From a virus (taxonomy: Duplodnaviria; Heunggongvirae; Uroviricota; Caudoviricetes), in IMG/VR virus record IMGVR_UViG_2579778873_000001, positions 9,557 through 73,556 of that record: DNA of 64,000 bases; one strand, given 5' to 3'. The notes under the pieces were generated by a model. It ran no database searches. It had not been told where the DNA came from and saw only the letters and a list, made by a program, of their open reading frames with translations. The position numbers were made by a program, and so were the translations under genes. This document shows positions 1 to 64,000 of the stretch, one piece after another. Every line of letters begins with the position of its first letter. Positions within the stretch are counted from its first letter, which is position 1.

Positions 1-26
1 CACCATTTGAAGGATCACACAGGGTT

Positions 27-782
27 ATGAACAGAGCGGAATTAACAGCAAAAGCCGTCAGCCTGATTGAGTCAGCGACACCTATTAGTCGTAGTCTGGC
101 ACAAGCCAATGAGATCACGGAGGCTGCTTATCACCTGACTCGCGACCAAAAGCGACTGTTGTTTATTGTGGTGGGAAGACTTCGCTATGCTTCTAAGGAT
201 GGCGTTCTTGGTTCAGGTGCCTGTGAGTTGACGGTCAACGAATATGCAGAGATGTATAATTTGCCCTCTGCTGAAGCCAGCAAGGATATTCGTAAGGCCA
301 TTTCAGGTCTTAGCGAGAAGAAAGTTACGATATATAACCCTGATGAATCGACCGAATCAGAAGACAGTTATGAGTCTTATCCCTGGATGATTAAGGATGC
401 CTATTCACCACGGCGCGGGACTTACATTATTCATCTTAATCCATATCTCATGCCGTTTTTTACTCTGCTTGATAAGAGATTCACAAGGCTGAATTTTACC
501 GAAGTATCTCGCCTTACAAATCCTTATTCTATGCGGCTTTATGAGTCCTTATGCCAGTACAGGAAGGATGATGGAAGCGGCTTTGCCATACTTGGCGTCG
601 AATGGATGCGGGAGCGTTATGGGTTACCAAAAAGTTATCAGCGGTATGCCGAATTTAAGAGAAGTTTTTTAACGAAGGCTGTAGCAGAGATTGAAAAAAA
701 TACAAAAATGAAAATAGTCTTCTCAGAGGTGACGGAAGGCGGCAAAGTTACCAGGATAAAATTTACCTATCAGCAGTCTTAA
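27..782 (+). CDS. Plasmid replication initiator, Rep_3 (RepE/RepFIB-like) family
   Basis: 251-aa ORF sharing conserved blocks with F-plasmid RepE (ITEAAY..TRDQKR; NPYSMRLYESLCQYRKDDGSG); iteron array immediately downstream. Confidence 0.85.
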   Translation: MNRAELTAKAVSLIESATPISRSLAQANEITEAAYHLTRDQKRLLFIVVGRLRYASKDGVLGSGACELTVNEYAEMYNLPSAEASKDIRKAISGLSEKKVTIYNPDESTESEDSYESYPWMIKDAYSPRRGTYIIHLNPYLMPFFTLLDKRFTRLNFTEVSRLTNPYSMRLYESLCQYRKDDGSGFAILGVEWMRERYGLPKSYQRYAEFKRSFLTKAVAEIEKNTKMKIVFSEVTEGGKVTRIKFTYQQS

Positions 783-1080
783 GGGCAATTTTTACACCCC
801 TCTCAAGGTGTAGAATTTGCCCTTAACGATCGGCAATTGAGGGCAATTTTTACATCTTAATTGCATGTATCTCGTTATTAGCAAGTTGTGTTTTTATATA
901 ACATATTGATATGTAAGGATTATGTAAAAATCGCCCTCAACCAATATCGTGCGTATCGTGCATTCTTATTGCGCTTTTTTATTATCATTCACTGTGTTAA
1001 CTGATTGATATTATTGAAATATGTAAAGAATGCCTTCATTGCTGATGGATTGATGATGTAAAAAATGCCCTCAACATTGC
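780..1080. repeat. Iteron array (incC-like copy-control repeats) downstream of rep
   Basis: At least 6 copies of a ~16-bp GAGGGCAATTTTTACA-like repeat in both orientations (about 782, 839, and reverse-complement copies near 809, 924, 1021, 1058), separated by AT-rich DNA. Confidence 0.6.
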
Positions 1081-1163
1081 GCTACCTTCCCTACCCGCTA
1101 TCGTTGAGGTCGTGGGTGCTGACGGGAAATGAGCAACCCTCCAGCACACATAATTAAAGCTAT

Positions 1164-1871
1164 TCAGAATTTGATCACTCCACTCACAGCCCCCTTTAAC
1201 GCACTTGTAGCCATGCCAGCGGCACCGTTGACCAAAGCAGAAACACCTGAGCCTGCGGATGTGTATTTCTGGAAAGTGATTGGGTATGACAAGAACTCTG
1301 ACACCTGATCACGTGAGCGAGTGATTTCCCCAAGTTGAGTAGGAAATACGCGCATTTCTTCTTCCAGTTCTTTTCCGCCGTCCTGAGTTACCCGGTAGAC
1401 ACGGATTTTCATCAGATATTCCGGAGGAAGGTTTATTGTTCCATCAGGATTTGTTACACGAGAACGACGCTCTTTGAACCAGTCCATGATCTTGCCATCT
1501 TCGGTATCCCTCACGGTCATAGTGACCGGTCCGGCGCTAACATAGGTTGGCTTGCTGAATTCTACGCTGCCGATCACCTTGCTTTCTGTCTCGATGTTCC
1601 CACTGCTGTAGGTGATATCCTTCACGAACATATCGAAGCCGTTCAGACCATCCACTTCAACGGTCCACTGCCACCCCTGGGCGTAACGGATACGCATAGC
1701 GGCAGCAACAATATTTTTCCCGTAGGCAATATCGCTACTGTAATTCCCGCTTACCCCGCCGCCTGATATGGCTTTATCAAGAATGTCGCTAATGAGGTTG
1801 CTGGTGAATGATTTCGTGTTAAATGACAATGCGGTGGTCAACGTTCTACCAACGCTGCTGAAAATACTCAC
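1164..1871 (-). CDS. Phage virion morphogenesis protein (tail-associated candidate), role unassigned
   Basis: 235-aa ORF, last gene of a tightly packed minus-strand operon of structural genes; no motif recognised. Confidence 0.45.
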   Translation of the reverse strand: MSIFSSVGRTLTTALSFNTKSFTSNLISDILDKAISGGGVSGNYSSDIAYGKNIVAAAMRIRYAQGWQWTVEVDGLNGFDMFVKDITYSSGNIETESKVIGSVEFSKPTYVSAGPVTMTVRDTEDGKIMDWFKERRSRVTNPDGTINLPPEYLMKIRVYRVTQDGGKELEEEMRVFPTQLGEITRSRDQVSEFLSYPITFQKYTSAGSGVSALVNGAAGMATSALKGAVSGVIKF

Positions 1872-1886
1872 TCTGCGCCTCCAGCG

Positions 1887-2438
1887 TTAAAAAATGGTAG
1901 CCCCCGGAATAATGGCCCGGTTTGAGGACATTTTTTCCTCAATCTCCTGCACGCGGGCATATAGCGTGGCTTCATCGGGCAGATCGGAGTAGTCAAATTT
2001 CCCGTCGATGGACGCTCTACGCTGCCGGGCGACATTTCTTACATTGATAAGCGCCTCCAGATATTCCTCCAGCATTCCAATGATTGCAGGAGGCACTTGC
2101 CATTCATCCAGCTTTCTGTCGCGTAGATTAACCAGATACAGCATTCGAAAAGGCCAGCGTTCTGAACCTGTTAGCTCTAATTCAATAAATCCGGATAATT
2201 CATCCGAATAGACCAACAAGCCATTGTTGTCGGTAACATGAACCAGAGAGAGATAATCTTCTGGCAACGGGATTGCAGTACCACCAGCTTTTTCAAGTTT
2301 TAACGTTTTCACTACCCCTGCCCTGTCCTGATACGTGGTCAGAGCTTTGATCAGGAAGGCTTTCAGCGTTTCTTCTTCACGCACAAGCAGTGGATTAAAT
2401 CGTGCTTTAACGCTTTCTAATAATTCGGTTGGTGTCAT
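1887..2438 (-). CDS. Phage morphogenesis protein, unassigned
   Basis: 183-aa ORF in the same minus-strand structural operon. Confidence 0.45.
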   Translation of the reverse strand: MTPTELLESVKARFNPLLVREEETLKAFLIKALTTYQDRAGVVKTLKLEKAGGTAIPLPEDYLSLVHVTDNNGLLVYSDELSGFIELELTGSERWPFRMLYLVNLRDRKLDEWQVPPAIIGMLEEYLEALINVRNVARQRRASIDGKFDYSDLPDEATLYARVQEIEEKMSSNRAIIPGATIF

Positions 2439-2490
2439 CGTACCTACAACTCAAATACAAGGAATTCCCGCCACAAGGGCGGGAAAAAGA

Positions 2491-2982
2491 TCACTCTACC
2501 CAGTTGTAAACAATACGCAGGGAAGGCTTAACGACCGCTGTTACGTCTTCGGATGAGAAGTCCACGGCGTCGGAATACACTTTGCAATGAGAATATGTGC
2601 GGATCAGACCTTTATGGTTACCGCTATTCGATTCCGCCGCCGCCTGTAAGGTAATTTCCAGATATTCTTTTCCGTATACCATCTGTTTTACAGCGGCGAG
2701 AACTGCGCCTTCGATAGTTTCCGCGCATGTGACCTGAAATTCACCAGAGTTGCGTAATGGTCCGTGCTGGTTGAATTTCATGCCGCCAGGGGCGTAATCC
2801 TCCACATCTTCGCGTGTCATTTCTGGTAACTGAGTGGAACGAACAAGTACAGACAGATGTTCGTAACCCTTAATGGTCATCCAATATTCAGAACCAATAA
2901 GTTTTTCGCCTGCAGCCAGGTTTTTATTAAACCGGGATTTTAGAAAGGCCATATCGGCTTTTGTATTTGCAAAACCGGACAT
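2491..2982 (-). CDS. Phage morphogenesis protein, unassigned
   Basis: 163-aa ORF in the structural operon. Confidence 0.45.
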   Translation of the reverse strand: MSGFANTKADMAFLKSRFNKNLAAGEKLIGSEYWMTIKGYEHLSVLVRSTQLPEMTREDVEDYAPGGMKFNQHGPLRNSGEFQVTCAETIEGAVLAAVKQMVYGKEYLEITLQAAAESNSGNHKGLIRTYSHCKVYSDAVDFSSEDVTAVVKPSLRIVYNWVE

Positions 2983-2990
2983 AAATACTC

Positions 2991-3581
2991 CTACACAAAA
3001 ACAGATGAGATATTGCTACGGTTGATCGATGTATTACCGCTGCATTGCAGGGTTACCGTGTTATGAGTGAAATAGCCTTCTGGTGTGCGCGGGGCGTCCA
3101 GTTGGTAACTCACGCTTTTGATAACAACGTCGGTAAGGGCTATGTTCCTACCTATGTTTAACGTTACTGTCTCCGGGCGACGACCGAATGGCGCTACATT
3201 GTTCAGTTCCGGCGATTCCATCTTCAGCAATGCTGTAATGGCTGCGTTCACTTCAAGTTGCGCGTTCGTTGTCGCCATGAAATCAATTACCAGATTAAAT
3301 TCAGGCGGTTGCTGACCTTCCCAAACAAGCATTGAGTTGAAGAGGGTTTTTGTTGTTACGCCGGTTGCGGTCTGAAGCGTATCTGCAAGAGAGCCAGCCG
3401 CAGCGCTAATACCACCAAGCAAACCTCCTACTGACTGGTTTTCAAATGGTGATTGCCACATTGATGATAGCTCTGCGGTAGATCCTTCACCGATATAACC
3501 GACGACCATATCCTCTGAAGAGAGGATATAAACCTTCATTAACGGACTTATTCCGTCAGGCATTATCGCGCCGCAAATCAA
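2991..3581 (-). CDS. Phage morphogenesis protein, unassigned
   Basis: 196-aa ORF in the structural operon. Confidence 0.45.
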   Translation of the reverse strand: MICGAIMPDGISPLMKVYILSSEDMVVGYIGEGSTAELSSMWQSPFENQSVGGLLGGISAAAGSLADTLQTATGVTTKTLFNSMLVWEGQQPPEFNLVIDFMATTNAQLEVNAAITALLKMESPELNNVAPFGRRPETVTLNIGRNIALTDVVIKSVSYQLDAPRTPEGYFTHNTVTLQCSGNTSINRSNISSVFV

Positions 3582-3630
3582 ACGCTATTTCTCCCAGGTA
3601 GAGGCCACCTTTGCAGGCGGCCTATGTCAC

Positions 3631-4371
3631 TTACAAACCGCGTTTTTTGCGAATGCGCATTGATTTTTTGCGGTTGATATTCGCTACGGATGTATGCGCT
3701 TTGCGGCGTGCTTTTTTCAGCGCCTGTTTTTGCAATGACGTCATGCGGCGAGGACGCGGGCGTTTACGGATGATGGTAACCTTGCCATCACGAACCACTT
3801 TTTTACGTACCGCTTCCAGCATTGCGCTATCACCACCAGCAACGGTGTAAATGGCAATAGCTGTTTCCATCATGTCGGTGTCGCTTTCGGAAAGAGCGTC
3901 AAAAACACGTTCGGCAGCTGAGTCATCTTCATCGTCGATCATTTCGGTTACATCGTCCTGATCAGCGCCAAGCGCAACAGCTGCATCAGCAAGAGCTGCG
4001 AGAGCATCGTTATAAGCATCGATTTGTTCATCGGTGAAATCGGTGCCTTCATCGATATCAGCCAGGCCAGCCATAGTGATTGCTAATGCATCAAATGAGT
4101 CAGCCTCCGGATCACCATCTTCAACCCAACCAGCAAGCATGGACGCTGCCAGGCTGCGCATATCACCTTGTGCACGGGATTCAACCGCTTCCATCATCGC
4201 GGTTTCAATGTCGTCTTTGGGCTTTGGTTGAGTGTCCTTTCCTTTCTGTCCTGCGCTTTCCAGCATGGCGTTATCATTATTGTCCTGAGTGGATTTATCA
4301 CCGCTTTCAAAGCAGCCAGAACCGAAAATCGCACGCATAAAAGGATCAGCAGTATAATTTTTCATATTCAA
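3631..4371 (-). CDS. Acidic protein with strongly basic C-terminal tail; scaffold or internal virion protein candidate
   Basis: 246 aa; D/E-rich body followed by an Arg/Lys-rich tail (RKRPRPRR...RIRKKRGL); composition typical of scaffolding or DNA-associated internal proteins. Confidence 0.45.
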   Translation of the reverse strand: MNMKNYTADPFMRAIFGSGCFESGDKSTQDNNDNAMLESAGQKGKDTQPKPKDDIETAMMEAVESRAQGDMRSLAASMLAGWVEDGDPEADSFDALAITMAGLADIDEGTDFTDEQIDAYNDALAALADAAVALGADQDDVTEMIDDEDDSAAERVFDALSESDTDMMETAIAIYTVAGGDSAMLEAVRKKVVRDGKVTIIRKRPRPRRMTSLQKQALKKARRKAHTSVANINRKKSMRIRKKRGL

Positions 4372-4408
4372 ACCTCTCTCCCCCGCATCATTTAGCGGGG
4401 GTTATAAA

Positions 4409-6067
4409 TCAGCGCATCAGAATTGGCTTACCGACGATTCGGCGAGCTGTACCGGTCGGACAAACAGACCAGGCCACTTCCCACAGATCGATGTCCTTTT
4501 GGGCAACCTGAACAACATATGGATCTTCACCCTGGGACTTGTCACGTGGAGTAACCAGCGCACCGGCTGCAACGTAACGGTCAAGCAATTCAGTCATTGC
4601 TTTCATTAGCGCTTCTTTGGTAATGCCATCCGGTTCGTGCTTAATCGCCTGAGCTACTTCATAGAAATCTCTGGCGATGGCGTTCATCAAGGAAGACACA
4701 TGCTGGAATCGCAGATAGTTGTTTTTGCTGTAAGTTGTTAAAGAGTCGTCAATGTAAACGGACCCGTCAGCAGCAACTGAAACTGGATTAATGCGCGCAA
4801 GAACGAACGCTTCACGATCAACTGCACCGATATTTGGAATTCGGGCAATGTTCTGTCGATCAATAATCGCGCGTGATATACCTGCCGGTGCGTAATGCCA
4901 ACCACCAACATCCGGTACCAGCGCCACTCCTTTTGCCTTCGCTACGAATGCGTCGCAGCTAATGCCATAGACGACATTCATTCCAGTGAAAGTATCTCGG
5001 CAGGAGAGCGGGAAGTAGTAACGGCTTGGTTGATGTGAGCCGCCAAAATTATGGCTTTTCGCTTCTGAAATAGCGTTTTCAGGTGTCTGGTTGCCCTTCA
5101 GGTCATAGAACATGTCTACGCGAACATCTTCAGCCAGCTTTTTGATTGCGGCTAAGGCGGATGCGTCATAACAACCCAATGACAGCAATGCGGTGTAATT
5201 AACCTCTGAAGCTTCGAGAACCTTTAATGCTTCCAGATAGTCTGCAGCGCCAATTTCGGACAGATTTCCATCAGTACCACCTTCAAAAGCTACATCCTCA
5301 AAAATGAGTTGAGCAGCGGATGCTTCTGCATTATCTGCCAGTACGGCACCAATGCGAGTGGACTGGCTTTCAAGCAGTGTCGGAATCCATGCTGGTTGGC
5401 CCATGTCGTTAGTGCCTTCTGGATTGAAAGACACCTGGTGGCTTTCCAGCACCTCAATGGACCCATCGGTTTGTTTTTCTTTCAGCGTCAGCGTAAAGAG
5501 TTCGCTTTCTTCATCATCGCGAGTTAGTGATAACGTGCGATTTTGAGATGCATCACCATCTTTGATGAAGAATAATGCCTTCTCTTCACCTTTAATCTGG
5601 GGCGTCTCTTTGGGTGTGAAGGTCACTGATTGAGTCGTTGCAGTTGAAGCAACACCAACGCTTAATGTGACACCTGGATTTACTGTGGTTTCAGTTGGTT
5701 CAACGGAAAGTTCTTTACTCGCCTTTGCCGCTTTTACTTTGCCCACAACGGAAACAGAAATACCCGGCACCTTCATGTCTTTAGCGCAAACTCGAACGAC
5801 ATATCCAGAGCCGCCTTTTACTGCACGCTCCACGTGGCGATATGGTTCAAAAGCCGCGCCCAGGCGAGGGTGAATCGGTGAACCTAATACGCTTTGATAA
5901 GTCGTATCGTCAACTTTCAGTACCTTACCCGGTGCGCCACGACGCGATATTACAAGCCCAGCAAAGACGGATGCGCCACCGCTGGTATTGGTGAGGTTAG
6001 CGTCAGCATTTACTGACATTACAGCAACGCCAGCTGCCTGCCCTACCGAAAAACTAATCTTATTCAT
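4409..6067 (-). CDS. Major virion structural protein (tail sheath candidate)
   Basis: 552-aa ORF in the late operon; size and position next to the head gene as in P1 genes 22/23; assignment by size and synteny only. Confidence 0.45.
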   Translation of the reverse strand: MNKISFSVGQAAGVAVMSVNADANLTNTSGGASVFAGLVISRRGAPGKVLKVDDTTYQSVLGSPIHPRLGAAFEPYRHVERAVKGGSGYVVRVCAKDMKVPGISVSVVGKVKAAKASKELSVEPTETTVNPGVTLSVGVASTATTQSVTFTPKETPQIKGEEKALFFIKDGDASQNRTLSLTRDDEESELFTLTLKEKQTDGSIEVLESHQVSFNPEGTNDMGQPAWIPTLLESQSTRIGAVLADNAEASAAQLIFEDVAFEGGTDGNLSEIGAADYLEALKVLEASEVNYTALLSLGCYDASALAAIKKLAEDVRVDMFYDLKGNQTPENAISEAKSHNFGGSHQPSRYYFPLSCRDTFTGMNVVYGISCDAFVAKAKGVALVPDVGGWHYAPAGISRAIIDRQNIARIPNIGAVDREAFVLARINPVSVAADGSVYIDDSLTTYSKNNYLRFQHVSSLMNAIARDFYEVAQAIKHEPDGITKEALMKAMTELLDRYVAAGALVTPRDKSQGEDPYVVQVAQKDIDLWEVAWSVCPTGTARRIVGKPILMR

Positions 6068-6134
6068 GCTGGTTCTTATCCTCTAAAGCGAGAGAACGAG
6101 GCAAGGCTACCCACGGTTAATGGGCAGCCTCTGA

Positions 6135-6413
6135 TCAGGATTCGCTTACCGTGAAGTTATCGCCTACGGTTACTTCTTTCGTAGTTGGTTCAACACTGAC
6201 GGCGCTTACGCTTTTATGTGCCTCCCTAACAGTGACTGTGCACTGTGCGGTTTTATTGCCGTCATTTGTTTTGATTGTCAGCACTGCCTGCCCGGCCTTA
6301 AGAGCGGTACATGTAGTGCCATCAACCTGGACAATATCAGGGTGATCTGACTCAACAGTGAAAGATTTGTCTGTTGCGTCAGATGGCGTGATAGTTACTT
6401 GAATGTTTGCCAT
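6135..6413 (-). CDS. Ig-like (Big_2-type) domain protein, virion decoration candidate
   Basis: 92 aa, T/V-rich beta-sandwich-like sequence typical of phage Ig-like domains. Confidence 0.5.
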   Translation of the reverse strand: MANIQVTITPSDATDKSFTVESDHPDIVQVDGTTCTALKAGQAVLTIKTNDGNKTAQCTVTVREAHKSVSAVSVEPTTKEVTVGDNFTVSES

Positions 6414-6560
6414 TTTTTTCTCCTGAACGCCCCTTAATCAGGGGCGTGTTTTTGCCTTACTTCTGCTTTGTTTTTTTCTGTGCCTTTGAAGTGTTCGCGG
6501 CGATAGTTTCACCTTCATCTACGTCAAGTGATGTTGGTGATACCGACACGTTCGCCACCA

Positions 6561-8258
6561 TCACTTTTTTTCGTTAACCTTGCCTGTCAGCATGTCGATA
6601 GCACCTTCTTTGGCACGAGTCAGACGCAGGCGGGTGAAGTAGTTTTCACCGTTGCGAGGATGTACTTCGTTGATGGCACTGCCCCAGAGAGTGGTACGGT
6701 TAACGAGAGACGGATTGGTTTCGTGAACGTAAGGGATTGCTGGGACTGCATCACCAGCAATCAGCCCGGCTTTACCGATGCCTTCGCCACGCCCATAGAA
6801 GAAGATGTCATCCAGCCCGAAGTCATATCCCTGTGCCTTGAATTGCTCACAGACAGGTTGCGGCACTTCGTAAATACGAATCGTGCCAAACAGGGTGCCG
6901 ATGTACTGTACATACGGCGACTGAACGTAACCTGGTGCGATCTGGAAGTGCTGTGGAGGCAAAGAGCGCAGGAAGTTCGCGGCGTCACTACCAGCAAAGC
7001 CGCCACGAATACCCGTTGTCAGGGTACGATTTGCCATTTCTTGAGACAGAGCGTTTACTACGTGACGCAGGAGGCCGACCCAGGACTCATAGTTTTGAGC
7101 TTCCGGCAGAGCCACATCAAATTCACGACCATAAACGGTATGGAATACCAGGGTGCGCAGACGCATGATGTCGGTTTCATGGGAGATCCAGTTACGCATC
7201 GCGGAGAACTGAAGTGCCGCTAATTCAAGGCCGTGCTCACGGCTTAAATCGGATGCGGACATTACCGTGTGTTCGGAAGCAAGTACGTACTGGGACGGAC
7301 GAACTTCGTACTTACGCATAGCCTGGTTGATCACCGGAATCAGGCTTGGATTGCGCTCGATGTTAATTTCGACCTGAACAGCAATTTCAGTACCTTCTGG
7401 CGGAGCCTGGGTAAATGTAATGTCAATGACACCAGTGTCATAAGCAACTTTGGCAGTCGCTGAGAAAGCATTACCTTTGCTGTCTTTAGCATTGAAATAA
7501 AGGTTGCCATCGCCGTCGTCAACTTTGGACGGTTTGCGGTTGATCAGCAGTTTGTTATAACCAGCGCGAAGCGGGCAGGATTGCCCCTCAAAATTTTGGA
7601 TGTTGAACTGGAAGGTTTTGGTGCTGCCATCCCCTTTAGTGGTAAGGGTATACAGGCGCTTCATTTGAGAATAAACACCAGCTGACTGCATATTCAGTTC
7701 GTCACCTTGGTTGAAGGTGCCGAATTTTGTGCCTGCTACGTTGACCAGTTCATAAATATTTGACTCGTCACGATCACAAGGAACAAAAGTACAGGCATCA
7801 CTGGTAGCAGCGCCCAGAGAAGCAGGCAGAATTAGAGCAGCATATTGAGCAACTTTCATTACGCCGTCAGAGCTACGCATTGATTGCGCGACAGACTCAA
7901 ACATTGCCTTACCCGTGCCTTCATGGGTATCACTGGCACATTCAGTCATCAGGCGTTCAAGAGCCATGTGTGCGTTCGCCAGGATGTCACTTGCCGGGTA
8001 ATGACCATGTTGACGTTTATACTCATGCAGAGACATAGCCCACCCACCAGTGATCTGACGAGCGACCTCTGGATTTACGCCTTCAAACATAGGCACTTTC
8101 TGGATTGCTTTATCCAGGTTTTCCATCATTACTGCCTGGTCAGCAATCATGTTGCCTGCTGCATCGGTGGTCGGATCGACGGTCATAGCCATGACGCTTG
8201 CCGCCCGATTCATAATCTCGCGCTCGCGATCACGAGCTGGCTGAATGTTTTTATTCAC
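6561..8258 (-). CDS. Large virion structural protein (major head or portal candidate)
   Basis: 565-aa ORF, first gene of the minus-strand late operon; promoter region carries an operator motif. Confidence 0.5.
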   Translation of the reverse strand: MNKNIQPARDREREIMNRAASVMAMTVDPTTDAAGNMIADQAVMMENLDKAIQKVPMFEGVNPEVARQITGGWAMSLHEYKRQHGHYPASDILANAHMALERLMTECASDTHEGTGKAMFESVAQSMRSSDGVMKVAQYAALILPASLGAATSDACTFVPCDRDESNIYELVNVAGTKFGTFNQGDELNMQSAGVYSQMKRLYTLTTKGDGSTKTFQFNIQNFEGQSCPLRAGYNKLLINRKPSKVDDGDGNLYFNAKDSKGNAFSATAKVAYDTGVIDITFTQAPPEGTEIAVQVEINIERNPSLIPVINQAMRKYEVRPSQYVLASEHTVMSASDLSREHGLELAALQFSAMRNWISHETDIMRLRTLVFHTVYGREFDVALPEAQNYESWVGLLRHVVNALSQEMANRTLTTGIRGGFAGSDAANFLRSLPPQHFQIAPGYVQSPYVQYIGTLFGTIRIYEVPQPVCEQFKAQGYDFGLDDIFFYGRGEGIGKAGLIAGDAVPAIPYVHETNPSLVNRTTLWGSAINEVHPRNGENYFTRLRLTRAKEGAIDMLTGKVNEKK

Positions 8259-8390
8259 GGTTAAGCCCTAAATTCGGGCGCGGCGTGAAGGTTCTTTTGA
8301 CGGGCTAACAATACCTACTTTGTGATTTAGTCAATAGTTTTAGTAAAATAAAATCTATTAACAGTCATGTTGTTATGTGTTTTAATTTTA

Positions 8391-8406
8391 ATTTTCTAAC
8401 ACAAAA
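8391..8406. promoter_or_regulatory. C1-type operator motif (ATTTTCTAACACAAAA)
   Basis: Member of a dispersed motif family; sits between divergent operons, 11 bp upstream of the 8417 start. Confidence 0.5.
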
Positions 8407-8416
8407 CATTAGAGTT

Positions 8417-8809
8417 ATGGCGTATCGAATCTTTGTTTCATATAAAAATGGCGCTAAGAGCCACTCTCTGAACACAACAAGTCGCTTTCTTGTTGAGGCG
8501 CAGTTGGCATCAATTCTTGCCGAAAGTGAGATACTCTCGCTCGCTGAACGGATCGTTATCCAGTTTTCTGGTAGAGATATACTCAATGTCCCCACCCTCA
8601 CCCCGGCATCCGAAGTTATGGAATCAATTAAATGGCCTGTATGCGGATGTCCTGCCAGGGTTGAAGAGCCGGTAACTGCAACGCTCTACATGCCGAAAGC
8701 TGTAAGAGATTGGCTTGCTATGGTTGGCAATGGGAAAGTCAGTGCTGGACTTCGCAAGTTAATTGAAATGGCAGATATTCCTGAGTTAAAAAATGCATGG
8801 CGACAATGA
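8417..8809 (+). CDS. Hypothetical protein, operator-controlled
   Basis: ORF-track entry 8375..8809; start moved to Met at 8417 because the upstream part overlaps the operator. Confidence 0.45.
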   Translation: MAYRIFVSYKNGAKSHSLNTTSRFLVEAQLASILAESEILSLAERIVIQFSGRDILNVPTLTPASEVMESIKWPVCGCPARVEEPVTATLYMPKAVRDWLAMVGNGKVSAGLRKLIEMADIPELKNAWRQ

Positions 8810-8825
8810 GTAAACAAGGGACAAA

Positions 8826-9284
8826 ATGAGTCACGTTAACCCCTCAAAAACACAATATCGCTTAATGCTGGCGATCGCGTCAGCTATACCAACCAGCCTG
8901 AATCCCCCGACAGGCTATCCCGCTGTTGTTGATGATTGTTTTCAGTATTACGGAGAAGACATCCTGAGCCAGTCAAAAGCGCTCAAGCAGTTATGTAAGG
9001 CAGGTATTCTTCACTGTATCGGAGAACCGGACGATTTTGTTGTTATGCTGGCGGATCGTGACTCTTTTCTACTGTCCTGGAAAGCTGGTGCGCGCGAAGC
9101 ACGTTTGGGGAATGGTATTGGTTACATAGACTATAGCGATTGTCCGCTGGCATTTGCTGGTGGATATATGCATTGGCATGAGCGAAATAGGGGCCGTCAG
9201 CGTCAGTATCGTTTGAGTGACTTTAACGTCTGTCACGGTTTCGAAGAAGCTGACAGCCAGGACATCTGGCTTCAGGAGCCTTGA
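8826..9284 (+). CDS. Hypothetical protein
   Basis: 152-aa ORF 17 bp downstream of the previous gene; no recognised motif. Confidence 0.45.
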   Translation: MSHVNPSKTQYRLMLAIASAIPTSLNPPTGYPAVVDDCFQYYGEDILSQSKALKQLCKAGILHCIGEPDDFVVMLADRDSFLLSWKAGAREARLGNGIGYIDYSDCPLAFAGGYMHWHERNRGRQRQYRLSDFNVCHGFEEADSQDIWLQEP

Positions 9285-9583
9285 TCCCCCTTCCCTTCCC
9301 AAATCTCCCTGTTTTTTTGGTTATTCAGTGCGTTTCGTTGGTTGCATTCGTCGATCGTGCTGAATAACTGTTCAGCGTATGTCGGATACTTGTTTAACAG
9401 CACTGGCGTGTCTTCTGGCACTAAACAAGGGGAGTAGTCAATCAGATTTGCCTGCGGCCTGCTGGTGGCTTCTACGGTAATTTTCACTGGCACGCTGGTT
9501 GATGGCTTTTGCCCGTTCCCGCTGCATCCTGATAACGTCATCAGGCACACGTACATCGTTAATCCCAGCACGGCGTAACGCAT
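9272..9583 (-). CDS. o-spanin (Rz1-like outer-membrane lipoprotein)
   Basis: Lipobox LSGC after a hydrophobic signal (internal Met MRYAVLG...); starts inside the i-spanin gene in another frame and extends past it (overlapped architecture); periplasmic Cys residues. Confidence 0.55.
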   Translation of the reverse strand: MRYAVLGLTMYVCLMTLSGCSGNGQKPSTSVPVKITVEATSRPQANLIDYSPCLVPEDTPVLLNKYPTYAEQLFSTIDECNQRNALNNQKNREIWEGKGDQGS

Positions 9584-9896
9584 TTTCAAGACGAGTGATT
9601 TCATTCTGGCTTTCCTCCCGTTGTTTGATTAGGTTGGCATTCAGTTCTGCTGTTTTGCGTTGGTACTCCTTTTCCAGTGCTTTAATTCTTTCGTTTTCGG
9701 TCAGCATGGCTGAGCGAGCGTTCTCACTTAACTGTAATGCGGTAGAAAGCGTGTTGTTCGTGCTTTCCAGTTGTGATTTTGAGTCTTCAAGCGATCGGAC
9801 ATACCTGATGTGTTCGATAACTGCCGTCGTTGTTCGGTAAATTCCAGAAATGGCTAAAAGAGCAATTACAATCAAAATTATCTTTTTCAAAACCAT
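9438..9896 (-). CDS. i-spanin (Rz-like inner-membrane spanin)
   Basis: N-terminal transmembrane helix (KKIILIVIALLAISGIY) followed by a long coiled-coil; overlapping lipoprotein gene. Confidence 0.65.
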   Translation of the reverse strand: MVLKKIILIVIALLAISGIYRTTTAVIEHIRYVRSLEDSKSQLESTNNTLSTALQLSENARSAMLTENERIKALEKEYQRKTAELNANLIKQREESQNEITRLENALRRAGINDVRVPDDVIRMQRERAKAINQRASENYRRSHQQAAGKSD

Positions 9897-9966
9897 CCTC
9901 TTCAGGTTTACTATTGGTGTTAAACATGTACCAATTTACATCCTTTTGTGTTCCTAAGTGGTGTTG

Positions 9967-10770
9967 CTATTGTTCCTTTTTGGTGTTCTTTTGGAGCGCA
10001 TCGATAACGCCTTGTGGCATGATTAAACTGATTGCCGGACTCATTACTGCATCATCCAGTAGAGAACCAGTTAACGTGATGGCGACAGCGTTCTCTAAAC
10101 CTTTGGTTGCCTGAGTGGTTGACGTTTTAATGCGACCTGTAAGGGCTACGACACTCTCACTTGCTGAGTTAATTTCGGAGAGTAAAACTTCGGCGGCTGT
10201 CACTGCTTCCCGTAGAGCATCAATTTCATCCTGAGTAATGACTGGAGCCTGAGCGCCCCCAGCACCACCCTGTCCACCATTGCTATCACCACCAGCACTT
10301 CCAGCAGCTTCTATTTTTGCGTTAATGGCGTTCATGGCGGTTTTCAGAGCATCAAGTTTTAGCGCCGTCAATGCGTCCGTTAGAGATTGCGGAATGGAAA
10401 CATTCCCCATCCCCTCAACAAGGGCGAAAGCAGGTATGGGGGTCAGCTCGTTACCTTTTACGTAGCATTCCCAGCCAATCTTCATCTGTAACAGCTCTGA
10501 TGGCTTGGTGTATGGGGAAAGAGAATCAGCCAGTAATGAAGACGCTTTGCTGGCCTCATTGAGCTGTTCAGAAAAGCCAAGCAATTGAGTAGTCCAGGCC
10601 GAAACAGAATCAGGATAGGTTTTATCGGCGTGAACTATTCCCTGTATGGCGCTGGCGAGTGATGAGGCTTTTACAGACGCTGCCCGGCTTATGGTTATAG
10701 ATTCTGGTGTAGAGATACCGGCATCTGACAGAATTTTGAAGGCTTTAACTTCACCTATTGAATCAAGCAT
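9967..10770 (-). CDS. Tail-associated protein, function unknown
   Basis: Start taken at internal Met (MLDSIGEV) that overlaps the PAAR gene stop in a TAATG junction; the 33-aa upstream extension is rejected. Confidence 0.45.
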   Translation of the reverse strand: MLDSIGEVKAFKILSDAGISTPESITISRAASVKASSLASAIQGIVHADKTYPDSVSAWTTQLLGFSEQLNEASKASSLLADSLSPYTKPSELLQMKIGWECYVKGNELTPIPAFALVEGMGNVSIPQSLTDALTALKLDALKTAMNAINAKIEAAGSAGGDSNGGQGGAGGAQAPVITQDEIDALREAVTAAEVLLSEINSASESVVALTGRIKTSTTQATKGLENAVAITLTGSLLDDAVMSPAISLIMPQGVIDALQKNTKKEQ

Positions 10771-11054
10771 TATGCAACCTGAAAAATATCCTCGCCGTTG
10801 GCGATAACAGAACCACAAGAAAGCGGATCGCCTACACAGACAACTCCCTTTCCACCTATCGAAAACCATACTCGCGTCGATACAGCTGCCCCTGGATGTG
10901 CACTGTTACCGTCAGTGTGACTGGGAAACATGGCACCATCTACAACAATTGGCTTACCGTTAACGGTGAACCAGGGAACAGTTTCAGCTACCAGTCGCGG
11001 CGGAAATCCTCCGTGACCAGAACAAAGGGTGTCGCTGGTGGCTATTGCGCTCAT
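10770..11054 (-). CDS. PAAR-like tail spike tip protein
   Basis: 94 aa with Gly/Cys/His spacing (CSGHGG, HPGAA, GDPLSCGS) typical of PAAR-repeat proteins that cap phage spikes. Confidence 0.55.
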   Translation of the reverse strand: MSAIATSDTLCSGHGGFPPRLVAETVPWFTVNGKPIVVDGAMFPSHTDGNSAHPGAAVSTRVWFSIGGKGVVCVGDPLSCGSVIANGEDIFQVA

Positions 11055-11119
11055 TCTTCACCTCCGGGTTATCCTCCTATTGTCATCACTTTGTTATTTC
11101 ATCATTCAAACTGAGAGTT

Positions 11120-11300
11120 AAATTTCGGAATATTTCTGTATTCTCACTTCATTCTCAAATAAATCTCACTGTCAGACCATAATTCATTGGGTGATTAAGG
11201 TATTCTCAAAATGAACTCAATAATCACTCTTTTTTTATCTCTTTTGGTGTGGATTTTTGGGGGCTTCTCTTTTAAAATTGCATTATGATTCTCAAATGTG
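11120..11300. promoter_or_regulatory. parC-like centromere/promoter repeats upstream of parM
   Basis: Repeated ATTCTCA(A/C) units (about 11133, 11143, 11200, 11284) in an AT-rich leader. Confidence 0.5.
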
Positions 11301-11321
11301 TCTCAGAAGTGGAGCAAGAAG

Positions 11322-12278
11322 ATGCGCATTTTTATCGATGATGGTTCAACCAATATCAAAATGCTGTGGGAGCACGACGGGGAAACTCGCACTCACATCA
11401 GCCCTAACAGCTTTAAGCGCGGATGGTCAGCAACATTTGGTGCGGGCAAGCCGTTTAACTATGTCATTGACGACGAAAAGTATTCGTATGATTTGATCTC
11501 GCCAGATGTTCTGCCGACGAATAACGTGGAATGGCAATACAGCCCGCTTAACGTCCTGGCTGTTCACCATGCCCTGCTGACAAGTGGCATTGAGCCGCAG
11601 GAAGTAGAAATTGTGGTCACGCTGCCTCTGGCGGAGTTTTACGACGACGACGCGCAATACAATCTCGATAACATCGAGCGCAAGAAAGCCAGTCTTATGC
11701 GCCCCGTCACGCTGAATAAAGGCAATGTGTTCACGATTAAGAAAGTTACGGTACGACCGGAGTCTATTCCGGCAGGAATTGGCCTGTGCGACAATCTGAA
11801 CCCTGCCCATTCTGTTCTTATCGTCGATTTGGGTGGAACTACCCTTGATGTTTCAATGGTCGCCGGGCAAATGACGGCAGTTTCCCGTGTTTTTGGCGAT
11901 TCGAATCTTGGTGTATCACTGGTCACCAGGGAAGTAAGGCAAGCACTTGCAAGGGCCAATACCGAAACGTCAAATTACAATGTCGATCAGCTCATTATTA
12001 ACCGCCACGATGAAGATTATCTGAACGACAATATCAATGACCCATCAGCGATTGGTGATGTGAAAAAGGCCATTGCCGCAAGCATTGACCGTCTGCGTAC
12101 CCGCGTTCTTGATGTGATTGGCGACTTTAAAGGATATACGCATGTCATGGTGATCGGTGGTGGCGCACCGCTGGTGGCAGATGCAATTCGCGAGCAAGTT
12201 AATATTCGTGATGACCGTTTCTTCGTGGCGGATGACCCGCAACTTGCTCTTGTTCATGGCCTGAAAGCAATCGGTTAA
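11322..12278 (+). CDS. parM: Actin-like plasmid segregation ATPase ParM (StbA)
   Basis: Clear similarity to R1 ParM along its length (MRIFIDDGSTNIK..., HISPNSFKR, NVLAVHHALLTSG, DLGGTTLD, YTHVMVIGGGA); start set at Met 11322 with GGAG 9 nt upstream. Confidence 0.85.
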   Translation: MRIFIDDGSTNIKMLWEHDGETRTHISPNSFKRGWSATFGAGKPFNYVIDDEKYSYDLISPDVLPTNNVEWQYSPLNVLAVHHALLTSGIEPQEVEIVVTLPLAEFYDDDAQYNLDNIERKKASLMRPVTLNKGNVFTIKKVTVRPESIPAGIGLCDNLNPAHSVLIVDLGGTTLDVSMVAGQMTAVSRVFGDSNLGVSLVTREVRQALARANTETSNYNVDQLIINRHDEDYLNDNINDPSAIGDVKKAIAASIDRLRTRVLDVIGDFKGYTHVMVIGGGAPLVADAIREQVNIRDDRFFVADDPQLALVHGLKAIG

Positions 12279-12285
12279 CGAGGTA

Positions 12286-12630
12286 ATGTCCATGTCTCAG
12301 GAACGTAAGAAAGTGATGATTTATCTTCGCCCAGAGGCTTATGCCAATGAAAAGGCGGCGAGCGAGAAGATAAAAAAACATAGCGATATGGCAAGAACCG
12401 CATTGTTGGCAGGGCTTGCGCTGGGAGAAGTCGATAGCAGGCTTCCAGGATTACTGGCTTCCCTGCTGACCGAAGATAATAATCCGGAGCTGATCCGAAA
12501 AATGCTGGCATCCTTCCTGGAACTACCAGCTGCGGTTGAGGAGCGCCCTGCCTCCATTGAGCCAGTGAAGGAGCAAGTTGTTGCCAAAAGCGCGTCGGCG
12601 CGCAATCTGGCTGACTCTCTACCTGATTGA
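12286..12630 (+). CDS. parR: ParR-like centromere-binding adaptor
   Basis: Small ORF immediately downstream of parM; size, position and a conserved LTAGLALG-like segment match ParR. Confidence 0.6.
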   Translation: MSMSQERKKVMIYLRPEAYANEKAASEKIKKHSDMARTALLAGLALGEVDSRLPGLLASLLTEDNNPELIRKMLASFLELPAAVEERPASIEPVKEQVVAKSASARNLADSLPD

Positions 12631-12639
12631 CAGAAGATG

Positions 12640-12915
12640 TGCTGGTTTAAGGCTGCAAATTGCAGCCTTTTTTATGCCTTAATGGTGCCTAATTGGTGTT
12701 AATCTGGCACCGGTTAGGTGCTGTTATGGTGCAGTTTTGTATCTGGTTCCAATTTAGGGCTGATTTCGTGTTAAACAGGATGCAACAGAGGGCAAATTTA
12801 GAATGATTAGTGTTATACTTTTGCAAAGCATAATGACTCCACTATAGAGCCAAAACTGCATCAATAAGGCTTCTGTTTGGAACCAGTTTGATACCAAAAT
12901 AACACCGAGGAACGG
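12640..12915. promoter_or_regulatory. Repeat-rich leader upstream of parA (centromere/operator candidate)
   Basis: Recurrent GGTGC(A/C) and GGAACCA/TGGTTCC units (e.g. ggtgcctaattggtg, tggcaccggttaggtgc, tggttccaattt). Confidence 0.4.
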
Positions 12916-12917
12916 AT

Positions 12918-13559
12918 ATGATTATATTGGTAGTCAGCCAAAAAGGTGGCTGTGGAAAATCAACCACAAGCGTAAACATCTGTGCGGAGCTTGCCCGCGA
13001 AAATAAGGATGTAGTGTTACTAGATGCAGACAAGCAAGGAACAGCTGCCCGCTGGGCCGCTGACCGTAACACGGCAGAGGTTTCTCCTGTAATTCATTGT
13101 GTCCAGAAGTTTGGTAATATTCGAGAAACACTTCTCGATCTGGATAAGCGTTATGAATTTGTAGTTGTTGATACAGCCGGGCGCGATAGCAAAGAGATGC
13201 GTACAGGCATAACCGCTGCAGATATTGTGTTGGTCCCATTCAGACCATCTCAACCAGATTTAGACACGCTGGCACACTTTGTTGAAGTGTTTGAAGAGGC
13301 TTTGGACCTGATGCCTAATCCTAGCATTAAGGCGTTCGCAGTCTTAACAATGGCCCCATCCAATCCGGTTGTGAATGAAACCAATGAGGCCAAAGAGTAC
13401 CTGGCTGAATATCCGCAACTGAAGTTGCTGAAAACCATCATTCGTGATCGTAAGGTTTACCGCGATTGCATGGCTGAAGGGAAGGGCGTTGTTGAGATGG
13501 ACAACGGGAAAGCTAAAGGTGAAATCCAGATGTTGGTTAAGGAGTTATTAAGTGATTAA
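12918..13559 (+). CDS. parA: Small ParA-type (type Ib) partition ATPase
   Basis: Deviant Walker A KGGCGKST at the N-terminus; 213 aa, the size class of pB171/TP228-type ParA. Confidence 0.85.
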   Translation: MIILVVSQKGGCGKSTTSVNICAELARENKDVVLLDADKQGTAARWAADRNTAEVSPVIHCVQKFGNIRETLLDLDKRYEFVVVDTAGRDSKEMRTGITAADIVLVPFRPSQPDLDTLAHFVEVFEEALDLMPNPSIKAFAVLTMAPSNPVVNETNEAKEYLAEYPQLKLLKTIIRDRKVYRDCMAEGKGVVEMDNGKAKGEIQMLVKELLSD

Positions 13560-13839
13560 ACCTCGTAAATCGGTAAAAGCCCCCGAAGTAAAAGACCCCG
13601 ATCTTGAACGCCGAATTGAGGATTTTGCAAGTAAGGCTGATTTGGTGCCGGGTGAGCAACCAGAAGACAACAAAGTGCTCGATAAGGACGCTCCACGTGA
13701 TTTTAAATCTATTCGTGTTGGTTTCAATGAATACGAGTACCAGGTACTTGATGCGTTAAGTAAAAAGCATAATCGCAGCAAATTGAATATGATCCGCCAT
13801 GCTATCCTCATGTTAGCGGAGTCTGAGGAAGCAAAATAA
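13552..13839 (+). CDS. Small centromere-binding partner of ParA (ParG/ParB-like)
   Basis: 95-aa ORF overlapping the parA stop by 8 nt; basic N-terminus; partner role inferred from position. Confidence 0.5.
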   Translation: MIKPRKSVKAPEVKDPDLERRIEDFASKADLVPGEQPEDNKVLDKDAPRDFKSIRVGFNEYEYQVLDALSKKHNRSKLNMIRHAILMLAESEEAK

Positions 13840-13960
13840 AGTCTTTCAGGGTGGTTTTAGAACTTAAAAAATCTTGAACCAAAGATGCACCAATACACCA
13901 CTAATTTGGTGCACCTTTACATCCTTTTTGGTTCCAATTGTGTACCATTTGTCATTAATT
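13840..13960. promoter_or_regulatory. Downstream repeat block (second centromere-like site)
   Basis: Same unit family as upstream (cttgaaccaaag, ttggttccaattg) plus an imperfect palindrome tgcaccaa...ttggtgca. Confidence 0.4.
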
Positions 13961-14107
13961 TACTTATGCGCAAAAGTGGGCTTCATGAAAAAGCTCATTA
14001 TTGAAATAACGATAGAAAGCAATTTCTAATCAACTAGTGGTTGTCAGCCTATTCGGCTTATAAGATCATACGCTGTTATACGTTTTTTACGCTTTGAGGA
14101 ATCCACA

Positions 14108-15769
14108 ATGAGTGAGGCAGAAGCCCGCCCGACTAACTTTATTCGTCAGATCATCGATGAAGATCTGGCAAGTGGTAAGCACACCACAGTACATACCCGT
14201 TTCCCGCCGGAACCGAATGGCTATCTGCATATTGGTCATGCGAAATCTATCTGCCTGAACTTCGGGATCGCCCAGGACTATAAAGGCCAGTGCAACCTGC
14301 GTTTCGACGACACTAACCCGGTAAAAGAAGATATCGAGTACGTCGAGTCGATTAAAAACGACGTTGAATGGTTAGGTTTTCACTGGTCTGGTAACGTCCG
14401 TTACTCCTCCGATTATTTTGATCAGCTCCACGCCTATGCTGTTGAACTGATCAACAAAGGCCTGGCGTATGTTGACGAACTGACGCCGGAACAGATCCGC
14501 GAATACCGCGGCACCCTGACGCAGCCGGGTAAAAACAGCCCGTACCGCGATCGCAGCGTTGAAGAGAACCTGGCGCTGTTCGAAAAAATGCGTGCCGGTG
14601 GTTTTGAAGAAGGTAAAGCCTGCCTGCGTGCGAAAATCGACATGGCGTCGCCGTTTATCGTGATGCGCGATCCGGTGCTGTACCGCATTAAGTTTGCTGA
14701 ACACCACCAGACTGGCAACAAGTGGTGCATCTACCCGATGTACGACTTCACCCACTGCATCAGCGATGCGCTGGAAGGTATTACGCACTCTCTGTGTACG
14801 CTTGAGTTCCAGGACAACCGTCGCCTGTACGACTGGGTGCTGGACAACATCACCATTCCTGTTCACCCGCGCCAGTACGAATTCTCGCGCCTGAATCTGG
14901 AATACACTGTGATGTCCAAGCGTAAGCTGAACCTGCTGGTGACCGACAAGCACGTTGAAGGCTGGGATGACCCGCGTATGCCGACCATTTCCGGTCTGCG
15001 TCGTCGTGGTTACACTGCGGCTTCTATTCGTGAGTTCTGCAAACGCATCGGCGTGACCAAGCAGGACAACACCATTGAGATGGCGTCGCTGGAATCCTGC
15101 ATCCGTGAAGATCTCAACGAAAATGCGCCGCGCGCAATGGCGGTTATCGATCCGGTGAAACTGGTTATCGAAAACTACCAGGGCGAAGGCGAAATGGTCA
15201 CCATGCCGAACCATCCGAACAAACCGGAAATGGGTAGCCGTCAGGTGCCGTTTAGCGGTGAGATTTGGATCGACCGCGCCGATTTCCGCGAAGAAGCTAA
15301 CAAGCAGTACAAACGTCTGGTGCTGGGTAAAGAAGTGCGTCTGCGTAATGCTTACGTCATTAAGGCTGAACGCGTGGAGAAAGATGCCGAAGGCAATATC
15401 ACCACCATCTTCTGTACCTACGATGCCGATACTTTAAGCAAAGATCCGGCAGATGGTCGTAAAGTGAAAGGCGTTATCCACTGGGTAAGCGCGGCCCATG
15501 CGCTGCCGGTTGAAATTCGCCTGTACGACCGTCTGTTCAGTGTACCGAACCCAGGTGCTGCGGATGATTTTCTGTCGGTGATTAACCCGGAATCGCTGGT
15601 GATCAAACAGGGCTTTGCTGAACCGTCGCTGAAAGAAGCGGTAGCTGGTAAAGCATTCCAGTTTGAGCGTGAAGGTTATTTCTGCCTCGACAGCCGCCAT
15701 TCTACGGCGGAAAAACCGGTATTTAACCGCACCGTTGGGCTGCGTGATACCTGGGCGAAGTTAGGTTAA
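14108..15769 (+). CDS. glnS: Glutaminyl-tRNA synthetase
   Basis: 553-aa ORF matching E. coli GlnS essentially end to end as recalled (HIGH motif region [17 protein letters not shown] motif); own leader and terminator. Confidence 0.95.
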
Positions 15770-15794
15770 TAGGTATTTCGCCACATAAAAAAGT

Positions 15795-15820
15795 AAACGC
15801 CGCTACTGCGGCGTTTTTTA
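15795..15820 (+). terminator. Rho-independent terminator of glnS
   Basis: GC hairpin aaacgccgc-tact-gcggcgttt followed by a T-run; the dmt stop codon on the other strand overlaps the T-tract. Confidence 0.7.
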
Positions 15821-18112
15821 CTTCATTATTGCAATTATATCGTTAGCAACTACACGTGTTGACGCCTTGCAGGAAACCGACCGTCTGGCTGCCATATGAT
15901 GTACTTTAAACCCGTTTCCTTCATATAGTTCACGGATGTTTGGCGCACCACTATTTGTAATCACTACCTTAGCGCCGCGCTGGTGGGCTTCCACCAATAG
16001 AGATACCAGCCGTTTCTGTTCGTCGAAACGGAAGCTATTTCCTGAATAACTGGTAAACCCTTCTGTATCCGGCAGCGGTTCATACGGCGGATCGCAAAAA
16101 ATCACATCGCCTTCACCAGCCGCCTCGATGACGCCAGCAAAGTCACCTGATACAAAGGACGTGTTTTTGAGTACGTCATCAGCCAAAAATGCCTCCATCT
16201 CTGCATGTGGGAAGTAGGGCGCTTTGTATTTGCCATACCCCACGTTGAACTCGCCATTTTGGTTGTACCGCGTTACGCCATTAAAACAGTGCCGATTAAG
16301 GTACAAAAAGGCGGCAGCATGATGTAGCTGGTCATACTTTCCTCTGTTAAATGCCTCACGCACTTCGAGGTAAGCGTCAGCGTTGTTGTAATTTTGGAAA
16401 AAACTATATGACAGCGTGACGAGCGAATGTCCTTCTCGCTGCAATGTCTGATAGAAGTTAATCAGGTCACCGTTAATATCATTAAGCAGGTTGTGGCGAA
16501 ATCCTGCATTCGTAAATACGGAACCGCCACCAACGAATGGTTCTATTAACCGCTTGCCGTGTGGTAGATGCTCAAGCACTGTAGGTAACTCTGAGAATTT
16601 ACCTCCTACCCATTTGAAGATCGGACGCTCATATTCATCCGGAGTCCGGAGTATTCTTGTGTAGGTAATGGTATTTATTGTTTTTGGCTGTTTAGCTTCC
16701 ACAGTCGCAAGAATGCAACACCCAATCCATTGCATAACAGGAACTGCCATGCTGTTGCCAATCGCTTTGTAACGCGGCCCGTCAGCAGCGAGCATCGCGG
16801 CCTCTTCTTCGCTTAAATCTGGATAGTGATTGCGAAGGTATGCCAGTTCATCTGAGGAAATTGTTTTACGCTTTTCCGTAGGGATCAACGTATGCCCATC
16901 AGGAAAACCTTGCAGCCTTTCACATTCGACAGGGGTAAGACGGCGAACAGCTACTTTTGCGTTTCTTGCTTCATAGCAAACGGCTGTTGGATTTTGAGCC
17001 ATTAGAGATGGTGAAGTATTCTTAGTTGCAGCATGTTGTGTACCGCTCATATGCTCAGGAAAAGCTAATGTAACAAGATGCTCATGGCTTTCTTGCTCAC
17101 GCGCCCGCAATGTACCATGCCCCTCTGACCAAAAACCTGCTCCTGTGCTGCTAAAAACGGCAAGGTCAGTGGCATCTTTAAAGTCTCTTGCCTTTACTGT
17201 CGATGCGGTTTCATCGTCAATATATTCCCCAAATGCCGCCATCCTGAAAGCGTTTACGGCTTTCGTCGATTTCATACCGGGGGGCATGTCAGCGTGTAGG
17301 CATGGATTTAGACTTTCGCCACTGATTGCAGCGCCATTTGCAATAATGGCGGAAGCGATTTCCTTCTTTTTTCGGCTCGGCGCAATATTCCGGCGCACGC
17401 CTTCGAACTCAAAAAGTATCGTTGCGGGATCGAGGTCTGTTCGAGCACTTGCGACAACAAACACGCGTCGGCGTCGTTGTGCCACTCCGAAGTATTGGGC
17501 ATCAAGGATTCTCCAGGCCACTTTTCGCTGCGGTCCATAAATACAACCACACTGCGGCCACTTTGGAGCATGGCAACTGGTTTTGACATCCCACCGCCAG
17601 AACGCGTTACTTTTTCGTGATTCAGGTCGAGCACCTGGTTCGAATGGCGCATCTTCTCCAGCCAATCCGGCAAGGAAACATCCGAAGGCGTTATCTGCCG
17701 ATGACAAGACTCCTGGGACATTTTCCCAGACGATAACGGCTGGTTTGAGAAATGACTCAGCCCGTTTGTCGTCAATTGCATTTGCAAGCTCCACATACTT
17801 TAAAGTTAGCGCGCCACGCTCATCATCAAGCCCACCACGTAATCCCGCGATACTGAATGCCTGACAAGGTGTTCCCCCGACGAGCACATCAGGGGATTCG
17901 ATTTCCCCAGCCAGGACTTTTTTGGCAAGTTTTGTCATATCGCCAAGGTTGGCGACATGGGGCCAGCGGTGCGCAAGAACGGCAGATGGAAAAGGCTCGA
18001 TTTCAGCAAACCACGCCGGACGCATACCCAACGGTTCCCAGGCAATGCTCGCTGCTTCAATTCCACTGCAAACAGAACCATATCTAAGGTTAACGTTCTG
18101 CTTCACCACCAA
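15818..18112 (-). CDS. dmt: Bifunctional DNA methyltransferase (N-terminal C5-cytosine, C-terminal Dam-like N6-adenine), Dmt-like
   Basis: C5-MTase motifs ([24 protein letters not shown]) in the N-terminal half; Dam-like FKWVGGK and DPPY in the C-terminal half; no restriction endonuclease gene nearby. Confidence 0.8.
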
Positions 18113-18995
18113 CGGCCTCCACTAGCGAAGTGAACATGGCTGATAATTCAGCAGTAAACAGGATAAAGTCAGCGTCAAATCGTTGCGCTACATCCTCTCG
18201 ATCAATATCGTCGTTTTGGTCGTACAATTCGTCGCTGAACGACAAAGCCTTGATACTCATATCGTCATTCAGTCTGAAAAATGCACGGTCTTGCCAGTTA
18301 ACCGCAACTGTGGTTGCAACCTTACCAGCTTCTATATGACTCATGATCTCGTCGGATAGCAGGTCCACTTTTTTGCAGCGGACCGCGCCGCCATCATCAA
18401 GCAATGCTTTTAAAGTCGCTTCCTCACCAGCACGGAAACCGTTCGGGAAGCCATCTTTAATCCAGCCAGTGATGGTCAGTTCTAATGGGTCTTTCGGAGA
18501 GAAGGGGACAACGGGCAAGCTGCCAAGCGATTTCCGTAACAAAGCCAGCTGATCCTCTGCTTTTTTAGCACTGCTGGCCTCGACAAAAACCAGATGATTG
18601 CTTCGGTCTATCAGGATTTTAGCGACTGATTTTCTCGTGAAAGCGCGAGGAAGAAGAGAGTGAAGCACTTCATCCTTCAGCGAATCTTTTTCGGTCTTCT
18701 TCAGCTTTCTGTCTTGCTCTTCTTCAAGTTTCAGGATTTTTTTCTGTAACTCTTCTTTGAGTACTTGAGAAGGCAGGATTTTTTCCTCTCGTTTATGCTG
18801 CATCAGAAGAAAACCCTGGTATTCATGGGTGAGGTTGTCGCCAAGAATTGGGGTCCAACCAGCTTTAGCCATATCCTGAGAACCGCATGGGGTAAACACA
18901 AACTTGCTAAGGGCTGCATTTACTTCTGCGGTATCCCAGTTAACTTCGCGTGAAAGACGATAGATGAAGATATTTTTGAAAGCGACTGATCTCAT
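18090..18995 (-). CDS. rdgC: Recombination-associated protein RdgC homolog
   Basis: 301 aa with long near-identical blocks to E. coli RdgC as recalled ([46 protein letters not shown], [18 protein letters not shown]) but divergent elsewhere. Confidence 0.85.
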
Positions 18996-19007
18996 TTCTC
19001 ACCATTT

Positions 19008-19044
19008 ATGTTAGAAAATACGCGTTAATTATCTAACACAAATG
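19008..19044. promoter_or_regulatory. Pair of C1-type operator motifs
   Basis: atgttagaaaata (19008-19020) and aattatctaacacaaatg (19027-19044) in opposite orientation, directly upstream of the rdgC start. Confidence 0.5.
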
Positions 19045-19054
19045 GGTGCATTTT

Positions 19055-19708
19055 CTATCCTTTCTTGAAATCGAAGTTGCCAGCAGTGGCCTGAAAGGTT
19101 CCCCCTGCCTTGAAAGCTATGTCCCCGTTAGCGGTGACAGCAATATTTTCCCCATTAACATTGATGTTGTTGGCTGATTTGACGTTAACACTCCCTCCTG
19201 CATTCACGATTACATCAGCCGGACCAATGATATATATCTGCCCGGACTCATTCATGCCAATCCTTGAACCTGCTGCCGTATTGGCTATTTCATATCCACC
19301 GCCAGCCGTTCGCACTTCTAGCACATTATTGCGGTGAATAACGAAATCTTTTGTCGCCGAAAATTGCGGGCGGGGAGGCGCTCCGTCTACTTCAGGCGGC
19401 GTCCAGCCGCTACCATTGCCTGACGCCTCCGGCGCGACGTTTGGAACTCCGCCTGGCGCATCCTGAGCGGCACCAACTATCATTGGGCGTCTGGTGTCTA
19501 TTCGACCGTTAACATCTAAATAAGGAAACTCTACCCAGACCAGGTCACCTTTGACTGTAGGTACAAAAGCGTTCCCGATGGGTAACTGGTATTCCGCCCA
19601 GGGTAGATCGTCATCAGGAACGCCATTCCAGTCAGGTAAAACACGGACTTGAGCACGCATAAGCCCTGCCGGGTGCACAGTTCCAACAATTTGCGCTCTA
19701 CGCTTCAT
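19055..19708 (-). CDS. Baseplate central spike protein (gpV/Mu gp45-like)
   Basis: N-terminal OB-fold-like block followed by a Gly/Asn/Val-rich beta-helix-like C-terminus. Confidence 0.5.
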   Translation of the reverse strand: MKRRAQIVGTVHPAGLMRAQVRVLPDWNGVPDDDLPWAEYQLPIGNAFVPTVKGDLVWVEFPYLDVNGRIDTRRPMIVGAAQDAPGGVPNVAPEASGNGSGWTPPEVDGAPPRPQFSATKDFVIHRNNVLEVRTAGGGYEIANTAAGSRIGMNESGQIYIIGPADVIVNAGGSVNVKSANNINVNGENIAVTANGDIAFKAGGTFQATAGNFDFKKG

Positions 19709-20685
19709 TTGTTAGGCACTCCCAATATCATTCGTGTTGTGTAGCCTACGCGGTCCTCAAAGTGCGCAACATTTTTTACTATCAGCTTACGGGGCATTGA
19801 TTCATCAATGCGGTTTTCCTGGTCATAGCGGTATACGATAATCTCTATTACCATCCCCGGTTTTATATCAGGATTGCCTGCGACTTCTATATCCATTTTG
19901 GGGACGAGAGACAGCTGCATATTGCGAAGAGTTTCCATATCAGAGTCGGATATATAACGCACTGGGAGTGAGCTATCGCCATATTCGACGTAGCCATCGG
20001 TCATGGAATACCCAACAAAACGATATTGATTCTTTGCTGTTGTCGCATGTTCCTGTTGGAGTAGGCGCATTTTGGACAAAGTGTATTCTGCTTTAGGGTT
20101 ATTCCCCTCGTAGGTAAATGATGGCGTTTGCTTCATCAGATCAGCCAGGGTGTAAAAGTTAAATTCCCCCCGACATACCCAACACAATGCACCTTTGTCT
20201 CGCGCTATCTCCGAAAGCATTTTTGACGGTTTGTCACCAGCATTCAGATGATATGTAACTGCGCGTTTTAGCACGCTGCTGGTAATTTTAAGTTTGCCGG
20301 AATATGCCTTGAATATAGCGTCTGGTGTTTTGTTGGTATGTAAATTTGTGCGCGGGGAGGGGATCTTAAACCTGCGCACGTCTTCACTGACAGCAATAAC
20401 GGTAACAACATCACCAGCCAGCATTGCAGACGTAACAAAGAAATCTGTTTTAAAAGTGCCTGCATTACCGTTTGGATCGCCCATTTCAGCCACCAGCGAT
20501 GCACCGTATTTGGCTTTCCAGTCATCAATTACGGTGCCGGTAGCGTCATGAATTTCCAGTTTTAGCAAAGGGGCTTTGAGGCTGGTTTTTTCTACATATA
20601 CTGCGGTAAAAATCCAGTCTCGTGGCACTTTGTTATCGTTAATGAGCACTGACTGTAGAAAATATTGTTGTAACTCCTGGGCCAC
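19705..20685 (-). CDS. Tail/baseplate protein, unassigned
   Basis: 326-aa ORF overlapping the spike gene start by 4 nt. Confidence 0.45.
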   Translation of the reverse strand: MAQELQQYFLQSVLINDNKVPRDWIFTAVYVEKTSLKAPLLKLEIHDATGTVIDDWKAKYGASLVAEMGDPNGNAGTFKTDFFVTSAMLAGDVVTVIAVSEDVRRFKIPSPRTNLHTNKTPDAIFKAYSGKLKITSSVLKRAVTYHLNAGDKPSKMLSEIARDKGALCWVCRGEFNFYTLADLMKQTPSFTYEGNNPKAEYTLSKMRLLQQEHATTAKNQYRFVGYSMTDGYVEYGDSSLPVRYISDSDMETLRNMQLSLVPKMDIEVAGNPDIKPGMVIEIIVYRYDQENRIDESMPRKLIVKNVAHFEDRVGYTTRMILGVPNK

Positions 20686-20688
20686 TTA

Positions 20689-21456
20689 TCACCCCATAGA
20701 TATCGAGGTTTCGGTAATAATACGTTTTGCGTCCAACTCCCATGCTGTGATCACGTCTGCAATCACACTTATCGGCGCTTGTGTGGCATAAATACGCTCT
20801 TCTCCAATTGGTGCTGAAACATCCGTAAAGCCGACTTCTTTGGCATCCTGTATCGAGCAAATCAGCGGGACCGGGACACGAACAAGGTGAGTGGTTGCTT
20901 CAAATTGTGTACCTGTCATCAGGCGAAGCCGTGCGCCCAGCGAATTACACATCAGACTCATGGTCGCTTTATCAGTTGCCATTAACGTAACGTCATACGT
21001 CAGAATGGCCTGGGTGTATTCCAGTTCTGCTAAAGGCATTCCGGTATCTGGTTCGCAAAAACTGGCTACTTTTTTGCGGTCAATCTGCTGATCATCGTTG
21101 ATATAATTGATATCCATAGTGCGTGAGATATTGACCAGGGGGAGAGCATCCCGGTTAATGTTCTGGTTTTCAGGTTTTCTCCCTTGCCCGGCATTTGCGC
21201 GACGAACTGCTTTAAGAAACTCGATCGCATTGTCGAAACGGGCCACATAGACACGCTCTGCTGGTGGACGATTCAGGAATGACGCAAAGCGTTTTTCTTC
21301 CGGCGCGGGGGCCACCAGTAAGATATCAGAAAAAATGTTGCTGATTAGCGTCGCAAACGCGTTATCCACGTTTTCAAAGCCCGTGGTCTGGAATTTTCCT
21401 GTGCGTGAGGTTTGCCATTCACCTGTTCGCGCCAGGAGGGTTTTATTTGAAGTCAT
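20689..21456 (-). CDS. Phage protein, unassigned
   Basis: 255-aa ORF in the same operon. Confidence 0.45.
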   Translation of the reverse strand: MTSNKTLLARTGEWQTSRTGKFQTTGFENVDNAFATLISNIFSDILLVAPAPEEKRFASFLNRPPAERVYVARFDNAIEFLKAVRRANAGQGRKPENQNINRDALPLVNISRTMDINYINDDQQIDRKKVASFCEPDTGMPLAELEYTQAILTYDVTLMATDKATMSLMCNSLGARLRLMTGTQFEATTHLVRVPVPLICSIQDAKEVGFTDVSAPIGEERIYATQAPISVIADVITAWELDAKRIITETSISMG

Positions 21457-22256
21457 TCGATCACTCCGTTTTGAGTCGTATCAAAATTCCTGGCAGGTAT
21501 GCAGTAGTAAAGCGAACCAACATGCTGTGTGCCGTAGCTAAAAATACGGTGCACGTACCACCAGCGGCGGGCTACGCCGTTTACCATCTCTTCATTCCAT
21601 TCAAGAATTGAGCCGACGGGGACGTTATTTGCTGCAATACGCAGAATCAGAACATCATCGGTTAAGCCATCCTGCTCACCGTCTGCGTCAATCGCATGGA
21701 AAGAGTCACGTCCGTCAGGGTTATCCAGCACATAAACGATTTCAGGTTCCTGGTAAGTCAGTTCGCGTTGGTTGTTATCCAGTTCAGTGAATGACTCTTC
21801 TCCTGTTTCGTCGCTGACTACCCCATATGTGCCAACATCTGGTCGATATAAGAGAGCCTGAAACGCGTCTGGGCTGGATTCAATAATCAGCATCCAGTCT
21901 GCGCGGATTTGGTCGTTAAAGGCTTTATGCCCGTTATAGCGTGCTTTTAGCTGTGGAGTTGGTTCTCTGCCAGCCAGGGAAGGTGGAAGTATGGCTATAT
22001 CTGATTCGCCAGCATCCGGAGTAAGGCCACCGTTGCTATCAGCAAAATTATCATGGCTATCAGCTTTGGCGGCGGGTTGCTCTTCCAGAATGCTGAATGA
22101 ATCCGAACCGGTATTGCCATGTTCCGGCGCGCCTCCTGCATTCGCTTCAATCGGCGCTGGCGTTTCTCTCTGCGTGCTGTCATGTTCTGACTCCTTACTT
22201 GCCAGGTTTGCATCGTCAGCAAACCATTCGTCAAAACGGCCCATAAGCATCCTCAA
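21453..22256 (-). CDS. Phage protein, acidic, unassigned
   Basis: 267-aa ORF, first gene of this minus-strand operon. Confidence 0.45.
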   Translation of the reverse strand: MRMLMGRFDEWFADDANLASKESEHDSTQRETPAPIEANAGGAPEHGNTGSDSFSILEEQPAAKADSHDNFADSNGGLTPDAGESDIAILPPSLAGREPTPQLKARYNGHKAFNDQIRADWMLIIESSPDAFQALLYRPDVGTYGVVSDETGEESFTELDNNQRELTYQEPEIVYVLDNPDGRDSFHAIDADGEQDGLTDDVLILRIAANNVPVGSILEWNEEMVNGVARRWWYVHRIFSYGTQHVGSLYYCIPARNFDTTQNGVIE

Positions 22257-22406
22257 AGGTCGATCTGTCAGGTATCGAAAGGAAGATTTTCGGGAGATTG
22301 TGATTTTGGATGAAGGAGGGGGAATTCATAAAATGCACTTGCGCACAGTGCAACGGTGCGCTATAGTTATGGCATTCGGTAATCATCACGGAGGATCAAA
22401 TGACTA

Positions 22407-22709
22407 ATGACCAAAAAAATTAACATAAAGGATTTCAGGGATGCGTGGCTTGATGATTTTTTTGAATTTTCAACACCACATAGAAAGATACCTCCTGATA
22501 TTCATATGACATTGTCACGGAAGTTGGACATTATCAATGCCGCAACTACCTGTAAGGATTTAAGATCACCACCAGGTAATCGGTATGAGGAACTGTCAGG
22601 GAAGCTAAATGGCTATTCATCAGTAAGGGTGAATAAGCAATATAGGTTAATTTTTAAGTGGGTTAACGGAAAGGCCGAGGACTTGTATCTCGACCCTCAC
22701 AAATACTAA
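22407..22709 (+). CDS. higB: Type II toxin HigB (RelE/ParE superfamily)
   Basis: 100 aa; C-terminal signature PPGNRYEEL...VRVNKQYRLIFKW..DLYLDPHKY; toxin precedes antitoxin as in higBA. Confidence 0.8.
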   Translation: MTKKINIKDFRDAWLDDFFEFSTPHRKIPPDIHMTLSRKLDIINAATTCKDLRSPPGNRYEELSGKLNGYSSVRVNKQYRLIFKWVNGKAEDLYLDPHKY

Positions 22710-22780
22710 AACAGATACCCGGTTACGGACCGGGTTCTGACCAGAGTCCACTTAATACGCACGCTAGTAAGGGCAAAAAA

Positions 22781-23119
22781 ATGAAACAGGCAACCAGAAA
22801 ACCGACGACCGTAGGTGATATCCTGCTGTACGAATACCTGGAGCCGTTAGAGCTGAAGATCAACGAGTTAGCAGAAATACTTCATGTTCATCGTAACACC
22901 GTAAGTGCTCTTGTTAATAATAATCGTAAGCTAACGATGGATATGGCATATCGCCTGGCAAAAGCATTCGATACTTCTGTAGATTTTTGGATTAATCTTC
23001 AGACCGCAGTAGATCTGTGGGAAGTCGAAAATGATATGCGCGTTCAGGAAGAGTTAAGTCGTATCAATACTGCTGAAAAATTTATTTCTCAGCGGAACAT
23101 GAATAAAAAAGCAGCCTGA
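22781..23119 (+). CDS. higA: Antitoxin HigA (XRE-family HTH)
   Basis: 112 aa with N-terminal helix-turn-helix (LAEILHVHRNTVSALVNNNRKLTMDMAYRLAKAF). Confidence 0.8.
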   Translation: MKQATRKPTTVGDILLYEYLEPLELKINELAEILHVHRNTVSALVNNNRKLTMDMAYRLAKAFDTSVDFWINLQTAVDLWEVENDMRVQEELSRINTAEKFISQRNMNKKAA

Positions 23120-23138
23120 TATAGTAAAACACATACAA

Positions 23139-23169
23139 AAAGCCCACTTAGCAAGTGGGCTTTCCTTTG
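23139..23169 (+). terminator. Rho-independent terminator after higA
   Basis: Hairpin aaagcccact-tagca-agtgggcttt followed by a T-rich run. Confidence 0.5.
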
Positions 23170-23175
23170 TAATTA

Positions 23176-23376
23176 ATGAACATTAAACCTATCCGTACAG
23201 AACAAGATTATGAGGCCGCACTGCGTGCGGTCGAACCGATGTTCGATAACGAACCGGAAATGAATACTCCGGAAGGTGATTTCTTTGAGGTTATGAGTCT
23301 TCTCATTGAGGAGTACGAGAAGAAACATTACCCAATTCAGCCACCATCACCTGTTGAATCTTTTAACTATCCATAA
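23176..23376 (+). pseudogene. Truncated antitoxin remnant: N-terminal domain of a YgjM-type HigA lacking the HTH
   Basis: 66 aa (TEQDYEAALRAVEPMFDNEPE..PEGDFFEVMSLLIEEYEKKHYPIQPPSPVE) matches the N-terminal half of HigA-type antitoxins, then ends where the HTH should start; no Shine-Dalgarno; AT-rich gene follows. Confidence 0.4.
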
Positions 23377-23397
23377 TAAAAGTAATCAGGATAAGCT

Positions 23398-24126
23398 ATG
23401 ATGTCAGAAAAAGTTAAAGATAATCCGTCTATAAATGAAACAGAACTAAAATCATTTTCTGAAATAATAAAAGATAAAATATTTAACAAGGTTTTTGCAT
23501 ATGTTGTCATTTCTTTTCTAATCCTTAACTGGAAGGATATTTTAATTATATTAAAGTCAAAGGACGACATCCTATATACATTATCTATTGTTTTTGTTGG
23601 TGGTAATGTACCGTTCTTTGATAATTGGATTGTACCCCCGTGGGTTTGTCACGTTGTAATCCCATTTATTTATGGAGTATTTGCATCTGTATTAGCTCCT
23701 ATTCTCACACTGACGATATCTAAGCTAACAAGTAAATTATACACTGAAATAAGATATTTAGATGAAGTTGCTGATTATGATAAAAGAATAGAATTGCAAA
23801 GAAAGAAAACAAAGTTAAATCAAGCAACCAATGACGCTAAATATTCAAAACAAATATTAGATGAAAATGAAAATAAACTTAATGACCTAGCTACGAAACA
23901 GCGAGAAATTTGTGGTGCGATAAAACTATTGCATACTGATGTTGGCAGTATTATTGAACTATATAAAAATAAGGGTGTTAGCATTGAATCTCCGCAAGAT
24001 TTATGTGATTTTATAGTCGCTATAAAAAGCACATCATTCTATAATGATGACAAGCATTTTAATAAATTGGTGTCTGATATTTCCAGTTTATTTGATAATA
24101 CTGGAATTGATCTTTCAAAAAAATGA
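23398..24126 (+). CDS. AT-rich acquired gene: membrane protein with three predicted TM helices and a C-terminal coiled-coil; abortive-infection or exclusion effector candidate
   Basis: 242 aa; sharp drop in GC versus flanks (by eye); hydrophobic segments FAYVVISFLILNW, LYTLSIVFVGGNVPFF, VVIPFIYGVFASVLAPILTLTI; AGGA 8 nt upstream. Confidence 0.6.
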   Translation: MMSEKVKDNPSINETELKSFSEIIKDKIFNKVFAYVVISFLILNWKDILIILKSKDDILYTLSIVFVGGNVPFFDNWIVPPWVCHVVIPFIYGVFASVLAPILTLTISKLTSKLYTEIRYLDEVADYDKRIELQRKKTKLNQATNDAKYSKQILDENENKLNDLATKQREICGAIKLLHTDVGSIIELYKNKGVSIESPQDLCDFIVAIKSTSFYNDDKHFNKLVSDISSLFDNTGIDLSKK

Positions 24127-24137
24127 AAGCCCAGCAT

Positions 24138-24171
24138 AAACTACTAGGCTATGTGTGGTTTATGCTTTTTT
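24138..24171 (+). terminator. Terminator-like hairpin after the AT-rich gene
   Basis: gcataaac...gtttatgc hairpin followed by TTTTTT. Confidence 0.45.
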
Positions 24172-25353
24172 CACGTACTCTATAAACATTTTTTCAGCTT
24201 GCTCAGGTGACGTTCCTGCCATGACAAGCGCATCAATGAACGCCTGCTTCTTCAGTGCGAACTGATCGGCAAGGCGTTGCTGAAGCTCCTTGTTTTTCTG
24301 CTTCTCTCGTTGCAAGGCCGCTTCTTTTGCAGCCGCCCGTTTTTTCTGTGCGTCTGACAACTTTCTGGCCCTGGTCAATTGGTCACGTAGCTTGTCGATC
24401 TTGCCGTTGTCCTTTGCCAGTTTTGAACTTAAAGCTGCCTGGCGCTTCTGATAGAGTCTCCATTCGCGTTTGGCGGCTTCAACGTTCGTTTTACTGCTAC
24501 GATTGCGATTAAACTCCTTCTCGTCTTCTTTTGAGAAGTGTTTGGTTGTACGGCGGCGATCGTCACCAAATGCAATTTGCGTTGCAGCCTTTTGTAGCGC
24601 ACGAGCAATACTCATTTGCCAACTGGCGGACTGTAACCGCGTCATTGAGTGGATCACGTGTTTACAGGCGACGCCTTGCAGGTTCGGGTTGCGAACTTTT
24701 GGATAGGCGTATTCTTTTGGCGGTGCCAGGGCAAAGTTACCCGCAGTGGCGATGTAACGATACCAGTATTGATGACGACCACAGTCACAATCGAAAGACA
24801 CTCGCCCGGCGCACAGTGATTTAGTGATTTTGAGAGCTGATTTATCGTCTTCTGCGATGTCATCAACCATCTGATCCCATTCTTCAAAGCGTATCCGGAC
24901 GATATGGTGCTGGTGGACGGATATATCCGATGCTTCTACGCGGATATTAATCACATTGTGGCGAAGAGATACGGGGGTAGCTCTTTTGATACCAGATCCG
25001 TCATCCACGGCGTTATTTGCACGCTTAATATCGATTGCCTGGCTGGATGCCACCAGCTGGGCGTATGTGATGCCAGCCGTCTTGCTGTCATATTTTTCGC
25101 GCGTTTTACTCCGTAGCTTTTCGAAACCTTTCAGGTCGTCTCGCGTGAAGAACGTGCCGCCTTTTTTCTTCCCTAACTTGAGAATATCTTCGGCGGATTT
25201 GTTCCTCAGTCTACCTGGCGTCAGCGTCCGGTGAGCTTGTCGGCGCTTACGGGTTTGTTCTTTCCTGATAATCTCGAATAAACGCGTGAAGTCCTTAGAG
25301 GACAGGCCGTCAGTGATATAGCGCCCGTCCTGTTTTTTCAGGAAATCAGGCAT
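24160..25353 (-). CDS. SWIM-type zinc-finger protein with basic coiled-coil C-terminus
   Basis: 397 aa; CxC...CxH pattern (FDCDCGRHQYWYRY...CKHVIH); Lys/Arg-rich coiled-coil tail. Confidence 0.5.
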   Translation of the reverse strand: MPDFLKKQDGRYITDGLSSKDFTRLFEIIRKEQTRKRRQAHRTLTPGRLRNKSAEDILKLGKKKGGTFFTRDDLKGFEKLRSKTREKYDSKTAGITYAQLVASSQAIDIKRANNAVDDGSGIKRATPVSLRHNVINIRVEASDISVHQHHIVRIRFEEWDQMVDDIAEDDKSALKITKSLCAGRVSFDCDCGRHQYWYRYIATAGNFALAPPKEYAYPKVRNPNLQGVACKHVIHSMTRLQSASWQMSIARALQKAATQIAFGDDRRRTTKHFSKEDEKEFNRNRSSKTNVEAAKREWRLYQKRQAALSSKLAKDNGKIDKLRDQLTRARKLSDAQKKRAAAKEAALQREKQKNKELQQRLADQFALKKQAFIDALVMAGTSPEQAEKMFIEYVKKA

Positions 25354-25675
25354 TTTCTATCTCCGGTTCCGCGCTCGCGTAATCACGGATCTTGTTCCTC
25401 AGCCATGCCACATCAGGAAGAGTTAACGTGGTCCCGGCGGGCATTTCTTCCATTTCTGACTCATGGCCCACCAGCACCCGGAATACCCAGCGCAAATCTG
25501 CATTGCCATACGCCCTGTAGGCTGCAAGGTCTGAACGATATACTTCATCAATCTTTATCGTGTACTGGAAATTATCAGAGTGATACTCCGATACCCGCTT
25601 AATCATTTCCTGGTGAAACAGCGCACGAAAAATATCGTCTTCAATGTACCTATCGTCGAGTCTGCTATAGCCCAT
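25346..25675 (-). CDS. Hypothetical protein
   Basis: 109-aa ORF overlapping the next gene by 8 nt. Confidence 0.4.
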   Translation of the reverse strand: MGYSRLDDRYIEDDIFRALFHQEMIKRVSEYHSDNFQYTIKIDEVYRSDLAAYRAYGNADLRWVFRVLVGHESEMEEMPAGTTLTLPDVAWLRNKIRDYASAEPEIENA

Positions 25676-25868
25676 AACAAAGCCTCTCAGTCATAACCTG
25701 GGGGAAACTGTATGCAGGGTGTGAAATGCGAGAAACAGACAGGACACCAGTTCAGGGGGATGTGGTTCATAAATCCCCTCACTGGTGACAAGTGACTTTC
25801 ATTAATCTTTATGCGGGGGCCAGCTTCATTTGCTGGCATTAGATTAAAAATTAAACGGAGTGAATGAC

Positions 25869-26003
25869 ATGGATGTTATCTTCGAATTATTAATGCTAAT
25901 TGATCTGTTTATGAACGCTTCATTGACCACGCAAATACTGGCGTCAATATTTTTGTTACTCTTCTACCTGGTATTGAGGGAGTTAACAAAGCTACTAATG
26001 TGA
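25869..26003 (+). CDS. Unannotated 44-aa hydrophobic peptide (type I toxin-like or small membrane protein)
   Basis: Not in ORF track (under 60 aa). ATG at 25869 with GGAG 8-11 nt upstream; MDVIFELLMLIDLFMNASLTTQILASIFLLLFYLVLRELTKLLM; AT-rich; abuts the stop of the convergent minus-strand gene. Confidence 0.3.
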   Translation: MDVIFELLMLIDLFMNASLTTQILASIFLLLFYLVLRELTKLLM

Positions 26004-26657
26004 TCAAAGTATCACGGTATCTTCATCAACTTCTTTCCCAGTCAGTGCCTTTGGCTGGGAGGTGCCTGCTTTAACTTTTTCATGCCCAATAATGGACAGG
26101 AACGAAGCGAGTATGCCTGTTTTTTGCTCTTTCTCGACTGTACCGGTCATCTGCTCTACGTAATCCGCACTGGCTACATTGTGGTATACGGTCGCGTAGC
26201 AACACAGGATCATCAAAATATGCTCCGGCCTGATATCCTGCCAGTTCACCCGGTAGACTTCTTCTCCGTTACCGTTGTATTCGGTGTCAACGATGGAGTC
26301 AGGGATTTCGAAAGCACCTTTGTTATTTTGCGGCAGGGATAATAGCTTCTGGAGTTTTAACTCTCTGTATCTTTCCATCCCGACGATGATTGCTGCTCTG
26401 CCATCGGCATGACGGGTCTTGAGAGTCACCTGGCTTGCTCCGGTGCCAGCGGAGATCGTTGGCGTAATTTCGTCTACCAGTACCTTAAATTTGCTTTTCC
26501 GCAGGGCTGCTATAGCTGGAGGAATTTTTTGCTTTTGCTCCAATGCTGACGCGGGAAGGGGTTTTACTTCGTTAATAATGAGAGCACCGTCTTTCAGTAT
26601 TGCAGTGAGCATTTGAGGCTTGCTGGTGGTCAGGCTGAATATTGCGATCTTTTCCAT
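26004..26657 (-). CDS. Hypothetical phage protein
   Basis: ORF-track entry 26004..26699; start placed at internal Met (MEKIAIFSL). Confidence 0.45.
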   Translation of the reverse strand: MEKIAIFSLTTSKPQMLTAILKDGALIINEVKPLPASALEQKQKIPPAIAALRKSKFKVLVDEITPTISAGTGASQVTLKTRHADGRAAIIVGMERYRELKLQKLLSLPQNNKGAFEIPDSIVDTEYNGNGEEVYRVNWQDIRPEHILMILCCYATVYHNVASADYVEQMTGTVEKEQKTGILASFLSIIGHEKVKAGTSQPKALTGKEVDEDTVIL

Positions 26658-26680
26658 TGTCCTTCCTCCACGGATGACGG

Positions 26681-26709
26681 ATACAAAAAAAGGCCGCACA
26701 TGGCGGCCT
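26681..26709 (-). terminator. Terminator-like hairpin (minus-strand sense), function unclear
   Basis: aggccgc-acatg-gcggcct with a T-run on the minus strand; lies upstream of the 26657 start, so it may be an attenuator or the end of an unannotated transcript. Confidence 0.3.
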
Positions 26710-26925
26710 GCTTTGGCGTTATGACTCCCTACCGCGCTTCGGCTGAAAGTTAATCGTCAAAAGAACCTTCAACGGGAGCCGTTAGCGCGATGGATTATGT
26801 GCAGTTTGTGATTTCCAAAATAGTGTCAACCACTTTTGGTGGATTTTATTTTTTAACCGAAATTTGGCCTAAATCATGTTTATGTAGTTAATTGTTTTTA
26901 TAACATAAAACTTCATTTTGTTTGC

Positions 26926-27549
26926 ATGAAGGATGGTGTAGTGAAGTTAAGGGCTTTAGGGGCCGCGCTCGCGGCTATGTTGGGATGCGTATCTGCTAAT
27001 ACTGCCAATGCAACTGCGTTACCTGCACAATTCAGGGCAGGGCAGCAGGTTATGAATAACGCTGGTGGAGTTCATTCACAAGCGGCCATTATGGACTTTT
27101 GCAAGAGGGAGGGCATTCCATTACGGCCTGTTGGAACTCAGTTTATTGGTAAAACTGACTTTTGCGTTTTTGCATATACAGCATATCTGACGGACAAAGC
27201 TATAACAAAAACAGGTTATTCAACCAAAGATACTCTTTCCAGATTAAGTCAGGGATGGCAGCAATTCGAAGTGTATCGCCAGCAAGGATTAGGTGAGTTA
27301 TTGCAACCTCTTTTTATGCTTGCGTTGGTGCCAGAGGGGCAGCAATTTTTGGTTAAAAAGGGAATGCTTCGCCAAAGTGATATTGCCGGGTTCGATAGCA
27401 TGATGGCTTATGAGCGCAAACTAACCGAGCAGCGAAATAAAAAACCATCTGCTTCATGTGTGCAAAGTAAAACAGCAGAATACAGTGCAGTAGCCGGGCC
27501 TTTAGCCAAACAAATGGCAGAGCAATGGTGTAAAAAATACGGGCAATAA
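26926..27549 (+). CDS. Predicted lipoprotein, function unknown (cargo)
   Basis: Signal peptide with lipobox LGCVSA; 207 aa. Confidence 0.55.
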   Translation: MKDGVVKLRALGAALAAMLGCVSANTANATALPAQFRAGQQVMNNAGGVHSQAAIMDFCKREGIPLRPVGTQFIGKTDFCVFAYTAYLTDKAITKTGYSTKDTLSRLSQGWQQFEVYRQQGLGELLQPLFMLALVPEGQQFLVKKGMLRQSDIAGFDSMMAYERKLTEQRNKKPSASCVQSKTAEYSAVAGPLAKQMAEQWCKKYGQ

Positions 27550-27569
27550 GTTACGCAGCGGAGGCAGAA

Positions 27570-27962
27570 TTGAAAAGATTGGCTATTGCTTTACTGGCGT
27601 CTTTCCCTTTGATCGCGAGCGCCGGAGATTTACAAGTTAAGTGCGGTCGGTTTGATATAAAAATCTATCCAGATGCCATATTTCTGAATGGGAATAAGGT
27701 TGATAACGCACACCGAAAAACTGAATCTGACGTAATGAGCTATGTGTTCCAGGAGTATGCGGAGATGGGGGGAACTTACACGCTGTACTCGCTGGATGTT
27801 CCTTCTCGCGGTGATATGACATTATCCCATCAATGGCAGAACGCCGACGGCGAAGCTCTGCGCGAGGTTAAAACAGAAAAATGTGGCACTTTCCATTCTT
27901 TTAAAGGGAAAGCGCCAAATGTTAAATCTGTGCTTGAAAAACAGCGCGCAGGTGAGCTTTAA
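27570..27962 (+). CDS. Predicted secreted/periplasmic protein, function unknown (cargo)
   Basis: Sec-type signal peptide MKRLAIALLASFPLIASAGD; 130 aa; 20 bp after the lipoprotein gene. Confidence 0.55.
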   Translation: MKRLAIALLASFPLIASAGDLQVKCGRFDIKIYPDAIFLNGNKVDNAHRKTESDVMSYVFQEYAEMGGTYTLYSLDVPSRGDMTLSHQWQNADGEALREVKTEKCGTFHSFKGKAPNVKSVLEKQRAGEL

Positions 27963-28349
27963 ACACCTTTAACCACGGAGATGCCGTTCCCTGCACGATA
28001 GCGGCGGGGAACGGAATTCTCCATCAGGTCACGAATTACTCCCGCCTCATGTAGTTCCACTGTTTCCCAGTATCTGTTTATCACCAATTACGCCCCGTTC
28101 CGCCAGGGGAAGGTATGAACGAGCTTCTGCTTCGGTTGCAGCCATGACGCAGATATACAGGTGTTTTTGGCAGGAATAGAAACGCCAGATAAATTCAGAA
28201 TGAGTTGGGGTGGGGATAGTAGCGATATTGGCAGCCTCCTTTGACTAAGTTAAGGAGCTACCGCGTGAGGTTCCAATCCCGGCACCCGTTTTTCTAAGGT
28301 GCCGTAGAAATATACCCCACGATAATGCCAGGGCGCAAAAGTCAGTATT

Positions 28350-28517
28350 TTATGCTTTGGCGGATTTCTTCCGGGCTTGCTTGCAGGCGTAGGCCATTGC
28401 TTTAGCTTTCACTTCATCCAGCTTCCCGGTGATCACTTCTTTTCCGAGAGTGACAAACCAGTCATAGCAACCGCCAGTGATGTTCTGGATTTGAAAGTTG
28501 AGGTAGCGAACGGTCAT
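28350..28517 (-). CDS. Unannotated 55-aa ORF with strong RBS
   Basis: Not in ORF track. ATG preceded by GGGGGTG at -8; MTVRYLNFQIQNITGGCYDWFVTLGKEVITGKLDEVKAKAMAYACKQARKKSAKA; followed by two hairpins. Confidence 0.3.
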   Translation of the reverse strand: MTVRYLNFQIQNITGGCYDWFVTLGKEVITGKLDEVKAKAMAYACKQARKKSAKA

Positions 28518-28836
28518 TTTGACACCCCCAGCGCGAGTAAAGAATGCAGATTATCGCGTGAGTGGCGGACAACGAGTGACGGGAAAAGACAGTAGCTGTT
28601 CATAGTGTAGTGACTCCTTGCTTTCGGAGCCGCCATCGACTGTTCCACGGTCTGGTGGCGGCGCAATAAAGGCTGGAACACCGTGAGTCAACGGGGGCTT
28701 TTCAGCCACCTATATTGCACCGCCATAGGTATGGCGGCGGCAATAATACGAAAAACTATACAGTTTGTCTCAAAAAGTTGACCGGTGTGCCAATCGGTAG
28801 TGAATGTACATCGGAGAAATTTATAATTCAACTTAA

Positions 28837-28853
28837 AATGTTAGAAAACTAAT
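28837..28853. promoter_or_regulatory. C1-type operator motif (AAATGTTAGAAAACTAA)
   Basis: Overlaps the 3' end of the ref-like gene; oriented toward the structured region and small ORF to its left. Confidence 0.45.
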
Positions 28854-29466
28854 TCGTCAATTCAATCGCCATCTGATACAACGTCATTTCATCAGCATTG
28901 TGCCGCCTGAAATCTGCTTTACCGCCTATTTTTCCATCAGCATGAACAGGAACCAACCAGGGGTATTGCTCGCGGATCTCTGCTGGCGCTGCGTGTTGAT
29001 GGTGCCATTTACACAAAGGGAGGACGTATTTATGCGCGTTCTCTGCTGTTCTTCCGAAGATGTGGTGCAGGGATACCACAGGGCTATGCTGTCCGTGCAT
29101 ATGGCAGGCAATGCAGGGGAGAGCACCGATGGCAGTTTGTATCCGGCGCTCATCTGCTGTGAGTGTTCTGCCTTTCAGGCCGCGTGACGCGCGAGTTTTT
29201 TTGACAGGAGCAGAAGCGGCCTTCTCTTTTCTTCGCTGTTCATATTGCTTCGCTTTTTCAATTTTCTTTTGCCGATATTCAGGCGATGCGGCTTTTTCTC
29301 GCGCACGCTGCTGCTGGCGTTGAGCTTGCTGAAGACGCTTTGCCCTTTGTTCCTCCCGCCATTTCGGATCAGCCAGTTTTTGCAGGGCTTTTTGTGTCTG
29401 TTTCTCCCAATAGCTTTGCTTCATAGAAATACCCGGTTTGTCTACATAGCCGCTATGGTTGATCAA
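28849..29466 (-). CDS. HNH endonuclease, Ref-like (P1 recombination enhancement function family)
   Basis: 205 aa; basic N-terminal coiled region then HNH core (LPCIACHMHGQHSPVVSLHHIFGRTAENAHKYVLPLCKWHHQHAAPAEIREQYPWLVPVHADG); operator pair directly upstream. Confidence 0.5.
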   Translation of the reverse strand: MINHSGYVDKPGISMKQSYWEKQTQKALQKLADPKWREEQRAKRLQQAQRQQQRAREKAASPEYRQKKIEKAKQYEQRRKEKAASAPVKKTRASRGLKGRTLTADERRIQTAIGALPCIACHMHGQHSPVVSLHHIFGRTAENAHKYVLPLCKWHHQHAAPAEIREQYPWLVPVHADGKIGGKADFRRHNADEMTLYQMAIELTN

Positions 29467-29467
29467 A

Positions 29468-29506
29468 CATGTTAGAAAATCAAAATTGATTTTCTAACAC
29501 AAAATG
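29468..29506. promoter_or_regulatory. Palindromic double operator at a divergent promoter
   Basis: catgttagaaaatc / gattttctaacacaaaatg: two motifs as inverted repeats with a 6-bp spacer, between the ref-like gene and the rightward early operon. Confidence 0.55.
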
Positions 29507-29695
29507 AAGATACTTTTTTCAGACGCTATATCAGGAGGTCATGATGCTTGTCGCAATTAGTGCAATCCACCAGCAATCCGATACAGAAATTGGGTTGCTA
29601 TATGTCCTGTTTTTCACTGTCCTGGCGTTGTTTGAGCTGGGCATTGAACTCTTTGCTCTCATCAACTTTTGCGTAACGTTCCTGGGGAAACTTTG

Positions 29696-30307
29696 ATGTC
29701 AAAACGCATTATGAAAATTTACATCGCGGGTCCGATGACTGGTTATCCCGACTACAACCGCACAGCGTTTTTTTCGAAAGCAAAAGAGCTGATGGAGGTA
29801 GGGCATATTGTTATGAATCCGGCGCTGTTACCTGCTGGCCTCTGCCAGAGCGAATACATGGATATTTGCCTTGCAATGGTGCGTTCGGCTAATGCGGTCT
29901 ATTTGCTCAAGGGGTGGGAGGAATCAGTTGGCGCTCGTGCAGAGCACGAGCTGGCTAAAAAGCTGGGGCTGAATGTAATTTATGAGTCACCAACCAACAT
30001 TGAATGCCAGGTTGCTCCGCATATTTACCGGGAACTGGTCAATGCACTGCGTGATATCGCTGCTGTATATCACGGCACAGAACAGCTTCGTGAGCGTTTA
30101 GCCCATACCATTTCCTATTACCTGTCTTTATCTCATGAGCACAAGCTCCGCCAGAAGGTAATGATCAAATTTATCATGAGGTTATCGAAATCCCTGGCAA
30201 ACGCCGATCCAAAGAATCCATTACCGAAAGAGGCAATGAATTACCTGAAGTCCTGCAACGTTGTTTCTGAAGATGGCGTTCTTTTGGTTAGAAGGAGTTC
30301 TGTGTGA
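29696..30307 (+). CDS. DUF4406-like protein (nucleoside 2-deoxyribosyltransferase-like fold) with C-terminal extension
   Basis: Start at Met MSKRIMKIYIAGPMTGYPDYNR; the C-terminal segment PHIYRELVNALRD...QLRERLAHT is shared with the 39448..40386 protein. Confidence 0.5.
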   Translation: MSKRIMKIYIAGPMTGYPDYNRTAFFSKAKELMEVGHIVMNPALLPAGLCQSEYMDICLAMVRSANAVYLLKGWEESVGARAEHELAKKLGLNVIYESPTNIECQVAPHIYRELVNALRDIAAVYHGTEQLRERLAHTISYYLSLSHEHKLRQKVMIKFIMRLSKSLANADPKNPLPKEAMNYLKSCNVVSEDGVLLVRRSSV

Positions 30308-30621
30308 GCTGGCGGGGATGGGGAAGGGCAGAAATCATGATACTCCGCCAGTGCGCCGGGACTATGACAGTCGAGAGTATTGGGAGGCTGATCGGGCGTA
30401 CCGGTAGTGCTGTCAGAACCAAAGCGCGGCAACTGCGGATCTGCATGATTCTGAAAGGAGACTTTCACCCGTCAGCCAAATACCGGCAGGGCGATATAGA
30501 ACTGGCACGGCAGCTTCATCGGTGTGGTGTTCCCCGCCGTGAGATCGCAGAAAAACTCGAAATGCCCCTGGGCATGATTAATCAGTACGTTTATTTCGAA
30601 AGGAGAGTGTATGAAGTCTGA
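30304..30621 (+). CDS. Small hypothetical protein (possible DNA-binding)
   Basis: 105-aa ORF overlapping neighbours by 4 and 11 nt. Confidence 0.45.
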   Translation: MSWRGWGRAEIMILRQCAGTMTVESIGRLIGRTGSAVRTKARQLRICMILKGDFHPSAKYRQGDIELARQLHRCGVPRREIAEKLEMPLGMINQYVYFERRVYEV

Positions 30622-31120
30622 AGGTTTAACGCCCGCACAACTGGCAGAGCGTAACGCTGAGTATGTAACGGAAATTTCCCGACTTGAGAAAGAGCGCGCG
30701 GCGCTGGCTGCGGAGAATGCGAGACTGAAGGCGATATGTGAGGATCGCCGCACGTTCATTATGAATGGCGTGCAGCTTGGTTTTATCAAGGTGCCAACAG
30801 TGGAAATAGATCCAGCTCTTGAAACAATTCGTATCGCCCTATCACCACAAAAAACTACTCCTGCGACCGACACTTTCCTGGATGAAGTGAAGACTGAAGC
30901 ACGCAAGGAGGGCGCTTACTTTGTGGCGAACAGAATGCTGGCTGCCTGGGTAGCTGGTTTTATTGATGATACTGCGAAGAACGCCGCGGATATTGCCCGG
31001 ATGATTCTTACCTCTACTGAGTTTATGGCTAATGCGCCGGAAGGCGATTTTGACCGCTCATTCTCTGATGGCGTTCTCGAAGATATCGCCGAACAGCTTC
31101 GTAAAGGAGTCATCCAATGA
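30611..31120 (+). CDS. Hypothetical protein, paralog of 31924..32856
   Basis: Coiled-coil [14 protein letters not shown] and C-terminal domain both recur in the downstream paralog. Confidence 0.45.
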   Translation: MKSEGLTPAQLAERNAEYVTEISRLEKERAALAAENARLKAICEDRRTFIMNGVQLGFIKVPTVEIDPALETIRIALSPQKTTPATDTFLDEVKTEARKEGAYFVANRMLAAWVAGFIDDTAKNAADIARMILTSTEFMANAPEGDFDRSFSDGVLEDIAEQLRKGVIQ

Positions 31121-31602
31121 GCAAGATTGATTATCAGGCACTGCGTGAGGCGGCGGAACGTGCAATTCCAGCAATGGAACGCCTGTTAATGTTGCCAGCT
31201 GATGATGATTTGTTAAGTGAACAGGAACTTAAAGATTACGGTGTGGATATTGATGCGCTCAACGCCTTCAAATTTCTGGCCGGACCAGAAACCGTGCTGG
31301 CACTACTGGATGAACGGGAAAGAAACCAGCAGTACATCAAACGCCGCGACCAGGAGAACGAGGATATTGCGCTAACGGTAGGGAAGTTGCGCGTTGAGCT
31401 TGAGGCAGAAAAACAGCGGGCAAAGGATCTGTTTATGGAAAATGCTCGGCTTAAGTCAGGTATAGCCGGTCTGATACACCTCGGTATTCGATATGCAGAT
31501 GTTGATGTCATGAAAATTGCTGGAGATGCCCAGCTTTCTACCCCATGCACTGACAGCATCATAAACAGCATTGCAACAGGCATTCGCATCAAAGGAGAGT
31601 GA
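31117..31602 (+). CDS. Ead/Ea22-like protein
   Basis: N-terminal YQALREAAE signature and coiled-coil; ends in GIRIKGE encoded by a conserved junction sequence. Confidence 0.5.
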
Positions 31603-31603
31603 G

Positions 31604-31927
31604 ATGACCACATCGCATTATGCAATCACCCAGGAAAAAGTATTTCGCTTGCTCGAACGTCTGGAGGCGCTCGCCACGGAGGAGGGTATATCCCCGGAGA
31701 TGCTGGTTGAGTGCAGCCGTGTGATATTGCGTCGCAAGAACGACATCGCGCGGCTGACATCTGGCGCACCATCCGTATCAGCCAGTCCAACGCTTTATTG
31801 CAGCTTCTGCAACAAATCCCAGCACACCGTTAAAAAGTTAATTGCTGGGGACAACGCTTTCATCTGCAACGAGTGCGTGAAAGATTGCAACAACATTATC
31901 CAGGAAGATCAAAGGGAATCAGCATGA
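31604..31927 (+). CDS. ClpX-type C4 zinc-finger domain protein
   Basis: Start at Met after the junction RBS; C-terminal [37 protein letters not shown] matches the ClpX N-terminal zinc-binding domain. Confidence 0.55.
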
Positions 31928-32856
31928 AATTTTCCAAATTTTCTGAGTTGGTGAATCGTATTTTGTCCAACAACCACAGCCATCGTCGCGATATGGATGT
32001 AACGATCGTTGTTCATTCGCCTGGCAGCATTGGTTCAACACCTTCAGTTGAGGTTCAGTCAATTCACGCTGGTTTTGATTGGGATTCCGGGAAAGTGCTG
32101 ATTTTCCCAGCACAGCCACTGACCACGCTAACACCAGAACAGATTACTGATATTACTGATAGTGTGCGCAAAGGTCAGTCCTGGCACGCATATCAGGAAT
32201 ACAAGAAGCATAAAGAGCAGTTGGAAAAATTATCGATTGAACTTGATGCCGCAAAACAGCGCATTGCAGAGCTGGAGGGTAATTGCGCGGCGCTGGCGGC
32301 GGAGAATGCGGGGCTGAAGGCGGGACATTCATATTTCTCATATGGCTCTGAGCATAATTTCGAATGGCACAAAACTGCTGAGGAAGCTATCGAATCGGCT
32401 GAGGCTGCAATCGACGACTATCGCGGTGATGCTTGCGATGGATGGAGCGAAGAGGTCGATAGTATTTGCTGGGGAATCATCATGCAATCGTCAACGAAGG
32501 TTGGCGAACGACCACGCAACGAGGATGACTGTTGTGATCCTGCGATCGATACGATTTGCGATTATGCGCTTCTGCCTAATATCGACACCCCAGCAACCGA
32601 CGCTTTCCTGGCTGAAGTACGTGCGGAGGCACGCAACGAGGGGATTAACTACACCGCAAGCCGTCTTGCTGCTGCGTTCAATCACGGATTTATCAATAAG
32701 TCTTTGCGTGAAGTTTTCGACGTTACACGCATGATTTTGTCAGCGAAAGAAGAGTTGGCTAATGAACCGCATCCGCTTGATGGCCTGTCCGGTGAATATG
32801 CGGAGAAATCCCTTGAAGAATGGGCGGAACAGATTCGCAACGGAAGCAGCCAGTGA
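31924..32856 (+). CDS. Hypothetical protein, paralog of 30611..31120
   Basis: ATGA overlap with the upstream stop; shares the [12 protein letters not shown] block and C-terminal domain with its paralog. Confidence 0.5.
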
Positions 32857-33128
32857 ATATCGACACGACAATAACGATCGATACGCTCCTGAATACCGGT
32901 CTGGCACTTCTCGGTTGGTTTTTCATCATGTCCCGTACATGGCGATGGCTGGGTTCCATTTTCCTGAAACAGTGGAAAAAACGGCGCAAACAGGAACTAC
33001 GCCAGAAGGCATTAGAAGCGTTCTATGACGCATTTGAACTTGGCAGCATTGAACCAGGCACAACAGCGAGGATAGCGACAAAAGGCGACCTGATGATAGT
33101 GATGTTCAGACAGGAGAAAACAAAATGA
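32820..33128 (+). CDS. Small membrane protein, start uncertain
   Basis: One hydrophobic helix (LLNTGLALLGWFFIM); C-terminal tail EPGTTARIATKGDLMIVMFRQEKTK recurs as a 28-aa mini-ORF at 35454..35540. Confidence 0.35.
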   Translation: MGGTDSQRKQPVNIDTTITIDTLLNTGLALLGWFFIMSRTWRWLGSIFLKQWKKRRKQELRQKALEAFYDAFELGSIEPGTTARIATKGDLMIVMFRQEKTK

Positions 33129-33349
33129 CAGAACAAACGATGACAAATCGCGAACTTGTTGATGCCGCGATTGAACTTGCTGGCGATTTTTATTCCATGA
33201 TGGGTTACGAGCATCGACCTGGTTTTAAGTATTGGGAGTCACCGCATCCGCAAGAACAACAGGTGTTTGAAATGGCTTGCCGTGCTTTTGAGTTTATTCG
33301 CGGTTCTGATGTGATGGAGGCCGTTGCCGACTTGGAGGATGAAGAGTGA
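33125..33349 (+). CDS. Small hypothetical protein
   Basis: 74-aa ORF, ATGA-coupled to neighbours. Confidence 0.4.
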   Translation: MTEQTMTNRELVDAAIELAGDFYSMMGYEHRPGFKYWESPHPQEQQVFEMACRAFEFIRGSDVMEAVADLEDEE

Positions 33350-33657
33350 GCACAATTAAAGAAATGCCGGTAGAACGTGATGAATATGGCTGCTGGACAC
33401 ATCCGGAGTATGAAAAGTTTTGCGCAGGCCGTGAATATATTTCCACTGAGGAATTTGACGCCTGGATGAAGGAAAATAATCTTCAGTGGACTATTCGCAG
33501 TATGGATGAAGATGATTTTGATCTGGACGCAGCTGGTCCCGATATTGCCGCCTGGGAACCGGAGCGACCAGAGGGTGAAGGCTGGTTTGTTGGCTCTATT
33601 CATGACACTGAAGATGGTCCGGTTTGTATCTGGCTGCGTGAGAAGGTTGCCGCATGA
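33346..33657 (+). CDS. Small hypothetical protein
   Basis: 103-aa ORF, translationally coupled. Confidence 0.4.
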
Positions 33658-34346
33658 CCCAGGCTCTGCATGAAGTGAATTTATATAGCCGTATTGATGG
33701 TTCTGGCTATAGAAACATATGGGTTGTTGGTGATCTGCATGGTTGCTACACCAGACTGATGTCCGAACTCCATCGTGTGGATTTTGACCCGGCGCAGGAT
33801 TTACTGATATCGGTTGGCGACCTTATCGATCGCGGTACTGAAAATGTCGAATGTCTGGAACTATTGCAGATGCCCTGGTTCAGGGCAGTAATGGGGAACC
33901 ATGAGCGGTTGATGCTTGATGCGTTAAGTCCTGATGGCAACGTGAATAACTGGCTAATGAATGGCGGACAATGGTTCTTCATGCTGGACACTGATCAGGA
34001 AATATTAGCCTGGGCGCTGGTGGAGCTGGTAAAGCGTCTGCCCTATATCATTGAGCTGAACACCGGGCATGAAACTATCGTTATAGCCCATGCCGACTAT
34101 CCAGGTGGAGAGTACCAGTTCGGTAAGGATGTGTCGCTTTTTGATGTTGTCTGGTCGCGCAGTCGCGTCGGTGATTCGATAGATGGCATTGGTGGAGAAA
34201 TCACAGGCGCAGATCGCTTTATCTTTGGGCACACACCGGTACGAAGACCAAAAGCATACTGGAATCAGCACTACATAGACACGGGCGCGGTTTTTTGCGG
34301 AAATCTGACGCTAATGCAGGTGAAGGGAGGGCAGCTTAAAGTCTGA
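33654..34346 (+). CDS. ppp: Ser/Thr protein phosphatase, lambda-phosphatase (calcineurin-like) family
   Basis: Metallophosphatase motifs GDLHG, GDLIDRG, GNHE in canonical order; 230 aa. Confidence 0.8.
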
Positions 34347-34373
34347 TCAAATCATTTACGCACTCAAAATTAC

Positions 34374-34407
34374 GTTAGAACGTTGATTTTAGTTTTCTAA
34401 CATATTA
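34374..34407. promoter_or_regulatory. Operator motif pair upstream of 34445
   Basis: agttttctaacatatt (34392-34407) plus weaker half cgttagaacg (34374-34383). Confidence 0.45.
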
Positions 34408-34444
34408 TTTTACCGCTCGGAACAAAACAGAGTCGGTATACATT

Positions 34445-35440
34445 ATGAGTGCAATAATCACACCTCATTTCGTAAACGGAGCTGGTGTGGCTGTCTTTCC
34501 GGTAGACAAGCCCACCAGTAACTACATTGGCGCAGGTCGCCGTTTCATTATCTCCCCACTTCCGCGTGAACAGGCTGAAAACACTCCAGATGGCGTAGTG
34601 GATCTGAATTATTCGCTGGTTGCCAACCAGTCTCTGAAACCGTTTTTTCAAAGCGAGCGCGTATTTAACGCGTTGGGCGGTGAAGATTCGCTTGTTCATT
34701 GGGTAAGTTCCAATATCCACGATTGCCAGGCGCACGATAAGCGCGATTGCAGCCACCAGCTAACCACTCATTTCTATAACGGCTCTGCCGTTCGCCTGTG
34801 CTGGAAGCATGATGCGGAATACATGATGAAGGGGTACAGCAAGCTGGACGACCAGTTATCCCTGAATCGTGCCAACTGGGTTATGAACTGGGCTGCGAGC
34901 GAGTTAAAACTACCGCCAGAACGCGATCTGAGTATGGTTGAACTCACTTTTTGGGCCATTCGCCGGAATCTGAAAGATGAGCTGCCAGATGAAGCCGGTC
35001 GCATTGCATTTTGTCAGCCAAAAACTGAAATCCCTACCGGTACGCTGAAAGAATCAGATATCACCTGGGAGCACAGTACCCGCGAGCTGGTGGACATAAC
35101 CGCAGAGCAGATCGTCAACCTGTCTGTAGATGAGGATTCCGGCCTGCTTTATATGCGCCGACCAAAAGCGGTCCTCGGTAAAAGCCCGGCTTATCTCCGG
35201 TTTGTGGTTTCTCGTCCGTGCATCGGATGCGGTGGCAAAGTTAACCACCCGTTCATGTACCGCGCCCGCTCGTTAAACGAACACGACCGCTGGGCTGTTC
35301 CTCTTTGCGATGACTGCGCCAGAAGCGCAGAAAACGATGTCCGGGCATGGGAAAAAGCACATGGCATACGCCTTTACGTAGCCGCTAACCAGCTTTTTGA
35401 CTTCGCCATCGAGCGCGGAGTAATCACGTTTAATAACTGA
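34445..35440 (+). CDS. Hypothetical protein with C-terminal Cys cluster (zinc-ribbon-like)
   Basis: 331 aa; CIGCGG...CDDC near the C-terminus. Confidence 0.45.
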   Translation: MSAIITPHFVNGAGVAVFPVDKPTSNYIGAGRRFIISPLPREQAENTPDGVVDLNYSLVANQSLKPFFQSERVFNALGGEDSLVHWVSSNIHDCQAHDKRDCSHQLTTHFYNGSAVRLCWKHDAEYMMKGYSKLDDQLSLNRANWVMNWAASELKLPPERDLSMVELTFWAIRRNLKDELPDEAGRIAFCQPKTEIPTGTLKESDITWEHSTRELVDITAEQIVNLSVDEDSGLLYMRRPKAVLGKSPAYLRFVVSRPCIGCGGKVNHPFMYRARSLNEHDRWAVPLCDDCARSAENDVRAWEKAHGIRLYVAANQLFDFAIERGVITFNN

Positions 35441-35536
35441 TTGGGATAAAGGCATGAGCATGGAGCCAGGCAGCACCATCCGCATTACTACAAAGGGAGG
35501 TCTGGCAATCATGATGTATCGGAAGGAGGAAGCCAA

Positions 35537-35731
35537 ATGAATAAAGCCTCACCAGCAGAGTTAAGAGCAAGTCTAGAGATGGCGCATAGCCTTGCTCAAA
35601 TTGGAGTCAGGTTTGTACCAATTCCAGTTGAAACAGATGAAGAATTTCAAATGTTAGCGGCATCAGCAGCACAAAAGCTGGAAATCATGGCGGATAAAGC
35701 AGAGAAAGCGGAAGGAGCAGATAGTGAGTGA
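35537..35731 (+). CDS. Small acidic hypothetical protein
   Basis: 64-aa ORF with RBS supplied by the upstream mini-ORF tail. Confidence 0.35.
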   Translation: MNKASPAELRASLEMAHSLAQIGVRFVPIPVETDEEFQMLAASAAQKLEIMADKAEKAEGADSE

Positions 35732-36626
35732 AACTAACTATCAGGAGTTGCGCGAGGCAGCGGAGCAGGCAACGCAAGATGAATGGGTAGCATATATTTT
35801 GCCGGGACATAACGGCATTTATCCTGCGCGCACGTCTGAGGGTAGGCATTGCGGATACTTTATTGACTGGCCTGGCATTGATGGACAGAGGAACGCTAGT
35901 GCCAATGCCCGTTATATCGCGGCTATCCCACCAAAAGTTGCACTGGCACTACTGGATGAGATCAACGCATTAGAGGAAACGCGTATCAACGATGTTTGCC
36001 GTATTGTGGAACTAACAAAACAACTGGAGTCGGCAAAATCAAAACTCAACGAGCAGCGCGAGCATTACGAGGGAGTAATCGCGGATGGAGGTAAGCGCAT
36101 AGCAGAACTGGAAAAACAATGCGCTGAATCGGAGCGAAAAGCATTAAGCAACTTTGAAGAGTGTGCTGCGATGGCTGAACGTATCGAAGAGTTGCAGACA
36201 AAATCTGCACCAGATTCGTTTGGCATCATCGGTGAAAATATTCGAACACAGGATAATCGAATAACGTCAGACCCTATGTTTTGTGTGTATCAAAAGCGCG
36301 AAATCGTTGTTGATGCTGATTATGACTATGACCGGATTGTCTGGGTTGATGAAGATGGCAATGAAGCCAATAAACGCCAAAGTCGTCGTCTCGAACTACT
36401 TCACGAAAACTTTCGAGAGCCACCAGAAAAATGGCGGCGCGTTGCTGTGAAAGATATTGATGAATTCGTTACCTGCTGTTTCACCGAACAGGGTTGTAAA
36501 GACTACCTGGCAGCCAATGGTCACAATCTTCGCTTGCCATTTATATATGTAAAAAGCGGTTTCAGGAATGCTGAATATATCGGCATAAGAAACTGGCTTG
36601 CTGGTATTCGCATCAAAGGAGAGTGA
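35724..36626 (+). CDS. Ead/Ea22-like protein (long form)
   Basis: N-terminal YQELREAAE and coiled-coil; C-terminus GIRIKGE from the conserved junction. Confidence 0.5.
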   Translation: MSETNYQELREAAEQATQDEWVAYILPGHNGIYPARTSEGRHCGYFIDWPGIDGQRNASANARYIAAIPPKVALALLDEINALEETRINDVCRIVELTKQLESAKSKLNEQREHYEGVIADGGKRIAELEKQCAESERKALSNFEECAAMAERIEELQTKSAPDSFGIIGENIRTQDNRITSDPMFCVYQKREIVVDADYDYDRIVWVDEDGNEANKRQSRRLELLHENFREPPEKWRRVAVKDIDEFVTCCFTEQGCKDYLAANGHNLRLPFIYVKSGFRNAEYIGIRNWLAGIRIKGE

Positions 36627-36627
36627 T

Positions 36628-36885
36628 ATGGACGAATCAAGAAAGCAGTTTTTGGAGTTCGCGAAAAAGCAAAATTTAAGCCTTGTATATGGTGATTGCG
36701 GGTATGTTTATTCATCCACGGAAATGGCATGGAGGGCATGGCAGGCATCTCGCGCAGCTATCGAGATAAAACTCGATGACAAAGTGATGGCTGAGGATGA
36801 TTTCGGCAAAGGACACAACTGCGCTATCGATTATTGCGCTGACGCCATCCGCGCCGCTGGCATTCGCATTAAAGGAGGTGAGTAA
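36628..36885 (+). CDS. Small hypothetical protein
   Basis: Start at Met after the junction RBS; ends AGIRIKGGE. Confidence 0.4.
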   Translation: MDESRKQFLEFAKKQNLSLVYGDCGYVYSSTEMAWRAWQASRAAIEIKLDDKVMAEDDFGKGHNCAIDYCADAIRAAGIRIKGGE

Positions 36886-37248
36886 TGCGTGTGGCATGTA
36901 TCGGCTTGTTACCGTACCCGACTCGTTTTTGGGCTTCTGCGCTAATTGCAAAGCCACATGTCCTGATGGCTGACAACATCATCCCGGCACCAAAGCGCCG
37001 CCATACCGGTATTGCAGCGGCACGACGAGCAGCAAAGAGACGCAGGAGAGCAAAGCGATGAAAAACCGTAAAGCAAAGATTCTGTTAGTTCGTAGAAACG
37101 CTCCTGGCGTCTGGCAGTGGGTGAGACTCAGCAACCGACGGATGGGGTTGATGAAATATTACGGGATGATGGATTGTGGTTTTTGCAAAAAGCCCAGCGC
37201 GGCGCAAAACCGCTGGAAAAAACCATTTGCGCACTAAAGGAGAGTGAT

Positions 37249-37458
37249 ATGGCTATTGCCGCAAGTTACACCATGCATCTCTATTGTGACTGCCTCCAGT
37301 GTACAGATGGCAAATATAAGTCGCCAGACTTCGGTGAGTATATAGGTACGTCATGGGCTGGCTGTGCAAAAGAGGCGCGCAAGGATGGCTGGCGAATAAG
37401 CAAAGACAAAACGCGTGCTTTTGCGCCCGGGCATAAAGTTTTGAGGATTAACAAATGA
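37249..37458 (+). CDS. Small Cys-containing hypothetical protein
   Basis: Start at Met after the fourth junction copy; CDCLQC motif; ORF-track N-terminal extension rejected. Confidence 0.4.
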   Translation: MAIAASYTMHLYCDCLQCTDGKYKSPDFGEYIGTSWAGCAKEARKDGWRISKDKTRAFAPGHKVLRINK

Positions 37459-38297
37459 CCACTATTACCAAAGAGCGACTGCTGACAATCAAGCAGTGGC
37501 GCGAAACATACGGACCTGGTAGCAACGTTGTACTGCCAGCAGAAGAAGCGGAAGAACTGGCACGAATTGCTCTGGCATCGCTGGAAGCAGAACCAGTTGC
37601 TTATATTTTCAAACATCCGGCTGGAAAATTATTCTGGGCTTTAACGGATGAAAGCAATAAAGAGCAATCGGACGTTATTCCTGTTTATGCCGCCCCGCCA
37701 GTACCGGTAGTACCTGCTGCATTACCTGAGAACGACGATGAGGACGGGCATGACATTGATTATCTTGAGCCATCTGAAGTTTACGCGCTTGGGCGAACAT
37801 CTGGCTGGAACGCCTGCCGAGCTGCCATGCTTCATAGTGCCGAACCTGTAAGCCAGGCTTACAAGTTGAACGCGCTGGCTGGCAACTCTCCGGTAATTCC
37901 GGATGGTTCAGCGGACATGCTTCGGCGCTGGCTGGCATTTGGCCACGGCATGCAAAATGCAGGATGCCAACTACCTCACAACCTGATTGCGGAAACCGAG
38001 GCCATGCTCGCAGCCGCGCCGCAACTACCCGGCAGTGAACCCGCTACCGTGCCGGGTAAATGGATTCCGGTAAGCGAGCGGATGCCGGAAATGGGTGAAA
38101 AGCAGCGCTATGTATTAGCTGCTGATTTCAAAAATAACTATTGGCCCAACATACCAAACACTCAGGTTGGCGTATATGGCGACTGGTTTGATGATGGCAA
38201 TCCAACGTGGGATGACGGCGACGGCGAAGACCTGCATCTCAAAGAGGTAACCCACTGGATGCCGCTACCAGAACCGCCGCAGGAGGTGAATCAATGA
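37455..38297 (+). CDS. DUF551-domain protein
   Basis: C-terminal WIPVSERMPE...THWMPLPEPP block characteristic of DUF551. Confidence 0.6.
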   Translation: MTTITKERLLTIKQWRETYGPGSNVVLPAEEAEELARIALASLEAEPVAYIFKHPAGKLFWALTDESNKEQSDVIPVYAAPPVPVVPAALPENDDEDGHDIDYLEPSEVYALGRTSGWNACRAAMLHSAEPVSQAYKLNALAGNSPVIPDGSADMLRRWLAFGHGMQNAGCQLPHNLIAETEAMLAAAPQLPGSEPATVPGKWIPVSERMPEMGEKQRYVLAADFKNNYWPNIPNTQVGVYGDWFDDGNPTWDDGDGEDLHLKEVTHWMPLPEPPQEVNQ

Positions 38298-38361
38298 GCT
38301 GGCCTGAAGCATTCACCACGGTAGGAATTGTGATGGCGGCAGCACTGGGTTTGTATTCAAT

Positions 38362-38613
38362 TTGTCGCTGGTGGTAACGATGGGAAAAATAACTTTTGTA
38401 GTCGAATTTGAGGATGGTAAAGAGCCACCTGTTAGCGCCAATCTTGATGTTGCTGGTGGCAGGCTTGTTTCGGTTCTATTTGGTGACTACCGAGATGATT
38501 TCTTCCAACCAGAAGAAGTTGATGTGGTGCGAGAGGCATTAAACGAGTTAAGTGTTGATAACGATGATGCTCATGCGGAAATCATCCAAAAAATGGAACT
38601 GCTAACTCACTAA
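38362..38613 (+). CDS. Small hypothetical protein
   Basis: 83-aa ORF; start may be internal Met (MGKITFVVEF). Confidence 0.4.
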   Translation: MSLVVTMGKITFVVEFEDGKEPPVSANLDVAGGRLVSVLFGDYRDDFFQPEEVDVVREALNELSVDNDDAHAEIIQKMELLTH

Positions 38614-38695
38614 ATTATCAATTATGGTGCTATCACCTACGACACCGAGAGAAAATTTATAATGTCAAAAGTAAATGTTTTGATTTTTTCAGCAA

Positions 38696-39085
38696 TTGTT
38701 GGCTTTGGTTTTACTGCCGGAGTGCAGATTTATATTACGTGGGAAAAAATCATCAACTACGTATGGAGTTGTTTTATTAAGTGAGGTAAGTATGTGGAGA
38801 GGTAATAGTCATGGCAAAAGCCAGATGATACTTACCGAACATCAGCTCGACCACAAAACCAATAAATCACGTTCAGTATATTTGCTTCGCCACAATAGCC
38901 GCGTAAGGAATACCGTACTGGAGCAAAATCTGACCGTTGAAATGGATAATTACGGGGGCTTCAAGCCAACAATATCGCTTGATGATTTTCCTCGTGGTTT
39001 AAGCGAAAGAGAAGCAATGCTGAAATTAGCAGAATGGCTACAAAGATTAAGCATTGCTATTGAAGATAACTGGTCTGAACCTTAA
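38696..39085 (+). CDS. Hypothetical protein in AT-rich patch
   Basis: ORF in visibly AT-rich DNA; start uncertain. Confidence 0.35.
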   Translation: MLALVLLPECRFILRGKKSSTTYGVVLLSEVSMWRGNSHGKSQMILTEHQLDHKTNKSRSVYLLRHNSRVRNTVLEQNLTVEMDNYGGFKPTISLDDFPRGLSEREAMLKLAEWLQRLSIAIEDNWSEP

Positions 39086-39091
39086 ATTAAT

Positions 39092-39466
39092 ATGATGACA
39101 CTAAAACATTTTCTTGACCGCCCATTAGGGGCGGCAGCCGCAGGCTATGACTTTAATTATATGGATTGCATGTCTTATACTGCCAATGCATACGACCATT
39201 CGTTCAGCCTGCTGTTTAATTCTTTAAGAATATTGCCGGAAACAGAAGTTGGAGAGCTTCATTTATGGATATTGGGCTTTATCGCGGCTGTCGTTGGTAT
39301 TGCTGTATGGCCTTTTATTTTCTGGCTGGTGGCTGTTGTAGTGTGGTTTAAGTGCAAGACATACCGGAGAAAGTATTTCTTAGGTGATGGAATGACTGAT
39401 ATTGCCAAAATGAACATTGAAAAATGGACTAAGGAATGTGAAAAGAAATGGCGCAAAAAGAAATGA
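39092..39466 (+). CDS. Small membrane protein (two predicted TM helices) with basic tail
   Basis: LHLWILGFIAAVVGIAVWPFIFWLVAVVVWF then KKWRKKK; AT-rich. Confidence 0.4.
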   Translation: MMTLKHFLDRPLGAAAAGYDFNYMDCMSYTANAYDHSFSLLFNSLRILPETEVGELHLWILGFIAAVVGIAVWPFIFWLVAVVVWFKCKTYRRKYFLGDGMTDIAKMNIEKWTKECEKKWRKKK

Positions 39467-40386
39467 CCAGAATCACTGAAGAGCGTATATCAGAGATTAT
39501 TTCCCGTATCGAAATGTATGGTCACGGTGCTGGATATACGGCAGATGAAGTATTGGCACTTGCCCAAATGGCTTTGGCGGCTTGCAAAGATGATAAAAAA
39601 ATGAAGCTTATCGACTTGTTAGTGAAGGAGCTGCCTAAGTGCGGCGGGTGGCCTGATGGAATGAGTTATTGTTACCTACCCAGTGTCAATTTAATGGCAC
39701 CATGCGCGACTTTTGCTTTTGGCTCAGACCACAAAAAAGACACTTTCTTTGGGCGCAATTTTTGTTGTGAGATTGAGCTTCCAATTGGTGACCTTGATAG
39801 CGATGAATACCAGTCAGTTGTCACTCGCGAACAATACGAATCAGCTCTCATAGCGTCGCAGAAAGTCGAGTTCAATGGTGATGAACTTGAAAGTAAGACT
39901 TACAGGTTGGATTTTGGGCAATGGCTGGAACAGCAACGCGGGAAAATCGATGTGGACTGTGGTTGTGTGTCCACTGAAACATTCATGCACTGGCTGCGGG
40001 TAGCTTACGAGGCTGGCAACTATCCGGATATTCCGGATAGTTCGGTGCCAGCGCCAGGAAAGGGCGTCACCGGTGAACGTATCCGAATTAAGCCGCATGT
40101 TTATCGCGAACTGGTTAACCGTCTCCACGATACAGCGATCAAGTGTGCTGGCACCCAGCAATTACGAGAAAGAATTAGCCGTGTTTTGGGCGACGTTATT
40201 ACACCAGATCATCATAAACAAGCCGAGAAAAGTGGCCTGGAAAGGTGTCACCTTGAGGCGGCATTAAACATTAAGCCGGGGCATACGCTTGGCATTATTG
40301 ATGCACTATTGGTTCATAAGATGGCCAGGGCTTTATTGCCGCTGGTGGCTGAAAAGCATGAGGCGGGCCATGCCAACGAAAGCTGA
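39448..40386 (+). CDS. Hypothetical protein sharing a C-terminal module with the DUF4406-like protein
   Basis: PHVYRELVNRLHD...QQLRERISR parallels PHIYRELVNALRD...EQLRERLAH of 29696..30307. Confidence 0.45.
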   Translation: MAQKEMTRITEERISEIISRIEMYGHGAGYTADEVLALAQMALAACKDDKKMKLIDLLVKELPKCGGWPDGMSYCYLPSVNLMAPCATFAFGSDHKKDTFFGRNFCCEIELPIGDLDSDEYQSVVTREQYESALIASQKVEFNGDELESKTYRLDFGQWLEQQRGKIDVDCGCVSTETFMHWLRVAYEAGNYPDIPDSSVPAPGKGVTGERIRIKPHVYRELVNRLHDTAIKCAGTQQLRERISRVLGDVITPDHHKQAEKSGLERCHLEAALNIKPGHTLGIIDALLVHKMARALLPLVAEKHEAGHANES

Positions 40387-40654
40387 ATTACAGGTGCGCG
40401 TAGATGAGCTTGAAAAAGAGAACGCGAGCCTCAAAAAAATGCTGTCGCGGGCGGAAAGGGAATTATCAGGCAAATTATTGCCAGAAGAACTGCCACCAGC
40501 AGATATACCTGATCGAGTGTCCTGGTGGATGAAGTATTTCCGTGCACCGTGGGAGGCGTTTTGGTGCTACGACCATCGCAGATGGTGTGATGAACTTGAT
40601 AGCAGTTTTCCCTACTTTGCGGAAGGGAACACCTGCCCTCAATGCAGGGGATAG
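40358..40654 (+). CDS. Small hypothetical protein with coiled-coil and Cys/Trp-rich tail
   Basis: Start uncertain (Met at 40358 or 40370); ends NTCPQCRG. Confidence 0.35.
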   Translation: MRRAMPTKAELQVRVDELEKENASLKKMLSRAERELSGKLLPEELPPADIPDRVSWWMKYFRAPWEAFWCYDHRRWCDELDSSFPYFAEGNTCPQCRG

Positions 40655-40989
40655 CATTTGACGAAATCGATCACCCTATCCTGAACTTCAGAAAGAAGGT
40701 CTTTTTCACGCGCCAGGACGTCAGGATATTGACGTTCTGGCCTTACCAGATGCCGGAGCTTCTCATTAAGCAGAATGGCCTCAGAAAATACTTTTACGCT
40801 GTGCTTTATCCCCTCTGTTTCACTTTTCAGCGTCAAAATAAAGCGCAATTGCTTATTAGCCTGATTCAGATTCAATACACGAATTTGCAGTTCGTCTATG
40901 CTGTTTCGCAATGGGATTGATGCCACCACACTGGTGCAGTCTCTGATTGTCTGAATTGAACGGCTAACATTGAGAACGTTGTTGTGCAT
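40639..40989 (-). CDS. Hypothetical protein
   Basis: 116-aa ORF, the only minus-strand gene inside the rightward operon block. Confidence 0.4.
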   Translation of the reverse strand: MHNNVLNVSRSIQTIRDCTSVVASIPLRNSIDELQIRVLNLNQANKQLRFILTLKSETEGIKHSVKVFSEAILLNEKLRHLVRPERQYPDVLAREKDLLSEVQDRVIDFVKCYPLH

Positions 40990-41021
40990 GTGCCTGATCC
41001 ACTAACTCCTGGAGGTTTCTT

Positions 41022-41273
41022 GTGTCAGATCGAAATATAGCAGCTAAAAGCCAGGAAGAGCGAGACAAGGTGAACGTAGACCTTGCCGCCAGCGGCGTTG
41101 CTTACAAAGAACGGCTGAATATACCTGTGATTGCAGAGCAGGTGGCCCGTGAGCAACCGGAAAACCTGCGCGCCTATTTCATGGAACGGCTACGGCACTA
41201 CCGGCAGTTAAGCCTCCAGTTGCCAAAAGGGAGCGATCCGGTGTATCAGAAAGAAGATATAGCCAAAAAATAA
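41022..41273 (+). CDS. Small hypothetical protein
   Basis: 83-aa ORF divergent from 40639..40989. Confidence 0.4.
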
Positions 41274-41333
41274 CGCACCACCAGGCGAGCGCAAAGCATC
41301 GCGCTATTGCACACTTCAAGCATCTTTAATGTA

Positions 41334-41353
41334 TACTGTATGAATAAACAGTA
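41334..41353. promoter_or_regulatory. LexA (SOS) box upstream of humD
   Basis: TACTGTATGAATAAACAGTA matches the CTGT-N8-ACAG consensus and overlaps a TATACT -10-like hexamer. Confidence 0.6.
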
Positions 41354-41371
41354 TCATTGAGGTAAAACGCT

Positions 41372-41761
41372 ATGGGCTTCCCTTCTCCTGCGGCGGATTA
41401 TGTTGAAAGCCGAATTTCTCTTGATCAGCAACTAATCAGGCATCCATCAGCAACCTACTTCATGCGGGCAGCTGATAGCCATCACCGTGAGGGAATATTG
41501 CAGGGTGCTTTGCTGGTGGTTGATTCCTCGCTTACTCCGGTTGATGGTTCTCTGCTTGTGTGCGCTATGGAGGGTGAATATCGCATAAAGAGATACAGGA
41601 AGTATCCGCGCCAGCACCTGGAGGATTTAAGCACCGGGAGGAAAGAGGCGTTACCAGTGGATGACGATGGATGCACGGGGAGTAATGCTGTTTTTGGTGT
41701 GATCACTCATGTCATCAATGATGTCCGAAGTGGGGAATTTGACGATTGTCCGGTGATTTAA
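41372..41761 (+). CDS. humD: UmuD'-like protein (HumD)
   Basis: 129 aa corresponding to processed UmuD (GFPSPAADYVE..., HPSATYF, S24 peptidase fold) with no N-terminal cleavage segment. Confidence 0.85.
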   Translation: MGFPSPAADYVESRISLDQQLIRHPSATYFMRAADSHHREGILQGALLVVDSSLTPVDGSLLVCAMEGEYRIKRYRKYPRQHLEDLSTGRKEALPVDDDGCTGSNAVFGVITHVINDVRSGEFDDCPVI

Positions 41762-41833
41762 GCTGCAAAGTGCTGGTGCTTTATACCTGTGAAGTTTATA
41801 GTTGTGTACACATAACGAGTACATGAGGTGTTT

Positions 41834-42055
41834 ATGCAATCCATTAACTTCCGTACCGCGCGCGGCAACCTTTCTGAAGTGCTCAACAATGTTGAAGCCG
41901 GGGAAGAGGTTGAAATCACCCGCAGAGGCCGAGAGCCAGCAGTAATTGTCAGCAAGGCTACTTTTGAAGCCTACAAAAAAGCGGCGCTGGATGCTGAATT
42001 TGCATCCCTGTTTGACACCCTGGACTCCACCAACAAGGAACTGGTTAACCGATAA
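41834..42055 (+). CDS. phd: Antitoxin Phd
   Basis: 73 aa from Met [23 protein letters not shown]..., matching P1 Phd as recalled; preceded by GTGTACAC-type palindromes. Confidence 0.9.
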
Positions 42056-42435
42056 TGAGGCATATATCACCGGAAGAACTTATTGCGCTTCATGATGCGA
42101 ATATAAGCCGCTACGGCGGCCTGCCGGGAATGTCAGATCCGGGTAGGGCAGAGGCCATTATCGGTAGAGTTCAGGCCAGAGTTGCCTACGAAGAGATCAC
42201 CGACCTTTTCGAAGTCTCCGCCACCTACCTGGTAGCTACGGCGAGAGGGCATATATTCAATGATGCCAATAAGCGTACCGCGCTAAACAGTGCGCTGCTA
42301 TTTCTACGCCGTAACGGCATACAGGTATATGATTCTCCCGTGCTGGTGGAACTAGCGGTGGGGGCCGCAACTGGTGAAATCCCCGTATCTTCAGTAGCGG
42401 AAAAACTACGTGAATTATTTGGTCCCAATATTTGA
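42055..42435 (+). CDS. doc: Toxin Doc (Fic-fold kinase)
   Basis: 126 aa, [25 protein letters not shown]...[11 protein letters not shown], close to P1 Doc; ATGA-coupled to phd. Confidence 0.9.
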
Positions 42436-42464
42436 AAAGAAGCCCGCTCAACCAGGCGGGCTTC
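42431..42464 (-). terminator. Terminator hairpin between convergent operons
   Basis: gaagcccgc-tcaaccag-gcgggcttc with a T-run on the minus strand. Confidence 0.45.
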
Positions 42465-42518
42465 CTACTATCACTCAATGATTTTTTCTGCTGTCAGCCA
42501 GCTAATTCGGTGATGTTT

Positions 42519-43319
42519 TTAGGCGTCAGCATCCTCCGCTACCTCTGCTTCAACATCAGCCACGGCTTCATCGGACGGTTCTTCTTTGGCCTGCTCTGCA
42601 ATCGCCGCACGGCATTTGGCCCTTGCTGTGGCGATTGCTTCAGCACGTACATCATCAGGAATCGTTGACGTGATATACATATCCAGTTCTTCGGCGCGGA
42701 ACACTGTTTGGTCCAGATATTCGCGTAGCATCCAGGTAAATTCGAAATCACACGCGATAATCTCTGCGCTACCTTCTGCACCATTTGGGAAATGAATAAA
42801 AGCCTGTTTAGCCAAACCGATAACACGACATGCGGTTGCCAAAACAGCGGCAACCAGGTTTACATTTTCACACGCTACGGGCTGATTAACGCCGGAGATT
42901 ACTCCATTTAACTGTCGGTTATATGGAAGGTAGTTTGAGATGCGTTCTACGCGCCATGTGCCAGTCAGGCTGCCATTCTTAAAGATAATTGGTGTAACGG
43001 ATAGCCCAAGCTCGCGTATAAGTCGTTGCGCTATAGCAGGATCATTAAACATGTCTAATGCTACACATTCGAAAGACTGTGCAAGGGTAAACAGTTCTTC
43101 CAGAGAGTAGTCTTTGCCCCTGGCGGTGATGTAACGATGAACGCCGCTTCCTGCATCACTCCATATAGCTACGCCATGCTCTTCATTCAGCTCTTCATTA
43201 AAGCCGAGATACGTCATGATAGTACGTTCAATCGTGTCAAACGGCAGTGACATGTCGGCGTTAACAGCCACCAGCAGGCCATTACGCAAGCGGTATTGAA
43301 TTGCTTTAGTATTTTCCAC
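42519..43319 (-). CDS. Hypothetical protein with acidic C-terminal tail
   Basis: 266-aa ORF. Confidence 0.45.
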   Translation of the reverse strand: MENTKAIQYRLRNGLLVAVNADMSLPFDTIERTIMTYLGFNEELNEEHGVAIWSDAGSGVHRYITARGKDYSLEELFTLAQSFECVALDMFNDPAIAQRLIRELGLSVTPIIFKNGSLTGTWRVERISNYLPYNRQLNGVISGVNQPVACENVNLVAAVLATACRVIGLAKQAFIHFPNGAEGSAEIIACDFEFTWMLREYLDQTVFRAEELDMYITSTIPDDVRAEAIATARAKCRAAIAEQAKEEPSDEAVADVEAEVAEDADA

Positions 43320-43325
43320 GTTAAA

Positions 43326-44027
43326 TCACTCCACTACAAACCAGTCACATGCCAGTAAGTCGCCTACAGAAGGCACCCACGGAACAACTACACCTTGTGC
43401 ATTTTTCAAAGCGAAATGCGTACCATAAGGAGCAAGAGGAGAGTCGAAATTGATTTCAAGCTCTCCATTGATGGCATGTTTTATAGGGGTTAGTCTTGAA
43501 GCGCCGTGTTTGTCTGGAACCAGCCAGCAGAATTGGTTTTCGCCGTTCCACCCGCGCCGGGCAACTTTCTTGCCATCCTTCAGCCACATCAGCGCGTCAG
43601 AAAAGTCGGCTGCTTCAAGGTCGATTTCTTCTTGCTGGGTGGTGATGCCACCAGCAGAAATAGTTACGCTCCCGGTAAGATTAATCATCTCGCCGTTGTC
43701 ATCCGTAATGATGACCGTGGTTCCATTTTTGGAGACGTCGTTAACCAGGCCATAGCGTTCCTCAAATGGTTTCTCCGGGGCATAGAACAGATAACCGTTT
43801 TCATAAACGATCAGATACCCGCCAGTTTTTGGTCGGTGTTTTTGTAAAAACATTGCGTCAACACAAACTGTTGCCCCTTTTGGTTCAACGAGTTCGATGC
43901 TGCCCCAAAGTGGGGCATCAGTTACTCCGAAAATAACAACATTTTTGATTTTCGATGCACTAACGTTTTTGTGAGCTTTGTATTTGGGAAGGAACTTAAA
44001 AAGCTCTTTCGTTGCCATGTTATTCAT
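43326..44027 (-). CDS. Two-domain protein with C-terminal DUF2829 (Tad2-like) domain
   Basis: C-terminal half carries ALMWLKDGKKVARRGWNGENQF ... VVPWVPSVGDLLACDWFVVE, the DUF2829 signature; N-terminal ~135 aa unassigned. Confidence 0.5.
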   Translation of the reverse strand: MNNMATKELFKFLPKYKAHKNVSASKIKNVVIFGVTDAPLWGSIELVEPKGATVCVDAMFLQKHRPKTGGYLIVYENGYLFYAPEKPFEERYGLVNDVSKNGTTVIITDDNGEMINLTGSVTISAGGITTQQEEIDLEAADFSDALMWLKDGKKVARRGWNGENQFCWLVPDKHGASRLTPIKHAINGELEINFDSPLAPYGTHFALKNAQGVVVPWVPSVGDLLACDWFVVE

Positions 44028-44041
44028 AGTCTTTTCTCTGC

Positions 44042-44536
44042 TTATAACTTTTCGTACTGAAGCGGTGAACGCTTAATTTCAAAGTGGCCTTCCGATGTGC
44101 TACCAAAGCCACCAGCACCACGTTCCGTTTCGTTGAGTTCCTCAACCTCGACTAGTGAGACTTGTTCAACACGTTCAAAAATTCCTTGCATGACAGCCAT
44201 TCCAGGCTTGAGACAAACGCCTTCCCCGCCGGGATCAGTAATCAGTTTTGCCATGATTTCGCCGCGATAATCGGAGTCGATAATTCCTACGCAGTTAGCC
44301 AGGCGAGTATGTTTTTTGCAGCCCAATCCGGATCGCGGATAGAGTTTCAGACACCAGCCGGGCGGGATCTCCATAGCCAGTCCGGTATACACCCACCAGC
44401 TTGAGGAAATTGCACCATTGCTATCGACGCATGGTTTTATTTCAACAGCCTCAAAATCCATCGCCGCCGATCCGGAGGTGGCATAAGCTGGAAGTTTTGC
44501 TGCCGGATGTAGGCGTTTCACTTTTACGTAAATCAT
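44042..44536 (-). CDS. dut: dUTP diphosphatase (trimeric dUTPase)
   Basis: Motifs GIIDSDYRGEI and RGAGGFGSTSE. Confidence 0.85.
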   Translation of the reverse strand: MIYVKVKRLHPAAKLPAYATSGSAAMDFEAVEIKPCVDSNGAISSSWWVYTGLAMEIPPGWCLKLYPRSGLGCKKHTRLANCVGIIDSDYRGEIMAKLITDPGGEGVCLKPGMAVMQGIFERVEQVSLVEVEELNETERGAGGFGSTSEGHFEIKRSPLQYEKL

Positions 44537-45009
44537 TGTTTTTTAGCTCTCTGCGTGAAGGTGTAAACCCGACGTTTGATATGTGGAACGGTAGGAACAG
44601 GAAGACAGGAACTTTCAATAACTCCTTGCTCCTCCAGCGATCGCACCGCCCGCAAGAACTGCGACGTGTCGCCGCCAAACTGGCGGGCATAGGTGCTGCC
44701 GTTATGAAGTATTTGAGCTATTACCCGAGCTTTTGTCTGGCTGTCACGATATGCGAATAGCCGCACAGCCTCTTCTGGCGCAATCGCTAACTGATAGCCT
44801 TTCGCGGCACGGTGTCGAATGAATCCATGCGCCAGTAGGTTTTTGAGTTCGTTACGAGTGCGAACAGATCCGTAATCCAGGAAGTGTGGATTGATAACGA
44901 CTGGCTTAAACCATTCCGTAGGTGCTTTAGCTAATAGAGCTAACAGCTTCCCGGATAATTCTGGATAGGAAGACGGGTAACAATTCAGAGATGTGTAATA
45001 AGTTTTCAC
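44533..45009 (-). CDS. Hypothetical protein
   Basis: 158-aa ORF coupled to dut. Confidence 0.4.
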   Translation of the reverse strand: MKTYYTSLNCYPSSYPELSGKLLALLAKAPTEWFKPVVINPHFLDYGSVRTRNELKNLLAHGFIRHRAAKGYQLAIAPEEAVRLFAYRDSQTKARVIAQILHNGSTYARQFGGDTSQFLRAVRSLEEQGVIESSCLPVPTVPHIKRRVYTFTQRAKKQ

Positions 45010-45350
45010 CGACGCCCCCTTGCAGGATAGCGACCTGCATTAGTATCCGGTGCAATAAAGCCGGTAGTGGGGCGAGTGAAAGCGAGATTAATCTTCTCGA
45101 CCATAGTGCGATAATTTTCCTGATAGTGGGCCAGGAGTTTTTCGGCGGCAATGATGGTTACTTTCCGGACGTAGCTTTCTGCTTCCTCCAGATTTCGCCA
45201 GTTTTTTTCGAGGGTAAACACAGGGACGGCCTCAAGCCCGGTCATGATGCCGAACACAACGACAGCATGACTGTTCTTAACACCAGCAGCGAAGGTTACG
45301 GTGTAACCATCCACCTTGAAGCGTCTTGATTCCGTGATTTGACTCTGCAA
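45006..45350 (-). CDS. Hypothetical protein, first gene of an operator-controlled operon
   Basis: 114-aa ORF with an operator about 55 bp upstream. Confidence 0.4.
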   Translation of the reverse strand: MQSQITESRRFKVDGYTVTFAAGVKNSHAVVVFGIMTGLEAVPVFTLEKNWRNLEEAESYVRKVTIIAAEKLLAHYQENYRTMVEKINLAFTRPTTGFIAPDTNAGRYPARGRR

Positions 45351-45404
45351 AGCACCCTCCTAAATAGGCGAGGGTACTTTACATCAAAGGCGTTAATCTA
45401 AAAA

Positions 45405-45422
45405 GATGTGTTAGAAATTTAA
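45405..45422. promoter_or_regulatory. C1-type operator motif (GATGTGTTAGAAATTTAA)
   Basis: Between the recombinase gene end and the 45350 start. Confidence 0.45.
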
Positions 45423-45423
45423 T

Positions 45424-46452
45424 TTACGAATCCATCAGGCGGCTATTAGCCCCCACAGACACACCGCCACGGCGCAGATACCGCATAAGTGTTTCCGGTT
45501 TCTTCCAGGTTCCTTCCTGCATGATCTCCACCATAGACACCTGCTTTTCAGCCATATCAATAGCGGCCCCGACGCGTGCACTATGCCCGGTCCACGTCCG
45601 GTATCTCCCTTTGTTTGGCGTAGCATCTCTTTTATTCAGCAACACCCAGGCGTCGCTGAATATTTTCTCCATTGCAGGTGCAGTAAGGGGCGTTGTCGTG
45701 ATCCTGGCCTTATTGCTACGGTGTATCGGCGGGAACAGCACTGCGTCACGATGTTCGCGAAGCCCGGAAACATCCAGCCAGTCATTCAGCACAGCGGTAG
45801 TGCGACGGGAAAGCACCTTATCAAGCCCGGCGGCGGTCGTTATTGTCTTCGTGTGTGAAATATGTAGCGTGACAGTGTCACCTGTTTGGTCCAGATCTCC
45901 TACACGAATACGCGAGATTTCCGACATACGCATCAGCGTATTGTATGCAACAAAGAGAAAAGCCCGGTTGCGCAGGTCCACCAGCCGTTCTGACCTGGAC
46001 AACAGGACGTCGAGCAGTTTCAGATCGTCCCACCGCAGCGGTATAGCCTGGCCTGTTCGTTCGCCTTTTTCAGTTGCCGCTTCGCGCCGGATGCGCCGCA
46101 TAGCCAGAGAAACACTTTTATCATCCGAAAGTGGCGGAAGGCCACAATGCGAAAGCAGCATGTTCAGCATGGCGTAGTGCTTATCAATGGTGGTCGAAGC
46201 CAGATCGGCATCATGCAGCTGAAGAAAATACTCGCGGGCCATTTCTGGTGAGATCGGGAACCAGGCGAGCTGGCGAGCGTGACACCAGCGCGCCCAGGAA
46301 TGAAACACCAACCGGAGGTCGCGCAGAGTATTCGGCGCATAAGCCCCCTGGTCATTCATGAACCGCATAAAGTTTTCTGCGGCTTCCTGGTACTCTTTGC
46401 CAATGTTGCGCAGAAAACCACCGGAACTGCCAGAGATAATTAATTCTCCCAT
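45424..46452 (-). CDS. Cre-family tyrosine recombinase (Dre-like)
   Basis: 342 aa colinear with P1 Cre (WFPISPE, LNMLLSHCGLPPLSD, AFLFVAYNTLMRMSEISRIRVGDL, WTGHSARVGAAIDMA, LMRYLR); rox-like site 150 bp upstream. Confidence 0.85.
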   Translation of the reverse strand: MGELIISGSSGGFLRNIGKEYQEAAENFMRFMNDQGAYAPNTLRDLRLVFHSWARWCHARQLAWFPISPEMAREYFLQLHDADLASTTIDKHYAMLNMLLSHCGLPPLSDDKSVSLAMRRIRREAATEKGERTGQAIPLRWDDLKLLDVLLSRSERLVDLRNRAFLFVAYNTLMRMSEISRIRVGDLDQTGDTVTLHISHTKTITTAAGLDKVLSRRTTAVLNDWLDVSGLREHRDAVLFPPIHRSNKARITTTPLTAPAMEKIFSDAWVLLNKRDATPNKGRYRTWTGHSARVGAAIDMAEKQVSMVEIMQEGTWKKPETLMRYLRRGGVSVGANSRLMDS

Positions 46453-46604
46453 GAAACTATTTCGCCTCTATATACATATGACGCTACGCGAAAAATATAA
46501 AAATGACAGGGTAGCTATAAGTTAATTTTCAAAATACAAGCCTTTGATTCGAGGCACGTATTTTCAGTGATGTCAATACTGTTCATCTACACATGATTAT
46601 AGCC

Positions 46605-46636
46605 TAACTTTAAATAATCCCCATTATTTAAAGTTA
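46605..46636. other. rox-like recombination target site (14-bp inverted arms, 4-bp spacer)
   Basis: TAACTTTAAATAAT-CCCC-ATTATTTAAAGTTA: perfect 14-bp inverted repeats; arms match the D6 rox arms as recalled, spacer CCCC. Confidence 0.65.
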
Positions 46637-46816
46637 TAAAATGCCGATTTTTTTTGTAATCCATCATAGATTGATGATGGACAGTAACACGTTGCCTTCA
46701 TGGTCTTTAATTTGCGAAGTGTGGTTTCAACGGTTGGTTTTCTAAAGTTGATGACAAAAAAATCATAGTTCGATCCTTTACTCACTCTGTTATTCGACAT
46801 AGATTTGTCATAGGGA

Positions 46817-46836
46817 TTTTATGTTAGAAAACTAAA
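46817..46836. promoter_or_regulatory. C1-type operator motif upstream of the candidate repressor gene
   Basis: ttttatgttagaaaactaaa, 14 bp upstream of the 46850 start. Confidence 0.5.
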
Positions 46837-46849
46837 TCGAGTAGGAATA

Positions 46850-47887
46850 ATGAGTAAGAAGTCGATCGAGAAAGAGTACAAACGGTTCCTGCAAACCGCT
46901 GAACGGTGGAAAGAGCTGGTGGTCGCAAACTCTGTTTTCCATGATACCAGTTATGCTGGCGAGGAATTCCGCCACGTTGCACTAACACACGACCAAAATG
47001 TACTAGAAGAAGCTGAAAAGTGCCTCGCAGAATGGAAAGCCTTTGTTGACTTGTGCCGTAATGCTGACGGCAAAGCGTCTAACATTGTTGAGTCTGTATA
47101 TTCTCCGATCCCATTCATCATTGAGGACACCAATCAAAGCACGCATGTTGTTGTGCAAAGCGCTACAACAACACGTACATTTACACGTGAACAATTGCTC
47201 AAAAAATACGACAAAATCATAAAGAAAAGCCTGAAAAATAGGGTTTTTTCTCAAATCGTAGGTGCTCTTGAAGAAGAACAGCGCTTCTTTGAAGCTGAGC
47301 CTGAAGGCGAGGTCTACCGGGCGCGTAAAGAGGCATATACAGATGTTGTGCTGACAACAAACATCGAAGGCAGCAATGCCCTTTCTCGCTTTAGAGTTGG
47401 CGCACATGGCGCATTCGTTTTCGCAAAACTACCGAAGACAACGATCCCCGTTGTCAATAATGTTGGTGAACGCCGTAGCATTACAATTTATTCTGGCGTC
47501 GAATCGGTGCCTTGCAGCCTTCTCGGCGACTTTAGCTTATATCGTGTTCGTGACCTGGAAAAACATCAGCCAAGCTACGTTGCGAAGTCGTATATCTTAA
47601 GGAACATCGATATCCGCAACGAAAACCTTAAGCAGAAATCAGCTAAGATGCTGGAGGATGCCGATCCGGCTATTCGCCATATCATTGAACGTAAGATTCG
47701 TACATCGCGTGAAGCAATGGCAAGGCTGGATAAAATGGATCTGGAATTGTTAGACGTAATGATGGCCTCTGGAGACGACCTGACCGGCATCAAACTGAAT
47801 GAAGCGCGTAAAAAATACGGCAAAGCAATCGAAGAACGTTACGGATACACATTCCCCCAAACGCAGCGCGCCGCAAAGCTCTGGTAA
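46850..47887 (+). CDS. Hypothetical protein; positional candidate for the C1-type master repressor
   Basis: 345-aa ORF in the position the c1 operon holds in P1 (divergent from the recombinase across the lox-like site, convergent with pacB) with an operator in its promoter; no sequence-level confirmation. Confidence 0.4.
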   Translation: MSKKSIEKEYKRFLQTAERWKELVVANSVFHDTSYAGEEFRHVALTHDQNVLEEAEKCLAEWKAFVDLCRNADGKASNIVESVYSPIPFIIEDTNQSTHVVVQSATTTRTFTREQLLKKYDKIIKKSLKNRVFSQIVGALEEEQRFFEAEPEGEVYRARKEAYTDVVLTTNIEGSNALSRFRVGAHGAFVFAKLPKTTIPVVNNVGERRSITIYSGVESVPCSLLGDFSLYRVRDLEKHQPSYVAKSYILRNIDIRNENLKQKSAKMLEDADPAIRHIIERKIRTSREAMARLDKMDLELLDVMMASGDDLTGIKLNEARKKYGKAIEERYGYTFPQTQRAAKLW

Positions 47888-47915
47888 TCACCACCGGCCC
47901 CGCACTGCGGGGCTT

Positions 47916-49424
47916 TTATATATCCAGATCCGGCATTTCGATATCCGCCAGAACCTGATCTCGGAAAGTTGCCATTTCGGCACCAATATCTTCATTAGCA
48001 GGCACATAGTCCACCAGCATAGTGAAGCAGTAGGTATCCCATCGGTCAGGCGATTTGATGTTTAGCTTTTGCCGCATGTGCTCTTTGCGCATCATCGCCA
48101 TTTTCCCTTCTTCATTCAGTAAAAAGGGGATTTTTGACGCTTGCTCTGCCGTTTTAGAGTCACTGTCTATCCGCATACGCCCTGACTTTATGGCATCACG
48201 CGCCATAATATTTGCGTAGGCTCGCTGATTAACAAATCGCTCCCTGTCTTTGTTCGCAAACATGGGTTTTCCCCACCGAATACGTACCGGGTTCGCACCA
48301 CGACGCACCAACTGCGCACACGTATCAGAACCAAAACCATCAGCATCAACCGCGATTGTTATATTCGGGTATTTTTCCGGCGTACATTCGTTATATATGA
48401 AGTCAGCAAAGGCCAATGGGTCCATAGTGCCAGGCATCTCCATTACCTTAAAGTTAACAACGCGCCGCTTATCCCTGTGACCTGATACCTTGCAGATGTT
48501 GAGGACCGACTTATCTCGCCCATTACCAACGTCAGCCGTTGCCACCCATCCCCAGTTTTTCTCCAACAACACCTTGCGGCGAGCAGCGCGATCGCATTCA
48601 TCACGACCAAGCAAATAGCCGTTAATTTCTCGTGGGAACTGACCAAGCACCTTGACCATGTACTCAATAGAATCGCGCCCGCCATATTCCAGAAGCTTCT
48701 CCTTGATGAATTGTGGTGTGACGAACGGTGATTCTTCCGAGTTAAGAACAATTGCTGTCCAGATCCCTTTCGGGTTGTCTGGGGTTTTTGCTCGAGAATG
48801 GTGCGAATCGTAGAAATAACCACTTGGCCTTGTTGGCTGGGATAGCATCAACATCCGGTTATCTTCTTCAGTAAGAGCACCGGTCATTACGCCGATCGCC
48901 TTATCAGATATACCAGATGCTTCATCCAGAATTAGAAGCAAATGTGCCGCGTGTTCCCCCGCCAGCGCTTCTTCGTTGCCGAGTCGATAACCTTTGCAGA
49001 GAACTTCCCAAATCCCCTTACGGGAGCGCTCATAAAACATGGTGTCAGAGAGGACAAAATAGGTCTGCAACCACCCATGACGCTTAACTGCATTCGCCCA
49101 ATACTGTTTAACGTATTTGAATACGCCTGTTTTTACCTGGCCTATCTTGTTAGCAACAATGATGACACGGGCATCGGGGAACAGGATCATAAAAATCAAC
49201 AGCAACATCGCGGTAAGGGACGACTTCCCCGTTCCGTGTCCGGACGTGACGGTAGTCCTACTCCCCGTTTCCTGTACGGACTGAATGATCTGCTGCTGCT
49301 GGTGGGAGGGGAACATCCCAAAAATATCGACAACAGCCTGGGTAAAGTTGTAGCGGTATTTGATTACCATATCGCGCCAGCGTGGATCTCTGGTGACGCA
49401 TTTAACCTTGCGCCTGCCAGCCAT
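47916..49424 (-). CDS. pacB: Terminase large subunit (PacB-like)
   Basis: 502 aa with Walker A TSGHGTGKSS and downstream acidic nuclease-type residues; coupled to the upstream small subunit. Confidence 0.7.
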   Translation of the reverse strand: MAGRRKVKCVTRDPRWRDMVIKYRYNFTQAVVDIFGMFPSHQQQQIIQSVQETGSRTTVTSGHGTGKSSLTAMLLLIFMILFPDARVIIVANKIGQVKTGVFKYVKQYWANAVKRHGWLQTYFVLSDTMFYERSRKGIWEVLCKGYRLGNEEALAGEHAAHLLLILDEASGISDKAIGVMTGALTEEDNRMLMLSQPTRPSGYFYDSHHSRAKTPDNPKGIWTAIVLNSEESPFVTPQFIKEKLLEYGGRDSIEYMVKVLGQFPREINGYLLGRDECDRAARRKVLLEKNWGWVATADVGNGRDKSVLNICKVSGHRDKRRVVNFKVMEMPGTMDPLAFADFIYNECTPEKYPNITIAVDADGFGSDTCAQLVRRGANPVRIRWGKPMFANKDRERFVNQRAYANIMARDAIKSGRMRIDSDSKTAEQASKIPFLLNEEGKMAMMRKEHMRQKLNIKSPDRWDTYCFTMLVDYVPANEDIGAEMATFRDQVLADIEMPDLDI

Positions 49425-50788
49425 TAATCATCCTCCGGCGGTTCTATCGCGATATCATCATCTCCGGCGTCATACCCTGCATCAGATGCATCATAATCAC
49501 CGTAAATTTCAGCCGTTGCCGAAGGGTCAATATCCAGCTCTTCGTCGTTGGCCTCGAATTCTCCAGCTTTACGCTCGCCATTGCGGTCGTAATCTCCGCA
49601 CCCCAATTCTTCAACAATGGTTGCCACATCCGCCCGGCGCTCTGCCAGCCATTGCGGATGGTTAGCCTGAAGCGTTGCAAACTCCCTTGCCTCTTTGTCC
49701 AGCTGTTCATCATCAACATCATTGACGTCAGAAACAGGTGGTTCGAGAAGAGTGATAGCTTTCGCCGCGCGCGCCGCGAGGATAGCCGGGACGCTGACAC
49801 CCTGGCGCTCGATGTATTCAGCAACACCGATATCATCCAGTTCCTCGCGCTCACGCATACGTATAGCGGCGGCGATAACTCTGGCTGCGCGTGCGTCAGC
49901 GCCAATGCGATATTCAATCTCTTTGCCACGCTGTTCGGCCTGTAGGCGTGCTAATTCGAGTTTTTCTCTGGCCTCAGCCTCTTTGAATGCTTGCTGGCGA
50001 GCGCTCTGACGAAGCTTTTCATCCCCCTGTCGCAGCTTTTGTTCGGACTGATAAATAGCTGCCAACCTACTGATAAAATCATTCATGTAGTAGGCCGCGT
50101 CACTGATTAGACCGAGAAGGCGCTGCCCAGGGTGCATTCCTTCTGGCTCTTTATCGCCCAGGGTGTCTATTTCCGCCTGTAGACGTTCGGCCTCCTGATC
50201 AACAATGCTTTGATACTGAAGTGCGCGCTCTTGCGCCATTTGAATTGCTAACCGCAGGTGTTCTTCTGCGCCGTTCTTCATCATATCGCGAGCTACATTC
50301 GTAGTTGGCAATGTGGCACGCTGCACAGCACCGTCAGGGATCATTGCAGAAGATCCCTCAATTTTTGGGGCGCTTTTATCTTCTTCGGGGATCATTTTCG
50401 CCATTTTTTCGCGTAATGATCTCCTGACGGATTCTTTTATCTCATTGTTATTATTTGAATTATTTTCATGATCCGAAGTTTTCTTTCTCGGCATACTTCG
50501 GAAAGAACCTGCGCCCTGCGAATTGTCAATTTCTGTAAATTTTGTTTTTCCTGCACCCTCTTCCTGCTTTTTTGTTGCTCTTCCTGCCCGTTTTTTTTCA
50601 GGTGATTTGGTGCTTTTTTTTGTTGTCTTTACCTGCGACCGCACCTCATTTTTTTTCATATTGAGATGCTTTCTGGCTGTATTGAAGCTAAGGCCATGCT
50701 CCTCACAGTATTCCTTTACAGTGATCCCTTTTTCTTCACGCAACGCTATAAAGCGGGCGCGGTGCTCCTCCCAATTAACCAGACTCAT
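49424..50788 (-). CDS. pacA: Terminase small subunit (PacA-like)
   Basis: N-terminal HTH-like segment, charged coiled-coil middle, acidic C-terminus; position directly upstream of the large subunit. Confidence 0.55.
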   Translation of the reverse strand: MSLVNWEEHRARFIALREEKGITVKEYCEEHGLSFNTARKHLNMKKNEVRSQVKTTKKSTKSPEKKRAGRATKKQEEGAGKTKFTEIDNSQGAGSFRSMPRKKTSDHENNSNNNNEIKESVRRSLREKMAKMIPEEDKSAPKIEGSSAMIPDGAVQRATLPTTNVARDMMKNGAEEHLRLAIQMAQERALQYQSIVDQEAERLQAEIDTLGDKEPEGMHPGQRLLGLISDAAYYMNDFISRLAAIYQSEQKLRQGDEKLRQSARQQAFKEAEAREKLELARLQAEQRGKEIEYRIGADARAARVIAAAIRMREREELDDIGVAEYIERQGVSVPAILAARAAKAITLLEPPVSDVNDVDDEQLDKEAREFATLQANHPQWLAERRADVATIVEELGCGDYDRNGERKAGEFEANDEELDIDPSATAEIYGDYDASDAGYDAGDDDIAIEPPEDD

Positions 50789-51177
50789 AAAGCAACACCA
50801 CGCTTTTTAACGGCGGCATTCCACAGCTTATTCGCCATGTCCACCAGCTCTCGTTGCTCTTTTCGCGCCTGTTCGACTGATTTCCTGCTACAGTTTTTAA
50901 CCAGTAAACTGCCGTATTCAGGGGTTCGCCCACGCACCTTGAACTGATATCCGTTCAGGCCATGCAACCAGTATTTTCGTGGGTAAACGCGATCATCAAG
51001 CTCACAGATTGCCCTGCTTGAACGAACAAAATGACGAATGATGTTAGTTACACTTACCCGTGAAACATGGAGATGAGGGTATTTTTCTTTGGCGAGAATG
51101 GTAATTTCAGTGACTGTCAGATAGCAGTCAGCCCTAATCATGATATCCGCAATTTCTGCGCTGCTGATTTGTTCCAT
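50785..51177 (-). CDS. Late-promoter activator candidate (Lpa-like), by synteny
   Basis: 130-aa ORF at the head of the lpa-pacA-pacB-like operon with an operator 75 bp upstream; named by position only. Confidence 0.4.
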   Translation of the reverse strand: MEQISSAEIADIMIRADCYLTVTEITILAKEKYPHLHVSRVSVTNIIRHFVRSSRAICELDDRVYPRKYWLHGLNGYQFKVRGRTPEYGSLLVKNCSRKSVEQARKEQRELVDMANKLWNAAVKKRGVAL

Positions 51178-51250
51178 TAATCCCCCGGGCAGGAAATGAC
51201 CGAGGGGATGATAATGAGAATGTTAAAACTGTATAGACTGGCAAAAAGAT

Positions 51251-51270
51251 GATTGTATTAGAAAATTAAT
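51251..51270. promoter_or_regulatory. C1-type operator motif upstream of the packaging operon
   Basis: gattgtattagaaaattaat. Confidence 0.5.
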
Positions 51271-51285
51271 ACTAAATATCTAATG

Positions 51286-51678
51286 CTACCAGCGAGACAA
51301 ACGAACAACATGTTTCACTTTTGCGATCCACTGTCCGCGATAACTATTGATTACGGCCTGTGCCAGCTTCAAATTGGCTTCAAAATCAGCCTTACTACCA
51401 TCAGACTCCACCAGCATTCCGCCATCTATTTCTGGTAAACATAGATAATCCTGCTCAACCTGCAGCGGCATTGATGGCTCTCTGAATGGCGTTACTTGCT
51501 CTGCTTTCCAGCGAAATCTAACCCTCATCCCCCTGGTGGTCATTACCAGATAGCCTGTTATAGTGCTTTTATGGCCCACATCAGTACGCGTGGCATTGCA
51601 TGACACGATCTTACAGTTAGCGATAGACCACTCCATATTGGTGGCCTGTTGAGTGCTTAATTTGGTAGTCCCGTACAT
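51286..51678 (-). CDS. Hypothetical protein
   Basis: 130-aa ORF, ATGA-coupled to the upstream gene. Confidence 0.4.
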   Translation of the reverse strand: MYGTTKLSTQQATNMEWSIANCKIVSCNATRTDVGHKSTITGYLVMTTRGMRVRFRWKAEQVTPFREPSMPLQVEQDYLCLPEIDGGMLVESDGSKADFEANLKLAQAVINSYRGQWIAKVKHVVRLSRW

Positions 51679-52253
51679 CAGAAAGCCTCCCAGTCAGTCG
51701 CGATAATATCCACACCAGTTGCAAACCAGTCTGTCTGCGCCTGTAAATCACCATTCATCATTACCAGGCGAGGCATCACCATCACATCGCACCCTTCCAC
51801 AATATCGAATGCCTCTTCCGGCAAGAATTCGAAGAGCTTTTCTTTGCTGCCAATGCTGCCACGGAACATCGATATATAGCTCCCTTTAGGCCATGATGTC
51901 CGCCTGGCATCAAGCCCTTTCATCATCCAGTAAAAAGCCGAGGAAAAAGGGATATTCTTTTTGCCAATGATTACATTATTCGCTTCTGTGTACTTCAGGA
52001 ACTTAACTAACCTTACCATTGACTCGGATAACGCAACGTATGGCTCATGATTGATTGCTGACACGCTTACACCGTGCAATCCAACGCTTACCACTGTCAT
52101 ATCGCCGCTCTGTGCGGTTTCGATATTGACGCCTTTGCGAACTAATGAGGCGTAAAGTTCCTCTCGCTTTTGGGTCCAGCGTTCCTGCTTCCCTATGAAG
52201 TCACTCAAAATGAGATCTTCTTCTGCATATGCGTTATCGTTCGCCATTAACAT
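51678..52253 (-). CDS. Protein with C-terminal DUF2829-like domain (second copy in window)
   Basis: FYWMMKGLDARRTSWPKGSYISMF ... DWFATGVDIIATDWEAF parallels the DUF2829 start and end motifs; weaker than 43326..44027. Confidence 0.4.
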   Translation of the reverse strand: MLMANDNAYAEEDLILSDFIGKQERWTQKREELYASLVRKGVNIETAQSGDMTVVSVGLHGVSVSAINHEPYVALSESMVRLVKFLKYTEANNVIIGKKNIPFSSAFYWMMKGLDARRTSWPKGSYISMFRGSIGSKEKLFEFLPEEAFDIVEGCDVMVMPRLVMMNGDLQAQTDWFATGVDIIATDWEAF

Positions 52254-52707
52254 AACGTCTCCTTTTTACACGCGCGACCATCTCTCGGTTAAACCGATAG
52301 AGATGTCGAAACTTCGTATTAATTAAGGGTTACAGCCTGAGCGGCTATATGATGAATTGAAAGGAGTTGTGGCGGTGGTGCCTCCACCTGCCAGGTCAGC
52401 CACGCCCGGCGACGACACTTATCAGAACCTCAATGAATGAAAATGGCTTCGCCACGAGCGCATAGCCGCAATTACCACAACGGAAACGGCGCTCGCGTTA
52501 ATTAAACGCCTTTTCCTGTTGTGCGCCGTACTCTTCCGGCTGTCACACCGAATCGCCAGGATGGTGAGTCCTCGGTCCGACGATATGAACGGGGCTTGCA
52601 CATTCCGGCTACCTGGTTTGTTGCCTGAGCTAGGGGAAAAGATAACCCCTTTAACGTCACCAGACCGCTAACGACGCATGTGCCATACGCCGTGTTACAA
52701 CCAAATA

Positions 52708-52783
52708 TGGTGGCCCCTACCGGACTTGAACCGGTGACCGTGCGATTATGAGTCGCCAGCTCTAACCACTGAGCTAAAGGGCC
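52708..52783 (-). tRNA. tRNA with CAU anticodon (ileX-like tRNA-Ile2, or Met)
   Basis: 76-nt cloverleaf read by hand: acceptor GGCCCTT/AGGGGCC, anticodon loop CTCATAA, T-loop TTCAAGT, encoded CCA; close to E. coli ileX as recalled. Confidence 0.8.
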
Positions 52784-52937
52784 AGATTACTGTTAATTCC
52801 GCTTACGCTTTTTGCCAGGACCGCGTAAGGCTTTTGCTGCTTGCTCGACCCCATATGCAACCACCAGCAGAAATAAAAATGTCCACCAAGGGTTCTTGTC
52901 GGCAAACGTCCAAAATTCCATCATGTTCTCTATTTGG

Positions 52938-53765
52938 TTATTTCACCGGAACAAACGGAACAGCGGTATTACTGGTCATATACTGCGGTAGCGTTCCGTT
53001 CCATTTGTTGATCGCTTCCAACTCCATAACGCCGGGGTTCTGGCGCAGAGCCTCACCGCGTAAACGAATGGCATCAGCTTCAGCCTGGGCTTTTGTGCGA
53101 ATGGCATCGGCCTGTCCGGCAGCTTCTGCGCGCAGCATGTTGGCTTCTGCTTCGCGTTGCTTGACTTCCTGCTCGCGTTGCAGAGTTTTCTGGTTCGCCG
53201 TGACTTTGGCATTAATGCTGTCGATAACGGTTGGCGGGTACTCCGGCTTGCCCACATATGAGAGGCTCATTACCTGAATACCGATGGGCGTCATTTCTTC
53301 CTGGATGTCTTTAAGAGCTGCATCCAGCAGTTCAGACTTGCCACCGTCGATAAATTTGTCGGTGGTCATTTTGCTGGCCAGTCGGTTAAGTGCGTCGGCA
53401 ATCTTCTGGCGCAGGTCGGTGTCGGTAATGTCATCCACGCCTTTGCGGTAGGTCTGAAATACAGTTGTGACTTTTGCCGGATCAACCTTGTAAGCTACAC
53501 CAATGTGGTAACCAATTGTTGTCCCGTCGCTCATTTGGAAGCTGAACGGATCATCATAGGTCTTCATTTGCTTAAAGGTCGGGAAGATATAAACTTCTGT
53601 GTTCCAGCCTGTCCAGTAGCGACCAACGCCAACTACTTCGCCGACACCTTTATCATCCCCCAGCTTATTTACTTTGATCCCTACATTGCCTGGTTCTACC
53701 CGGTCGCATCCGGTCAGACATAAAGAACCAAAAATAATCGCTGCACTAATCAACGTTTTTTTCAT
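52938..53765 (-). CDS. SPFH/band-7 family lipoprotein (Plp-like)
   Basis: Lipobox LTGC after a signal peptide; C-terminal Ala/Glu/Arg-rich coiled-coil typical of SPFH proteins. Confidence 0.6.
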   Translation of the reverse strand: MKKTLISAAIIFGSLCLTGCDRVEPGNVGIKVNKLGDDKGVGEVVGVGRYWTGWNTEVYIFPTFKQMKTYDDPFSFQMSDGTTIGYHIGVAYKVDPAKVTTVFQTYRKGVDDITDTDLRQKIADALNRLASKMTTDKFIDGGKSELLDAALKDIQEEMTPIGIQVMSLSYVGKPEYPPTVIDSINAKVTANQKTLQREQEVKQREAEANMLRAEAAGQADAIRTKAQAEADAIRLRGEALRQNPGVMELEAINKWNGTLPQYMTSNTAVPFVPVK

Positions 53766-53983
53766 TAATCAATTTCCTGGATTTTTTTGCGAAAAAAGAC
53801 TACTGCAAAAGCCGGGTAAATGAGCGCGAGAAGGACTCCCAACAATACAAGTATTGTGCTGTCAGATGAGATCATATTTGGCAAAAGCCAAACATACAGA
53901 ACCAGTGACACAATCAAACAGAGGACGACATAAATATATAGCCGCACCCATAGCGTTCGACATTTGTTCGGATTGTTCTGCAT
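53765..53983 (-). CDS. Small integral membrane protein (Upl-like)
   Basis: 72 aa with two hydrophobic helices; coupled to the lipoprotein gene. Confidence 0.45.
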   Translation of the reverse strand: MQNNPNKCRTLWVRLYIYVVLCLIVSLVLYVWLLPNMISSDSTILVLLGVLLALIYPAFAVVFFRKKIQEID

Positions 53984-54246
53984 CCTCTCACTCCATTATT
54001 TAACGAATAAAAAAGCTGCGGTGCCTGGTGCCTCCAGGTGACGTTAACCAGTTAACAATTAACGCCGGGATGTTTGATTTAACCACTAATAAGGATTGTT
54101 TTAACTGTTCCGCGTGCGCTTAGCCGCATTCACCGCAATGGTAAGAGCACTTGGCTGGCTGGGCGGCGATGACGCCTGTACGCATTTGGTGATCCGGTTC
54201 TGCTTCCGGCATTCGCTTAATTAGCCAAATACTCTTAACGTTGCGC

Positions 54247-54332
54247 TGGCGGAGAGTAATGGAATCGAACCATCATCGCTTGCGCAATGGGACGGTTTTC
54301 AAGACCGCTTGAGCACCATGCTCCCTACTCTC
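54247..54332 (-). tRNA. tRNA-like element with Ser-type anticodon loop (UGA); non-canonical, possibly degenerate
   Basis: Acceptor GGAGAGT/ACTCTCC plus G and CCA, anticodon arm CGGT-CTTGAAA-ACCG, long variable hairpin with GCAA loop, T-loop TTCGATT; but 5-nt D-loop and A at position 8. Confidence 0.3.
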
Positions 54333-54474
54333 CGGCCGTTGTGGTGGCCGGTACTGAATCTCCGGCATACGGTGCAGCCAATTAGGACTACGGACGATCA
54401 CCGCTCGCGAAAGGGAAGATTTGCGGCCGCATTTCCCTAACATCCAAGAAAGCTATCGCATCAGTCTGCGAATC

Positions 54475-54574
54475 CACCACAACGTTGAGAACACTGGTTG
54501 TCACGCTGCCTCGCGACATTTATTCATAGATTGGGATATGATCCCGTTACGCCAATGTTCTCAACGTTGTGGTG
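54475..54574. repeat. 19-bp perfect inverted repeat flanking a 62-nt loop
   Basis: caccacaacgttgagaaca (54475-54493) and its reverse complement (54556-54574); right arm runs into a 12-nt copy of the tRNA-Thr 3' end. Confidence 0.5.
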
Positions 54575-54798
54575 CCGGTTACGGTTCCGGCCAGGCCTCT
54601 TCCTCAACGGGGTGTTCTCCATACGGACTACCGTTTATTGGTCGTTCCTGCGGTTTATGTTGTGAAGCCAGATGCTTATCTTCTGGTTGCTTCAAAGAGC
54701 TGCACTTCATCACAACGGTAAGGGTACTTCGTAGGGATTCGAACCCTCTGCCAAGCACGGCGATCTCCGACGTCGCAAAATACCCTTACCTGTTGTGT

Positions 54799-54874
54799 TG
54801 GTGCCGGTTAACGGACTCGAACCGCTGACATCCTGCTTACAAGGCAGGCGCTCTACCAACTGAGCTAAACCGGC
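54799..54874 (-). tRNA. tRNA-Thr (UGU)
   Basis: 76-nt cloverleaf: acceptor GCCGGTT/AACCGGC, anticodon loop CTTGTAA, T-loop TTCGAGT, CCA encoded. Confidence 0.85.
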
Positions 54875-54876
54875 AT

Positions 54877-54952
54877 TGGCGATGGTGGATGGATTTGAAC
54901 CATCGACCCGTTGATTAACAGTCAACCGCTCTAACCGCTGAGCTACACCATC
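54877..54952 (-). tRNA. tRNA-Asn (GUU)
   Basis: 76-nt cloverleaf: acceptor GATGGTG/CACCATC, anticodon loop CTGTTAA, T-loop TTCAAAT, CCA encoded; 2 nt from tRNA-Thr. Confidence 0.85.
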
Positions 54953-55456
54953 ACTTGCCGGGTACGTCTCCGGCGAGGGCTTCCACCTCCGTATGCTTTT
55001 CGGCGCACCGCGCCCTGGCTGCAATTCAGTAACAGGGGATGCATAACCCTGGCTTCCAGCGTGATTAGCGCCTTCAGCATGACGGGATATACCCGTAACC
55101 AACAAACTTTCCCATATACCATCAAGCAATGGCTGTTACGCGGGAGGGACGTAACAGGTAAGGGCGCTGACCAGAAAGACCTGACCCTTCTCATTCATCT
55201 GGTTAATCACACCAGCGCCCTTGCCTGTTATGCCTCCCCGTTCCCTAATACACAGACGGGGACACTCTGCGGTCGATTTTTTGACGGGGGACGACTCATA
55301 CCCCGTGGCGTCAGGCTTCTTAGGCCGCTACCATCATCAGATCATCGTTTGCATTTACTTTAATGGTCGGGTTCTAAACCGCCGCAAAGTCGCTAACCAT
55401 GACGAAAACCCTAAAAAAGCCCACCCGAAGATGGGCAAATACGCTACATCTCACAC

Positions 55457-55533
55457 AAGAAAGAAGCCGACTGCCTGAACTGGATTCACTTTCAAATGCC
55501 CGCTGAAAGGGATCACAAGTCGGCTTCTTTCTT
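55457..55533. repeat. 16-bp perfect inverted repeat (long hairpin) in a gene-free region
   Basis: aagaaagaagccgact / agtcggcttctttctt around a 45-nt loop; no flanking T-run. Confidence 0.5.
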
Positions 55534-56171
55534 GATGCGGCACTCTCTCCGCCCGTCACCGCTCTGTCTCGGTTGTCGCGTTTGCCACGCCAGCCATAAC
55601 GAGGTTTAAAGTCTTTGCACGTTCCCATCACTCGACTGCCGTCTGTGGCTGTTCGTTGCAGCGGGGGTGCCTCCCCCTGGGGATGTCCCCGGCCTTACCC
55701 CATTCTTTCAAGACACAATGCAAGGCCACATCCGCATAGGTGCATTACCGCAACATTAAGGAGACTCAGGGCAAAAGGTAACCGCCACAAAAATCCCTAT
55801 GCCTCCTTAATGTTGAAGATGTGCATTGATGATTAGATGCAGCATGTACCGTTACTCTCTGCCGGACCATCATCAATGAACACCTTAAAAAGACCTTCCG
55901 TGGCTCAACATGTACTGTCGTTTACTCCGCAAAGTGCTCTCTCTGAAACCACTTTCCGCACTAAACCTGCTGAACTTTGGCCTGCACGGTGCCAAAGCGT
56001 GCTCTTGCGTTACTATACTTTTCTAACGCTTTAATTTGTTAAATGCTGGTGGGCGAACAATAACCAATAAGTGACTATCAAGCCCAGCAAGCGAAACGTG
56101 GGTGCCGCCCACCAGCAAGGAAAATTCTATGTTAAGTTACCTTCACAATCAATACATTCGAATCGTAATTT

Positions 56172-56190
56172 TAGATTTCTAACACATTAT
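56172..56190. promoter_or_regulatory. C1-type operator motif (TAGATTTCTAACACATTAT)
   Basis: Overlaps the stop of 56187..57410; oriented toward the gene-free region and tRNA cluster. Confidence 0.45.
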
Positions 56191-57410
56191 TTCCCGTAAA
56201 GATCTTCTACACCCCCATTCTTCTTATCCCATTCGTTCGCCCATACCCGGCAAGCGTCAATGATTTCCTGACGACGATCTCCTTGCATGAACGGAATGCT
56301 TTCATGGAAACAGCTTGGAATGCAGGCCACACTGAATACAGTATCAAACTCCGTCTGCTTGATTGCCTCCAGCGTCTCCGGACGCATTTTTAATTCATCG
56401 ATTGGCGCATCCTTAGAGTCCATAATCCGGCGATATAAGCGCGGAAAATCCGTCTCCAGGTACGCCATAATTTTATCTGCGAGACATTCGTCTATGTCGG
56501 TATTCCAGTCCTTTTCGAAGCCCGGCAGGCGATAGTAAAGCGGCGTTCCCCACACCGATGGGATCACATCCATCGTTAACAGGCGATTGGTTCTGATTTG
56601 TTGATGGTAATTAGCCGTCAGCAGTGCTTCGCCACGCTGCCCAGTTTCCGCAACCAGGCCGTGCGGATACTCATGGATGTAGGCAATGGCATCCCGCCCA
56701 TCATACATAAGTGGAAATGTCTCTGGTCTTTGTCCCATGCCACAAGCACGGTTCAGATCGTGACCAAGCTGTGAGCACTCTCGCTTTAATGTTTCGATAA
56801 TGCTCTGCGCTGTAGCCAACTTTTTACGCAGTGTGACGCCTTCGCCTTGATAATCAATGCATTGCTGATTGAGCCTGGTTAAACGCTCTTTTAGTTCCCG
56901 GCGCTCTCTTTTCAGCGTGCGGTTATCCTTCTCCGCAACATCCAGCCGCTTTGTCAGGCTGGGCGGATAGTCTTTTTTGTAACGGTTCAAATCGGCTTCG
57001 GCAGATTTACGCAGTGTATTTGCCTGTTCAAGACGCGCTTCCAGATTGCCGATCTCATTACGCATATTCGCGGCAAATTGATTAACTGCATCACCCAGGC
57101 TTTCAACTGTCGCTGATACGCCTGTGACTTGCGAAAAACGGCTCAAGCCATCATTAACGGCTTGTTGGTATTCCTCAAACTGATCCACCAGCTTATTGTA
57201 ATCAACTGCCCCATCATCAAGCAGCTTGTTGATTTCCGCCACCAGGTTATCTGTAGTGGCAATGACACTCTCGTGCAGTCGCTTTGACAGGTCATCACCC
57301 GGATTCCGTTTCTGTATAAGAGCGATTTGTGTGCGCAGCGTTTCAATTGCTGTCGAGATAATTTCCAGATTAGAAGTATCAGTGTGTTGACTCATTGCTG
57401 TTCCCGTCAC
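56187..57410 (-). CDS. Coiled-coil protein with C-terminal globular domain, operator-controlled
   Basis: 407 aa; long N-terminal coiled-coil; operator 10 bp upstream. Confidence 0.45.
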   Translation of the reverse strand: MTGTAMSQHTDTSNLEIISTAIETLRTQIALIQKRNPGDDLSKRLHESVIATTDNLVAEINKLLDDGAVDYNKLVDQFEEYQQAVNDGLSRFSQVTGVSATVESLGDAVNQFAANMRNEIGNLEARLEQANTLRKSAEADLNRYKKDYPPSLTKRLDVAEKDNRTLKRERRELKERLTRLNQQCIDYQGEGVTLRKKLATAQSIIETLKRECSQLGHDLNRACGMGQRPETFPLMYDGRDAIAYIHEYPHGLVAETGQRGEALLTANYHQQIRTNRLLTMDVIPSVWGTPLYYRLPGFEKDWNTDIDECLADKIMAYLETDFPRLYRRIMDSKDAPIDELKMRPETLEAIKQTEFDTVFSVACIPSCFHESIPFMQGDRRQEIIDACRVWANEWDKKNGGVEDLYGK

Positions 57411-57420
57411 TTTGCTAAAT

Positions 57421-57440
57421 TAGTTTTCTAACATATTTTA
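57421..57440. promoter_or_regulatory. C1-type operator motif
   Basis: tagttttctaacatatttta. Confidence 0.5.
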
Positions 57441-57508
57441 TTAGTTTGATGACGGTATCGGAAGATGCAGTAAACAAAAAACCCGCTAATTGGCGGGTTT
57501 TTATGCAA

Positions 57509-57823
57509 TTACTGTGTTGCAACCTCATAAATAAGATACGCGATAAATACAGGTACGATGGCCCATTGCAGCAATGAAAGTAGCCTCATTACTGTTATTG
57601 GGGTAACTCCATCCACGTATTGTTTCTCTGACATTTTCCCTAACCAACTAACCGACAACAGTGCCGAGTTTTCACCCAATTCCAGCTCTCTGAGAGCTTC
57701 ACGGATTAACGGCGCTGTCACAGCCTTAACCGGTGTGCTCAACGTGATACTCCGCGTCCTCCCCGCATCGTCAGCGAACGCCAGACTCACATAATATTTT
57801 TTGCTCAATGTACAAACTCCCAA
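57509..57823 (-). CDS. Small protein with C-terminal TM helix
   Basis: 104 aa; LLSLLQWAIVPVFIAYLIY at the C-terminus. Confidence 0.4.
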   Translation of the reverse strand: MGVCTLSKKYYVSLAFADDAGRTRSITLSTPVKAVTAPLIREALRELELGENSALLSVSWLGKMSEKQYVDGVTPITVMRLLSLLQWAIVPVFIAYLIYEVATQ

Positions 57824-58005
57824 TCATCAGCGCTTGCACTTTCCGGGGTTATGTGAACCTTATCGCCAGTAACAATATTGCGAGCTTCAAAACTTCCATT
57901 GATACGTTTCGAGATCTCAATACATAGAGCCTGCTGCCATGAGCGACGCCGAGCGATAGCATTAGTTCCTGCAGGGATAAGTTCAGCCACGTTAAGTAAA
58001 CGCAA
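57805..58005 (-). CDS. Small hypothetical protein
   Basis: 66-aa ORF between the nuclease and TM-protein genes. Confidence 0.35.
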   Translation of the reverse strand: MRLLNVAELIPAGTNAIARRRSWQQALCIEISKRINGSFEARNIVTGDKVHITPESASADDWEFVH

Positions 58006-58019
58006 AACGATTTCTCCGT

Positions 58020-58466
58020 TTAATCAAGATTTACATATTCCGTGATAGCTTTTATGGCTTCATCGGCACTGCGCGCCTCAAAGCAGTAATAGCCTGCTTC
58101 CGTGAGGCGAGTCATCCAGACGAGCTGTTCGGGAGTCAGACGGTTTCTCCCGTGCTTCATCTCAATGCGCATTCCGTGATACCCACCACGAGCAAGGTCA
58201 ATAGAAAGGTCCGGATAGCCCTTCTTCTGACCTTCTGCCACCATCTTAATGGCTGTCCTTTTGCCTCTCAGGCCGCCGTTCGGTGTTGAGTGTGTGTGCT
58301 CATACACGTATCGCATGTTGCGATACAGCCAATCCAGAACGCGAACCTGTTCGTAATGTTCGTAATTCCGTTTTAATAAGTCAGGATTTCTTTCTAACTC
58401 TCTCAGTGCAGCAGCGTGCGGGGATATTTCAGAATACGCACTATGATGCCTGCGTCTTCGCATCAA
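58020..58466 (-). CDS. VRR-NUC domain nuclease (PD-(D/E)xK superfamily)
   Basis: 148 aa with GYPDLSIDL ... RIEMKHGRN arrangement typical of VRR-NUC; operator overlaps its start. Confidence 0.55.
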   Translation of the reverse strand: MMRRRRHHSAYSEISPHAAALRELERNPDLLKRNYEHYEQVRVLDWLYRNMRYVYEHTHSTPNGGLRGKRTAIKMVAEGQKKGYPDLSIDLARGGYHGMRIEMKHGRNRLTPEQLVWMTRLTEAGYYCFEARSADEAIKAITEYVNLD

Positions 58467-58482
58467 TTTTCTAACACAAAAT
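58465..58482. promoter_or_regulatory. C1-type operator motif overlapping the nuclease start codon
   Basis: caattttctaacacaaaa. Confidence 0.5.
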
Positions 58483-58634
58483 TCCTTAAATCATGAACAC
58501 GATAATAACAAGATCGTTAGCTTTATCAAAATCGAGGGGAATACTACTAAAGAGATAGGCGAATGCAACAGGTCGGACTTGTTTTTAGAATAAATGGTGA
58601 TGCGGGTCAACAAGCCGGGTAAATTGTATGTCAT

Positions 58635-61600
58635 TTAACTATTCTGTGTCGGGGTCATTATTGAAATTATTGTCCCACCGGCCCCACCGCCAGCACCGAA
58701 AAACGTCTCGCTGTTCGAGTATGCCTTGCAGCCGCCCCCTCCGCCACCGCCGCCCGTTATTGTGACCCTGATCCGTTTTGTTCCTGGGGTTGGGGTATAC
58801 GTACCTGATGAAGTGAAAACCTGGGTATTCACCAAACGCCCAACATATCCGCTTGAATCGCTCAGGCCAAGGTTAGCAGCAGTTAAAGTAATATTTGCAG
58901 AACCATCAAACTTAACACCGTTGATAGTGCGTGCAGTCTGTAGTTTCGTTGCGGTTGCGGCATTACCGGTAGTGCTCTGATTACCTGCTTTATTCACGCC
59001 CGGCAGGTCGATATTGGCACTACCATCGAATGACACTCCGCCTATTGTGCGTGCTGTTTGCAGTTTTGTTGCAGTTGCAGCATTGCCGGTAGTGCTCTGA
59101 TTACCTGCTTTATTCACGCCCGGCAGGTCGATATTGGCACTACCATCGAACGACACGCCGCCGATTGTGCGTGCAGTCTGTAGTTTCGTTGCGGTTGCGG
59201 CATTACCGGTAGTGCTCTGATTACCTGCTTTATTCACGCCCGGCAGGTCGATATTGGCACTACCATCGAATGACACTCCGCCGATTGTGCGTGCTGTTTG
59301 CAGTTTTGTTGCAGTTGCAGCATTACCGTTCAAACTACCATTGATGCCGCCAGTAACATTGAGTCCATTACCGATCGTAACAGTACCATTGGCGTTGTTA
59401 ATAATAAGCGGCCTTAAATTATTATAGGTTCCCAGGCTGTTACCCGAATCGGTCAACATGAAAAATGTGTGTGAACCATCGTTTCGGATAAAGAATCCGT
59501 AGTTTCCGTAGGCAATGCGCTGACCATTCGCCGATTTTGAAATGATCTCACCAGTAGCCGTTAAACCGCCTTTGAGATTTCCTCCGGTTATTGGGAATGC
59601 GCCGACATCCGTGGCGGTCGGTTTAATGTGCGAACTGTAAATGACATATACAGTTCCATCTGTCAGGCCTGTTGGTTTATCCGCTGTATAAGATGGTGAT
59701 GTATGAATCGTTACGCTGGCGTTCCTGGTATAATCCCACTGGATATTTACACCCGTGGCGTAATTACCTATTTCAACATAAACATCATAGGTATCACCGG
59801 ATGTATTCACCCATGCAAAATTAGTAAATCCAACCGATGTCCGTCGCCATAACGCACCGGTAAGACCTTTTGGATTCCCATTTCCCGCACGAAGAACAAG
59901 TTCAGATATACCAGCCTGCATAGGGGAGTTAACATTATATCCAGCACCACCAATCAGGCTTATGTAAACCATAGAACTGGCCTGTGGCATGGTTACAGTT
60001 GCCAGCTTGAACCATCCAGCACCACCACTAAAAGACATTGTTGTTGAGTTGATCGTGCCTATAGACCTTGGAGTTAGCTCAATGTTTTTAGAACCGTCAA
60101 ACGACACCCCATTTATAGTTCTCGCGGTTTGTAACTTGGTCGCTGTAGCCGCGTTACCGGATGTATTCTGATTACCCGCAACGTTAACACCAGGTAAATT
60201 AATATTCGCAGTACCATCAAAGCTAACTCCGCCGATAGTTCTTGCCGTCTGTAGTTTTGTAGCAGTTGCTGCATTGCCAGTTGTATTCTGATTGCCAGTG
60301 GCATTCACACCAGGAATGGAGTCCCTTGATGTATATACCTGCGCCCACGCTGACCATGCCGCATCAGCGTAATCTCTTCGGGAGCGAATGAAAACCGGCG
60401 CATGTGCACCGCTCGTACCACTCCAGCCAATAAGCAACTCGCCCTCACCAGCAGCACTCGCACCTTTCATGTGCAATACGTTGCCATACGCGGTCGGGTA
60501 GCTATTGTTGTACGCCTCATACATCTGCAATCCAGTAGCAGCACCTTGTGTTGTATCGGTGAGCGCAGTAACACGCCCTCTGGACGTGATTGTTGGTATC
60601 GAAATGTTCGCAGAACCATCAAACTTAACACCGTTGATTGTGCGGGCTGTTTGCAGTTTTGTAGCGGTTGCAGCATTACCGGTAGTGCTCTGATTACCTG
60701 CTTTATTCACGCCCGGCAGGTCGATATTGGCACTACCATCGAATGACACTCCACCTATTGTGCGTGCTGTTTGCAGTTTCGTAGCGGTTGCAGCATTGCC
60801 GGTAGTGCTCTGATTACCTGCTTTATTCACGCCCGGCAGGTCGATATTGGCACTACCATCGAACGACACTCCGCCGATTGTGCGTGCTGTTTGCAGTTTT
60901 GTGGCGGTGGATGCATTACCTGTCAAAGATCCACTAAGAGCCACGGCACGAAGAGACTTAACACTTACATCCTGACCCCATCCGGAAACAACAACCTGAC
61001 TCCACGCTGCCCAGCTTCCATTAACAACAAAGCGAACGTATATACGTTTTGTGTCGTTGCTGATCAGCGTTTGCATGTTCGCATAATCCGAAGCAGAAAC
61101 TTTGCGAGTCGACTCTACACGGAGCAAAAAGTTACCGGTTACACCGTCAGGCTTGTTGGTGATATTTGCACCACCTCCAAAGGTTGGACAACAATAATAT
61201 TTAATTGCCCCGACATCTGAGATGATGGTCAGGTTGTTAAGATCAACCGTCTGGCCGCCAATGTCTTCCGGATCGATGGCTCCTGCTATCCCGGCACTGA
61301 ATGTAGCAGCGGCTGAAAACGCTGTCTTACCTTTGAAAGTCTGTTGAGAACTCCAGGTATTAGCTGTGCTCAACAGGGGGATCTTTTCGCCGCTGGTTCC
61401 GATTTCTCTTAAACCAAGGTATTGGATAACAGCCAGTGTGCTTGTTTTAGCCAGGATATCGCGACCGACTGACGTTAAATCAGTCTGGGAAACAGTGTCT
61501 GTACCGGTAAAGTACGGCAATTTATTTGCGCCTGTCGCAAGCCCAGCAAGCGCGGTTAAAGTTGCATCAAGTGGCTGTTTGCCTGCCAGCGCATTTGTCA

Positions 61601-63080
61601 TTGTTGTCGCAAAGTTCGGGTCATTGCCCAGTGCTGCTGCAAGCTCATTCAGGGTATCAAGAGCTTCAGGTGATGAGCCGACCAATGCAGAGATAGCAGC
61701 TCTTACATAAGCGGTCGTAGCAATCTGCGTGTTATTCGTACCCTGTGCAGCGGTAGGCGCAGTAGGTATTCCCGTTAATGCAGGACTTGCTAAAGGAGCT
61801 TTAAGAGCCAGAGCATTGTTGATAGTTTTGCTGAAATTCGGGTCGTTATTGATCGCAGCCGCTATTTCTTTAAGCGTATCCAGTGTGCCAGGTGCACCGT
61901 TGATAAGTGCCGTTATAGCTGCCTTAACAAAGGCTGTATTTGCAATCTGCGTGCTATTTGTGCCTTGTGAGGCCGTAGGCACTGTCGGCGTACCGGTGAA
62001 CGCCGGGCTTGCCAAAGGAGCTTTAAGAGCCAGAGCATTGTTGATAGTTGTGCTGAAATTCGGGTCGTTATTGATCGCAGCCGCTATTTCTTTAAGCGTA
62101 TCCAGTGTGCCAGGTGCACCGTTGATAAGTGCCGTTATAGCTGCCTTAACAAAGGCTGTATTTGCAATCTGCGTGCTATTTGTGCCTTGTGAGGCCGTAG
62201 GCACTGTCGGCGTACCGGTGAACGCCGGGCTTGCCAAAGGAGCTTTAAGAGCCAGAGCATTGTTGATAGTTGTGCTGAAATTCGGGTCGTTATTGATCGC
62301 AGCCGCTATTTCTTTAAGCGTATCCAGTGTGCCAGGTGCACCGTTGATAAGTGCCGTTATAGCTGCCTTAACAAAGGCTGTATTTGCGATCTGCGTGCTA
62401 TTTGTGCCTTGTGAGGCCGTAGGCACTGTCGGCGTACCTGACAGATGCGGACTATTGAGCGGAGCTTTTGTATCAACCAAATCATGAAGAGTTTTGACAG
62501 CCAGAGGTGTAGCCGCTTTTCTTTCTTCTGTACTGCTTATTTCATTAGAGAATTCGACACCAACAGCACGGTTAACTCGGTATTTAAGCACAATCATTTC
62601 TTTAGTCACAGCCGTTGCGCCGCTAGGCACGATAACTCGACATAATTCAATTTGATTCTGCCCAATAGTATTGTCCCTACGCGCGTAAATTCTTGCAGCA
62701 CTGACAGAAGATGCGCTCTCTACCTGTGTCGTTTTTACACCATGTTCAAAATTGGCTTCCAGCACAATAATGTTGGTAGCCCCAGCCTTTACCGAGACAG
62801 TCACATCTTCTATTTGCTGAATGGATATCTGAACATTATTTACATCTACTGAAGCAGCCCCTTTACCTTCTGAGTTTTCAGAAGTTATACGGACGCTCAA
62901 CCCTGTGCCGGGAACTGGTTCAAATCCACAGTAAAAGCCCGGCAAAACAATATTTTTAAGTTTTCTGTTAAGAGCAGAACTACTATAGAGTTCGAAATAT
63001 TGAACATCAGCAAGCAACGGCTGTGAGACACCAGAGGATAGTGTCATTATGTTGTTCGTTTTATCAGCACCCATAATCAA
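58635..63080 (-). CDS. Tail fiber protein (1481 aa) with modular repeats and Gly-rich C-terminus
   Basis: Three 74-aa repeats near the N-terminus (NTAFVKAAITALINGAPGTLDTLKEIAAAINNDPNF...), many 40-aa repeats (TARTIGGVSFDGSANIDLPGVNKAGNQSTTGNAATATKLQ), tail GGGGGGGGCKAYSNSETFFGAGGGAGG. Confidence 0.8.
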   Translation of the reverse strand: MIMGADKTNNIMTLSSGVSQPLLADVQYFELYSSSALNRKLKNIVLPGFYCGFEPVPGTGLSVRITSENSEGKGAASVDVNNVQISIQQIEDVTVSVKAGATNIIVLEANFEHGVKTTQVESASSVSAARIYARRDNTIGQNQIELCRVIVPSGATAVTKEMIVLKYRVNRAVGVEFSNEISSTEERKAATPLAVKTLHDLVDTKAPLNSPHLSGTPTVPTASQGTNSTQIANTAFVKAAITALINGAPGTLDTLKEIAAAINNDPNFSTTINNALALKAPLASPAFTGTPTVPTASQGTNSTQIANTAFVKAAITALINGAPGTLDTLKEIAAAINNDPNFSTTINNALALKAPLASPAFTGTPTVPTASQGTNSTQIANTAFVKAAITALINGAPGTLDTLKEIAAAINNDPNFSKTINNALALKAPLASPALTGIPTAPTAAQGTNNTQIATTAYVRAAISALVGSSPEALDTLNELAAALGNDPNFATTMTNALAGKQPLDATLTALAGLATGANKLPYFTGTDTVSQTDLTSVGRDILAKTSTLAVIQYLGLREIGTSGEKIPLLSTANTWSSQQTFKGKTAFSAAATFSAGIAGAIDPEDIGGQTVDLNNLTIISDVGAIKYYCCPTFGGGANITNKPDGVTGNFLLRVESTRKVSASDYANMQTLISNDTKRIYVRFVVNGSWAAWSQVVVSGWGQDVSVKSLRAVALSGSLTGNASTATKLQTARTIGGVSFDGSANIDLPGVNKAGNQSTTGNAATATKLQTARTIGGVSFDGSANIDLPGVNKAGNQSTTGNAATATKLQTARTINGVKFDGSANISIPTITSRGRVTALTDTTQGAATGLQMYEAYNNSYPTAYGNVLHMKGASAAGEGELLIGWSGTSGAHAPVFIRSRRDYADAAWSAWAQVYTSRDSIPGVNATGNQNTTGNAATATKLQTARTIGGVSFDGTANINLPGVNVAGNQNTSGNAATATKLQTARTINGVSFDGSKNIELTPRSIGTINSTTMSFSGGAGWFKLATVTMPQASSMVYISLIGGAGYNVNSPMQAGISELVLRAGNGNPKGLTGALWRRTSVGFTNFAWVNTSGDTYDVYVEIGNYATGVNIQWDYTRNASVTIHTSPSYTADKPTGLTDGTVYVIYSSHIKPTATDVGAFPITGGNLKGGLTATGEIISKSANGQRIAYGNYGFFIRNDGSHTFFMLTDSGNSLGTYNNLRPLIINNANGTVTIGNGLNVTGGINGSLNGNAATATKLQTARTIGGVSFDGSANIDLPGVNKAGNQSTTGNAATATKLQTARTIGGVSFDGSANIDLPGVNKAGNQSTTGNAATATKLQTARTIGGVSFDGSANIDLPGVNKAGNQSTTGNAATATKLQTARTINGVKFDGSANITLTAANLGLSDSSGYVGRLVNTQVFTSSGTYTPTPGTKRIRVTITGGGGGGGGCKAYSNSETFFGAGGGAGGTIISIMTPTQNS
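58925..59330. repeat. Near-perfect 120-bp tandem repeats (block 1) inside the tail fiber gene
   Basis: Units start at about 58921, 59041, 59161, 59281, differing at a few positions. Confidence 0.8.
60600..60900. repeat. Near-perfect 120-bp tandem repeats (block 2) inside the tail fiber gene
   Basis: Same unit family as block 1 with diverged copies at 60100-60300; the blocks flank a unique central segment. Confidence 0.8.
61640..62450. repeat. Near-perfect 222-bp tandem repeats in the tail fiber 5' region
   Basis: gccgctatttctttaagcgtatccagtgtgcc recurs at about 61858, 62080, 62302. Confidence 0.8.
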
Positions 63081-63523
63081 CCCTCAACTTGCTCGATTGT
63101 CATGAGAATACTGTAACGTTTACCTTTATAGAGGGTGTCTTGCTGGGTGCAAAGCACAGCAAAAGCCTGTTCCTCAGCATCAACAAGCACAAGCGTGTTA
63201 AAGGCGTAAGGCGTGTTCTCCGGCATTCTTTCTTGAGGGAAGGCTGCATTGATAGTGATAATCCCATCCACACTGGACAATATCAGATCGGACACAGCAA
63301 ACTGTTGAGCGTTACTCAATTTAAAATTGAGTGGAATGTCCGCTATATTCCAGCCTCCTGCACCATTAGCAGTTACCAGACTAGATTTGCACCAATACGC
63401 CTTAGAGATAACAAAACGCGCACCTTTGCCGATCGCCGACTCAGCGCGGCGTGAATAATAGTAGGAAAGCAATTGCGCCTTATACAGGCGGTTACCATCT
63501 CTTACCTTTAAATTTTCAGCCAT
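63077..63523 (-). CDS. Tail protein upstream of tail fiber, unassigned
   Basis: 148-aa ORF whose stop overlaps the tail fiber start (ATGA). Confidence 0.45.
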   Translation of the reverse strand: MAENLKVRDGNRLYKAQLLSYYYSRRAESAIGKGARFVISKAYWCKSSLVTANGAGGWNIADIPLNFKLSNAQQFAVSDLILSSVDGIITINAAFPQERMPENTPYAFNTLVLVDAEEQAFAVLCTQQDTLYKGKRYSILMTIEQVEG

Positions 63524-63617
63524 ACGAACATAGCCCCTTCATAAGCAATGAACCAAAGGAGAGTATGCTCAGTTTGTGATTTCCGTTGTTCTTCCCCCAA
63601 ATGCGGGGGAAGAATTA

Positions 63618-63944
63618 TTAAACAGGTTGAAGGTGGTAATCCAAAGGCCACGCATCGAGTGGGGTTACATCAAGATGTAATTGCTTTTCTGCCGTTCGGT
63701 TCGGTATGGCGTTAAGAGGAATATTGTCTACCTGGCTGGAGGTATCACTATGGGATAGCATATCAGCCATACTCTCAGTAACATAAACACCTTCAATTAC
63801 CGAAATATCCGTAGACAAGCAATTTAGTATTTCTGCCACTTCAGGGAATACTGCACTAAGCCGAAACGAGGCGCCATCAAAAACAATATGCAATGGCAAC
63901 AATGGGGCTATTACTGTTTCGAAGTCAGATAACAATTTCTGCAC
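63618..63944 (-). CDS. Hypothetical tail-module protein
   Basis: 108-aa ORF near the window edge; upstream context not visible. Confidence 0.4.
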   Translation of the reverse strand: MQKLLSDFETVIAPLLPLHIVFDGASFRLSAVFPEVAEILNCLSTDISVIEGVYVTESMADMLSHSDTSSQVDNIPLNAIPNRTAEKQLHLDVTPLDAWPLDYHLQPV

Positions 63945-64000
63945 AGCAGCTTCTCGATCCTGCTCTCCATATGAGCGATATAGCTTGTTCTGATCAACAA

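Follow-up and report, generated by a model that had tools for sequence, protein, structure and literature searches.

A recurring short sequence at early-gene boundaries of a P1/D6-like phage-plasmid as a probable portable gene connector

A sequence of about 28–37 bp, here called junction A, recurs at four gene boundaries of a P1/D6-like phage-plasmid. We consider it probable, at roughly three chances in four, that junction A is a portable gene connector or boundary sequence and that recombination between its copies exchanges the adjoining genes. The junction joins upstream and downstream genes in many combinations, the similarity between different contexts is confined to the junction, and insertions and deletions are bracketed by junction copies. 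The analysed window is a stretch of 64,000 nucleotides (positions 9,557 to 73,556 of the IMG/VR virus record IMGVR_UViG_2579778873_000001), and lambdoid phages share its accessory region. The features under study are collected in Table 1.

Table 1. Junction copies, connector copies and associated genes in the window
Feature	Position	Strand	Remarks
Connector B copy 1, GAACAGCTTCGTAAAGGAGTCATCCAATGA	31091..31120	+	…EQLRKGVIQ, stop; ATGA stop/start overlap into Ea22-like gene
161-aa Ead/Ea22-like gene	31117..31602	+	GIRIKGE tail; Pfam PF13935, E 6.4e-33
Junction A copy J1	31576..31606	+	between 161-aa Ead/Ea22-like gene and ClpX-zinc-finger gene
Connector B copy 2, GAACAGATTCGCAACGGAAGCAGCCAGTGA	32827..32856	+	…EQIRNGSSQ, stop; GTGA overlap into DUF4752 gene
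Full-length DUF4752 gene	32853..33128	+	Pfam PF15944, E 1.1e-41; 3′ end is first half of second pattern
28-aa mini-ORF, DUF4752 3′ remnant	35454..35540	+	Pfam DUF4752 positions 59–83 of 84, E 4e-8
300-aa gene	35724..36626	+	GIRIKGE tail; N-terminal Ead/Ea22-like, Pfam PF13935, E 1.2e-24
Junction A copy J2	36600..36630	+	between 300-aa Ead/Ea22-like gene and 85-aa gene
85-aa gene	36628..36885	+	single-gene cassette between J2 and J3; PF26207 family (precomputed data)
Junction A copy J3, extended form cgcgccgctGGCATTCGCATTAAAGGAGGTGAGTAATG	36850..36887	+	between 85-aa and 58-aa genes
Two small genes between J3 and J4	36885..37237	+	58 aa, 36885–37061; 59 aa, 37058–37237
Junction A copy J4	37221..37251	+	degenerate and frameshifted; between 59-aa ORF and 69-aa gene

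The core sequence GGYATTCGCATYAAAGGAG occurs three times in the window, always on the + strand (31579–31597, 36603–36621 and 36859–36877), against 0.04 copies expected by chance, and none of 100 shuffles contained three or more matches. The consensus of the whole junction is (ccgcgcc)GCTGGCATTCGCATCAAAGGAGAGTGA(t)ATG. In the three canonical copies, J1 to J3, the reading frame gives G-I-R-I-K-G-(G)-E and a stop codon, and the next ATG lies one nucleotide on or overlaps the stop (TGAgATG, TGAtATG and TAATG). At J1 the 161-aa gene ends with …ATGIRIKGE, the Shine–Dalgarno (SD) sequence AAGGAG and the stop TGA (31600–31602), followed by the ATG of the ClpX-zinc-finger gene (31604–31606). At J2 the 300-aa gene ends with …LAGIRIKGE, again with the SD sequence and the stop TGA (36624–36626), followed by the ATG of the 85-aa gene (36628–36630). 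At J3 the 85-aa gene ends with …IRAAGIRIKGGE, and TAATG forms the stop/start overlap with the 58-aa gene. The SD sequence thus lies in the last codons of the upstream gene, with AAGGAG 6 nt before the ATG, and the stop and start are arranged as TGA-n-ATG or TAATG; from this layout we infer translational coupling.

The earlier note had placed the motif at 31580, 36601, 36855 and 37225. The first three are canonical copies, but the fourth, J4, is degenerate and frameshifted, with 71% identity over 28 nt (37224–37251). Its right half, AAAGGAGAGTGATATG, is exact, and the ATG at 37249–37251 starts the 69-aa gene. The left half has decayed and is out of frame, and the 59-aa ORF upstream ends with ...KKPFAH and a TAA (37235–37237) inside the motif. 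For this reason the sequence is found at four boundaries and the tail in only three proteins, which do end alike, in GIRIKGE or GIRIKGGE, as had been noted. J4 keeps its DNA similarity though it is out of frame, which speaks for descent at the DNA level. Each of the four copies covers a stop codon together with the start ATG of the following ORF.

The motif was found in more than 120 viral contigs. Its 102 distinct contexts there fall into 16 sequence clusters on the upstream and 19 on the downstream side, paired in 50 combinations, and the ATG stands at +25 to +27 in at least 90% of the representatives of these combinations. The contigs were picked by the exact 19-mer, so the uniformity of the motif core is by construction. 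When both flanks differ, the shared similarity has a median length of 28 nt (10th–90th percentile 21–37), and in unrelated contexts its edges lie at −10 to 0 and +18 to +29 relative to the motif start. In 43 of the 109 comparisons with the same upstream and a different downstream cluster, the last matching position was +27 to +31; identity frequently continues past the stop codon to the next ATG. A codon-degenerate pattern search returned no genuine match with other than identical codons. A short sequence is conserved here between otherwise unrelated flanking genes, as is characteristic of a linker.

The recurrence could also be a matter of common descent only, the tail being the conserved C-terminus of the Ea22-like family and its repetition mere paralogy without any linker. 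Of the three tailed proteins in the window, the 161-aa and the 300-aa one do share the N-terminal Ead_Ea22 domain; the tailed proteins had been described as unrelated, which holds for the C-terminal parts of these two and for the 85-aa protein, a member of another family. The Ea22 coiled-coil segment is common to about 9 of the 16 upstream clusters, and every Ea22 protein ends with K/R-G-E, the ‘+GE’ tripeptide (Dydecka et al. 2020, PMC7093339). However, the domains between coiled coil and tail are unrelated, both in our own comparison, where BLASTP links among upstream C-terminal domains are confined to the shared coiled coil, and in the published mosaic architecture of Ea22 (PMC10834534). 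[quoted passage not shown] The tail is also carried by non-Ea22 genes, namely the 85-aa PF26207 member and short ORFs. The 85-aa protein has no Pfam-A match and so no Ead_Ea22 domain, its PF26207 assignment coming from precomputed data, and the upstream C-terminal domains taken without the tail show no HMM similarity to the PF26207 family. Furthermore, downstream partners vary independently of upstream ones, and the similarity continues past the stop and into the beginning of the gene that follows. Descent alone is therefore a very improbable explanation.

The earlier note had read the junctions as module boundaries used for cassette shuffling, to be checked by whether gain and loss breakpoints of related genomes coincide with them. 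They do coincide, as seen in explicit joints and in the ends of similarity to E. coli genomes, and together with the 50 partner combinations they support this reading. The gene that precedes J2 is fused at its 3′ end directly to the gene that follows J3 in two relatives (L121 and L124), and L007 has it joined to the gene that follows J4. In three relatives (L125, L127 and L130) the gene end before J1 is joined to the gene that follows J3, and in L122 the gene upstream of J4 is joined to a different downstream gene. In relatives the 58-aa and 59-aa genes are present or lacking as units. The 85-aa gene has no DNA-level match in any of 5,426 complete E. coli genomes; matches of these genomes to window positions 36450–37050 stop at about 36630–36634 and restart at about 36844–36870, which is at J2 and J3. 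Mosaic breakpoints falling at junction A in relatives are a further property of a linker.

Similarity ends were also counted in 11 relatives chosen regardless of the motif. Twenty-four of the 139 ends lie within 30 nt of the four junction A copies, compared to 4.2 expected with the relatives treated as independent, and 10 belong to J1. Several other gene boundaries of the window, among them 33126, 33347 and 35538, have none. Similarity ends are about as frequent at five boundaries that lack connector A as at junction A itself, and 62 ends (45%) are intragenic, mostly at Ea22 domain edges. Junction A is neither a privileged site nor the sole class of breakpoint. A second connector family, B, with the tail …QLRKGGSQ before the stop, behaves like junction A, and each of its two copies in the window accounts for 10 of the 139 ends.

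The many breakpoints elsewhere, and a microhomology deletion in D6 (CAAAGGAGA/CAAAGAGA), speak for a function-first model after Hendrix. According to this model the sequence is kept as a useful C-terminal peptide with an optimal coupled start, illegitimate joints are filtered by selection, and the junction marks where joints are tolerated rather than made. The K-G-E codons are themselves the SD sequence, which fits such a model. The PF26207 family, in which homologues of the 85-aa protein with 61–66% identity are encoded in the nin region of P22-like Salmonella phages, has the native C-terminus AAGIKVKE, and in Salmonella, Enterobacter and Cronobacter alike it keeps G-[IL]-K-V-K-E, encoded by different codons. 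In an AlphaFold model, tail residues 80–82 are predicted with moderate confidence as a short strand that follows the last helix, 66–76. Given a similar tail with other codons and a modelled strand, conservation need not stem from recombination alone, and the tail may also be under selection at the peptide level. On the other hand, illegitimate joints would not leave the same 28–37 nt and the same synonymous codons in 50 combinations, nor identity that often runs through the stop to the ATG, and J4 retains the DNA and not the peptide. In the window, the tail of the PF26207 member is of the Ea22-type allele, GIRIKGGE. This allele is rare in the family (R at alignment position 80 and I at alignment position 81, each in 4 of 107 aligned sequences), and its presence is as expected from exchange within the tail. 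We thus regard the function-first model as unlikely.

A bolder variant holds that (R)AAG-I-[RK]-[IV]-K-(G)-E is a selected portable C-terminal module, a terminal beta-strand or docking tag, whose shared function keeps the DNA similar enough to serve as a linker, and that arrays of connectors A and B form a standardised cassette system independent of a recombinase. We find this variant decidedly doubtful. If it were true, the connector-A/B arrays would connect the gene pool of lambdoid prophages with that of P1-like phage-plasmids, and the tag would be common to unrelated early proteins, such as those with Ea22 C-terminal domains and the PF26207 family.

The second pattern described in the earlier note, at 33050–33128 and 35454–35540, is a real similarity (76% mean column identity in a 123-column alignment that includes some flanking sequence), but it is no recurring linker. 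The mini-ORF consists of the last 26 codons of a DUF4752 paralogue, in frame, and PGAP labels it a DUF4752 family protein; it is a fragment, since its profile match is limited to the end of the domain. It has been joined in frame to the start codon of the resident gene, with the RBS and ATGAG that belong to the gene following DUF968 in relatives, and it overlaps (ATGA) the DUF1382 gene at 35537–35731. The pattern is probably the scar of a single import, in which the 3′ fragment of DUF4752 would have been kept as a 28-codon leader, so that the imported DUF1382 gene retains its ATGA coupling.

For the connector reading we propose the following route. In a fixed register, junction A provides the (R)AAGIRIKGE tail, a strong SD sequence (AAGGAG) in the K-G-E codons, a stop and a start 1 nt later, and it does so between many genes of early and accessory operons, both in lambdoid prophages and in P1/D6-like phage-plasmids that coexist with them in E. 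coli cells. Because the same sequence lies between many different genes, homologous recombination between copies, which we infer to be carried out by RecA or phage Rad52-like annealases, could swap, insert or delete whole genes or C-terminal domains. Each product has an intact stop, RBS and start, and recombinants would therefore survive; repeated exchange would in turn hold the copies identical. Relaxed homologous recombination by phage Rad52-like recombinases lets mosaics form where homology is short or diverged (De Paepe et al. 2014, PMC3945230), and the junction length is compatible with the minimal pairing segments of 23–27 bp for Red-beta and 31–34 bp for RecA (PMC3945230).

A short, oriented, recurring site flanking single-gene cassettes would also suit a dedicated recombinase or nuclease, as with integron attC or homing-endonuclease sites. 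Like integron gene cassettes, the units exchanged at junction A are co-oriented single promoterless genes gained or lost at such a site, and the same region of the window encodes Ref and a DUF968 protein, the latter listed in one D6 record as an HNH endonuclease. In contrast to attC, junction A lies inside coding sequence and carries an RBS. The folding z-scores of its four copies (−1.72, −0.23, −0.37 and −0.31) reveal no significant attC-like hairpin or inverted repeat, and Rfam gives no match at E <= 1 within window positions 29000–40000. The annotation of the 11 related regions lists no integrase-type gene, and neither there nor around the HK620 copy is a tyrosine-recombinase integrase with attI annotated. 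Phages that carry the motif belong to different families and have no neighbouring enzyme in common, and the similarity edges are spread along the whole 28–37 nt instead of marking one fixed crossover. We give a site-specific system scarcely any credence; general homologous recombination is the simplest explanation of the exchange.

Junction A is widespread, being present in 2,944 of the 5,426 complete E. coli genomes (54%) at 6,138 places on chromosomes and plasmids, with at most 10 per genome. It is also found in lambda (at the end of ea22), P7, P22-like and Stx phages and HK620, which carries the exact motif at the hkaG/hkaF boundary. Its closest known counterparts are the linkers of the modular-evolution model (Susskind & Botstein 1978) and the boundary sequences of HK620 (Clark et al. 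2001, according to PMC3233612); the lambdoid boundary sequences are likewise short, lie between unrelated early-operon genes and coincide with mosaic joints. Junction A differs in that it is documented here in a P1/D6-like phage-plasmid, in 3–4 direct copies, and in that its partners and prevalence have been counted. [quoted passage not shown] The ‘+GE’ tripeptide of Ea22 is the same tail as that of junction A and is left unexplained in PMC7093339 and PMC10834534. Our comparisons show that, at the protein level, it is the shadow cast by a connector in the DNA: the codons for K-G-E are the SD sequence of the following gene, and the connector extends beyond Ea22 genes.

Junction A reveals no new kind of system; it clearly exemplifies the boundary sequences that have long been proposed to underlie phage mosaicism, and elements of this kind are already known. 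The formation of mosaics is a matter of debate between homologous exchange at short conserved linkers and random illegitimate joining followed by selection. With a defined length of 28–37 bp, more than 6,000 places in E. coli, dozens of combinations, bracketed cassettes and an out-of-frame relic, junction A is a clean and abundant natural test case for how phage mosaics form. It offers a simple account of why Ea22 proteins end in ‘+GE’, and it shows that P1/D6-like phage-plasmids draw on the accessory-gene pool of lambdoid and Stx phages.

Between 29.6 and 38.3 kb the window consists of two strings of closely packed + strand genes. The sequence GGYATTCGCATYAAAGGAG, characteristic of the gene connector referred to as junction A, occurs in the 64 kb only at 31579, 36603 and 36859 (copies J1 to J3), where 0.04 matches were expected by chance and no shuffle reached three. 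In all three canonical copies, the frame of the upstream gene reads G-I-R-I-K-G-(G)-E and then stops. The next ATG is located one base past the stop (TGAgATG, TGAtATG) or overlaps it (TAATG), and a perfect AAGGAG Shine-Dalgarno sequence is contained in the AAA-GGA-GAG codons, 6 nt 5′ of this ATG. The earlier note counted four such boundaries. Three of them stand, but the fourth, J4 at 37224, is only an approximate copy, which the repeat finder aligns over 28 nt at 71% identity: its right half is exact (AAAGGAGAGTGATATG), and the left half is both degenerate and frameshifted. The 59-aa ORF upstream of J4 ends with ...KKPFAH, its TAA falling within the motif. All window copies are direct repeats oriented with transcription.

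The three proteins with the tail had been described as unrelated. This holds for the parts directly before the tail, but two of the three have an Ead/Ea22-like N-terminal domain in common. The 85-aa protein gave no match in the Pfam copy searched. Its nearest protein relatives (61–66% identity) are encoded in the nin region of P22-like Salmonella phages, e.g. orf-86 of ST64T, and one E. coli protein (P0001, on a 90-kb contig) is 98% identical to it.

Positions of junction A, connector B and the neighboring genes (window coordinates unless stated)
Feature	Position	Strand	Basis or remark
Ead/Ea22-like gene (161-aa)	31117-31602	+	Pfam, N-terminal half
ClpX-type zinc finger gene	31604-31927	+	Pfam; directly 3′ of J1
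DUF4752 gene	32853-33128	+	Pfam
DUF968 gene	34445-35440		Pfam
DUF1382 gene	35537-35731		Pfam; lambda orf63-like
Ead/Ea22-like gene (300-aa)	35724-36626	+	Pfam, N-terminal half
85-aa gene	36628-36885	+	PF26207, precomputed label of homologues
DUF551 gene	37455-38297		Pfam
Junction A, J1	31576-31606
Junction A, J2	36600-36630
Junction A, J3	36850-36887
Junction A, J4	37221-37251
Connector B	31091-31120 and 32827-32856		hot boundaries 31118 and 32855
Connector B, HK620 (L128)	3510-3540	minus	hkaH/hkaG boundary

An exact-pattern scan of viral contigs detected junction A at at least 120 loci. Among the matches listed, one upstream sequence precedes many different downstream genes, and vice versa. 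When the 102 unique contexts among these matches were clustered by their 200-nt flanks, 16 upstream and 19 downstream clusters emerged, which occur in 50 combinations. In the same matches, context pairs differing on both sides remain similar over a median of 28 nt (10th–90th percentile 21–37), and pairs with one common flank lose similarity at −10 to 0 or +18 to +29 from the motif start, positions 0–18 being set by the search pattern and the flanking 10 and 9 positions being free. These edges are the edges of (ccgcgcc)GCTGGCATTCGCATCAAAGGAGAGTGA(t)ATG. Many of the upstream proteins have the Ea22 coiled coil in common, and their final domains do not match each other. With the tail removed, no upstream C-terminal domain resembles the PF26207 family. 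In a variant common among the matches listed (e.g. downstream cluster D0), the motif runs on as AAAGGAGAGGAGCATGG without a stop, and the upstream ORF continues beyond the ATG of the next gene (…GIRIKGEEHGNKTRG).

The 40-nt consensus was found in 376 phage records, including lambda (end of ea22), P22-like Salmonella phages and many Stx phages. P7 carries it at upf88.3/upf89.0 with 40/40 nt, and the motif is exact at the hkaG/hkaF boundary of HK620. The consensus is present in 2,944 of the 5,426 complete E. coli genomes, at 6,138 places (5,801 chromosomal, 337 plasmid-borne), with as many as 10 in one genome, so copies frequently reside together. A fuzzy search of the fetched loci revealed very few degenerate copies.

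The check proposed by the earlier note, whether breakpoints in relatives coincide with the junctions, gave a positive result. Eleven P1/D6-like loci were fetched by overall similarity and not by motif. In two of them (L121, L124), the 300-aa gene (left of J2) is joined by its 3′ end straight to the 58-aa gene located right of J3. In three others (L125, L127, L130), the same 58-aa gene follows a 161-aa-type 3′ end, left of J1. In L122, the gene upstream of J4 is retained and followed by a different gene, and in the viral contig L007 the left side of J2 is joined to the right side of J4. Similarity ends fall within 30 nt of the four copies in 24 of 139 cases versus 4.2 expected under uniformity, a descriptive figure only, as the ends are not independent. 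When the window segment 36450-37050 was compared with the 5,426 complete E. coli genomes, matches extended only up to about 36630-36634 or began at about 36844-36870, that is, they stopped at J2 and resumed at J3. None of these genomes matches the 85-aa gene at the DNA level, and the best match joins the two flanks of this gene.

Junction A is one breakpoint class among several. The boundaries 31118, 32855, 35447, 35727 and 37456 each collect 7–10 similarity ends, and none falls at 33126, 33347 or 35538. Another 62 ends fall inside genes, most of them where conserved Ea22 segments begin or end (31285, 31417, 32312, 32584, 35876, 35955, 36096). Of the 77 boundary-associated ends, 44 belong to the six boundaries that carry junction A or a second connector, B. 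Connector B, CAGCTTCGCAAAGGAGGCA(A/G)CCAGTGA, encodes ...QLRKGG(N/S)Q*, with stop and next start overlapping as GTGA. It was found in 75 copies and 65 contexts in the fetched loci, with many upstream and downstream partners, and was absent from the reversed-sequence control. Phage D6 provides an example of a non-homologous joint adjoining the linker: in L123 (7526-7580, compared with window 36856-37061) a fusion through the microhomology CAAAGGAGA/CAAAGAGA connects the junction with the final codons of the 58-aa gene. The 58-aa gene is deleted by this fusion, and the Ea22-like ORF extends beyond its usual stop.

Similar tails at the end of the DUF4752 gene (33050-33128) and in the mini-ORF 35454-35540 had been noted as a second pattern of the same kind. 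The two tails are ordinary diverged homologues, with 15 of 25 residues identical, and reflect the scar of one import rather than a recurrent linker. The mini-ORF matches the final 25 positions of the DUF4752 profile and is labeled by PGAP in related plasmids as a 28-aa DUF4752 family protein. Relatives have the sequence in common through ATGAG (35454-35458) and diverge after it; the mini-ORF is therefore the resident start codon fused in frame with a DUF4752 paralogue's final 26 codons. The fragment keeps the ATGA overlap with the DUF1382 gene, and homology to lambdoid-phage DNA begins at the DUF1382 ATG or at most 10 nt 5′ of it (35528-35538). Neither phages nor complete E. coli genomes yielded a full-length DUF4752 gene whose 3′ end is near-identical to the mini-ORF.

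The length of identity in junction A, with its median of 28 nt and maximum of 37, corresponds to the minimal pairing lengths published for Red-beta (23–27 bp) and RecA (31–34 bp) (PMC3945230). Because the window copies are direct repeats along the direction of transcription, an exchange between elements would swap downstream or upstream content, and an exchange within one element would delete the intervening genes. Each product would be immediately expressible, since the connector fixes stop, Shine-Dalgarno sequence and start in one register. We infer homologous recombination and translational coupling at junction A. Site-specific recombination finds no support, with no integrase annotated in the 11 related regions and no fixed crossover point. 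A structured RNA was rejected, with no Rfam match at E ≤ 1 and no significant fold in any of the four copies, as was a promoter or terminator role: consensus scans returned fewer promoter-like sites than in shuffled sequence and none at the junctions.

The only two sizeable intergenic gaps of the window, each heading a + strand gene string, contain a related pair of near-palindromes, GTTAGAAAATCAAAATTGATTTTCTAAC and GTTAGAACGTTGATTTTAGTTTTCTAAC (29471-29499 and 34374-34402). They look like putative repressor operator sites; a simple sigma-70 scan predicted no promoter there.

Conservation of junction A could reside in the DNA or in the peptide. Unrelated contexts use the same synonymous codons, identity often continues through the stop codon to the ATG, and J4 keeps the DNA but not the frame; these results argue that the copies are identical by descent as DNA. 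A scan with the codon-degenerate pattern GGNATHCGNATHAARGGNGARTGA, using one genome per species, gave 47 matches, comprising about 33 identical lambda ea22 ends, about 9 chance matches and 5 genuine ones, the latter all with canonical codons and too few for a dN/dS-type test. The ea22 3′ ends come from assemblies of unrelated organisms such as Streptococcus, Streptomyces, Prevotella, Bacillus and Pseudomonas (L133–L177), where they mostly lie on low-coverage contigs of about 1 kb, and are most simply accounted for by lambda DNA contamination of public assemblies.

The tail is not meaningless at the peptide level. In Salmonella, Enterobacter and Cronobacter, PF26207 proteins have the related but differently encoded C-terminus AIRAAG-[IL]-K-V-K-E. 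The window member is among very few in the family with the Ea22-type allele GIRIKGGE, which fits a presumed exchange within a homologous tail. AlphaFold models the 85-aa protein with a mean pLDDT of 78 and puts the tail in a short strand (80-82) that follows the final helix (66-76); confidence is moderate at the end. The ClpX-zinc-finger protein encoded after J1 might recognize the tail, but it represents just 1 of the 19 downstream partner clusters among the matches listed. Most likely, junction A is a C-terminal and translation-start element that serves as a substrate for homologous exchange because it is conserved, and exchange in turn spreads one allele widely.

The 8-kb region aligns with phage D6 and with many plasmids of E. 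coli and Salmonella that are non-mobilizable, about 90 kb long and P1/D6-like in gene content, including Ref, Icd-like, Pol III theta/Hot and HumD-like neighbors. Lambdoid Stx phages, phiV10 and P1/P7 match it piecewise at 90–95% identity. No record in either collection spans 80% of the 8 kb, and the region is therefore strongly mosaic. Window 30500-38500 contains segments common to Stx, phiV10-like and HK620 phages at about 91–95% identity; in an earlier survey, recent exchanges were reported to be confined to the lambda-like group on the one hand and the P1-P2-Mu group on the other (PMC3945230). The block from DUF4752 to the phosphatase gene is invariant apart from one related plasmid, L131, in which an IS200/IS605-type TnpB gene (3916-5124) lies between the 103-aa and phosphatase genes.

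Short conserved boundary sequences as targets of homologous recombination are an established model, credited to Susskind and Botstein (1978) and to the HK620 work of Clark et al. (2001) (PMC3233612; see also PMC3974807). Ea22 genes are known mosaics with unrelated C-terminal domains (PMC10834534), and a +GE end common to Ea22 proteins has been described, its significance being called unknown (PMC7093339). In a full-text literature search for the peptide and DNA strings, the sole match was an unrelated physiology paper in which the DNA string appears, probably as a lambda-derived primer. The observation of the earlier note is largely confirmed. Its interpretation as cassette boundaries is supported by the joints in relatives and E. 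coli genomes and by the partner combinations, and the kind of element was already known. Junction A is a well-documented instance from a P1/D6-like phage-plasmid; it offers a simple account of the Ea22 +GE motif and adds quantitative support for the boundary-sequence model.

Follow-up and report, generated by a model that had tools for sequence, protein, structure and literature searches.

Why should a phage protein that ends in a recognisable Tad2 domain begin with a long segment that no family model recognises? The question is raised by a complete open reading frame (43326..44027, minus strand, ATG start) in the window, that is, the whole 64,000-nucleotide stretch of phage DNA that was analysed. 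The frame lies exactly where the sequence-only reading had placed it, encodes 233 amino acids and carries both of the strings quoted there, KDGKKVARRGWNG and VPWVPSVGDLLACDWFVVE. It falls into three parts: a Dec-like OB-fold module, a beta-rich linker and a Tad2 domain. The source element is a temperate phage-plasmid with 97.8% nucleotide identity to D6. PHROG 872 matches the protein from end to end (E 3.4e-53), and a 100% identical protein, P0001, on a 91.5-kb contig, bears the annotation 'DUF2829 domain-containing protein [E. coli]'.

The product of the gene is very probably a Tad2-type protein that soaks up the alarm molecules of bacterial immunity. Most likely it is a sponge for Thoeris-type signals, with an accessory module whose part is either to oligomerise the protein or to bind a second ligand. 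To the whole of this explanation, a Tad2 signal sponge with an optional N-terminal accessory on a D6-like (P1-related) phage-plasmid, we give a probability of about 0.7; the domain identities, folds, residue conservation, modular shuffling and fusion statistics that enter into it were observed directly. The Tad2 call is not new: the RefSeq label is DUF2829, and Tad2 has already been reported in D6- and P1-like phage-plasmids, in 93% of the former and 56% of the latter (2025 preprint). The Tad2 part is thus ordinary, one more annotated sponge in phage-plasmids that are clinically common in E. coli, Salmonella and Shigella. The value of the protein lies in its N-terminal half, a cheaply testable candidate for an anti-defence or sponge-accessory domain.

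The C-terminal domain and its surroundings

The identification of the C-terminal domain (aa 141-233, 43329..43607, minus strand; helix alpha1 and a beta-sheet core) as Tad2/DUF2829 is well supported, profile, predicted fold and pocket residues being in agreement. The profile PF11195.14 'Tad2-like' (formerly DUF2829) matches aa 141-232 with 77.4 bits (E=1.3e-21) and spans positions 2-73 of its 73; against a gathering score of 25, the DUF2829 signature noticed in the sequence is far above chance. A sequence search of the PDB yields five experimentally characterised Tad2 sponges: ModTad2 (9EIB, the best match, E 3.6e-13), Tad2 8V3E, SptTad2 8WJD, SPO1 Tad2 8SME and HgmTad2/AcrIIA7 8KBI. Predicted structures are a Tad2 fold for the C-terminal half and a Dec-like OB-fold for the N-terminal half. 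In the AF2 monomer, the Tad2 core (pLDDT 78-89) starts with a helix at its N-terminus and goes on as an antiparallel beta-sheet, which an insertion interrupts after beta2; it superposes on solved Tad2 structures with a target-normalised TM-score of up to 0.84 (8V3E), and the top 24 Foldseek matches of the model are all Tad2 structures.

Five residues are predicted to bind the signal: W160, N161, W217, S220 and D223. They align with the ligand contacts W25/N26/W73/S76/D79 of SPO1 Tad2 (10.1101/2023.05.01.538930) and correspond to the contacts W21/N22/W87/S90/D93 of HgmTad2 (10.1101/2023.11.15.567273). Among 52 homologues, N161 is at least 90% conserved and the other four are invariant. At the adenine-side and water-coordinating positions the protein departs from SPO1 Tad2 (T78 is replaced by G222, I63 by L207, T65 by N209, D67 by Q211 and H71 by V215), so the ligand cannot be named from the pocket residues. 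The adenine-side positions vary too among functional Tad2 proteins of other specificities; the mismatch therefore concerns the identity of the ligand and not membership in Tad2. Of the five Tad2 homologues tested in the founding study, one left type I Thoeris uninhibited.

With the solved Tad2 set (SPO1 Tad2, 8SME/F/G; ModTad2, 9EIB and 8V3E; HgmTad2/AcrIIA7, 8KBI-M; SptTad2, 8WJD) the protein shares the HMM family, the alpha1-plus-beta-sheet fold, the W-N / W-x-P-S-x-x-D pocket, the variable insertion after beta2 and a phage-borne gene. The adenine-side contacts differ (G222, N209, Q211 and V215 here), and the characterised Tad2 proteins stand alone with about 90-105 aa, whereas ours has a 140-aa N-terminal extension. 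This extension is attached where helix alpha1 begins, the helix through which Tad2 tetramerises.

The variable insertion (aa 172-201, 43425..43514, minus strand) lies between beta2 and the next core strand; its 30 aa are unlike any solved Tad2 insertion and have pLDDT below 50 in the AF2 monomer. It is the sole strongly divergent patch with respect to D6, the flanks being near-identical, and close relatives carry at least four length alleles, in identity classes of 93/23/10%. It sits where HgmTad2, SptTad2 and MoTad2 form a second, cyclic-nucleotide pocket, a role of the Tad2 insertion described in 10.1101/2023.11.15.567273 and 10.1101/2025.08.24.671296; aa 172-201 may thus mark the site where cyclic dinucleotides or mononucleotides, the signals of CBASS or Pycsar, would be bound in a further pocket. 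The swapping of insertion alleles between close relatives suggests that a second specificity is being tuned.

In the mechanism that we infer, which extends to oligomeric state, ligand binding and identity, expression timing and the role of the N-terminal module, the C-terminal domain would assemble, like its solved homologues, into a homotetramer built as a dimer of dimers, each pocket being formed between protomers by W160/N161 from one and W217/S220/D223 from another. This conserved pocket would bind TIR-derived ADP-ribose-type alarm molecules, the candidates being the Thoeris signals 3'cADPR/gcADPR, His-ADPR and N7-cADPR; with the signal sequestered, the host effector would stay off during lytic growth. 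The OB module and the beta linker would form an optional accessory, most likely an extra interface for oligomerisation or scaffolding, or else a site for a second ligand. That a fused Tad2 can function is known from Acb4-Tad2 of phage Pm86, which blocks Thoeris I and CBASS (10.1101/2025.07.12.664507). The earlier suggestion of a fused anti-defence sponge therefore holds for the C-terminal domain, by profile, fold and conserved pocket residues, and does not extend to the N-terminal half, which matches no solved sponge; for the other suggestion made there, a nucleotide-binding regulator, the analysis found no support.

The gene was also said to stand next to dut, and it does: a dUTPase frame (44042..44536, minus strand; PF00692, E 1.7e-14; PHROG 135) precedes it on the same strand, with a gap of 14 nt. 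This adjacency is found in D6-type elements only, the upstream gene in P1-type relatives being ssb, and since it is not conserved it carries little weight. Further upstream, orf116 and the dut frame share 4 nt. The neighbour conserved across D6-type and P1-type elements alike is the isaA-like gene on the downstream side (42519..43319, minus strand; PHROG 2326, E 4.6e-135), which has no match in Pfam, NCBIfam, PADLOC or PDB sequences. PDB sequence searches with the neighbours isaA-like, orf116 and orf117 gave no match, nor did NCBIfam and PADLOC scans of the OB-Tad2 protein and its neighbours. A terminator scan places a terminator-like hairpin at 42457-42442, past the isaA-like gene; at the locus, a sigma-70 promoter scan found no promoter and no P1-type C1 operator is present. 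The accessory cluster around the gene further includes cre and phd/doc, and no head genes.

The N-terminal module, its linker and its relatives

The N-terminal segment of about 135 aa, earlier called unassigned, is indeed so at family level: neither Pfam nor NCBIfam matches it. The PADLOC models do not match this part either, and structure comparison of its OB module with solved sponges gave no match. Its OB-fold module (aa 13-97, 43737..43991, minus strand) has relatives in Dec and in the N-domain of RyR Tad. It scores 87.3 bits against an HMM built from 31 stand-alone members and matches phrog_11049 with E 2.8e-24; the family is covered by PHROGs 11049/872/9467 and has no Pfam entry. A word-indexed search with the N-terminal 134 aa gave close relatives only, while an exhaustive HMMER search with the N-terminal part reached the wider family, with 1,756 representative clusters at E<=1e-3. 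In all, the family comprises at least 7,245 clusters, mostly stand-alone phage proteins, the commonest form being about 90 aa long, and its members occupy early, accessory or moron regions of unrelated phages. The neighbourhoods of four stand-alone modules are phage-like accessory regions with no adjoining Pfam-recognisable sponge, so that these four provide no 'island' evidence for the family.

The family motif is LPxYKCHKxVxAxKI ... KHxPxxGGYxVxYxDGYxSxSPxxxFExGY, with near-invariant basic and aromatic loop residues, H19, K20, K26, K63, H64, Y71, Y75 and Y79. The protein's own allele departs from near-invariant family residues at five positions (C to A18, D to N77, S to F81, S to A83 and G to R91). 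Tandem duplications of the module exist. Two known families were considered and rejected: Lockin, a hexamer that is missing from complete phage genomes, and Acb5, which is actinophage-enriched and has W38/R10/H61; no solved sponge matched in structure.

The closest parallel in architecture is RyR Tad, gp68 of Pectobacterium phage CB1, in which an N-domain of the same family precedes a C-terminal domain that is a sponge for ADPR signals (10.64898/2026.06.04.730250). The gp68 N-domain scores 26.6 bits against the module HMM, through the motifs YxSHKxVxA and GYLVVY...SWSP...F; the middle third of the module is missing from it, and it dimerises by domain swapping. In place of the Tad2 of our protein, the sponge domain there is a RyR repeat. 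In RyR Tad the C-domain alone is sufficient for activity, and the shortened N-domain, the one relative of the module to have been studied experimentally, has no anti-Thoeris I activity alone and acts in dimerisation (10.64898/2026.06.04.730250); because this related domain acts so, a scaffolding role is proposed for the module here. The dispensability of the RyR Tad N-domain for sponge activity has its natural parallel in a deletion found in D6, described below.

The other relative, Dec of phage L (PDB 6E3C), is a component of the virion and has no other domain, whereas ours carries a Tad2 domain and lies in an accessory context with variable presence and absence. The OB-fold is Dec-like; Dec itself is without the family-conserved H, K, K, H, Y, D, Y, S and S residues, and with most of these missing it looks like a divergent offshoot. 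The likeness continues into the beta-rich linker (aa 98-134, SKNGTTVIITDDNGEMINLTGSVTISAGGITTQQEE, 43626..43736, minus strand): pairwise alignment reaches the Dec spike, with MINLTGSVTISAG against TITLTGAVTGSAS. This 37-aa beta segment holds the position of the spike and has a motif in common with it; in the AF2 monomer it forms four short strands of low pLDDT (55-59), and in Dec the spike (aa 99-134) needs the trimer in order to fold (PMC11398494). A linker that resembles a trimerising spike might clash with formation of the Tad2 tetramer. The N-terminal extension of P1/D6-type Tad2, the N-terminal fold of RyR Tad and the OB-fold of Dec are, we propose, a single large family without a Pfam entry, a three-way link not drawn before. 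The largest functional survey deliberately left out sponges with a 6E3C(Dec)-like domain (Methods, 10.1101/2025.08.24.671296), and motifs of the OB-Tad2 protein are absent from the supplements of the Tad2 survey.

With what is the module fused elsewhere? A profile search of a set of 5.8 billion proteins gave almost only stand-alone members without Pfam domains, so the census of fusions rests on the 144 best-scoring family representatives from the exhaustive HMMER search, seeded from a Tad2 fusion. In these 144, every Pfam partner that occurs repeatedly is a sponge: Tad2 (8 times), Sequestin PF21825 (5) and Acb4 PF13876 (4). One Acb2/Tad1 hairpin and one RyR, each a single case, bring the total to five sponge families. 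Domain order varies, Acb4 being first in P0226; P0190 and P0217 are fusions without Tad2; P0192 joins a complete module to RyR Tad; and four close relatives (P0067, P0074, P0088 and P0100) have an added C-terminal Sequestin domain. Sequestin was itself discovered by the same 'guilt by fusion' logic (10.1101/2025.07.12.664507). Since the recurrent partners are all immune-signal sponges, the OB module becomes a candidate domain of a new kind, for anti-defence or as an accessory to sponges.

Variation among phage-plasmids

The OB-Tad2 gene is found on 229 plasmids of about 90 kb from E. coli, Salmonella and Shigella. Its D6 orthologue, orf114 (YP_009914791, 146 aa), lies at the same locus, upstream of isaA; it has undergone an in-frame deletion of aa 21-99, keeps the linker, and carries a different insertion allele, 8 aa shorter. 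The D6 neighbour orf113 has been described as 'similar to P1 isaA'. In P0059, dut is fused to Tad2, with no OB module and little of the linker left. From the D6 deletion and this fusion, it follows that the N-terminal module is dispensable in nature. The orthologue in SJ46, J46_0048, has the full three-part architecture at 64% identity, with other OB and linker alleles and an insertion of the D6 type; the gene order there is ssb - Tad2-like - isaA. In P1-type relatives the gene lies beside the dar anti-restriction operon, downstream of the C1-repressed ssb promoter.

The whole gene is absent from P1, and the RCS47 copy is truncated by IS26. The idea that P1 isaB might be an IS1-split remnant of the gene was rejected, isaB being unrelated and the cassette just missing from P1. 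Linker type does not follow the type of the OB or insertion segment, and alleles of all three reassort freely around an invariant alpha1-beta2 core. With absence in P1, truncation in RCS47, trimming in D6 and reassortment of segments, the locus behaves like an arms-race cassette.

What the fused module may do

Could the OB module bind an immune signal, or act in anti-defence, by itself, so that one protein neutralises two signals? Several observations point that way: the precedents of Acb4-Tad2 (Pasteurella phage Pm86), Tad2-Sequestin and Acb4-Sequestin (Ab09 gp59), which likewise join small phage modules in one polypeptide; the restriction of recurrent partners to sponge families among the 144 representatives, in fusions of either order and also without Tad2, as in the case of Sequestin; the dominance of the stand-alone phage form of about 90 aa, in early or accessory regions; the near-invariant loop residues and the tandem duplications; and the typical ligands of OB-folds, which are nucleotides, oligomers or small anions. 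However, both halves of the published fusions are proven sponges, whereas the N-terminal part here matches no validated sponge family. The census is confined to 144 best-scoring representatives and was seeded from a Tad2 fusion, our own allele has lost near-invariant residues, and D6 has deleted the module. Moreover, gp68 aa 1-86, the N-domain of RyR Tad, is inactive against type I Thoeris (10.64898/2026.06.04.730250), although this is a shortened module with its middle missing. We thus regard a second sponge as possible but doubtful, and are equally tentative about the wider conjecture that the module is a large (>7,000 clusters), unnamed, Dec-related phage anti-defence family, a new sponge or binder. 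If the two-signal reading were true, thousands of 'hypothetical proteins' of about 90 aa in phage early regions would be counter-defence factors.

The kinship with Dec invites another conjecture, that a trimer of the OB module and its spike-like linker binds the mature capsid and displays or loads DUF2829 on virions. This is very unlikely. The gene shows no association with head genes: it sits away from them in an accessory cluster (cre, dut, isaA, phd/doc), P1 does not have it, D6 has lost precisely the domain that contacts the capsid in Dec, and relatives lie in early or moron regions of unrelated phages. Most family members are spikeless, and Dec residues 1-98 alone bind no capsids (PMC11398494); Dec also lacks most family-conserved residues. 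P1 virions are stable without the gene, and proteomics found no P1 decoration protein (PMC9024508). Finally, a sponge outside a myovirus head would stay out of the infected cell. Even less credible is an AcrIIA7-like anti-CRISPR activity, or another non-sponge role of DUF2829, for all that AcrIIA7 entries are among the PDB sequence matches (8KBI, E 9e-7; 9KZR, E 1.8e-6): conservation falls on the residues of the ADPR pocket. The E. coli and Salmonella hosts of D6/P1 elements are not known to carry type II CRISPR-Cas. DUF2829 was first tied to Cas9 inhibition in a metagenomic screen (cited in 10.1101/2023.05.01.538930), but HgmTad2/AcrIIA7, when retested, did not inhibit SpyCas9 and bound gcADPR and cyclic dinucleotides (10.1101/2023.11.15.567273).

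For the preferred reading, a Tad2 sponge with an optional accessory, nature supplies its own controls: D6 with its in-frame OB deletion, P0059 with dut-Tad2 and no OB module, and P1 with no gene at all. With its core invariant and its alleles of OB module, linker and insertion reassorting, the locus is also a good model of how sponge specificity diversifies by recombination.

The Tad2 domain and its predicted pocket

The sequence-only reading placed a DUF2829 domain at the C-terminus of the 233-aa open reading frame at 43326-44027 (minus strand, ATG start), next to dut. The open reading frame holds the strings quoted there, and Pfam-A assigns PF11195 ‘Tad2-like’, formerly DUF2829, to aa 141-232 with 77.4 bits against a cutoff of 25 (E = 1.3e-21); the dUTPase gene, at 44042-44536 on the same strand, is indeed adjacent, 14 nt upstream. 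For aa 1-140, no family in Pfam or NCBIfam covers that part. PHROG 872 spans the whole protein, phrog_11049 aa 11-98 only and phrog_1048 aa 98-233 only, and this separate coverage suggests a modular build: an OB module (aa 13-97), a linker (aa 98-134) and the Tad2 domain (aa 141-233).

Among PDB sequences, phmmer matches ModTad2 (9EIB, E 3.6e-13), Tad2 (8V3E), SptTad2 (8WJD), SPO1 Tad2 (8SME) and HgmTad2/AcrIIA7 (8KBI). An AlphaFold2 monomer model of the full protein, for which 52 homologues were aligned, is confident in its core (pLDDT 78-89). Its top 24 Foldseek matches are all Tad2 structures, on which the model superposes with target-normalised TM up to 0.84.

SPO1 Tad2 holds gcADPR by W25, N26, W73 and D79, with contributions from S76 and T78 (10.1101/2023.05.01.538930); the HgmTad2 counterparts are W21/N22 and W87/S90/T92/D93 (10.1101/2023.11.15.567273). 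In HMMER alignments these ligand residues correspond to W160, N161, W217, S220 and D223 of our protein. Across the 52 homologues N161 is at least 90% conserved and the other four are invariant; the adenine-side and water-coordinating positions deviate (G222, L207, N209, Q211, V215). Since clades of Tad2 bind different ligands (3'cADPR, His-ADPR, N7-cADPR, cyclic dinucleotides or cUMP/cCMP), the ligand of this protein cannot be named from its sequence. ModTad2, the closest solved relative, has His-ADPR bound in its main pocket; its second pocket takes cUMP.

The earlier interpretation, a fused anti-defence sponge or a nucleotide-binding regulator, is thus supported in part: Pfam, PDB matches, fold and pocket residues bear out the Tad2 assignment. 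That identification is right, though already known, because a 2025 preprint on a clinical-isolate screen records ‘Tad2 AcrIIA7 (anti-Thoeris)’ for 93% of the D6-like phage-plasmids and 56% of the P1-like ones (10.1101/2025.09.12.675607). On an E. coli contig of 91.5 kb, an identical protein is labelled ‘DUF2829 domain-containing protein’. An anti-CRISPR role of DUF2829 is unlikely in view of the AcrIIA7 retest (10.1101/2023.11.15.567273).

Variable segments and natural variants

An insertion at aa 172-201, between beta2 and the next strand, is modelled with pLDDT below 50. At the same position in HgmTad2, SptTad2 and MoTad2, an insertion builds a second, cyclic-nucleotide pocket (10.1101/2023.11.15.567273). 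Only here do the window and D6 diverge strongly, the surrounding DNA being near-identical, and close relatives show at least four length classes of it, plus an EWK allele replacing GWN. In that allele (P0015, a homologue, and related 216-aa proteins), the GWN ligand motif becomes EWK, WVPSVGD becomes WLPSVDD, and the insertion is short and unrelated. It is common, being found on at least 30 contigs, and may have a different ligand specificity.

Identity was computed per segment over 53 P1/D6-group proteins. The values fall into classes: about 98%, 65% and 59% for the OB module, about 95%, 80% and 45% for the linker, about 93%, 23% and 10% for the insertion, and 91-100% or 69% for the C-terminal segment. 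These classes occur in nearly every combination around the alpha1-beta2 core (aa 135-171), which is 100% identical in most of the 53 members, and the junction EIDLEAADFSDALMWLKEGK is common even to proteins with wholly different N-termini. Such a mosaic is what recombinational shuffling at an arms-race locus leaves behind.

Larger rearrangements are found as well. The 146-aa D6 orthologue (NC_050154 88126-88566) has an exact in-frame deletion of 237 nt (aa 21-99, window 43731-43967) between two CAAAAA repeats, by which it has lost the OB module but neither the linker nor Tad2; it also has a replaced insertion allele, and its DNA is otherwise about 99% identical to the window. It is a natural domain-deletion control for the OB module. 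In the 241-aa homologue P0059 (15 member sequences, contigs up to 88.6 kb), a deletion joins dut (...ERGAGG) to ...ITTQQEEIDLEAADF at a common A-G-G, so that dUTPase is fused directly to the Tad2 part; some D6-like elements carry this fusion. Another homologue, P0010 (306 aa), bears a phage tail-fibre repeat (PF03406) N-terminal to OB module, linker and Tad2; either a rearrangement involving a tail-fibre gene or an error of assembly or annotation could account for it.

The OB module and its partners

With aa 1-135 as query, an exhaustive HMMER search yields 1,756 representative clusters at E<=1e-3, whose matches cover aa ~12-97, and a profile search of a 5.8-billion-protein set brings the module family to at least 7,245 clusters. 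The best matches among these are nearly all stand-alone proteins of 83-130 aa, without Pfam domain or name. The family motif is LPxYKCHKxVxAxKI ... KHxPxxGGYxVxYxDGYxSxSPxxxFExGY, and a model from a 118-sequence alignment reaches pLDDT 89.5 and pTM 0.80.

Structure and sequence concur on one relative, Dec, the capsid-decoration protein of phage L (PDB 6E3C): Foldseek finds it with the full model (E 3.9e-3), and it is the sole match of the family profile among all PDB sequences (E 2.3e-4). The pairwise alignment extends into the Dec spike (MINLTGSVTISAG versus TITLTGAVTGSAS), which equals the linker (aa 98-134) in length. The linker is poorly predicted as a monomer; the spike takes its fold only within the trimer, and capsid binding depends on it (PMC11398494). 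Dec lacks most near-invariant polar residues of the module family, and therefore looks, by sequence, like a divergent offshoot of it.

Fusion partners were counted in the 144 representatives that scored best in a search whose seed was a Tad2 fusion. Pfam partners are Tad2 (8), PF21825 (5), PF13876 (4), the Acb2/Tad1 hairpin (1) and RyR (1); the others are singletons, such as DUF4406, DUF2158, AlpA and DUF551. PF13876 is the CBASS sponge Acb4 and PF21825 the 3'cADPR sponge Sequestin, discovered by ‘guilt by fusion’, sponges being often fused together (Tal et al., 10.1101/2025.07.12.664507). Confirmed homologues join the module to Acb4 (P0132, P0224, P0254 and P0226, with Acb4 first), to Sequestin without Tad2 (P0190, P0217), to Tad2 and Sequestin (P0199), and to RyR (P0192). 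In RyR Tad, gp68 of Pectobacterium phage CB1 and the subject of a June 2026 preprint, a C-terminal RyR-repeat domain sequesters gcADPR (10.64898/2026.06.04.730250); its N-domain scores 26.6 bits against the module HMM via both flanking motifs, the middle third being absent. P0192 has a complete module and a RyR-Tad-like domain (E 1.5e-26). The module therefore occurs fused to five sponge families. That fusions with 6E3C-type domains exist is known, since Hadary et al. explicitly left sponges with ‘PF21825 or PDB 6E3C’ domains out of the set that they surveyed for function (10.1101/2025.08.24.671296). The lead worth pursuing is the Dec-related OB module as a repeated companion of immune-signal sponges.

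We give a probability of roughly 70% to the protein being a Tad2-type sponge, in which the Tad2 domain would sequester a TIR-derived ADPR-type signal, the variable insertion would possibly supply a second nucleotide pocket, and the OB module and linker would be an optional accessory. What this accessory does was considered in three ways. It may serve in oligomerisation or as a scaffold, for which RyR Tad is a precedent and with which its dispensability in D6 agrees. The OB module may instead be a signal-binding or anti-defence domain of its own: OB-folds typically bind ligands, basic and aromatic loop residues are conserved, stand-alone forms predominate, and sponge families recur among the fusion partners. 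However, the gp68 N-domain is inactive, though truncated, and the window allele has lost several family-conserved residues (A18, N77, F81, A83, R91).

Dec homology, including the spike motif, would suggest capsid attachment by OB module and linker, but gene context argues against it. The relatives known from other phages belong to early or moron regions, in SopranoGao to the early operon and in Bas106 to a place following the lysis genes; stand-alone modules lie amid small accessory ORFs on phage-like contigs, and none of those whose neighbourhoods were examined is in a head-gene cluster. Moreover, the gene is present or absent among elements with related capsids, D6 has lost the capsid-contacting part, and a myovirus head remains outside the cell. 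The sponge with an optional accessory has the best support of these models.

The element and its neighbourhood

The region shares 97.8% nucleotide identity with Escherichia phage D6, a plasmid prophage related to P1. The minus-strand order is a Cre-like tyrosine recombinase (45424-46452), orf117 (45006-45350), orf116 (44533-45009), dut, the Tad2-like gene and an isaA-like gene (42519-43319), followed by a terminator-like hairpin (42457-42442). The recombinase is a typical P1/D6 backbone gene, as are, on the plus strand, the Phd/YefM antitoxin and Doc (Fic-family) toxin pair (41828-42435) and the UmuD-like S24 peptidase humD (41372-41761). The isaA-like gene, orf116 and orf117 have no match in Pfam, NCBIfam, PADLOC or PDB sequences; all three are packed tightly with the Tad2-like gene, and stop and start codons of these genes overlap or adjoin. 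A sigma-70 promoter scan of window 41700-46900 gives 0 sites, whereas shuffling the sequence leads one to expect 6.4 +/- 2.6, and a P1-type C1 operator is absent throughout the 64-kb window; the P1 ssb transcription unit is under the C1 operator Ossb.

The Tad2-like gene is carried by 229 PLSDB plasmids of ~90 kb, of which nearly all are typed as non-mobilizable; their hosts are E. coli, Salmonella and Shigella, with a single record for Klebsiella. Phage P1 (NC_005856 21051-24132) is without the cassette, ssb being followed directly by isaA, and its isaB bears no relation to the Tad2-like gene. In SJ46 the order is ssb, Tad2-like gene, isaA, adjoining hxr and the dar anti-restriction operon. 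RCS47 (NC_042128 15495-15944) has its Tad2-like gene cut by an IS26-bounded insertion with sugar-metabolism genes; since P1 has IS1 at the equivalent place, insertions recur at this locus. Elements of the P1 type and of the D6 type alike keep the isaA-like gene as the downstream partner, and it, too, could have an accessory or anti-defence role. For both P1 isaA and SJ46 J46_0048 (KU760857 43686-44531), the annotation includes the same 56-aa upstream leader, VVQTPTKARTRK..., apparently because the start was set too far upstream.

Follow-up and report, generated by a model that had tools for sequence, protein, structure and literature searches.

The site-specific recombinase Dre and its target rox belong to Escherichia phage D6 and were reportedly described in an original paper by Sauer and McDermott in 2004. 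Together they are a standard genome-engineering tool, used beside the Cre/loxP system of phage P1, for which genome cyclisation and the resolution of plasmid dimers are established roles. Cre/loxP and Dre/rox are reported not to cross-react (PMC12331466). The published site, roxP, reads TAACTTTAAATAATGCCAATTATTTAAAGTTA (PMC4777119), and the eight bases at its centre are numbered A1 T2 G3 C4 C5 A6 A7 T8 in the same study. Much of this central region can be varied: a rox library with the central 4 bp randomised (NNNN) recombines at about 0.9 (PMC4777119), the symmetric sites roxsym1/2 work with Dre, and the enzyme also recombines pox, lox8, lox11 and lox2, each of which has another spacer. Dre is thus tolerant of many non-native central sequences.

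The locus considered here lies in a 64-kb stretch of viral DNA, referred to below as the window, in which the gene order dut-orf3-orf2-dre-rox-c1-pacB is that of the immC/pac region of D6 (AY753669). Its features are as follows.

44042..44536, 44533..45009 and 45006..45350, minus strand: homologues of dut, orf3 and orf2, respectively, downstream of dre and ordered as in D6.
45424..46452, minus strand: dre; its 342-aa product is a tyrosine recombinase of the Cre type and represents an allele of Dre from phage D6.
46453..46849, no strand assigned: the intergenic region between the divergent genes dre and c1, containing rox and 97% identical to D6.
46605..46618, no strand assigned: left arm of rox, TAACTTTAAATAAT, the dre-proximal Dre half-site, the same as in published roxP and D6.
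46619..46622, plus strand: central spacer of rox, reading CCCC, or GGGG along the coding strand of dre; GCCA in D6.
46623..46636, no strand assigned: right arm of rox, ATTATTTAAAGTTA, the c1-proximal Dre half-site, the same as in published roxP and AY753669.
46850..47887, plus strand: homologue of the c1 phage repressor, assigned from the open reading frame, synteny with AY753669 and the annotation of CP125036.1.
47916..49424, minus strand: pacB, the B subunit of the terminase/pacase, assigned from the open reading frame and synteny with the D6 annotation; in P1-type phages, this part of the genome is the pac-c1 region.

A 24-kb piece of the window is about 97% identical to the D6 genome and, given this match and the conserved gene order, the sequence identifies the window as part of a D6-like phage-plasmid of the P1 family, that is, a plasmid prophage of E. 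coli. The same dut-to-pacB order is carried by many non-mobilizable plasmids of about 90 kb from E. coli, Salmonella and Shigella. No record identical to the window was present in three annotated collections; the best match, CP125036.1, is 98.9% identical and has a GCCA spacer. No sigma-70-like promoter was detected between dre and c1 by a simple consensus scan, so nothing indicates that the altered spacer affects one.

The gene at 45424..46452 had been assigned in the original prediction to the Cre family as a 342-aa protein colinear with P1 Cre, and both points stand: residues 22-341 align with residues 21-340 of Cre (phmmer against Cre structures, E = 1e-67), and the Pfam family Phage_integrase (PF00589) is matched at 62.5 bits against a cut-off of 27.1. 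The family assignment can be sharpened, as the protein agrees with D6 Dre (AAV84949) at 340 of 342 positions over its full length (99.4%), with S2G and P235R as the sole substitutions. With this degree of identity there is no new recombinase here, and the enzyme, judged from its amino acid sequence, is Dre itself. The catalytic residues, placed by conserved motifs and by alignment to Cre, are all present (R175, K202, H290, R293, W316 and Y325). At the nucleotide level, dre differs from the D6 gene at 26 positions, with 23 synonymous and two non-synonymous codon differences, an imbalance that indicates purifying selection on the gene. Among 27 full-length Dre alleles compared, G2 occurs in three, while R235 is seen in the window Dre only, one other allele having H at this position. 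The P235R codon lies at 45749-45751 on the minus strand, and the region of Cre aligned with it forms the loop VADDPNNY.

The target site is a perfect 14-4-14 palindrome, TAACTTTAAATAAT-CCCC-ATTATTTAAAGTTA, located on the plus strand at 46605..46636 and 152 bp upstream of the dre ATG, in agreement with the distance of about 150 bp given previously. It is the single match to the rox pattern within the 64-kb window with up to three mismatches allowed, and none of 100 dinucleotide-preserving shuffles of the window contained a match (0/100). With rox defined according to PMC4777119 and the GenBank annotation of AY753669, both arms are identical to those of published roxP and of D6, as had been proposed, and the annotated D6 site is placed and oriented in the same way with respect to dre and c1. 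Base-by-base alignment with the AY753669 site leaves only two differences, G to C at 46619 and A to C at 46622. The GCCA spacer given previously for D6 was likewise correct, being borne out by AY753669 and PMC4777119, and CCCC is therefore a real variant; the alternative that D6 itself has CCCC next to an identical protein does not apply, its spacer being GCCA and its Dre differing at two of 342 residues. In the published numbering, the 8-bp region of the window (46617..46624) reads ATCCCCAT and that of the wild type ATGCCAAT; positions 3 and 6 are thus altered, and the wild-type base is kept at 2 (T, 46618) and at 7 (A, 46623). The spacer, although not the canonical GCCA, is still 4 bp long and asymmetric. 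A short distance from the site, at 46655-46656, the window has a 2-bp insertion (TG) relative to D6, following a T-run and 19 bp to the right of rox.

Compared with its closest described relative, the locus thus has the 14-4-14 layout, the identical arms, a rox site 152 bp upstream of dre and the same flanking genes as the Dre/rox module of phage D6 (AY753669, MF356679), and differs from it by the CCCC spacer in place of GCCA, by the substitutions S2G and P235R in Dre, and by a divergence of about 3% in the surrounding DNA. It is a known Dre/rox system in a relative of D6, with a rare natural spacer allele. Cre/loxP of P1 is likewise built around a tyrosine recombinase, which is colinear with Dre and shares its catalytic residues; its target, too, is a palindrome with an asymmetric core, found immediately upstream of the recombinase gene within the pac-c1 region of a plasmid prophage, and the two systems presumably have the same roles. 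The homology is clear but distant, however; the arm sequence is another one, and the asymmetric core is 8 bp in loxP compared with 4 bp in rox.

The rarity of the allele was assessed in three sets of natural sites. Pattern scans of IMG/VR and metagenomes returned 43 loci, of which 37 had GCCA (34 with perfect arms, the exact wild type, and three with the C arm), three GCTA and three ACTA; CCCC was absent, both with the exact arms and with the right arm ATTATCTAAAGTTA. Approximately 200 full-length rox-like sites in PLSDB comprised 111 exact wild-type sites, no exact CCCC site and one CCCC site with ATTATCTAAAGTTA (L025). Among 156 rox-bearing records in the complete genomes of E. coli, 94 were exact wild type, one was an exact CCCC site (L027) and two had CCCC with ATTATCTAAAGTTA (L028 and L029). 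CCCC is a real but rare natural allele of rox, accounting for about 1% of natural sites or less. A full-text literature search found no paper with the CCCC-rox string or the variant arm, and the spacer allele has apparently not been described before. A scan of genome contigs gave a sole match, in a Clostridia MAG (L024:6381-6412, OZ007016.1), with exact rox arms and a TAAT core, which was rejected as rox; the match is part of a more extended A/T palindrome separating convergent genes, no recombinase gene lies in the vicinity, and it is probably a chance AT-rich terminator hairpin.

A homopolymer that is this scarce in the databases could invite the explanation that an ordinary D6-type rox was misread or misassembled. 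Such an error would have had to replace two bases by C (G in one case and A in the other) and leave the length unchanged, which is atypical of homopolymer errors, and the identical 32-mer is found in an independent complete plasmid, E. coli pCR-0543_3 (L027), whose 1,551-bp dre-rox region shows 96.9% identity to that of the window. The spacer also recurs in three more independent assemblies (L025, L028 and L029), which come from different countries and hosts. Because CCCC is seen in five independent assemblies, an artefact was rejected, and we regard the chance of one as negligible.

The distribution of spacers among natural elements does not track the phylogeny of the recombinase. By nucleotide identity to the dre of the window, the loci retrieved fall into four lineages, at 96-99% (the D6 type), about 87%, about 79% and about 68%, and four natural spacer alleles were found: GCCA, CCCC, GCTA and ACTA. 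All four occur in the 79% lineage, while the D6 type carries GCCA and CCCC. The left arm is the same in all four lineages, and the only variation in the right arm is a T/C polymorphism at its sixth base, at which the window has the D6-type T. The left arm was held fixed in the pattern scans, which cannot by themselves reveal arm variants; in the dre-linked rox loci examined, it was identical in 48 of 48. Example rox loci in the spacer survey (L001-L050) are L033:2089-2120, L038, L041, L048 and L007:3706-3737.

The 79% lineage, which is 90% identical at the protein level and is often found on IncY plasmids, represents a sister Dre of IncY and P1-like E. coli plasmids (WP_063073394.1; pLAO8, NZ_OP242222.1). 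It has the same left arm and module layout as the window, with either ATTATCTAAAGTTA or ATTATTTAAAGTTA as right arm; its protein has 35 substitutions relative to D6 Dre in 342 residues, its gene is about 79% identical and its flanks are different. The CCCC spacer adjoins this 90%-identical enzyme as well, being shared with the window by L025 and L029. That CCCC might be the lineage-specific spacer of the sister clade was considered and rejected, as the clade also has GCCA, GCTA and ACTA. The polymorphism between ATTATCTAAAGTTA and ATTATTTAAAGTTA is represented by L025:3001-3032, L028, L029, L030, L032, L038, L039, L043 and L050; the ATTATCTAAAGTTA arm makes rox slightly asymmetric in many natural elements and is carried by several right-flank haplotypes. 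A few E. coli chromosomes (e.g., NZ_CP010143.1, 4688429-4689730) and large conjugative plasmids also carry a sister Dre-like gene with a rox-like site, and in L029 such a gene and site are flanked by IS1 copies; this suggests that the chromosomal and conjugative-plasmid copies are captured fragments of phage-plasmids.

Spacers were found to differ between elements that are otherwise nearly the same. The window and L026 have 16 differences in 2400 flanking positions and two in the four of the spacer (Fisher p = 3e-4). Likewise, L028:3001-3032 and L050 have 8 differences in 2400 and two of four (p = 9e-5), and L029:3001-3032 and L043 have 5 in 2154 and two of four (p = 5e-5). Flank divergence in these pairs is thus 0.2-0.7%, and the switch has occurred in at least three near-identical backgrounds. 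In the comparison with the spacer of L028, L039 was grouped with L050. The haplotype on the c1 side is common to the window, L027 and L026, the last of which has a GCCA spacer. The TG insertion at 46655-46656 marks the c1-side haplotype that holds the CCCC allele of the window; it is common to the window and L027, and L026 has a near-identical version that is one base shorter.

Stepwise point mutation from GCCA to CCCC is disfavoured by this low flank divergence and by the missing intermediates: neither GCCC nor CCCA, in either arm context, was found in PLSDB or in the complete genomes of E. coli. Since spacers differ within near-identical flanks and one-step intermediates are not seen, the core was probably acquired as a block from a different element with a rox site; two independent point mutations are less likely. 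One possible route is that Dre recombined different elements residing in the same cell, which were then resolved again; very short gene conversion would be an alternative. Discrete, swappable core alleles between arms that are near-invariant down to about 68% nucleotide identity in dre may be a hint of Dre-mediated exchange between natural phage-plasmids.

Taken together, the locus is best read as a Dre/rox module in which CCCC is a functional, if rare, spacer allele, a reading to which we assign a probability of roughly 0.85; activity on CCCC is predicted by analogy with the sites that Dre is known to process. The recombination of the NNNN library, of roxsym1/2 and of pox, lox8, lox11 and lox2 are the reasons for which the CCCC site is taken as a functional rox, and its asymmetry and the wild-type bases at positions 2 and 7 also count in favour of it. 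As in Cre/loxP, Dre monomers would bind the two inverted 14-bp arms, two copies of rox would synapse within a Dre tetramer, and Tyr325 would cut on either side of the central region, with strand exchange proceeding through a Holliday junction. In the life cycle of the element itself, the partner sites would always be copies of one site, provided either by the terminally redundant ends of the infecting DNA or by the two copies in a plasmid dimer. With partners that are always identical, any asymmetric spacer that Dre can process should work. By analogy with P1, the most likely role of Dre/rox here would be genome cyclisation and plasmid-dimer resolution, in which the CCCC site would serve as the recombination target.

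Counting against a functional allele is P235R, unique to the window among the 27 Dre alleles compared, and this substitution, with the rarity of the spacer, could instead be taken as a sign that the site is the decaying, non-functional remnant of a disused system. Such decay is difficult to reconcile with two perfect 14-bp arms, an intact dre with a strong synonymous excess, a whole pac-c1 module that is syntenic with D6, and an enzyme that tolerates many central sequences, and we consider it very improbable. For a functional CCCC allele, the low frequency could reflect a mild disadvantage of the allele.

A further proposal, which builds on the distinct specificity suggested in the original prediction, is that CCCC-rox is heterospecific, recombining with itself and not with GCCA-rox, such that a separate specificity would form an isolation barrier between D6-like elements. 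The published evidence on the compatibility of the two spacers conflicts (PMC4777119 versus PMC12331466). In single-copy experiments with B. subtilis, rox pairs recombined only if four uninterrupted identical bases were present in one half of the 8-bp region, and rox12 with rox62, mismatched in both halves (positions 2 and 6), gave no recombination (PMC12331466). This "4-bp unilateral homology" rule of 2025 predicts that CCCC and GCCA are incompatible, ATGCCAAT and ATCCCCAT being mismatched at position 3 in the 5' half and at position 6 in the 3' half. The hybrid spacers GCCC and CCCA would be expected from crossovers between GCCA and CCCC, and none was seen among roughly 400 natural sites, which also agrees with incompatibility. 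The rule was built only on variants that keep GCC at positions 3-5, however, and in E. coli, sites from the library of randomised central 4-bp sequences recombined almost completely when paired with wild-type roxP (about 0.9, similar to the wild-type control; PMC4777119; Chuang 2016).

The incompatibility screen of the same study was skewed to positions 2 and 7 rather than 3 and 6 (PMC4777119). Its engineered sites rox7, rox8, rox12, rox61 and rox85 (Chuang et al., 2016) resemble the site of the window in having wild-type outer arms and an altered centre, but they change the innermost arm bases 2 and 7 and keep GCC at 3-5, whereas the window changes 3 and 6 and keeps 2 and 7. The published determinants of heterospecificity, that is, changes at positions 2 and/or 7, are accordingly absent from the window rox, which differs at 3 and 6 only. 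In addition, the allele sits in several backgrounds of the GCCA type, for which exchange between unlike spacers is the easiest explanation. Weighing these observations, we think heterospecificity a credible proposal that is somewhat less probable than compatibility with GCCA-rox. The broader notion, that GCCA, CCCC, GCTA and ACTA are functionally distinct compatibility types that limit Dre-mediated cointegrates between co-resident or superinfecting D6-like phage-plasmids and are sometimes swapped en bloc between lineages, is more speculative and we consider it unlikely. If it were true, the CCCC site would have evolved naturally into a heterospecific rox whose arms are still entirely wild type.

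A natural rox with wild-type arms and a different core could offer an additional variant for genome engineering; the practical gain would be small because heterospecific rox sites already exist. Elsewhere in the window, four tRNA genes are found on the minus strand at 52708-54952 (Met-CAT, Ser-TGA, Thr-TGT and Asn-GTT).

Follow-up and report, generated by a model that had tools for sequence, protein, structure and literature searches.

The 345-aa protein encoded next to the rox site: a candidate C1-type master repressor of a D6-like plasmid prophage

The 345-aa open reading frame described here lies in a 64-kb stretch of viral DNA (64,000 nucleotides, the whole of the sequence analysed, hereafter the window) and very probably codes for the C1-type protein that acts as master repressor of lytic functions in a D6-like plasmid prophage; operator binding and an immunity function are predicted for it. 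Its candidacy for this role, proposed in an earlier note from the position of the gene, is supported by near-identity with the phage D6 c1 product, by homology to C1 of phage P1 and by the presence of dispersed operator-like sites. The positional finding is not new, because the identity of the c1 gene has been part of public annotation since 2004. Three elements go beyond that annotation: an operator model together with its conservation, the absence of Coi and Lxc combined with a subfamily-specific C-terminal module of the repressor, and a predicted Tus-like fold of the C1 family.

The c1 gene and the element that carries it

The window is colinear with the D6 genome from 45.8 kb via the rox origin to 11.5 kb, with 92-98% identity in long blocks, and plasmids of about 91 kb from E. 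coli and Salmonella match it at 96-98%. Therefore, the element is regarded as a D6-like plasmid prophage. Prophages of this kind are frequent among E. coli and Salmonella plasmid collections. The gene order recombinase / rox / c1 / pacB / pacA / lpa is common to D6, P1 and two further relatives, L009 and L010. In D6, the neighbourhood composed of dre, rox, c1, pacB, pacA and lpa, as well as the operator upstream of c1, is identical to that of the window. The features of this region are as follows.

45424-46452, minus strand: Dre-like (Cre-like) tyrosine recombinase, 342 aa, divergent from c1
46605-46636: rox site, the target of Dre, a 32-bp inverted repeat between the recombinase and c1
46850-47887, plus strand: c1 gene, D6-type C1 repressor, 345 aa, ATG start (open reading frame call, D6 identity, PHROG 1678, PF27008 in relatives)
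47896-47914: G+C-rich hairpin followed by T's, a terminator between the convergent c1 and pacB
47916-49424, minus strand: pacB, terminase large subunit, 502 aa, convergent with c1
50785-51177, minus strand: lpa, late promoter activator (PF25716 BPP1_LPA in relatives)

The gene layout thus confirms the position of a c1 operon as it had been described, divergent from the recombinase across a lox-like site, which is rox, and convergent with pacB. The rox spacer reads CCCC in the window and GCCA in D6. The span originally assigned to the gene, 46817-47887, contains a real open reading frame, but its start takes in the operator and the coding sequence begins at 46850, with an ATG preceded by AGGA. 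The gap between rox and this ATG is 213 bp long and the longest same-strand open reading frame within it has 34 aa, in line with the statement that there is no room for a coi-like gene. The protein was also correctly said to be longer than P1 C1 (345 versus 283 aa).

Comparison with the known repressors of P1 and D6, which had been named as a way to check the assignment, gave positive results for both phages. The 345-aa protein is 97.4% identical to the product of D6 c1 over all 345 residues (GenBank AAV84948 / ASR76322, D6_1). The D6 immC record of 2004 annotates c1 as 'phage repressor protein; similar to the C1 repressor of phage P1', and the complete D6 genome of 2017 annotates it as 'prophage repressor'. 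The similarity to P1 C1 is much lower and amounts in BLASTP to 20% identity over 242 residues (E 5e-8). The protein matches PHROG 1678 over its full length with E 1.4e-167, and P1 C1 matches the same profile with E 2.6e-140, covering profile positions 1-280 of 347. Precomputed matches to the Pfam family PF27008 ('Phage_P7_repressor_C1') are present in all close relatives from both the D6-type and the P1-type subfamilies; the Pfam scan of the 345-aa protein itself returned no domain, with a Pfam set that did not include PF27008. The NCBIfam model NF041318 (phage_rep_C1), which is an equivalog model of P1 C1, matches residues 7-240 with E 9.6e-6 and 25.3 bits. Since the equivalog cut-off of this model is 500 bits, and P1 C1 itself scores 607.5 bits, the protein represents a distant subfamily and is no equivalog of P1 C1. 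Judged by these sequence comparisons, it is a genuine though distant member of the C1 family, which is a small one: among 1.84 billion representative proteins, a profile search gave 133 matches.

The codon differences between c1 and D6 c1 comprise 30 synonymous and 9 nonsynonymous changes, the latter corresponding to 9 amino-acid substitutions. Therefore, the gene is under purifying selection. Parts of D6 are missing from the sequence analysed. The 11.5-35.8 kb block of D6, which includes repL, portal and protease genes, is not located at the expected junction in the 64 kb seen. C4 RNA was not found in the 64-kb window, whereas D6 has two copies, accompanied by icd/antirepressor genes. One of the D6 c4/icd/ant copies sits inside the 11.5-35.8 kb block missing at the junction, and in the place of the second copy the window has two secreted-looking open reading frames. 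Likewise, the P1 immI region (c4 antisense RNA, icd, antirepressor) has no counterpart within the 64-kb window. For a D6-like plasmid of Salmonella, a published description lists two c4/icd regions, of which one includes an antirepressor, besides a homologue of C1, and no Lxc (PMC6799933). The lack of both c4/icd/ant modules in the window, along with that of the repL/portal/protease block at the expected junction, would fit the view that the plasmid prophage is defective and c1 a decaying remnant whose regulatory role has been lost. Such decay is highly unlikely, however, since the open reading frame is intact and of full length, its differences from D6 are mostly synonymous, and the operator, the ribosome-binding site and the terminator are conserved; the other operators of the window are also intact, and the window represents 64 kb of the element.

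Operator-like sites and the putative regulon

The 8-mer TTCTAACA occurs in the window in 11 exact copies versus 1.88 expected, and none of 100 dinucleotide-preserving shuffles reached this number. In the alignment of the 11 exact sites, conservation extends well past the 8-mer and describes an asymmetric element of about 19-21 bp, with a consensus of roughly AWWTTRRTTTTCTAACAYA. A position matrix marks 16 putative operators in the 64-kb window, and overlapping inverted operator pairs are found at three places (19006-19041, 29467-29502 and 34370-34405). The dispersed operator motif postulated by the earlier note is therefore well founded, both in its enrichment and in the location of the 16 sites at gene boundaries. 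A full-text literature search for TTCTAACA returned unrelated papers only. Particular sites are listed below, with target genes named according to the D6 annotation.

8384-8404, plus strand: operator with the major capsid gene on one side and the D6 orf52 homologue on the other
19006-19041: inverted operator pair 10 nt upstream of the hrdC-methylase operon
28836-28856, minus strand: operator at the ref 3' end
29467-29502: inverted overlapping operator pair between ref (minus strand) and the rightward operon, abutting the ref start
34370-34405: inverted operator pair, one of its members weak, 39 nt upstream of the pdcB homologue
45406-45426, minus strand: operator across the dre stop codon, with the orf117-dut operon starting 55 nt further on
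46819-46839, minus strand: operator upstream of c1, CGATTTAGTTTTCTAACATAA, 21 nt, ending 10 nt before the ATG (motif matrix)
51253-51273, minus strand: operator 75-76 nt upstream of lpa, with the one-base variant core TTCTAATA, conserved in D6, L009 and L010
56167-56187, plus strand: operator at the pmgS 3' end
57416-57436, plus strand: operator 5 nt upstream of the pmgS start
58459-58479, plus strand: operator across the pmgM-like gene start

The palindrome previously placed at 29468-29506 corresponds to the inverted overlapping pair at the start of ref. The operator upstream of c1 is the putative site of autoregulation. Its core, TGTTAGAA, occupies positions 46822-46829 and is TTCTAACA in reverse complement. 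The whole operator is identical in D6 (positions 196-216), and L009 and L010 have the core in the same location. The distance of 14 bp from the start codon that had been given for this site is roughly right; the matrix site ends 10 nt before the ATG, and the figure depends on the operator end that is chosen.

A scan for promoters found no consensus sigma-70 promoter near the c1 operator. A TATGTT hexamer overlaps this operator and is conserved in three relatives, with no convincing -35 partner.

The D6-type sites occupy the same places in D6 as in the window, and in D6 further ones precede repL and the icd/ant module. The distribution of the 17 matrix sites of D6 is strongly biased, with 13 of them wholly and 3 mostly located in the non-coding 10.2% of the genome, and a single one within a gene. 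Moreover, the TTTTCTAACA core is kept ahead of lpa and directly ahead of c1 in L009 and L010, the C1 proteins of which are only 52% and 48% identical. The lpa site has a counterpart in P1, where the operator Olpa has the same orientation and its end is 71 nt away from the start codon of lpa, compared with 76 nt in the window; lpa is a probable key target of repression by C1.

The pairing of the open reading frame with the motif rests on sequence, and the window is a part of the element. The TTCTAACA sites may thus be bound by another regulator, for which the two helix-turn-helix proteins of HigA type annotated in D6 would be conceivable candidates, in which case the open reading frame would have another target or would not be the immunity repressor. 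This is improbable for several reasons. The c1 gene is the only one called a repressor in the D6 annotation, and the sites mirror the regulon of P1 C1, as they are associated with c1, lpa, ref and the methylase operon and, in D6, with repL and immI. The motif core follows c1 through relatives that are 48-52% identical, and it has T-CTAA-Y-A in common with the P1 operator.

According to the proposed mechanism, the C1 protein would bind the asymmetric operator of about 19-21 bp, dispersed at gene boundaries and present partly as overlapping inverted pairs. The bound operators would silence early and lytic operons and, above all, lpa, the late-promoter activator. In full-length D6, the repressed set would additionally include repL and one c4/icd/ant module. 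The operator located 10 nt upstream of c1 would provide negative autoregulation. We infer the binding of C1 to the predicted sites, the choice of repressed promoters, the autoregulation and the role of the C-terminus from these data.

Comparison with the immunity systems of P1 and lambda

The system of P1 is the obvious reference, as P1 C1 has been shown experimentally to be a repressor of lytic functions; it has 22 asymmetric operators of the sequence ATTGCTCTAATAAATTT and controls lpa as well as repL, and Coi and Lxc also play roles in the system (PMC8546580). The D6-type protein resembles C1 of P1 and P7 in its immC position, in a large set of asymmetric operators that are dispersed and in part bivalent, in having operators ahead of both c1 and lpa, in the lack of a helix-turn-helix and in the predicted fold. 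The operator sequences are different, and only the T-CTAA-Y-A core is common to ATTGCTCTAATAAATTT and the D6-type consensus. P1-type operators were not found in the window, even with 3 mismatches allowed. The D6-type regulon therefore looks like the P1 C1 regulon with another operator sequence, where binding of the protein to the sites is a prediction. Since the operator differs from that of P1, the D6-type element is probably heteroimmune to P1. Together with the regulon map, the model of the D6 immunity-type operator allows heteroimmunity to be predicted among P1-like phage-plasmids.

The two circuits differ also in the number of operators upstream of c1, which is five in P1 and one in the window, and in the accessory proteins. 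In P1, coi and imcA/B are located upstream of c1, and the Lxc (Bof) corepressor is additionally present, whereas the D6-type element is devoid of these; tblastn searches for Coi, ImcA, ImcB and Lxc detected no homologue in the window or in D6. The D6 gene orf13 adjoins ulx, which is the position of lxc in P1, yet it is assigned to another PHROG, and the window does not contain it.

The protein itself differs from P1 C1 in its C-terminal part. The alignment of the two proteins reveals homology over residues 1 to about 245 (approximately 240 residues), with R41, W62, P86, R157, R159 and G187 of the 345-aa protein invariant in the family, and the following parts can be distinguished.

46850-47584, plus strand: body common with P1 C1, residues 1 to about 245, with a predicted Tus-like alpha/beta fold
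47585-47884, plus strand: helical C-terminal module, residues 246-345, a long helical hairpin and three short helices (alignment, AlphaFold2)

P1 C1 has a short basic tail of about 40 residues where the 345-aa protein has the helical module of 100 residues. The secondary structure of the C-terminal part in the AlphaFold2 model consists of helices at 233-269, 276-307 and 316-342. The module is conserved and restricted to the long members of the family, about twenty proteins of about 344-380 aa, most family members having 240-300 aa. It probably mediates self-association or the binding of a partner in a system that operates without the Coi and Lxc of P1. Since Coi and Lxc are missing from the D6-type circuit, the repressor of which has an extra C-terminal module, the decision circuit of P1 is not universal in this group.

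The resemblance to repressors of the lambda CI / LexA type is limited to the role of a master repressor of a temperate phage. The helix-turn-helix and the S24 autocleavage domain characteristic of lambda CI and LexA were not detected in the Pfam scan or in the predicted fold. The operators are also of another kind, clustered and palindromic for lambda CI / LexA-like repressors versus asymmetric and dispersed for the D6-type protein.

Predicted fold and the relation to Tus

The AlphaFold2 model, obtained from an alignment of 19 sequences, has a mean pLDDT of 84.8 and a pTM of 0.54. Its alpha/beta body has two very long beta-hairpins; after the body come a long helical hairpin, residues 233-307, and then three short helices. 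In a Foldseek search with this model, only 4 matches in the PDB had E <= 0.001, and all of them were Tus (E 5e-8 to 4e-6, probability 1.00). The matches align across the whole of Tus, with low TM-scores of 0.35-0.40. The E. coli Tus protein is represented in the PDB by entries such as 1ECR and 4XR0 and belongs to the family PF05472. The model thus suggests that the 345-aa protein has the two-domain fold of Tus, and a Tus-like fold is also suggested, as a prediction, for the whole family of C1 repressors.

At the sequence level, the relation is below significance. The Pfam scan of the 345-aa protein gave no match to PF05472, and hhalign against a single Tus sequence and against a low-diversity Tus alignment gave a probability of 4-5%, which is not significant. 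A further homologue search retrieved only Tus proteins with more than 80% identity. A profile search of PDB sequences with the C1 family had no match. Sub-threshold matches to PF05472 were present in 2 of 79 members of the C1 family (best E 0.012). A local Tus HMM produced weak matches only (E >= 0.035), mostly in one register, which pairs Tus residues from about 160 to 245 with C1 residues from about 90 to 170, and the register of hhalign is similar.

Tus is a monomer that clamps its asymmetric 23-bp Ter site via interdomain beta-strands, and TerB is the site through which it represses tus. P1 C1 has been described as a monomer on its asymmetric operators. Recognition of an asymmetric site is common to Tus and, as a prediction, to the D6-type C1, and in both cases such a site lies just upstream of the protein's own gene. 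The difference is that Tus has no significant sequence similarity to C1 and acts in replication, as opposed to the transcriptional repression expected for the D6-type C1 by analogy with P1 C1. To our knowledge, no structural explanation has so far been offered for the way in which C1 binds asymmetric sites without a helix-turn-helix. In the proposed mechanism, residues 1 to about 245, as the DNA-binding body, would have the predicted two-domain fold of Tus, and reading of the operators by interdomain beta-strands, as in Tus, would explain C1-type repression without a helix-turn-helix. Therefore, the Tus-like fold, together with monomeric binding of asymmetric sites, would give a coherent mechanistic model for the C1 family, one that is concrete and testable and that bears on the origin of Tus. 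No paper linking C1 with Tus was found in the literature searched; such a link may exist in papers or database entries outside that search.

The protein might alternatively behave like Tus, primarily as a polar barrier to the replication fork or helicase, or as another factor of DNA topology for the plasmid prophage, with the dispersed sites being Ter-like and without any transcriptional repression. The predicted fold would be in agreement with this, as would the asymmetric sites scattered in both orientations and the resemblance of the site upstream of c1 to TerB upstream of tus. This possibility is nevertheless very improbable. Lytic functions are experimentally known to be repressed by the homologue P1 C1 (PMC8546580). 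The sites are located almost solely at gene boundaries, directly before start codons, which fits operators and not fork traps; the window contains chance matches that resemble Ter at least as well, and by sequence the protein is outside the Tus family PF05472. For the C1-type repressors of P1 and D6, we somewhat favour the view, which is based on the structural model, that they are structural and probably evolutionary relatives of Tus and may read their operators via interdomain beta-strands.

The c1 operator contains TATGTT-N5-ACTAAA 13 nt before the ATG, compared with TATGTT-N3-ACTAAA in TerB, which lies 12 nt before the ATG of tus. The TerB-like appearance of the c1 operator was considered as independent evidence for Tus and was rejected, because in an alignment scan the operators rank high and chance sequences of the window score equally.

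The tus gene is narrowly distributed, and it has been proposed to be domesticated from a plasmid gene (PMC6549158). If the kinship between C1 and Tus is true, tus would share ancestry with a repressor of mobile elements.

Antirepressor modules and loss of D6 colinearity

The presence of antirepressor modules was examined by comparison with Escherichia phage D6, the close relative of this element. In D6, the region at 72.3-75.4 kb comprises simB, pmgF, an antirepressor, icd and a C4 RNA, whereas its counterpart in the window (26926-27962) is occupied by two ORFs of 207 and 130 aa instead, both with signal-peptide-like N-termini. Two C4 antisense RNAs were recognized by Rfam in D6 (locus L004, 20964-21049; locus L005, 29233-29320), along with isrK and c4-a1b1 matches. 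No Rfam match for the C4 antisense RNA was obtained anywhere in the 64-kb window, and therefore the visible part of the element carries a repressor without an antirepressor module.

At window 58466-58637, the colinearity with D6 skips from 11.5 kb to 35.8 kb of the D6 sequence. The D6 block with orf13, ulx, darB, one c4/icd/ant module, repL, the protease, portal, darA, lydAB and cin is absent at this junction, which was crossed by none among the best-matching plasmids listed. It is bordered by the following gene:

58635-63080, (-) strand: tail-fibre gene, 1481 aa

The D6 orf13 gene, not present in the window, has the following position:

L004 11549-11809: D6 orf13, 86 aa, adjoining ulx

In P1, exactly the ulx-adjoining place taken by orf13 in D6 is held by lxc (82 aa). 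Sequence similarity between the orf13 and lxc products is undetectable and their PHROGs differ; orf13 is a positional candidate for a D6 corepressor.

Variation of the rox spacer

The target site of the Dre recombinase consists of two arms and a spacer:

46605-46636: rox site, TAACTTTAAATAAT-CCCC-ATTATTTAAAGTTA

The CCCC spacer of the window is replaced by GCCA in D6 and in the relative L009, and by GGGA in the relative L010. The arms are kept across all four, except that in L010 the right arm is without its final base. Differing rox spacers could make related elements incompatible for Dre recombination.

The c1 operator region and other features

Located 13 nt ahead of the c1 ATG, the c1 operator region (46820-46836) has the sequence TATGTT-AGAAA-ACTAAA. 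It resembles TerB of the tus locus (L008, 4233-4247; TATGTT-GTA-ACTAAA), located 12 nt before the tus ATG. This likeness was rejected as more than a curiosity, since a window-wide alignment scan gave equally good chance matches. A degenerate operator-like sequence, GGTTTTCTAAAG, lies at 46736-46747, about 100 nt upstream of c1. Its score does not reach the matrix threshold, and it could be a second, weak operator site, or nothing.

The window also carries three tRNA genes, as in D6, and a toxin-antitoxin pair with a counterpart in both P1 and D6:

52711-52783, (-) strand: tRNA gene
54802-54874, (-) strand: tRNA gene
54880-54952, (-) strand: tRNA gene
41828-42435: phd/doc-like toxin-antitoxin pair, 75 and 126 aa
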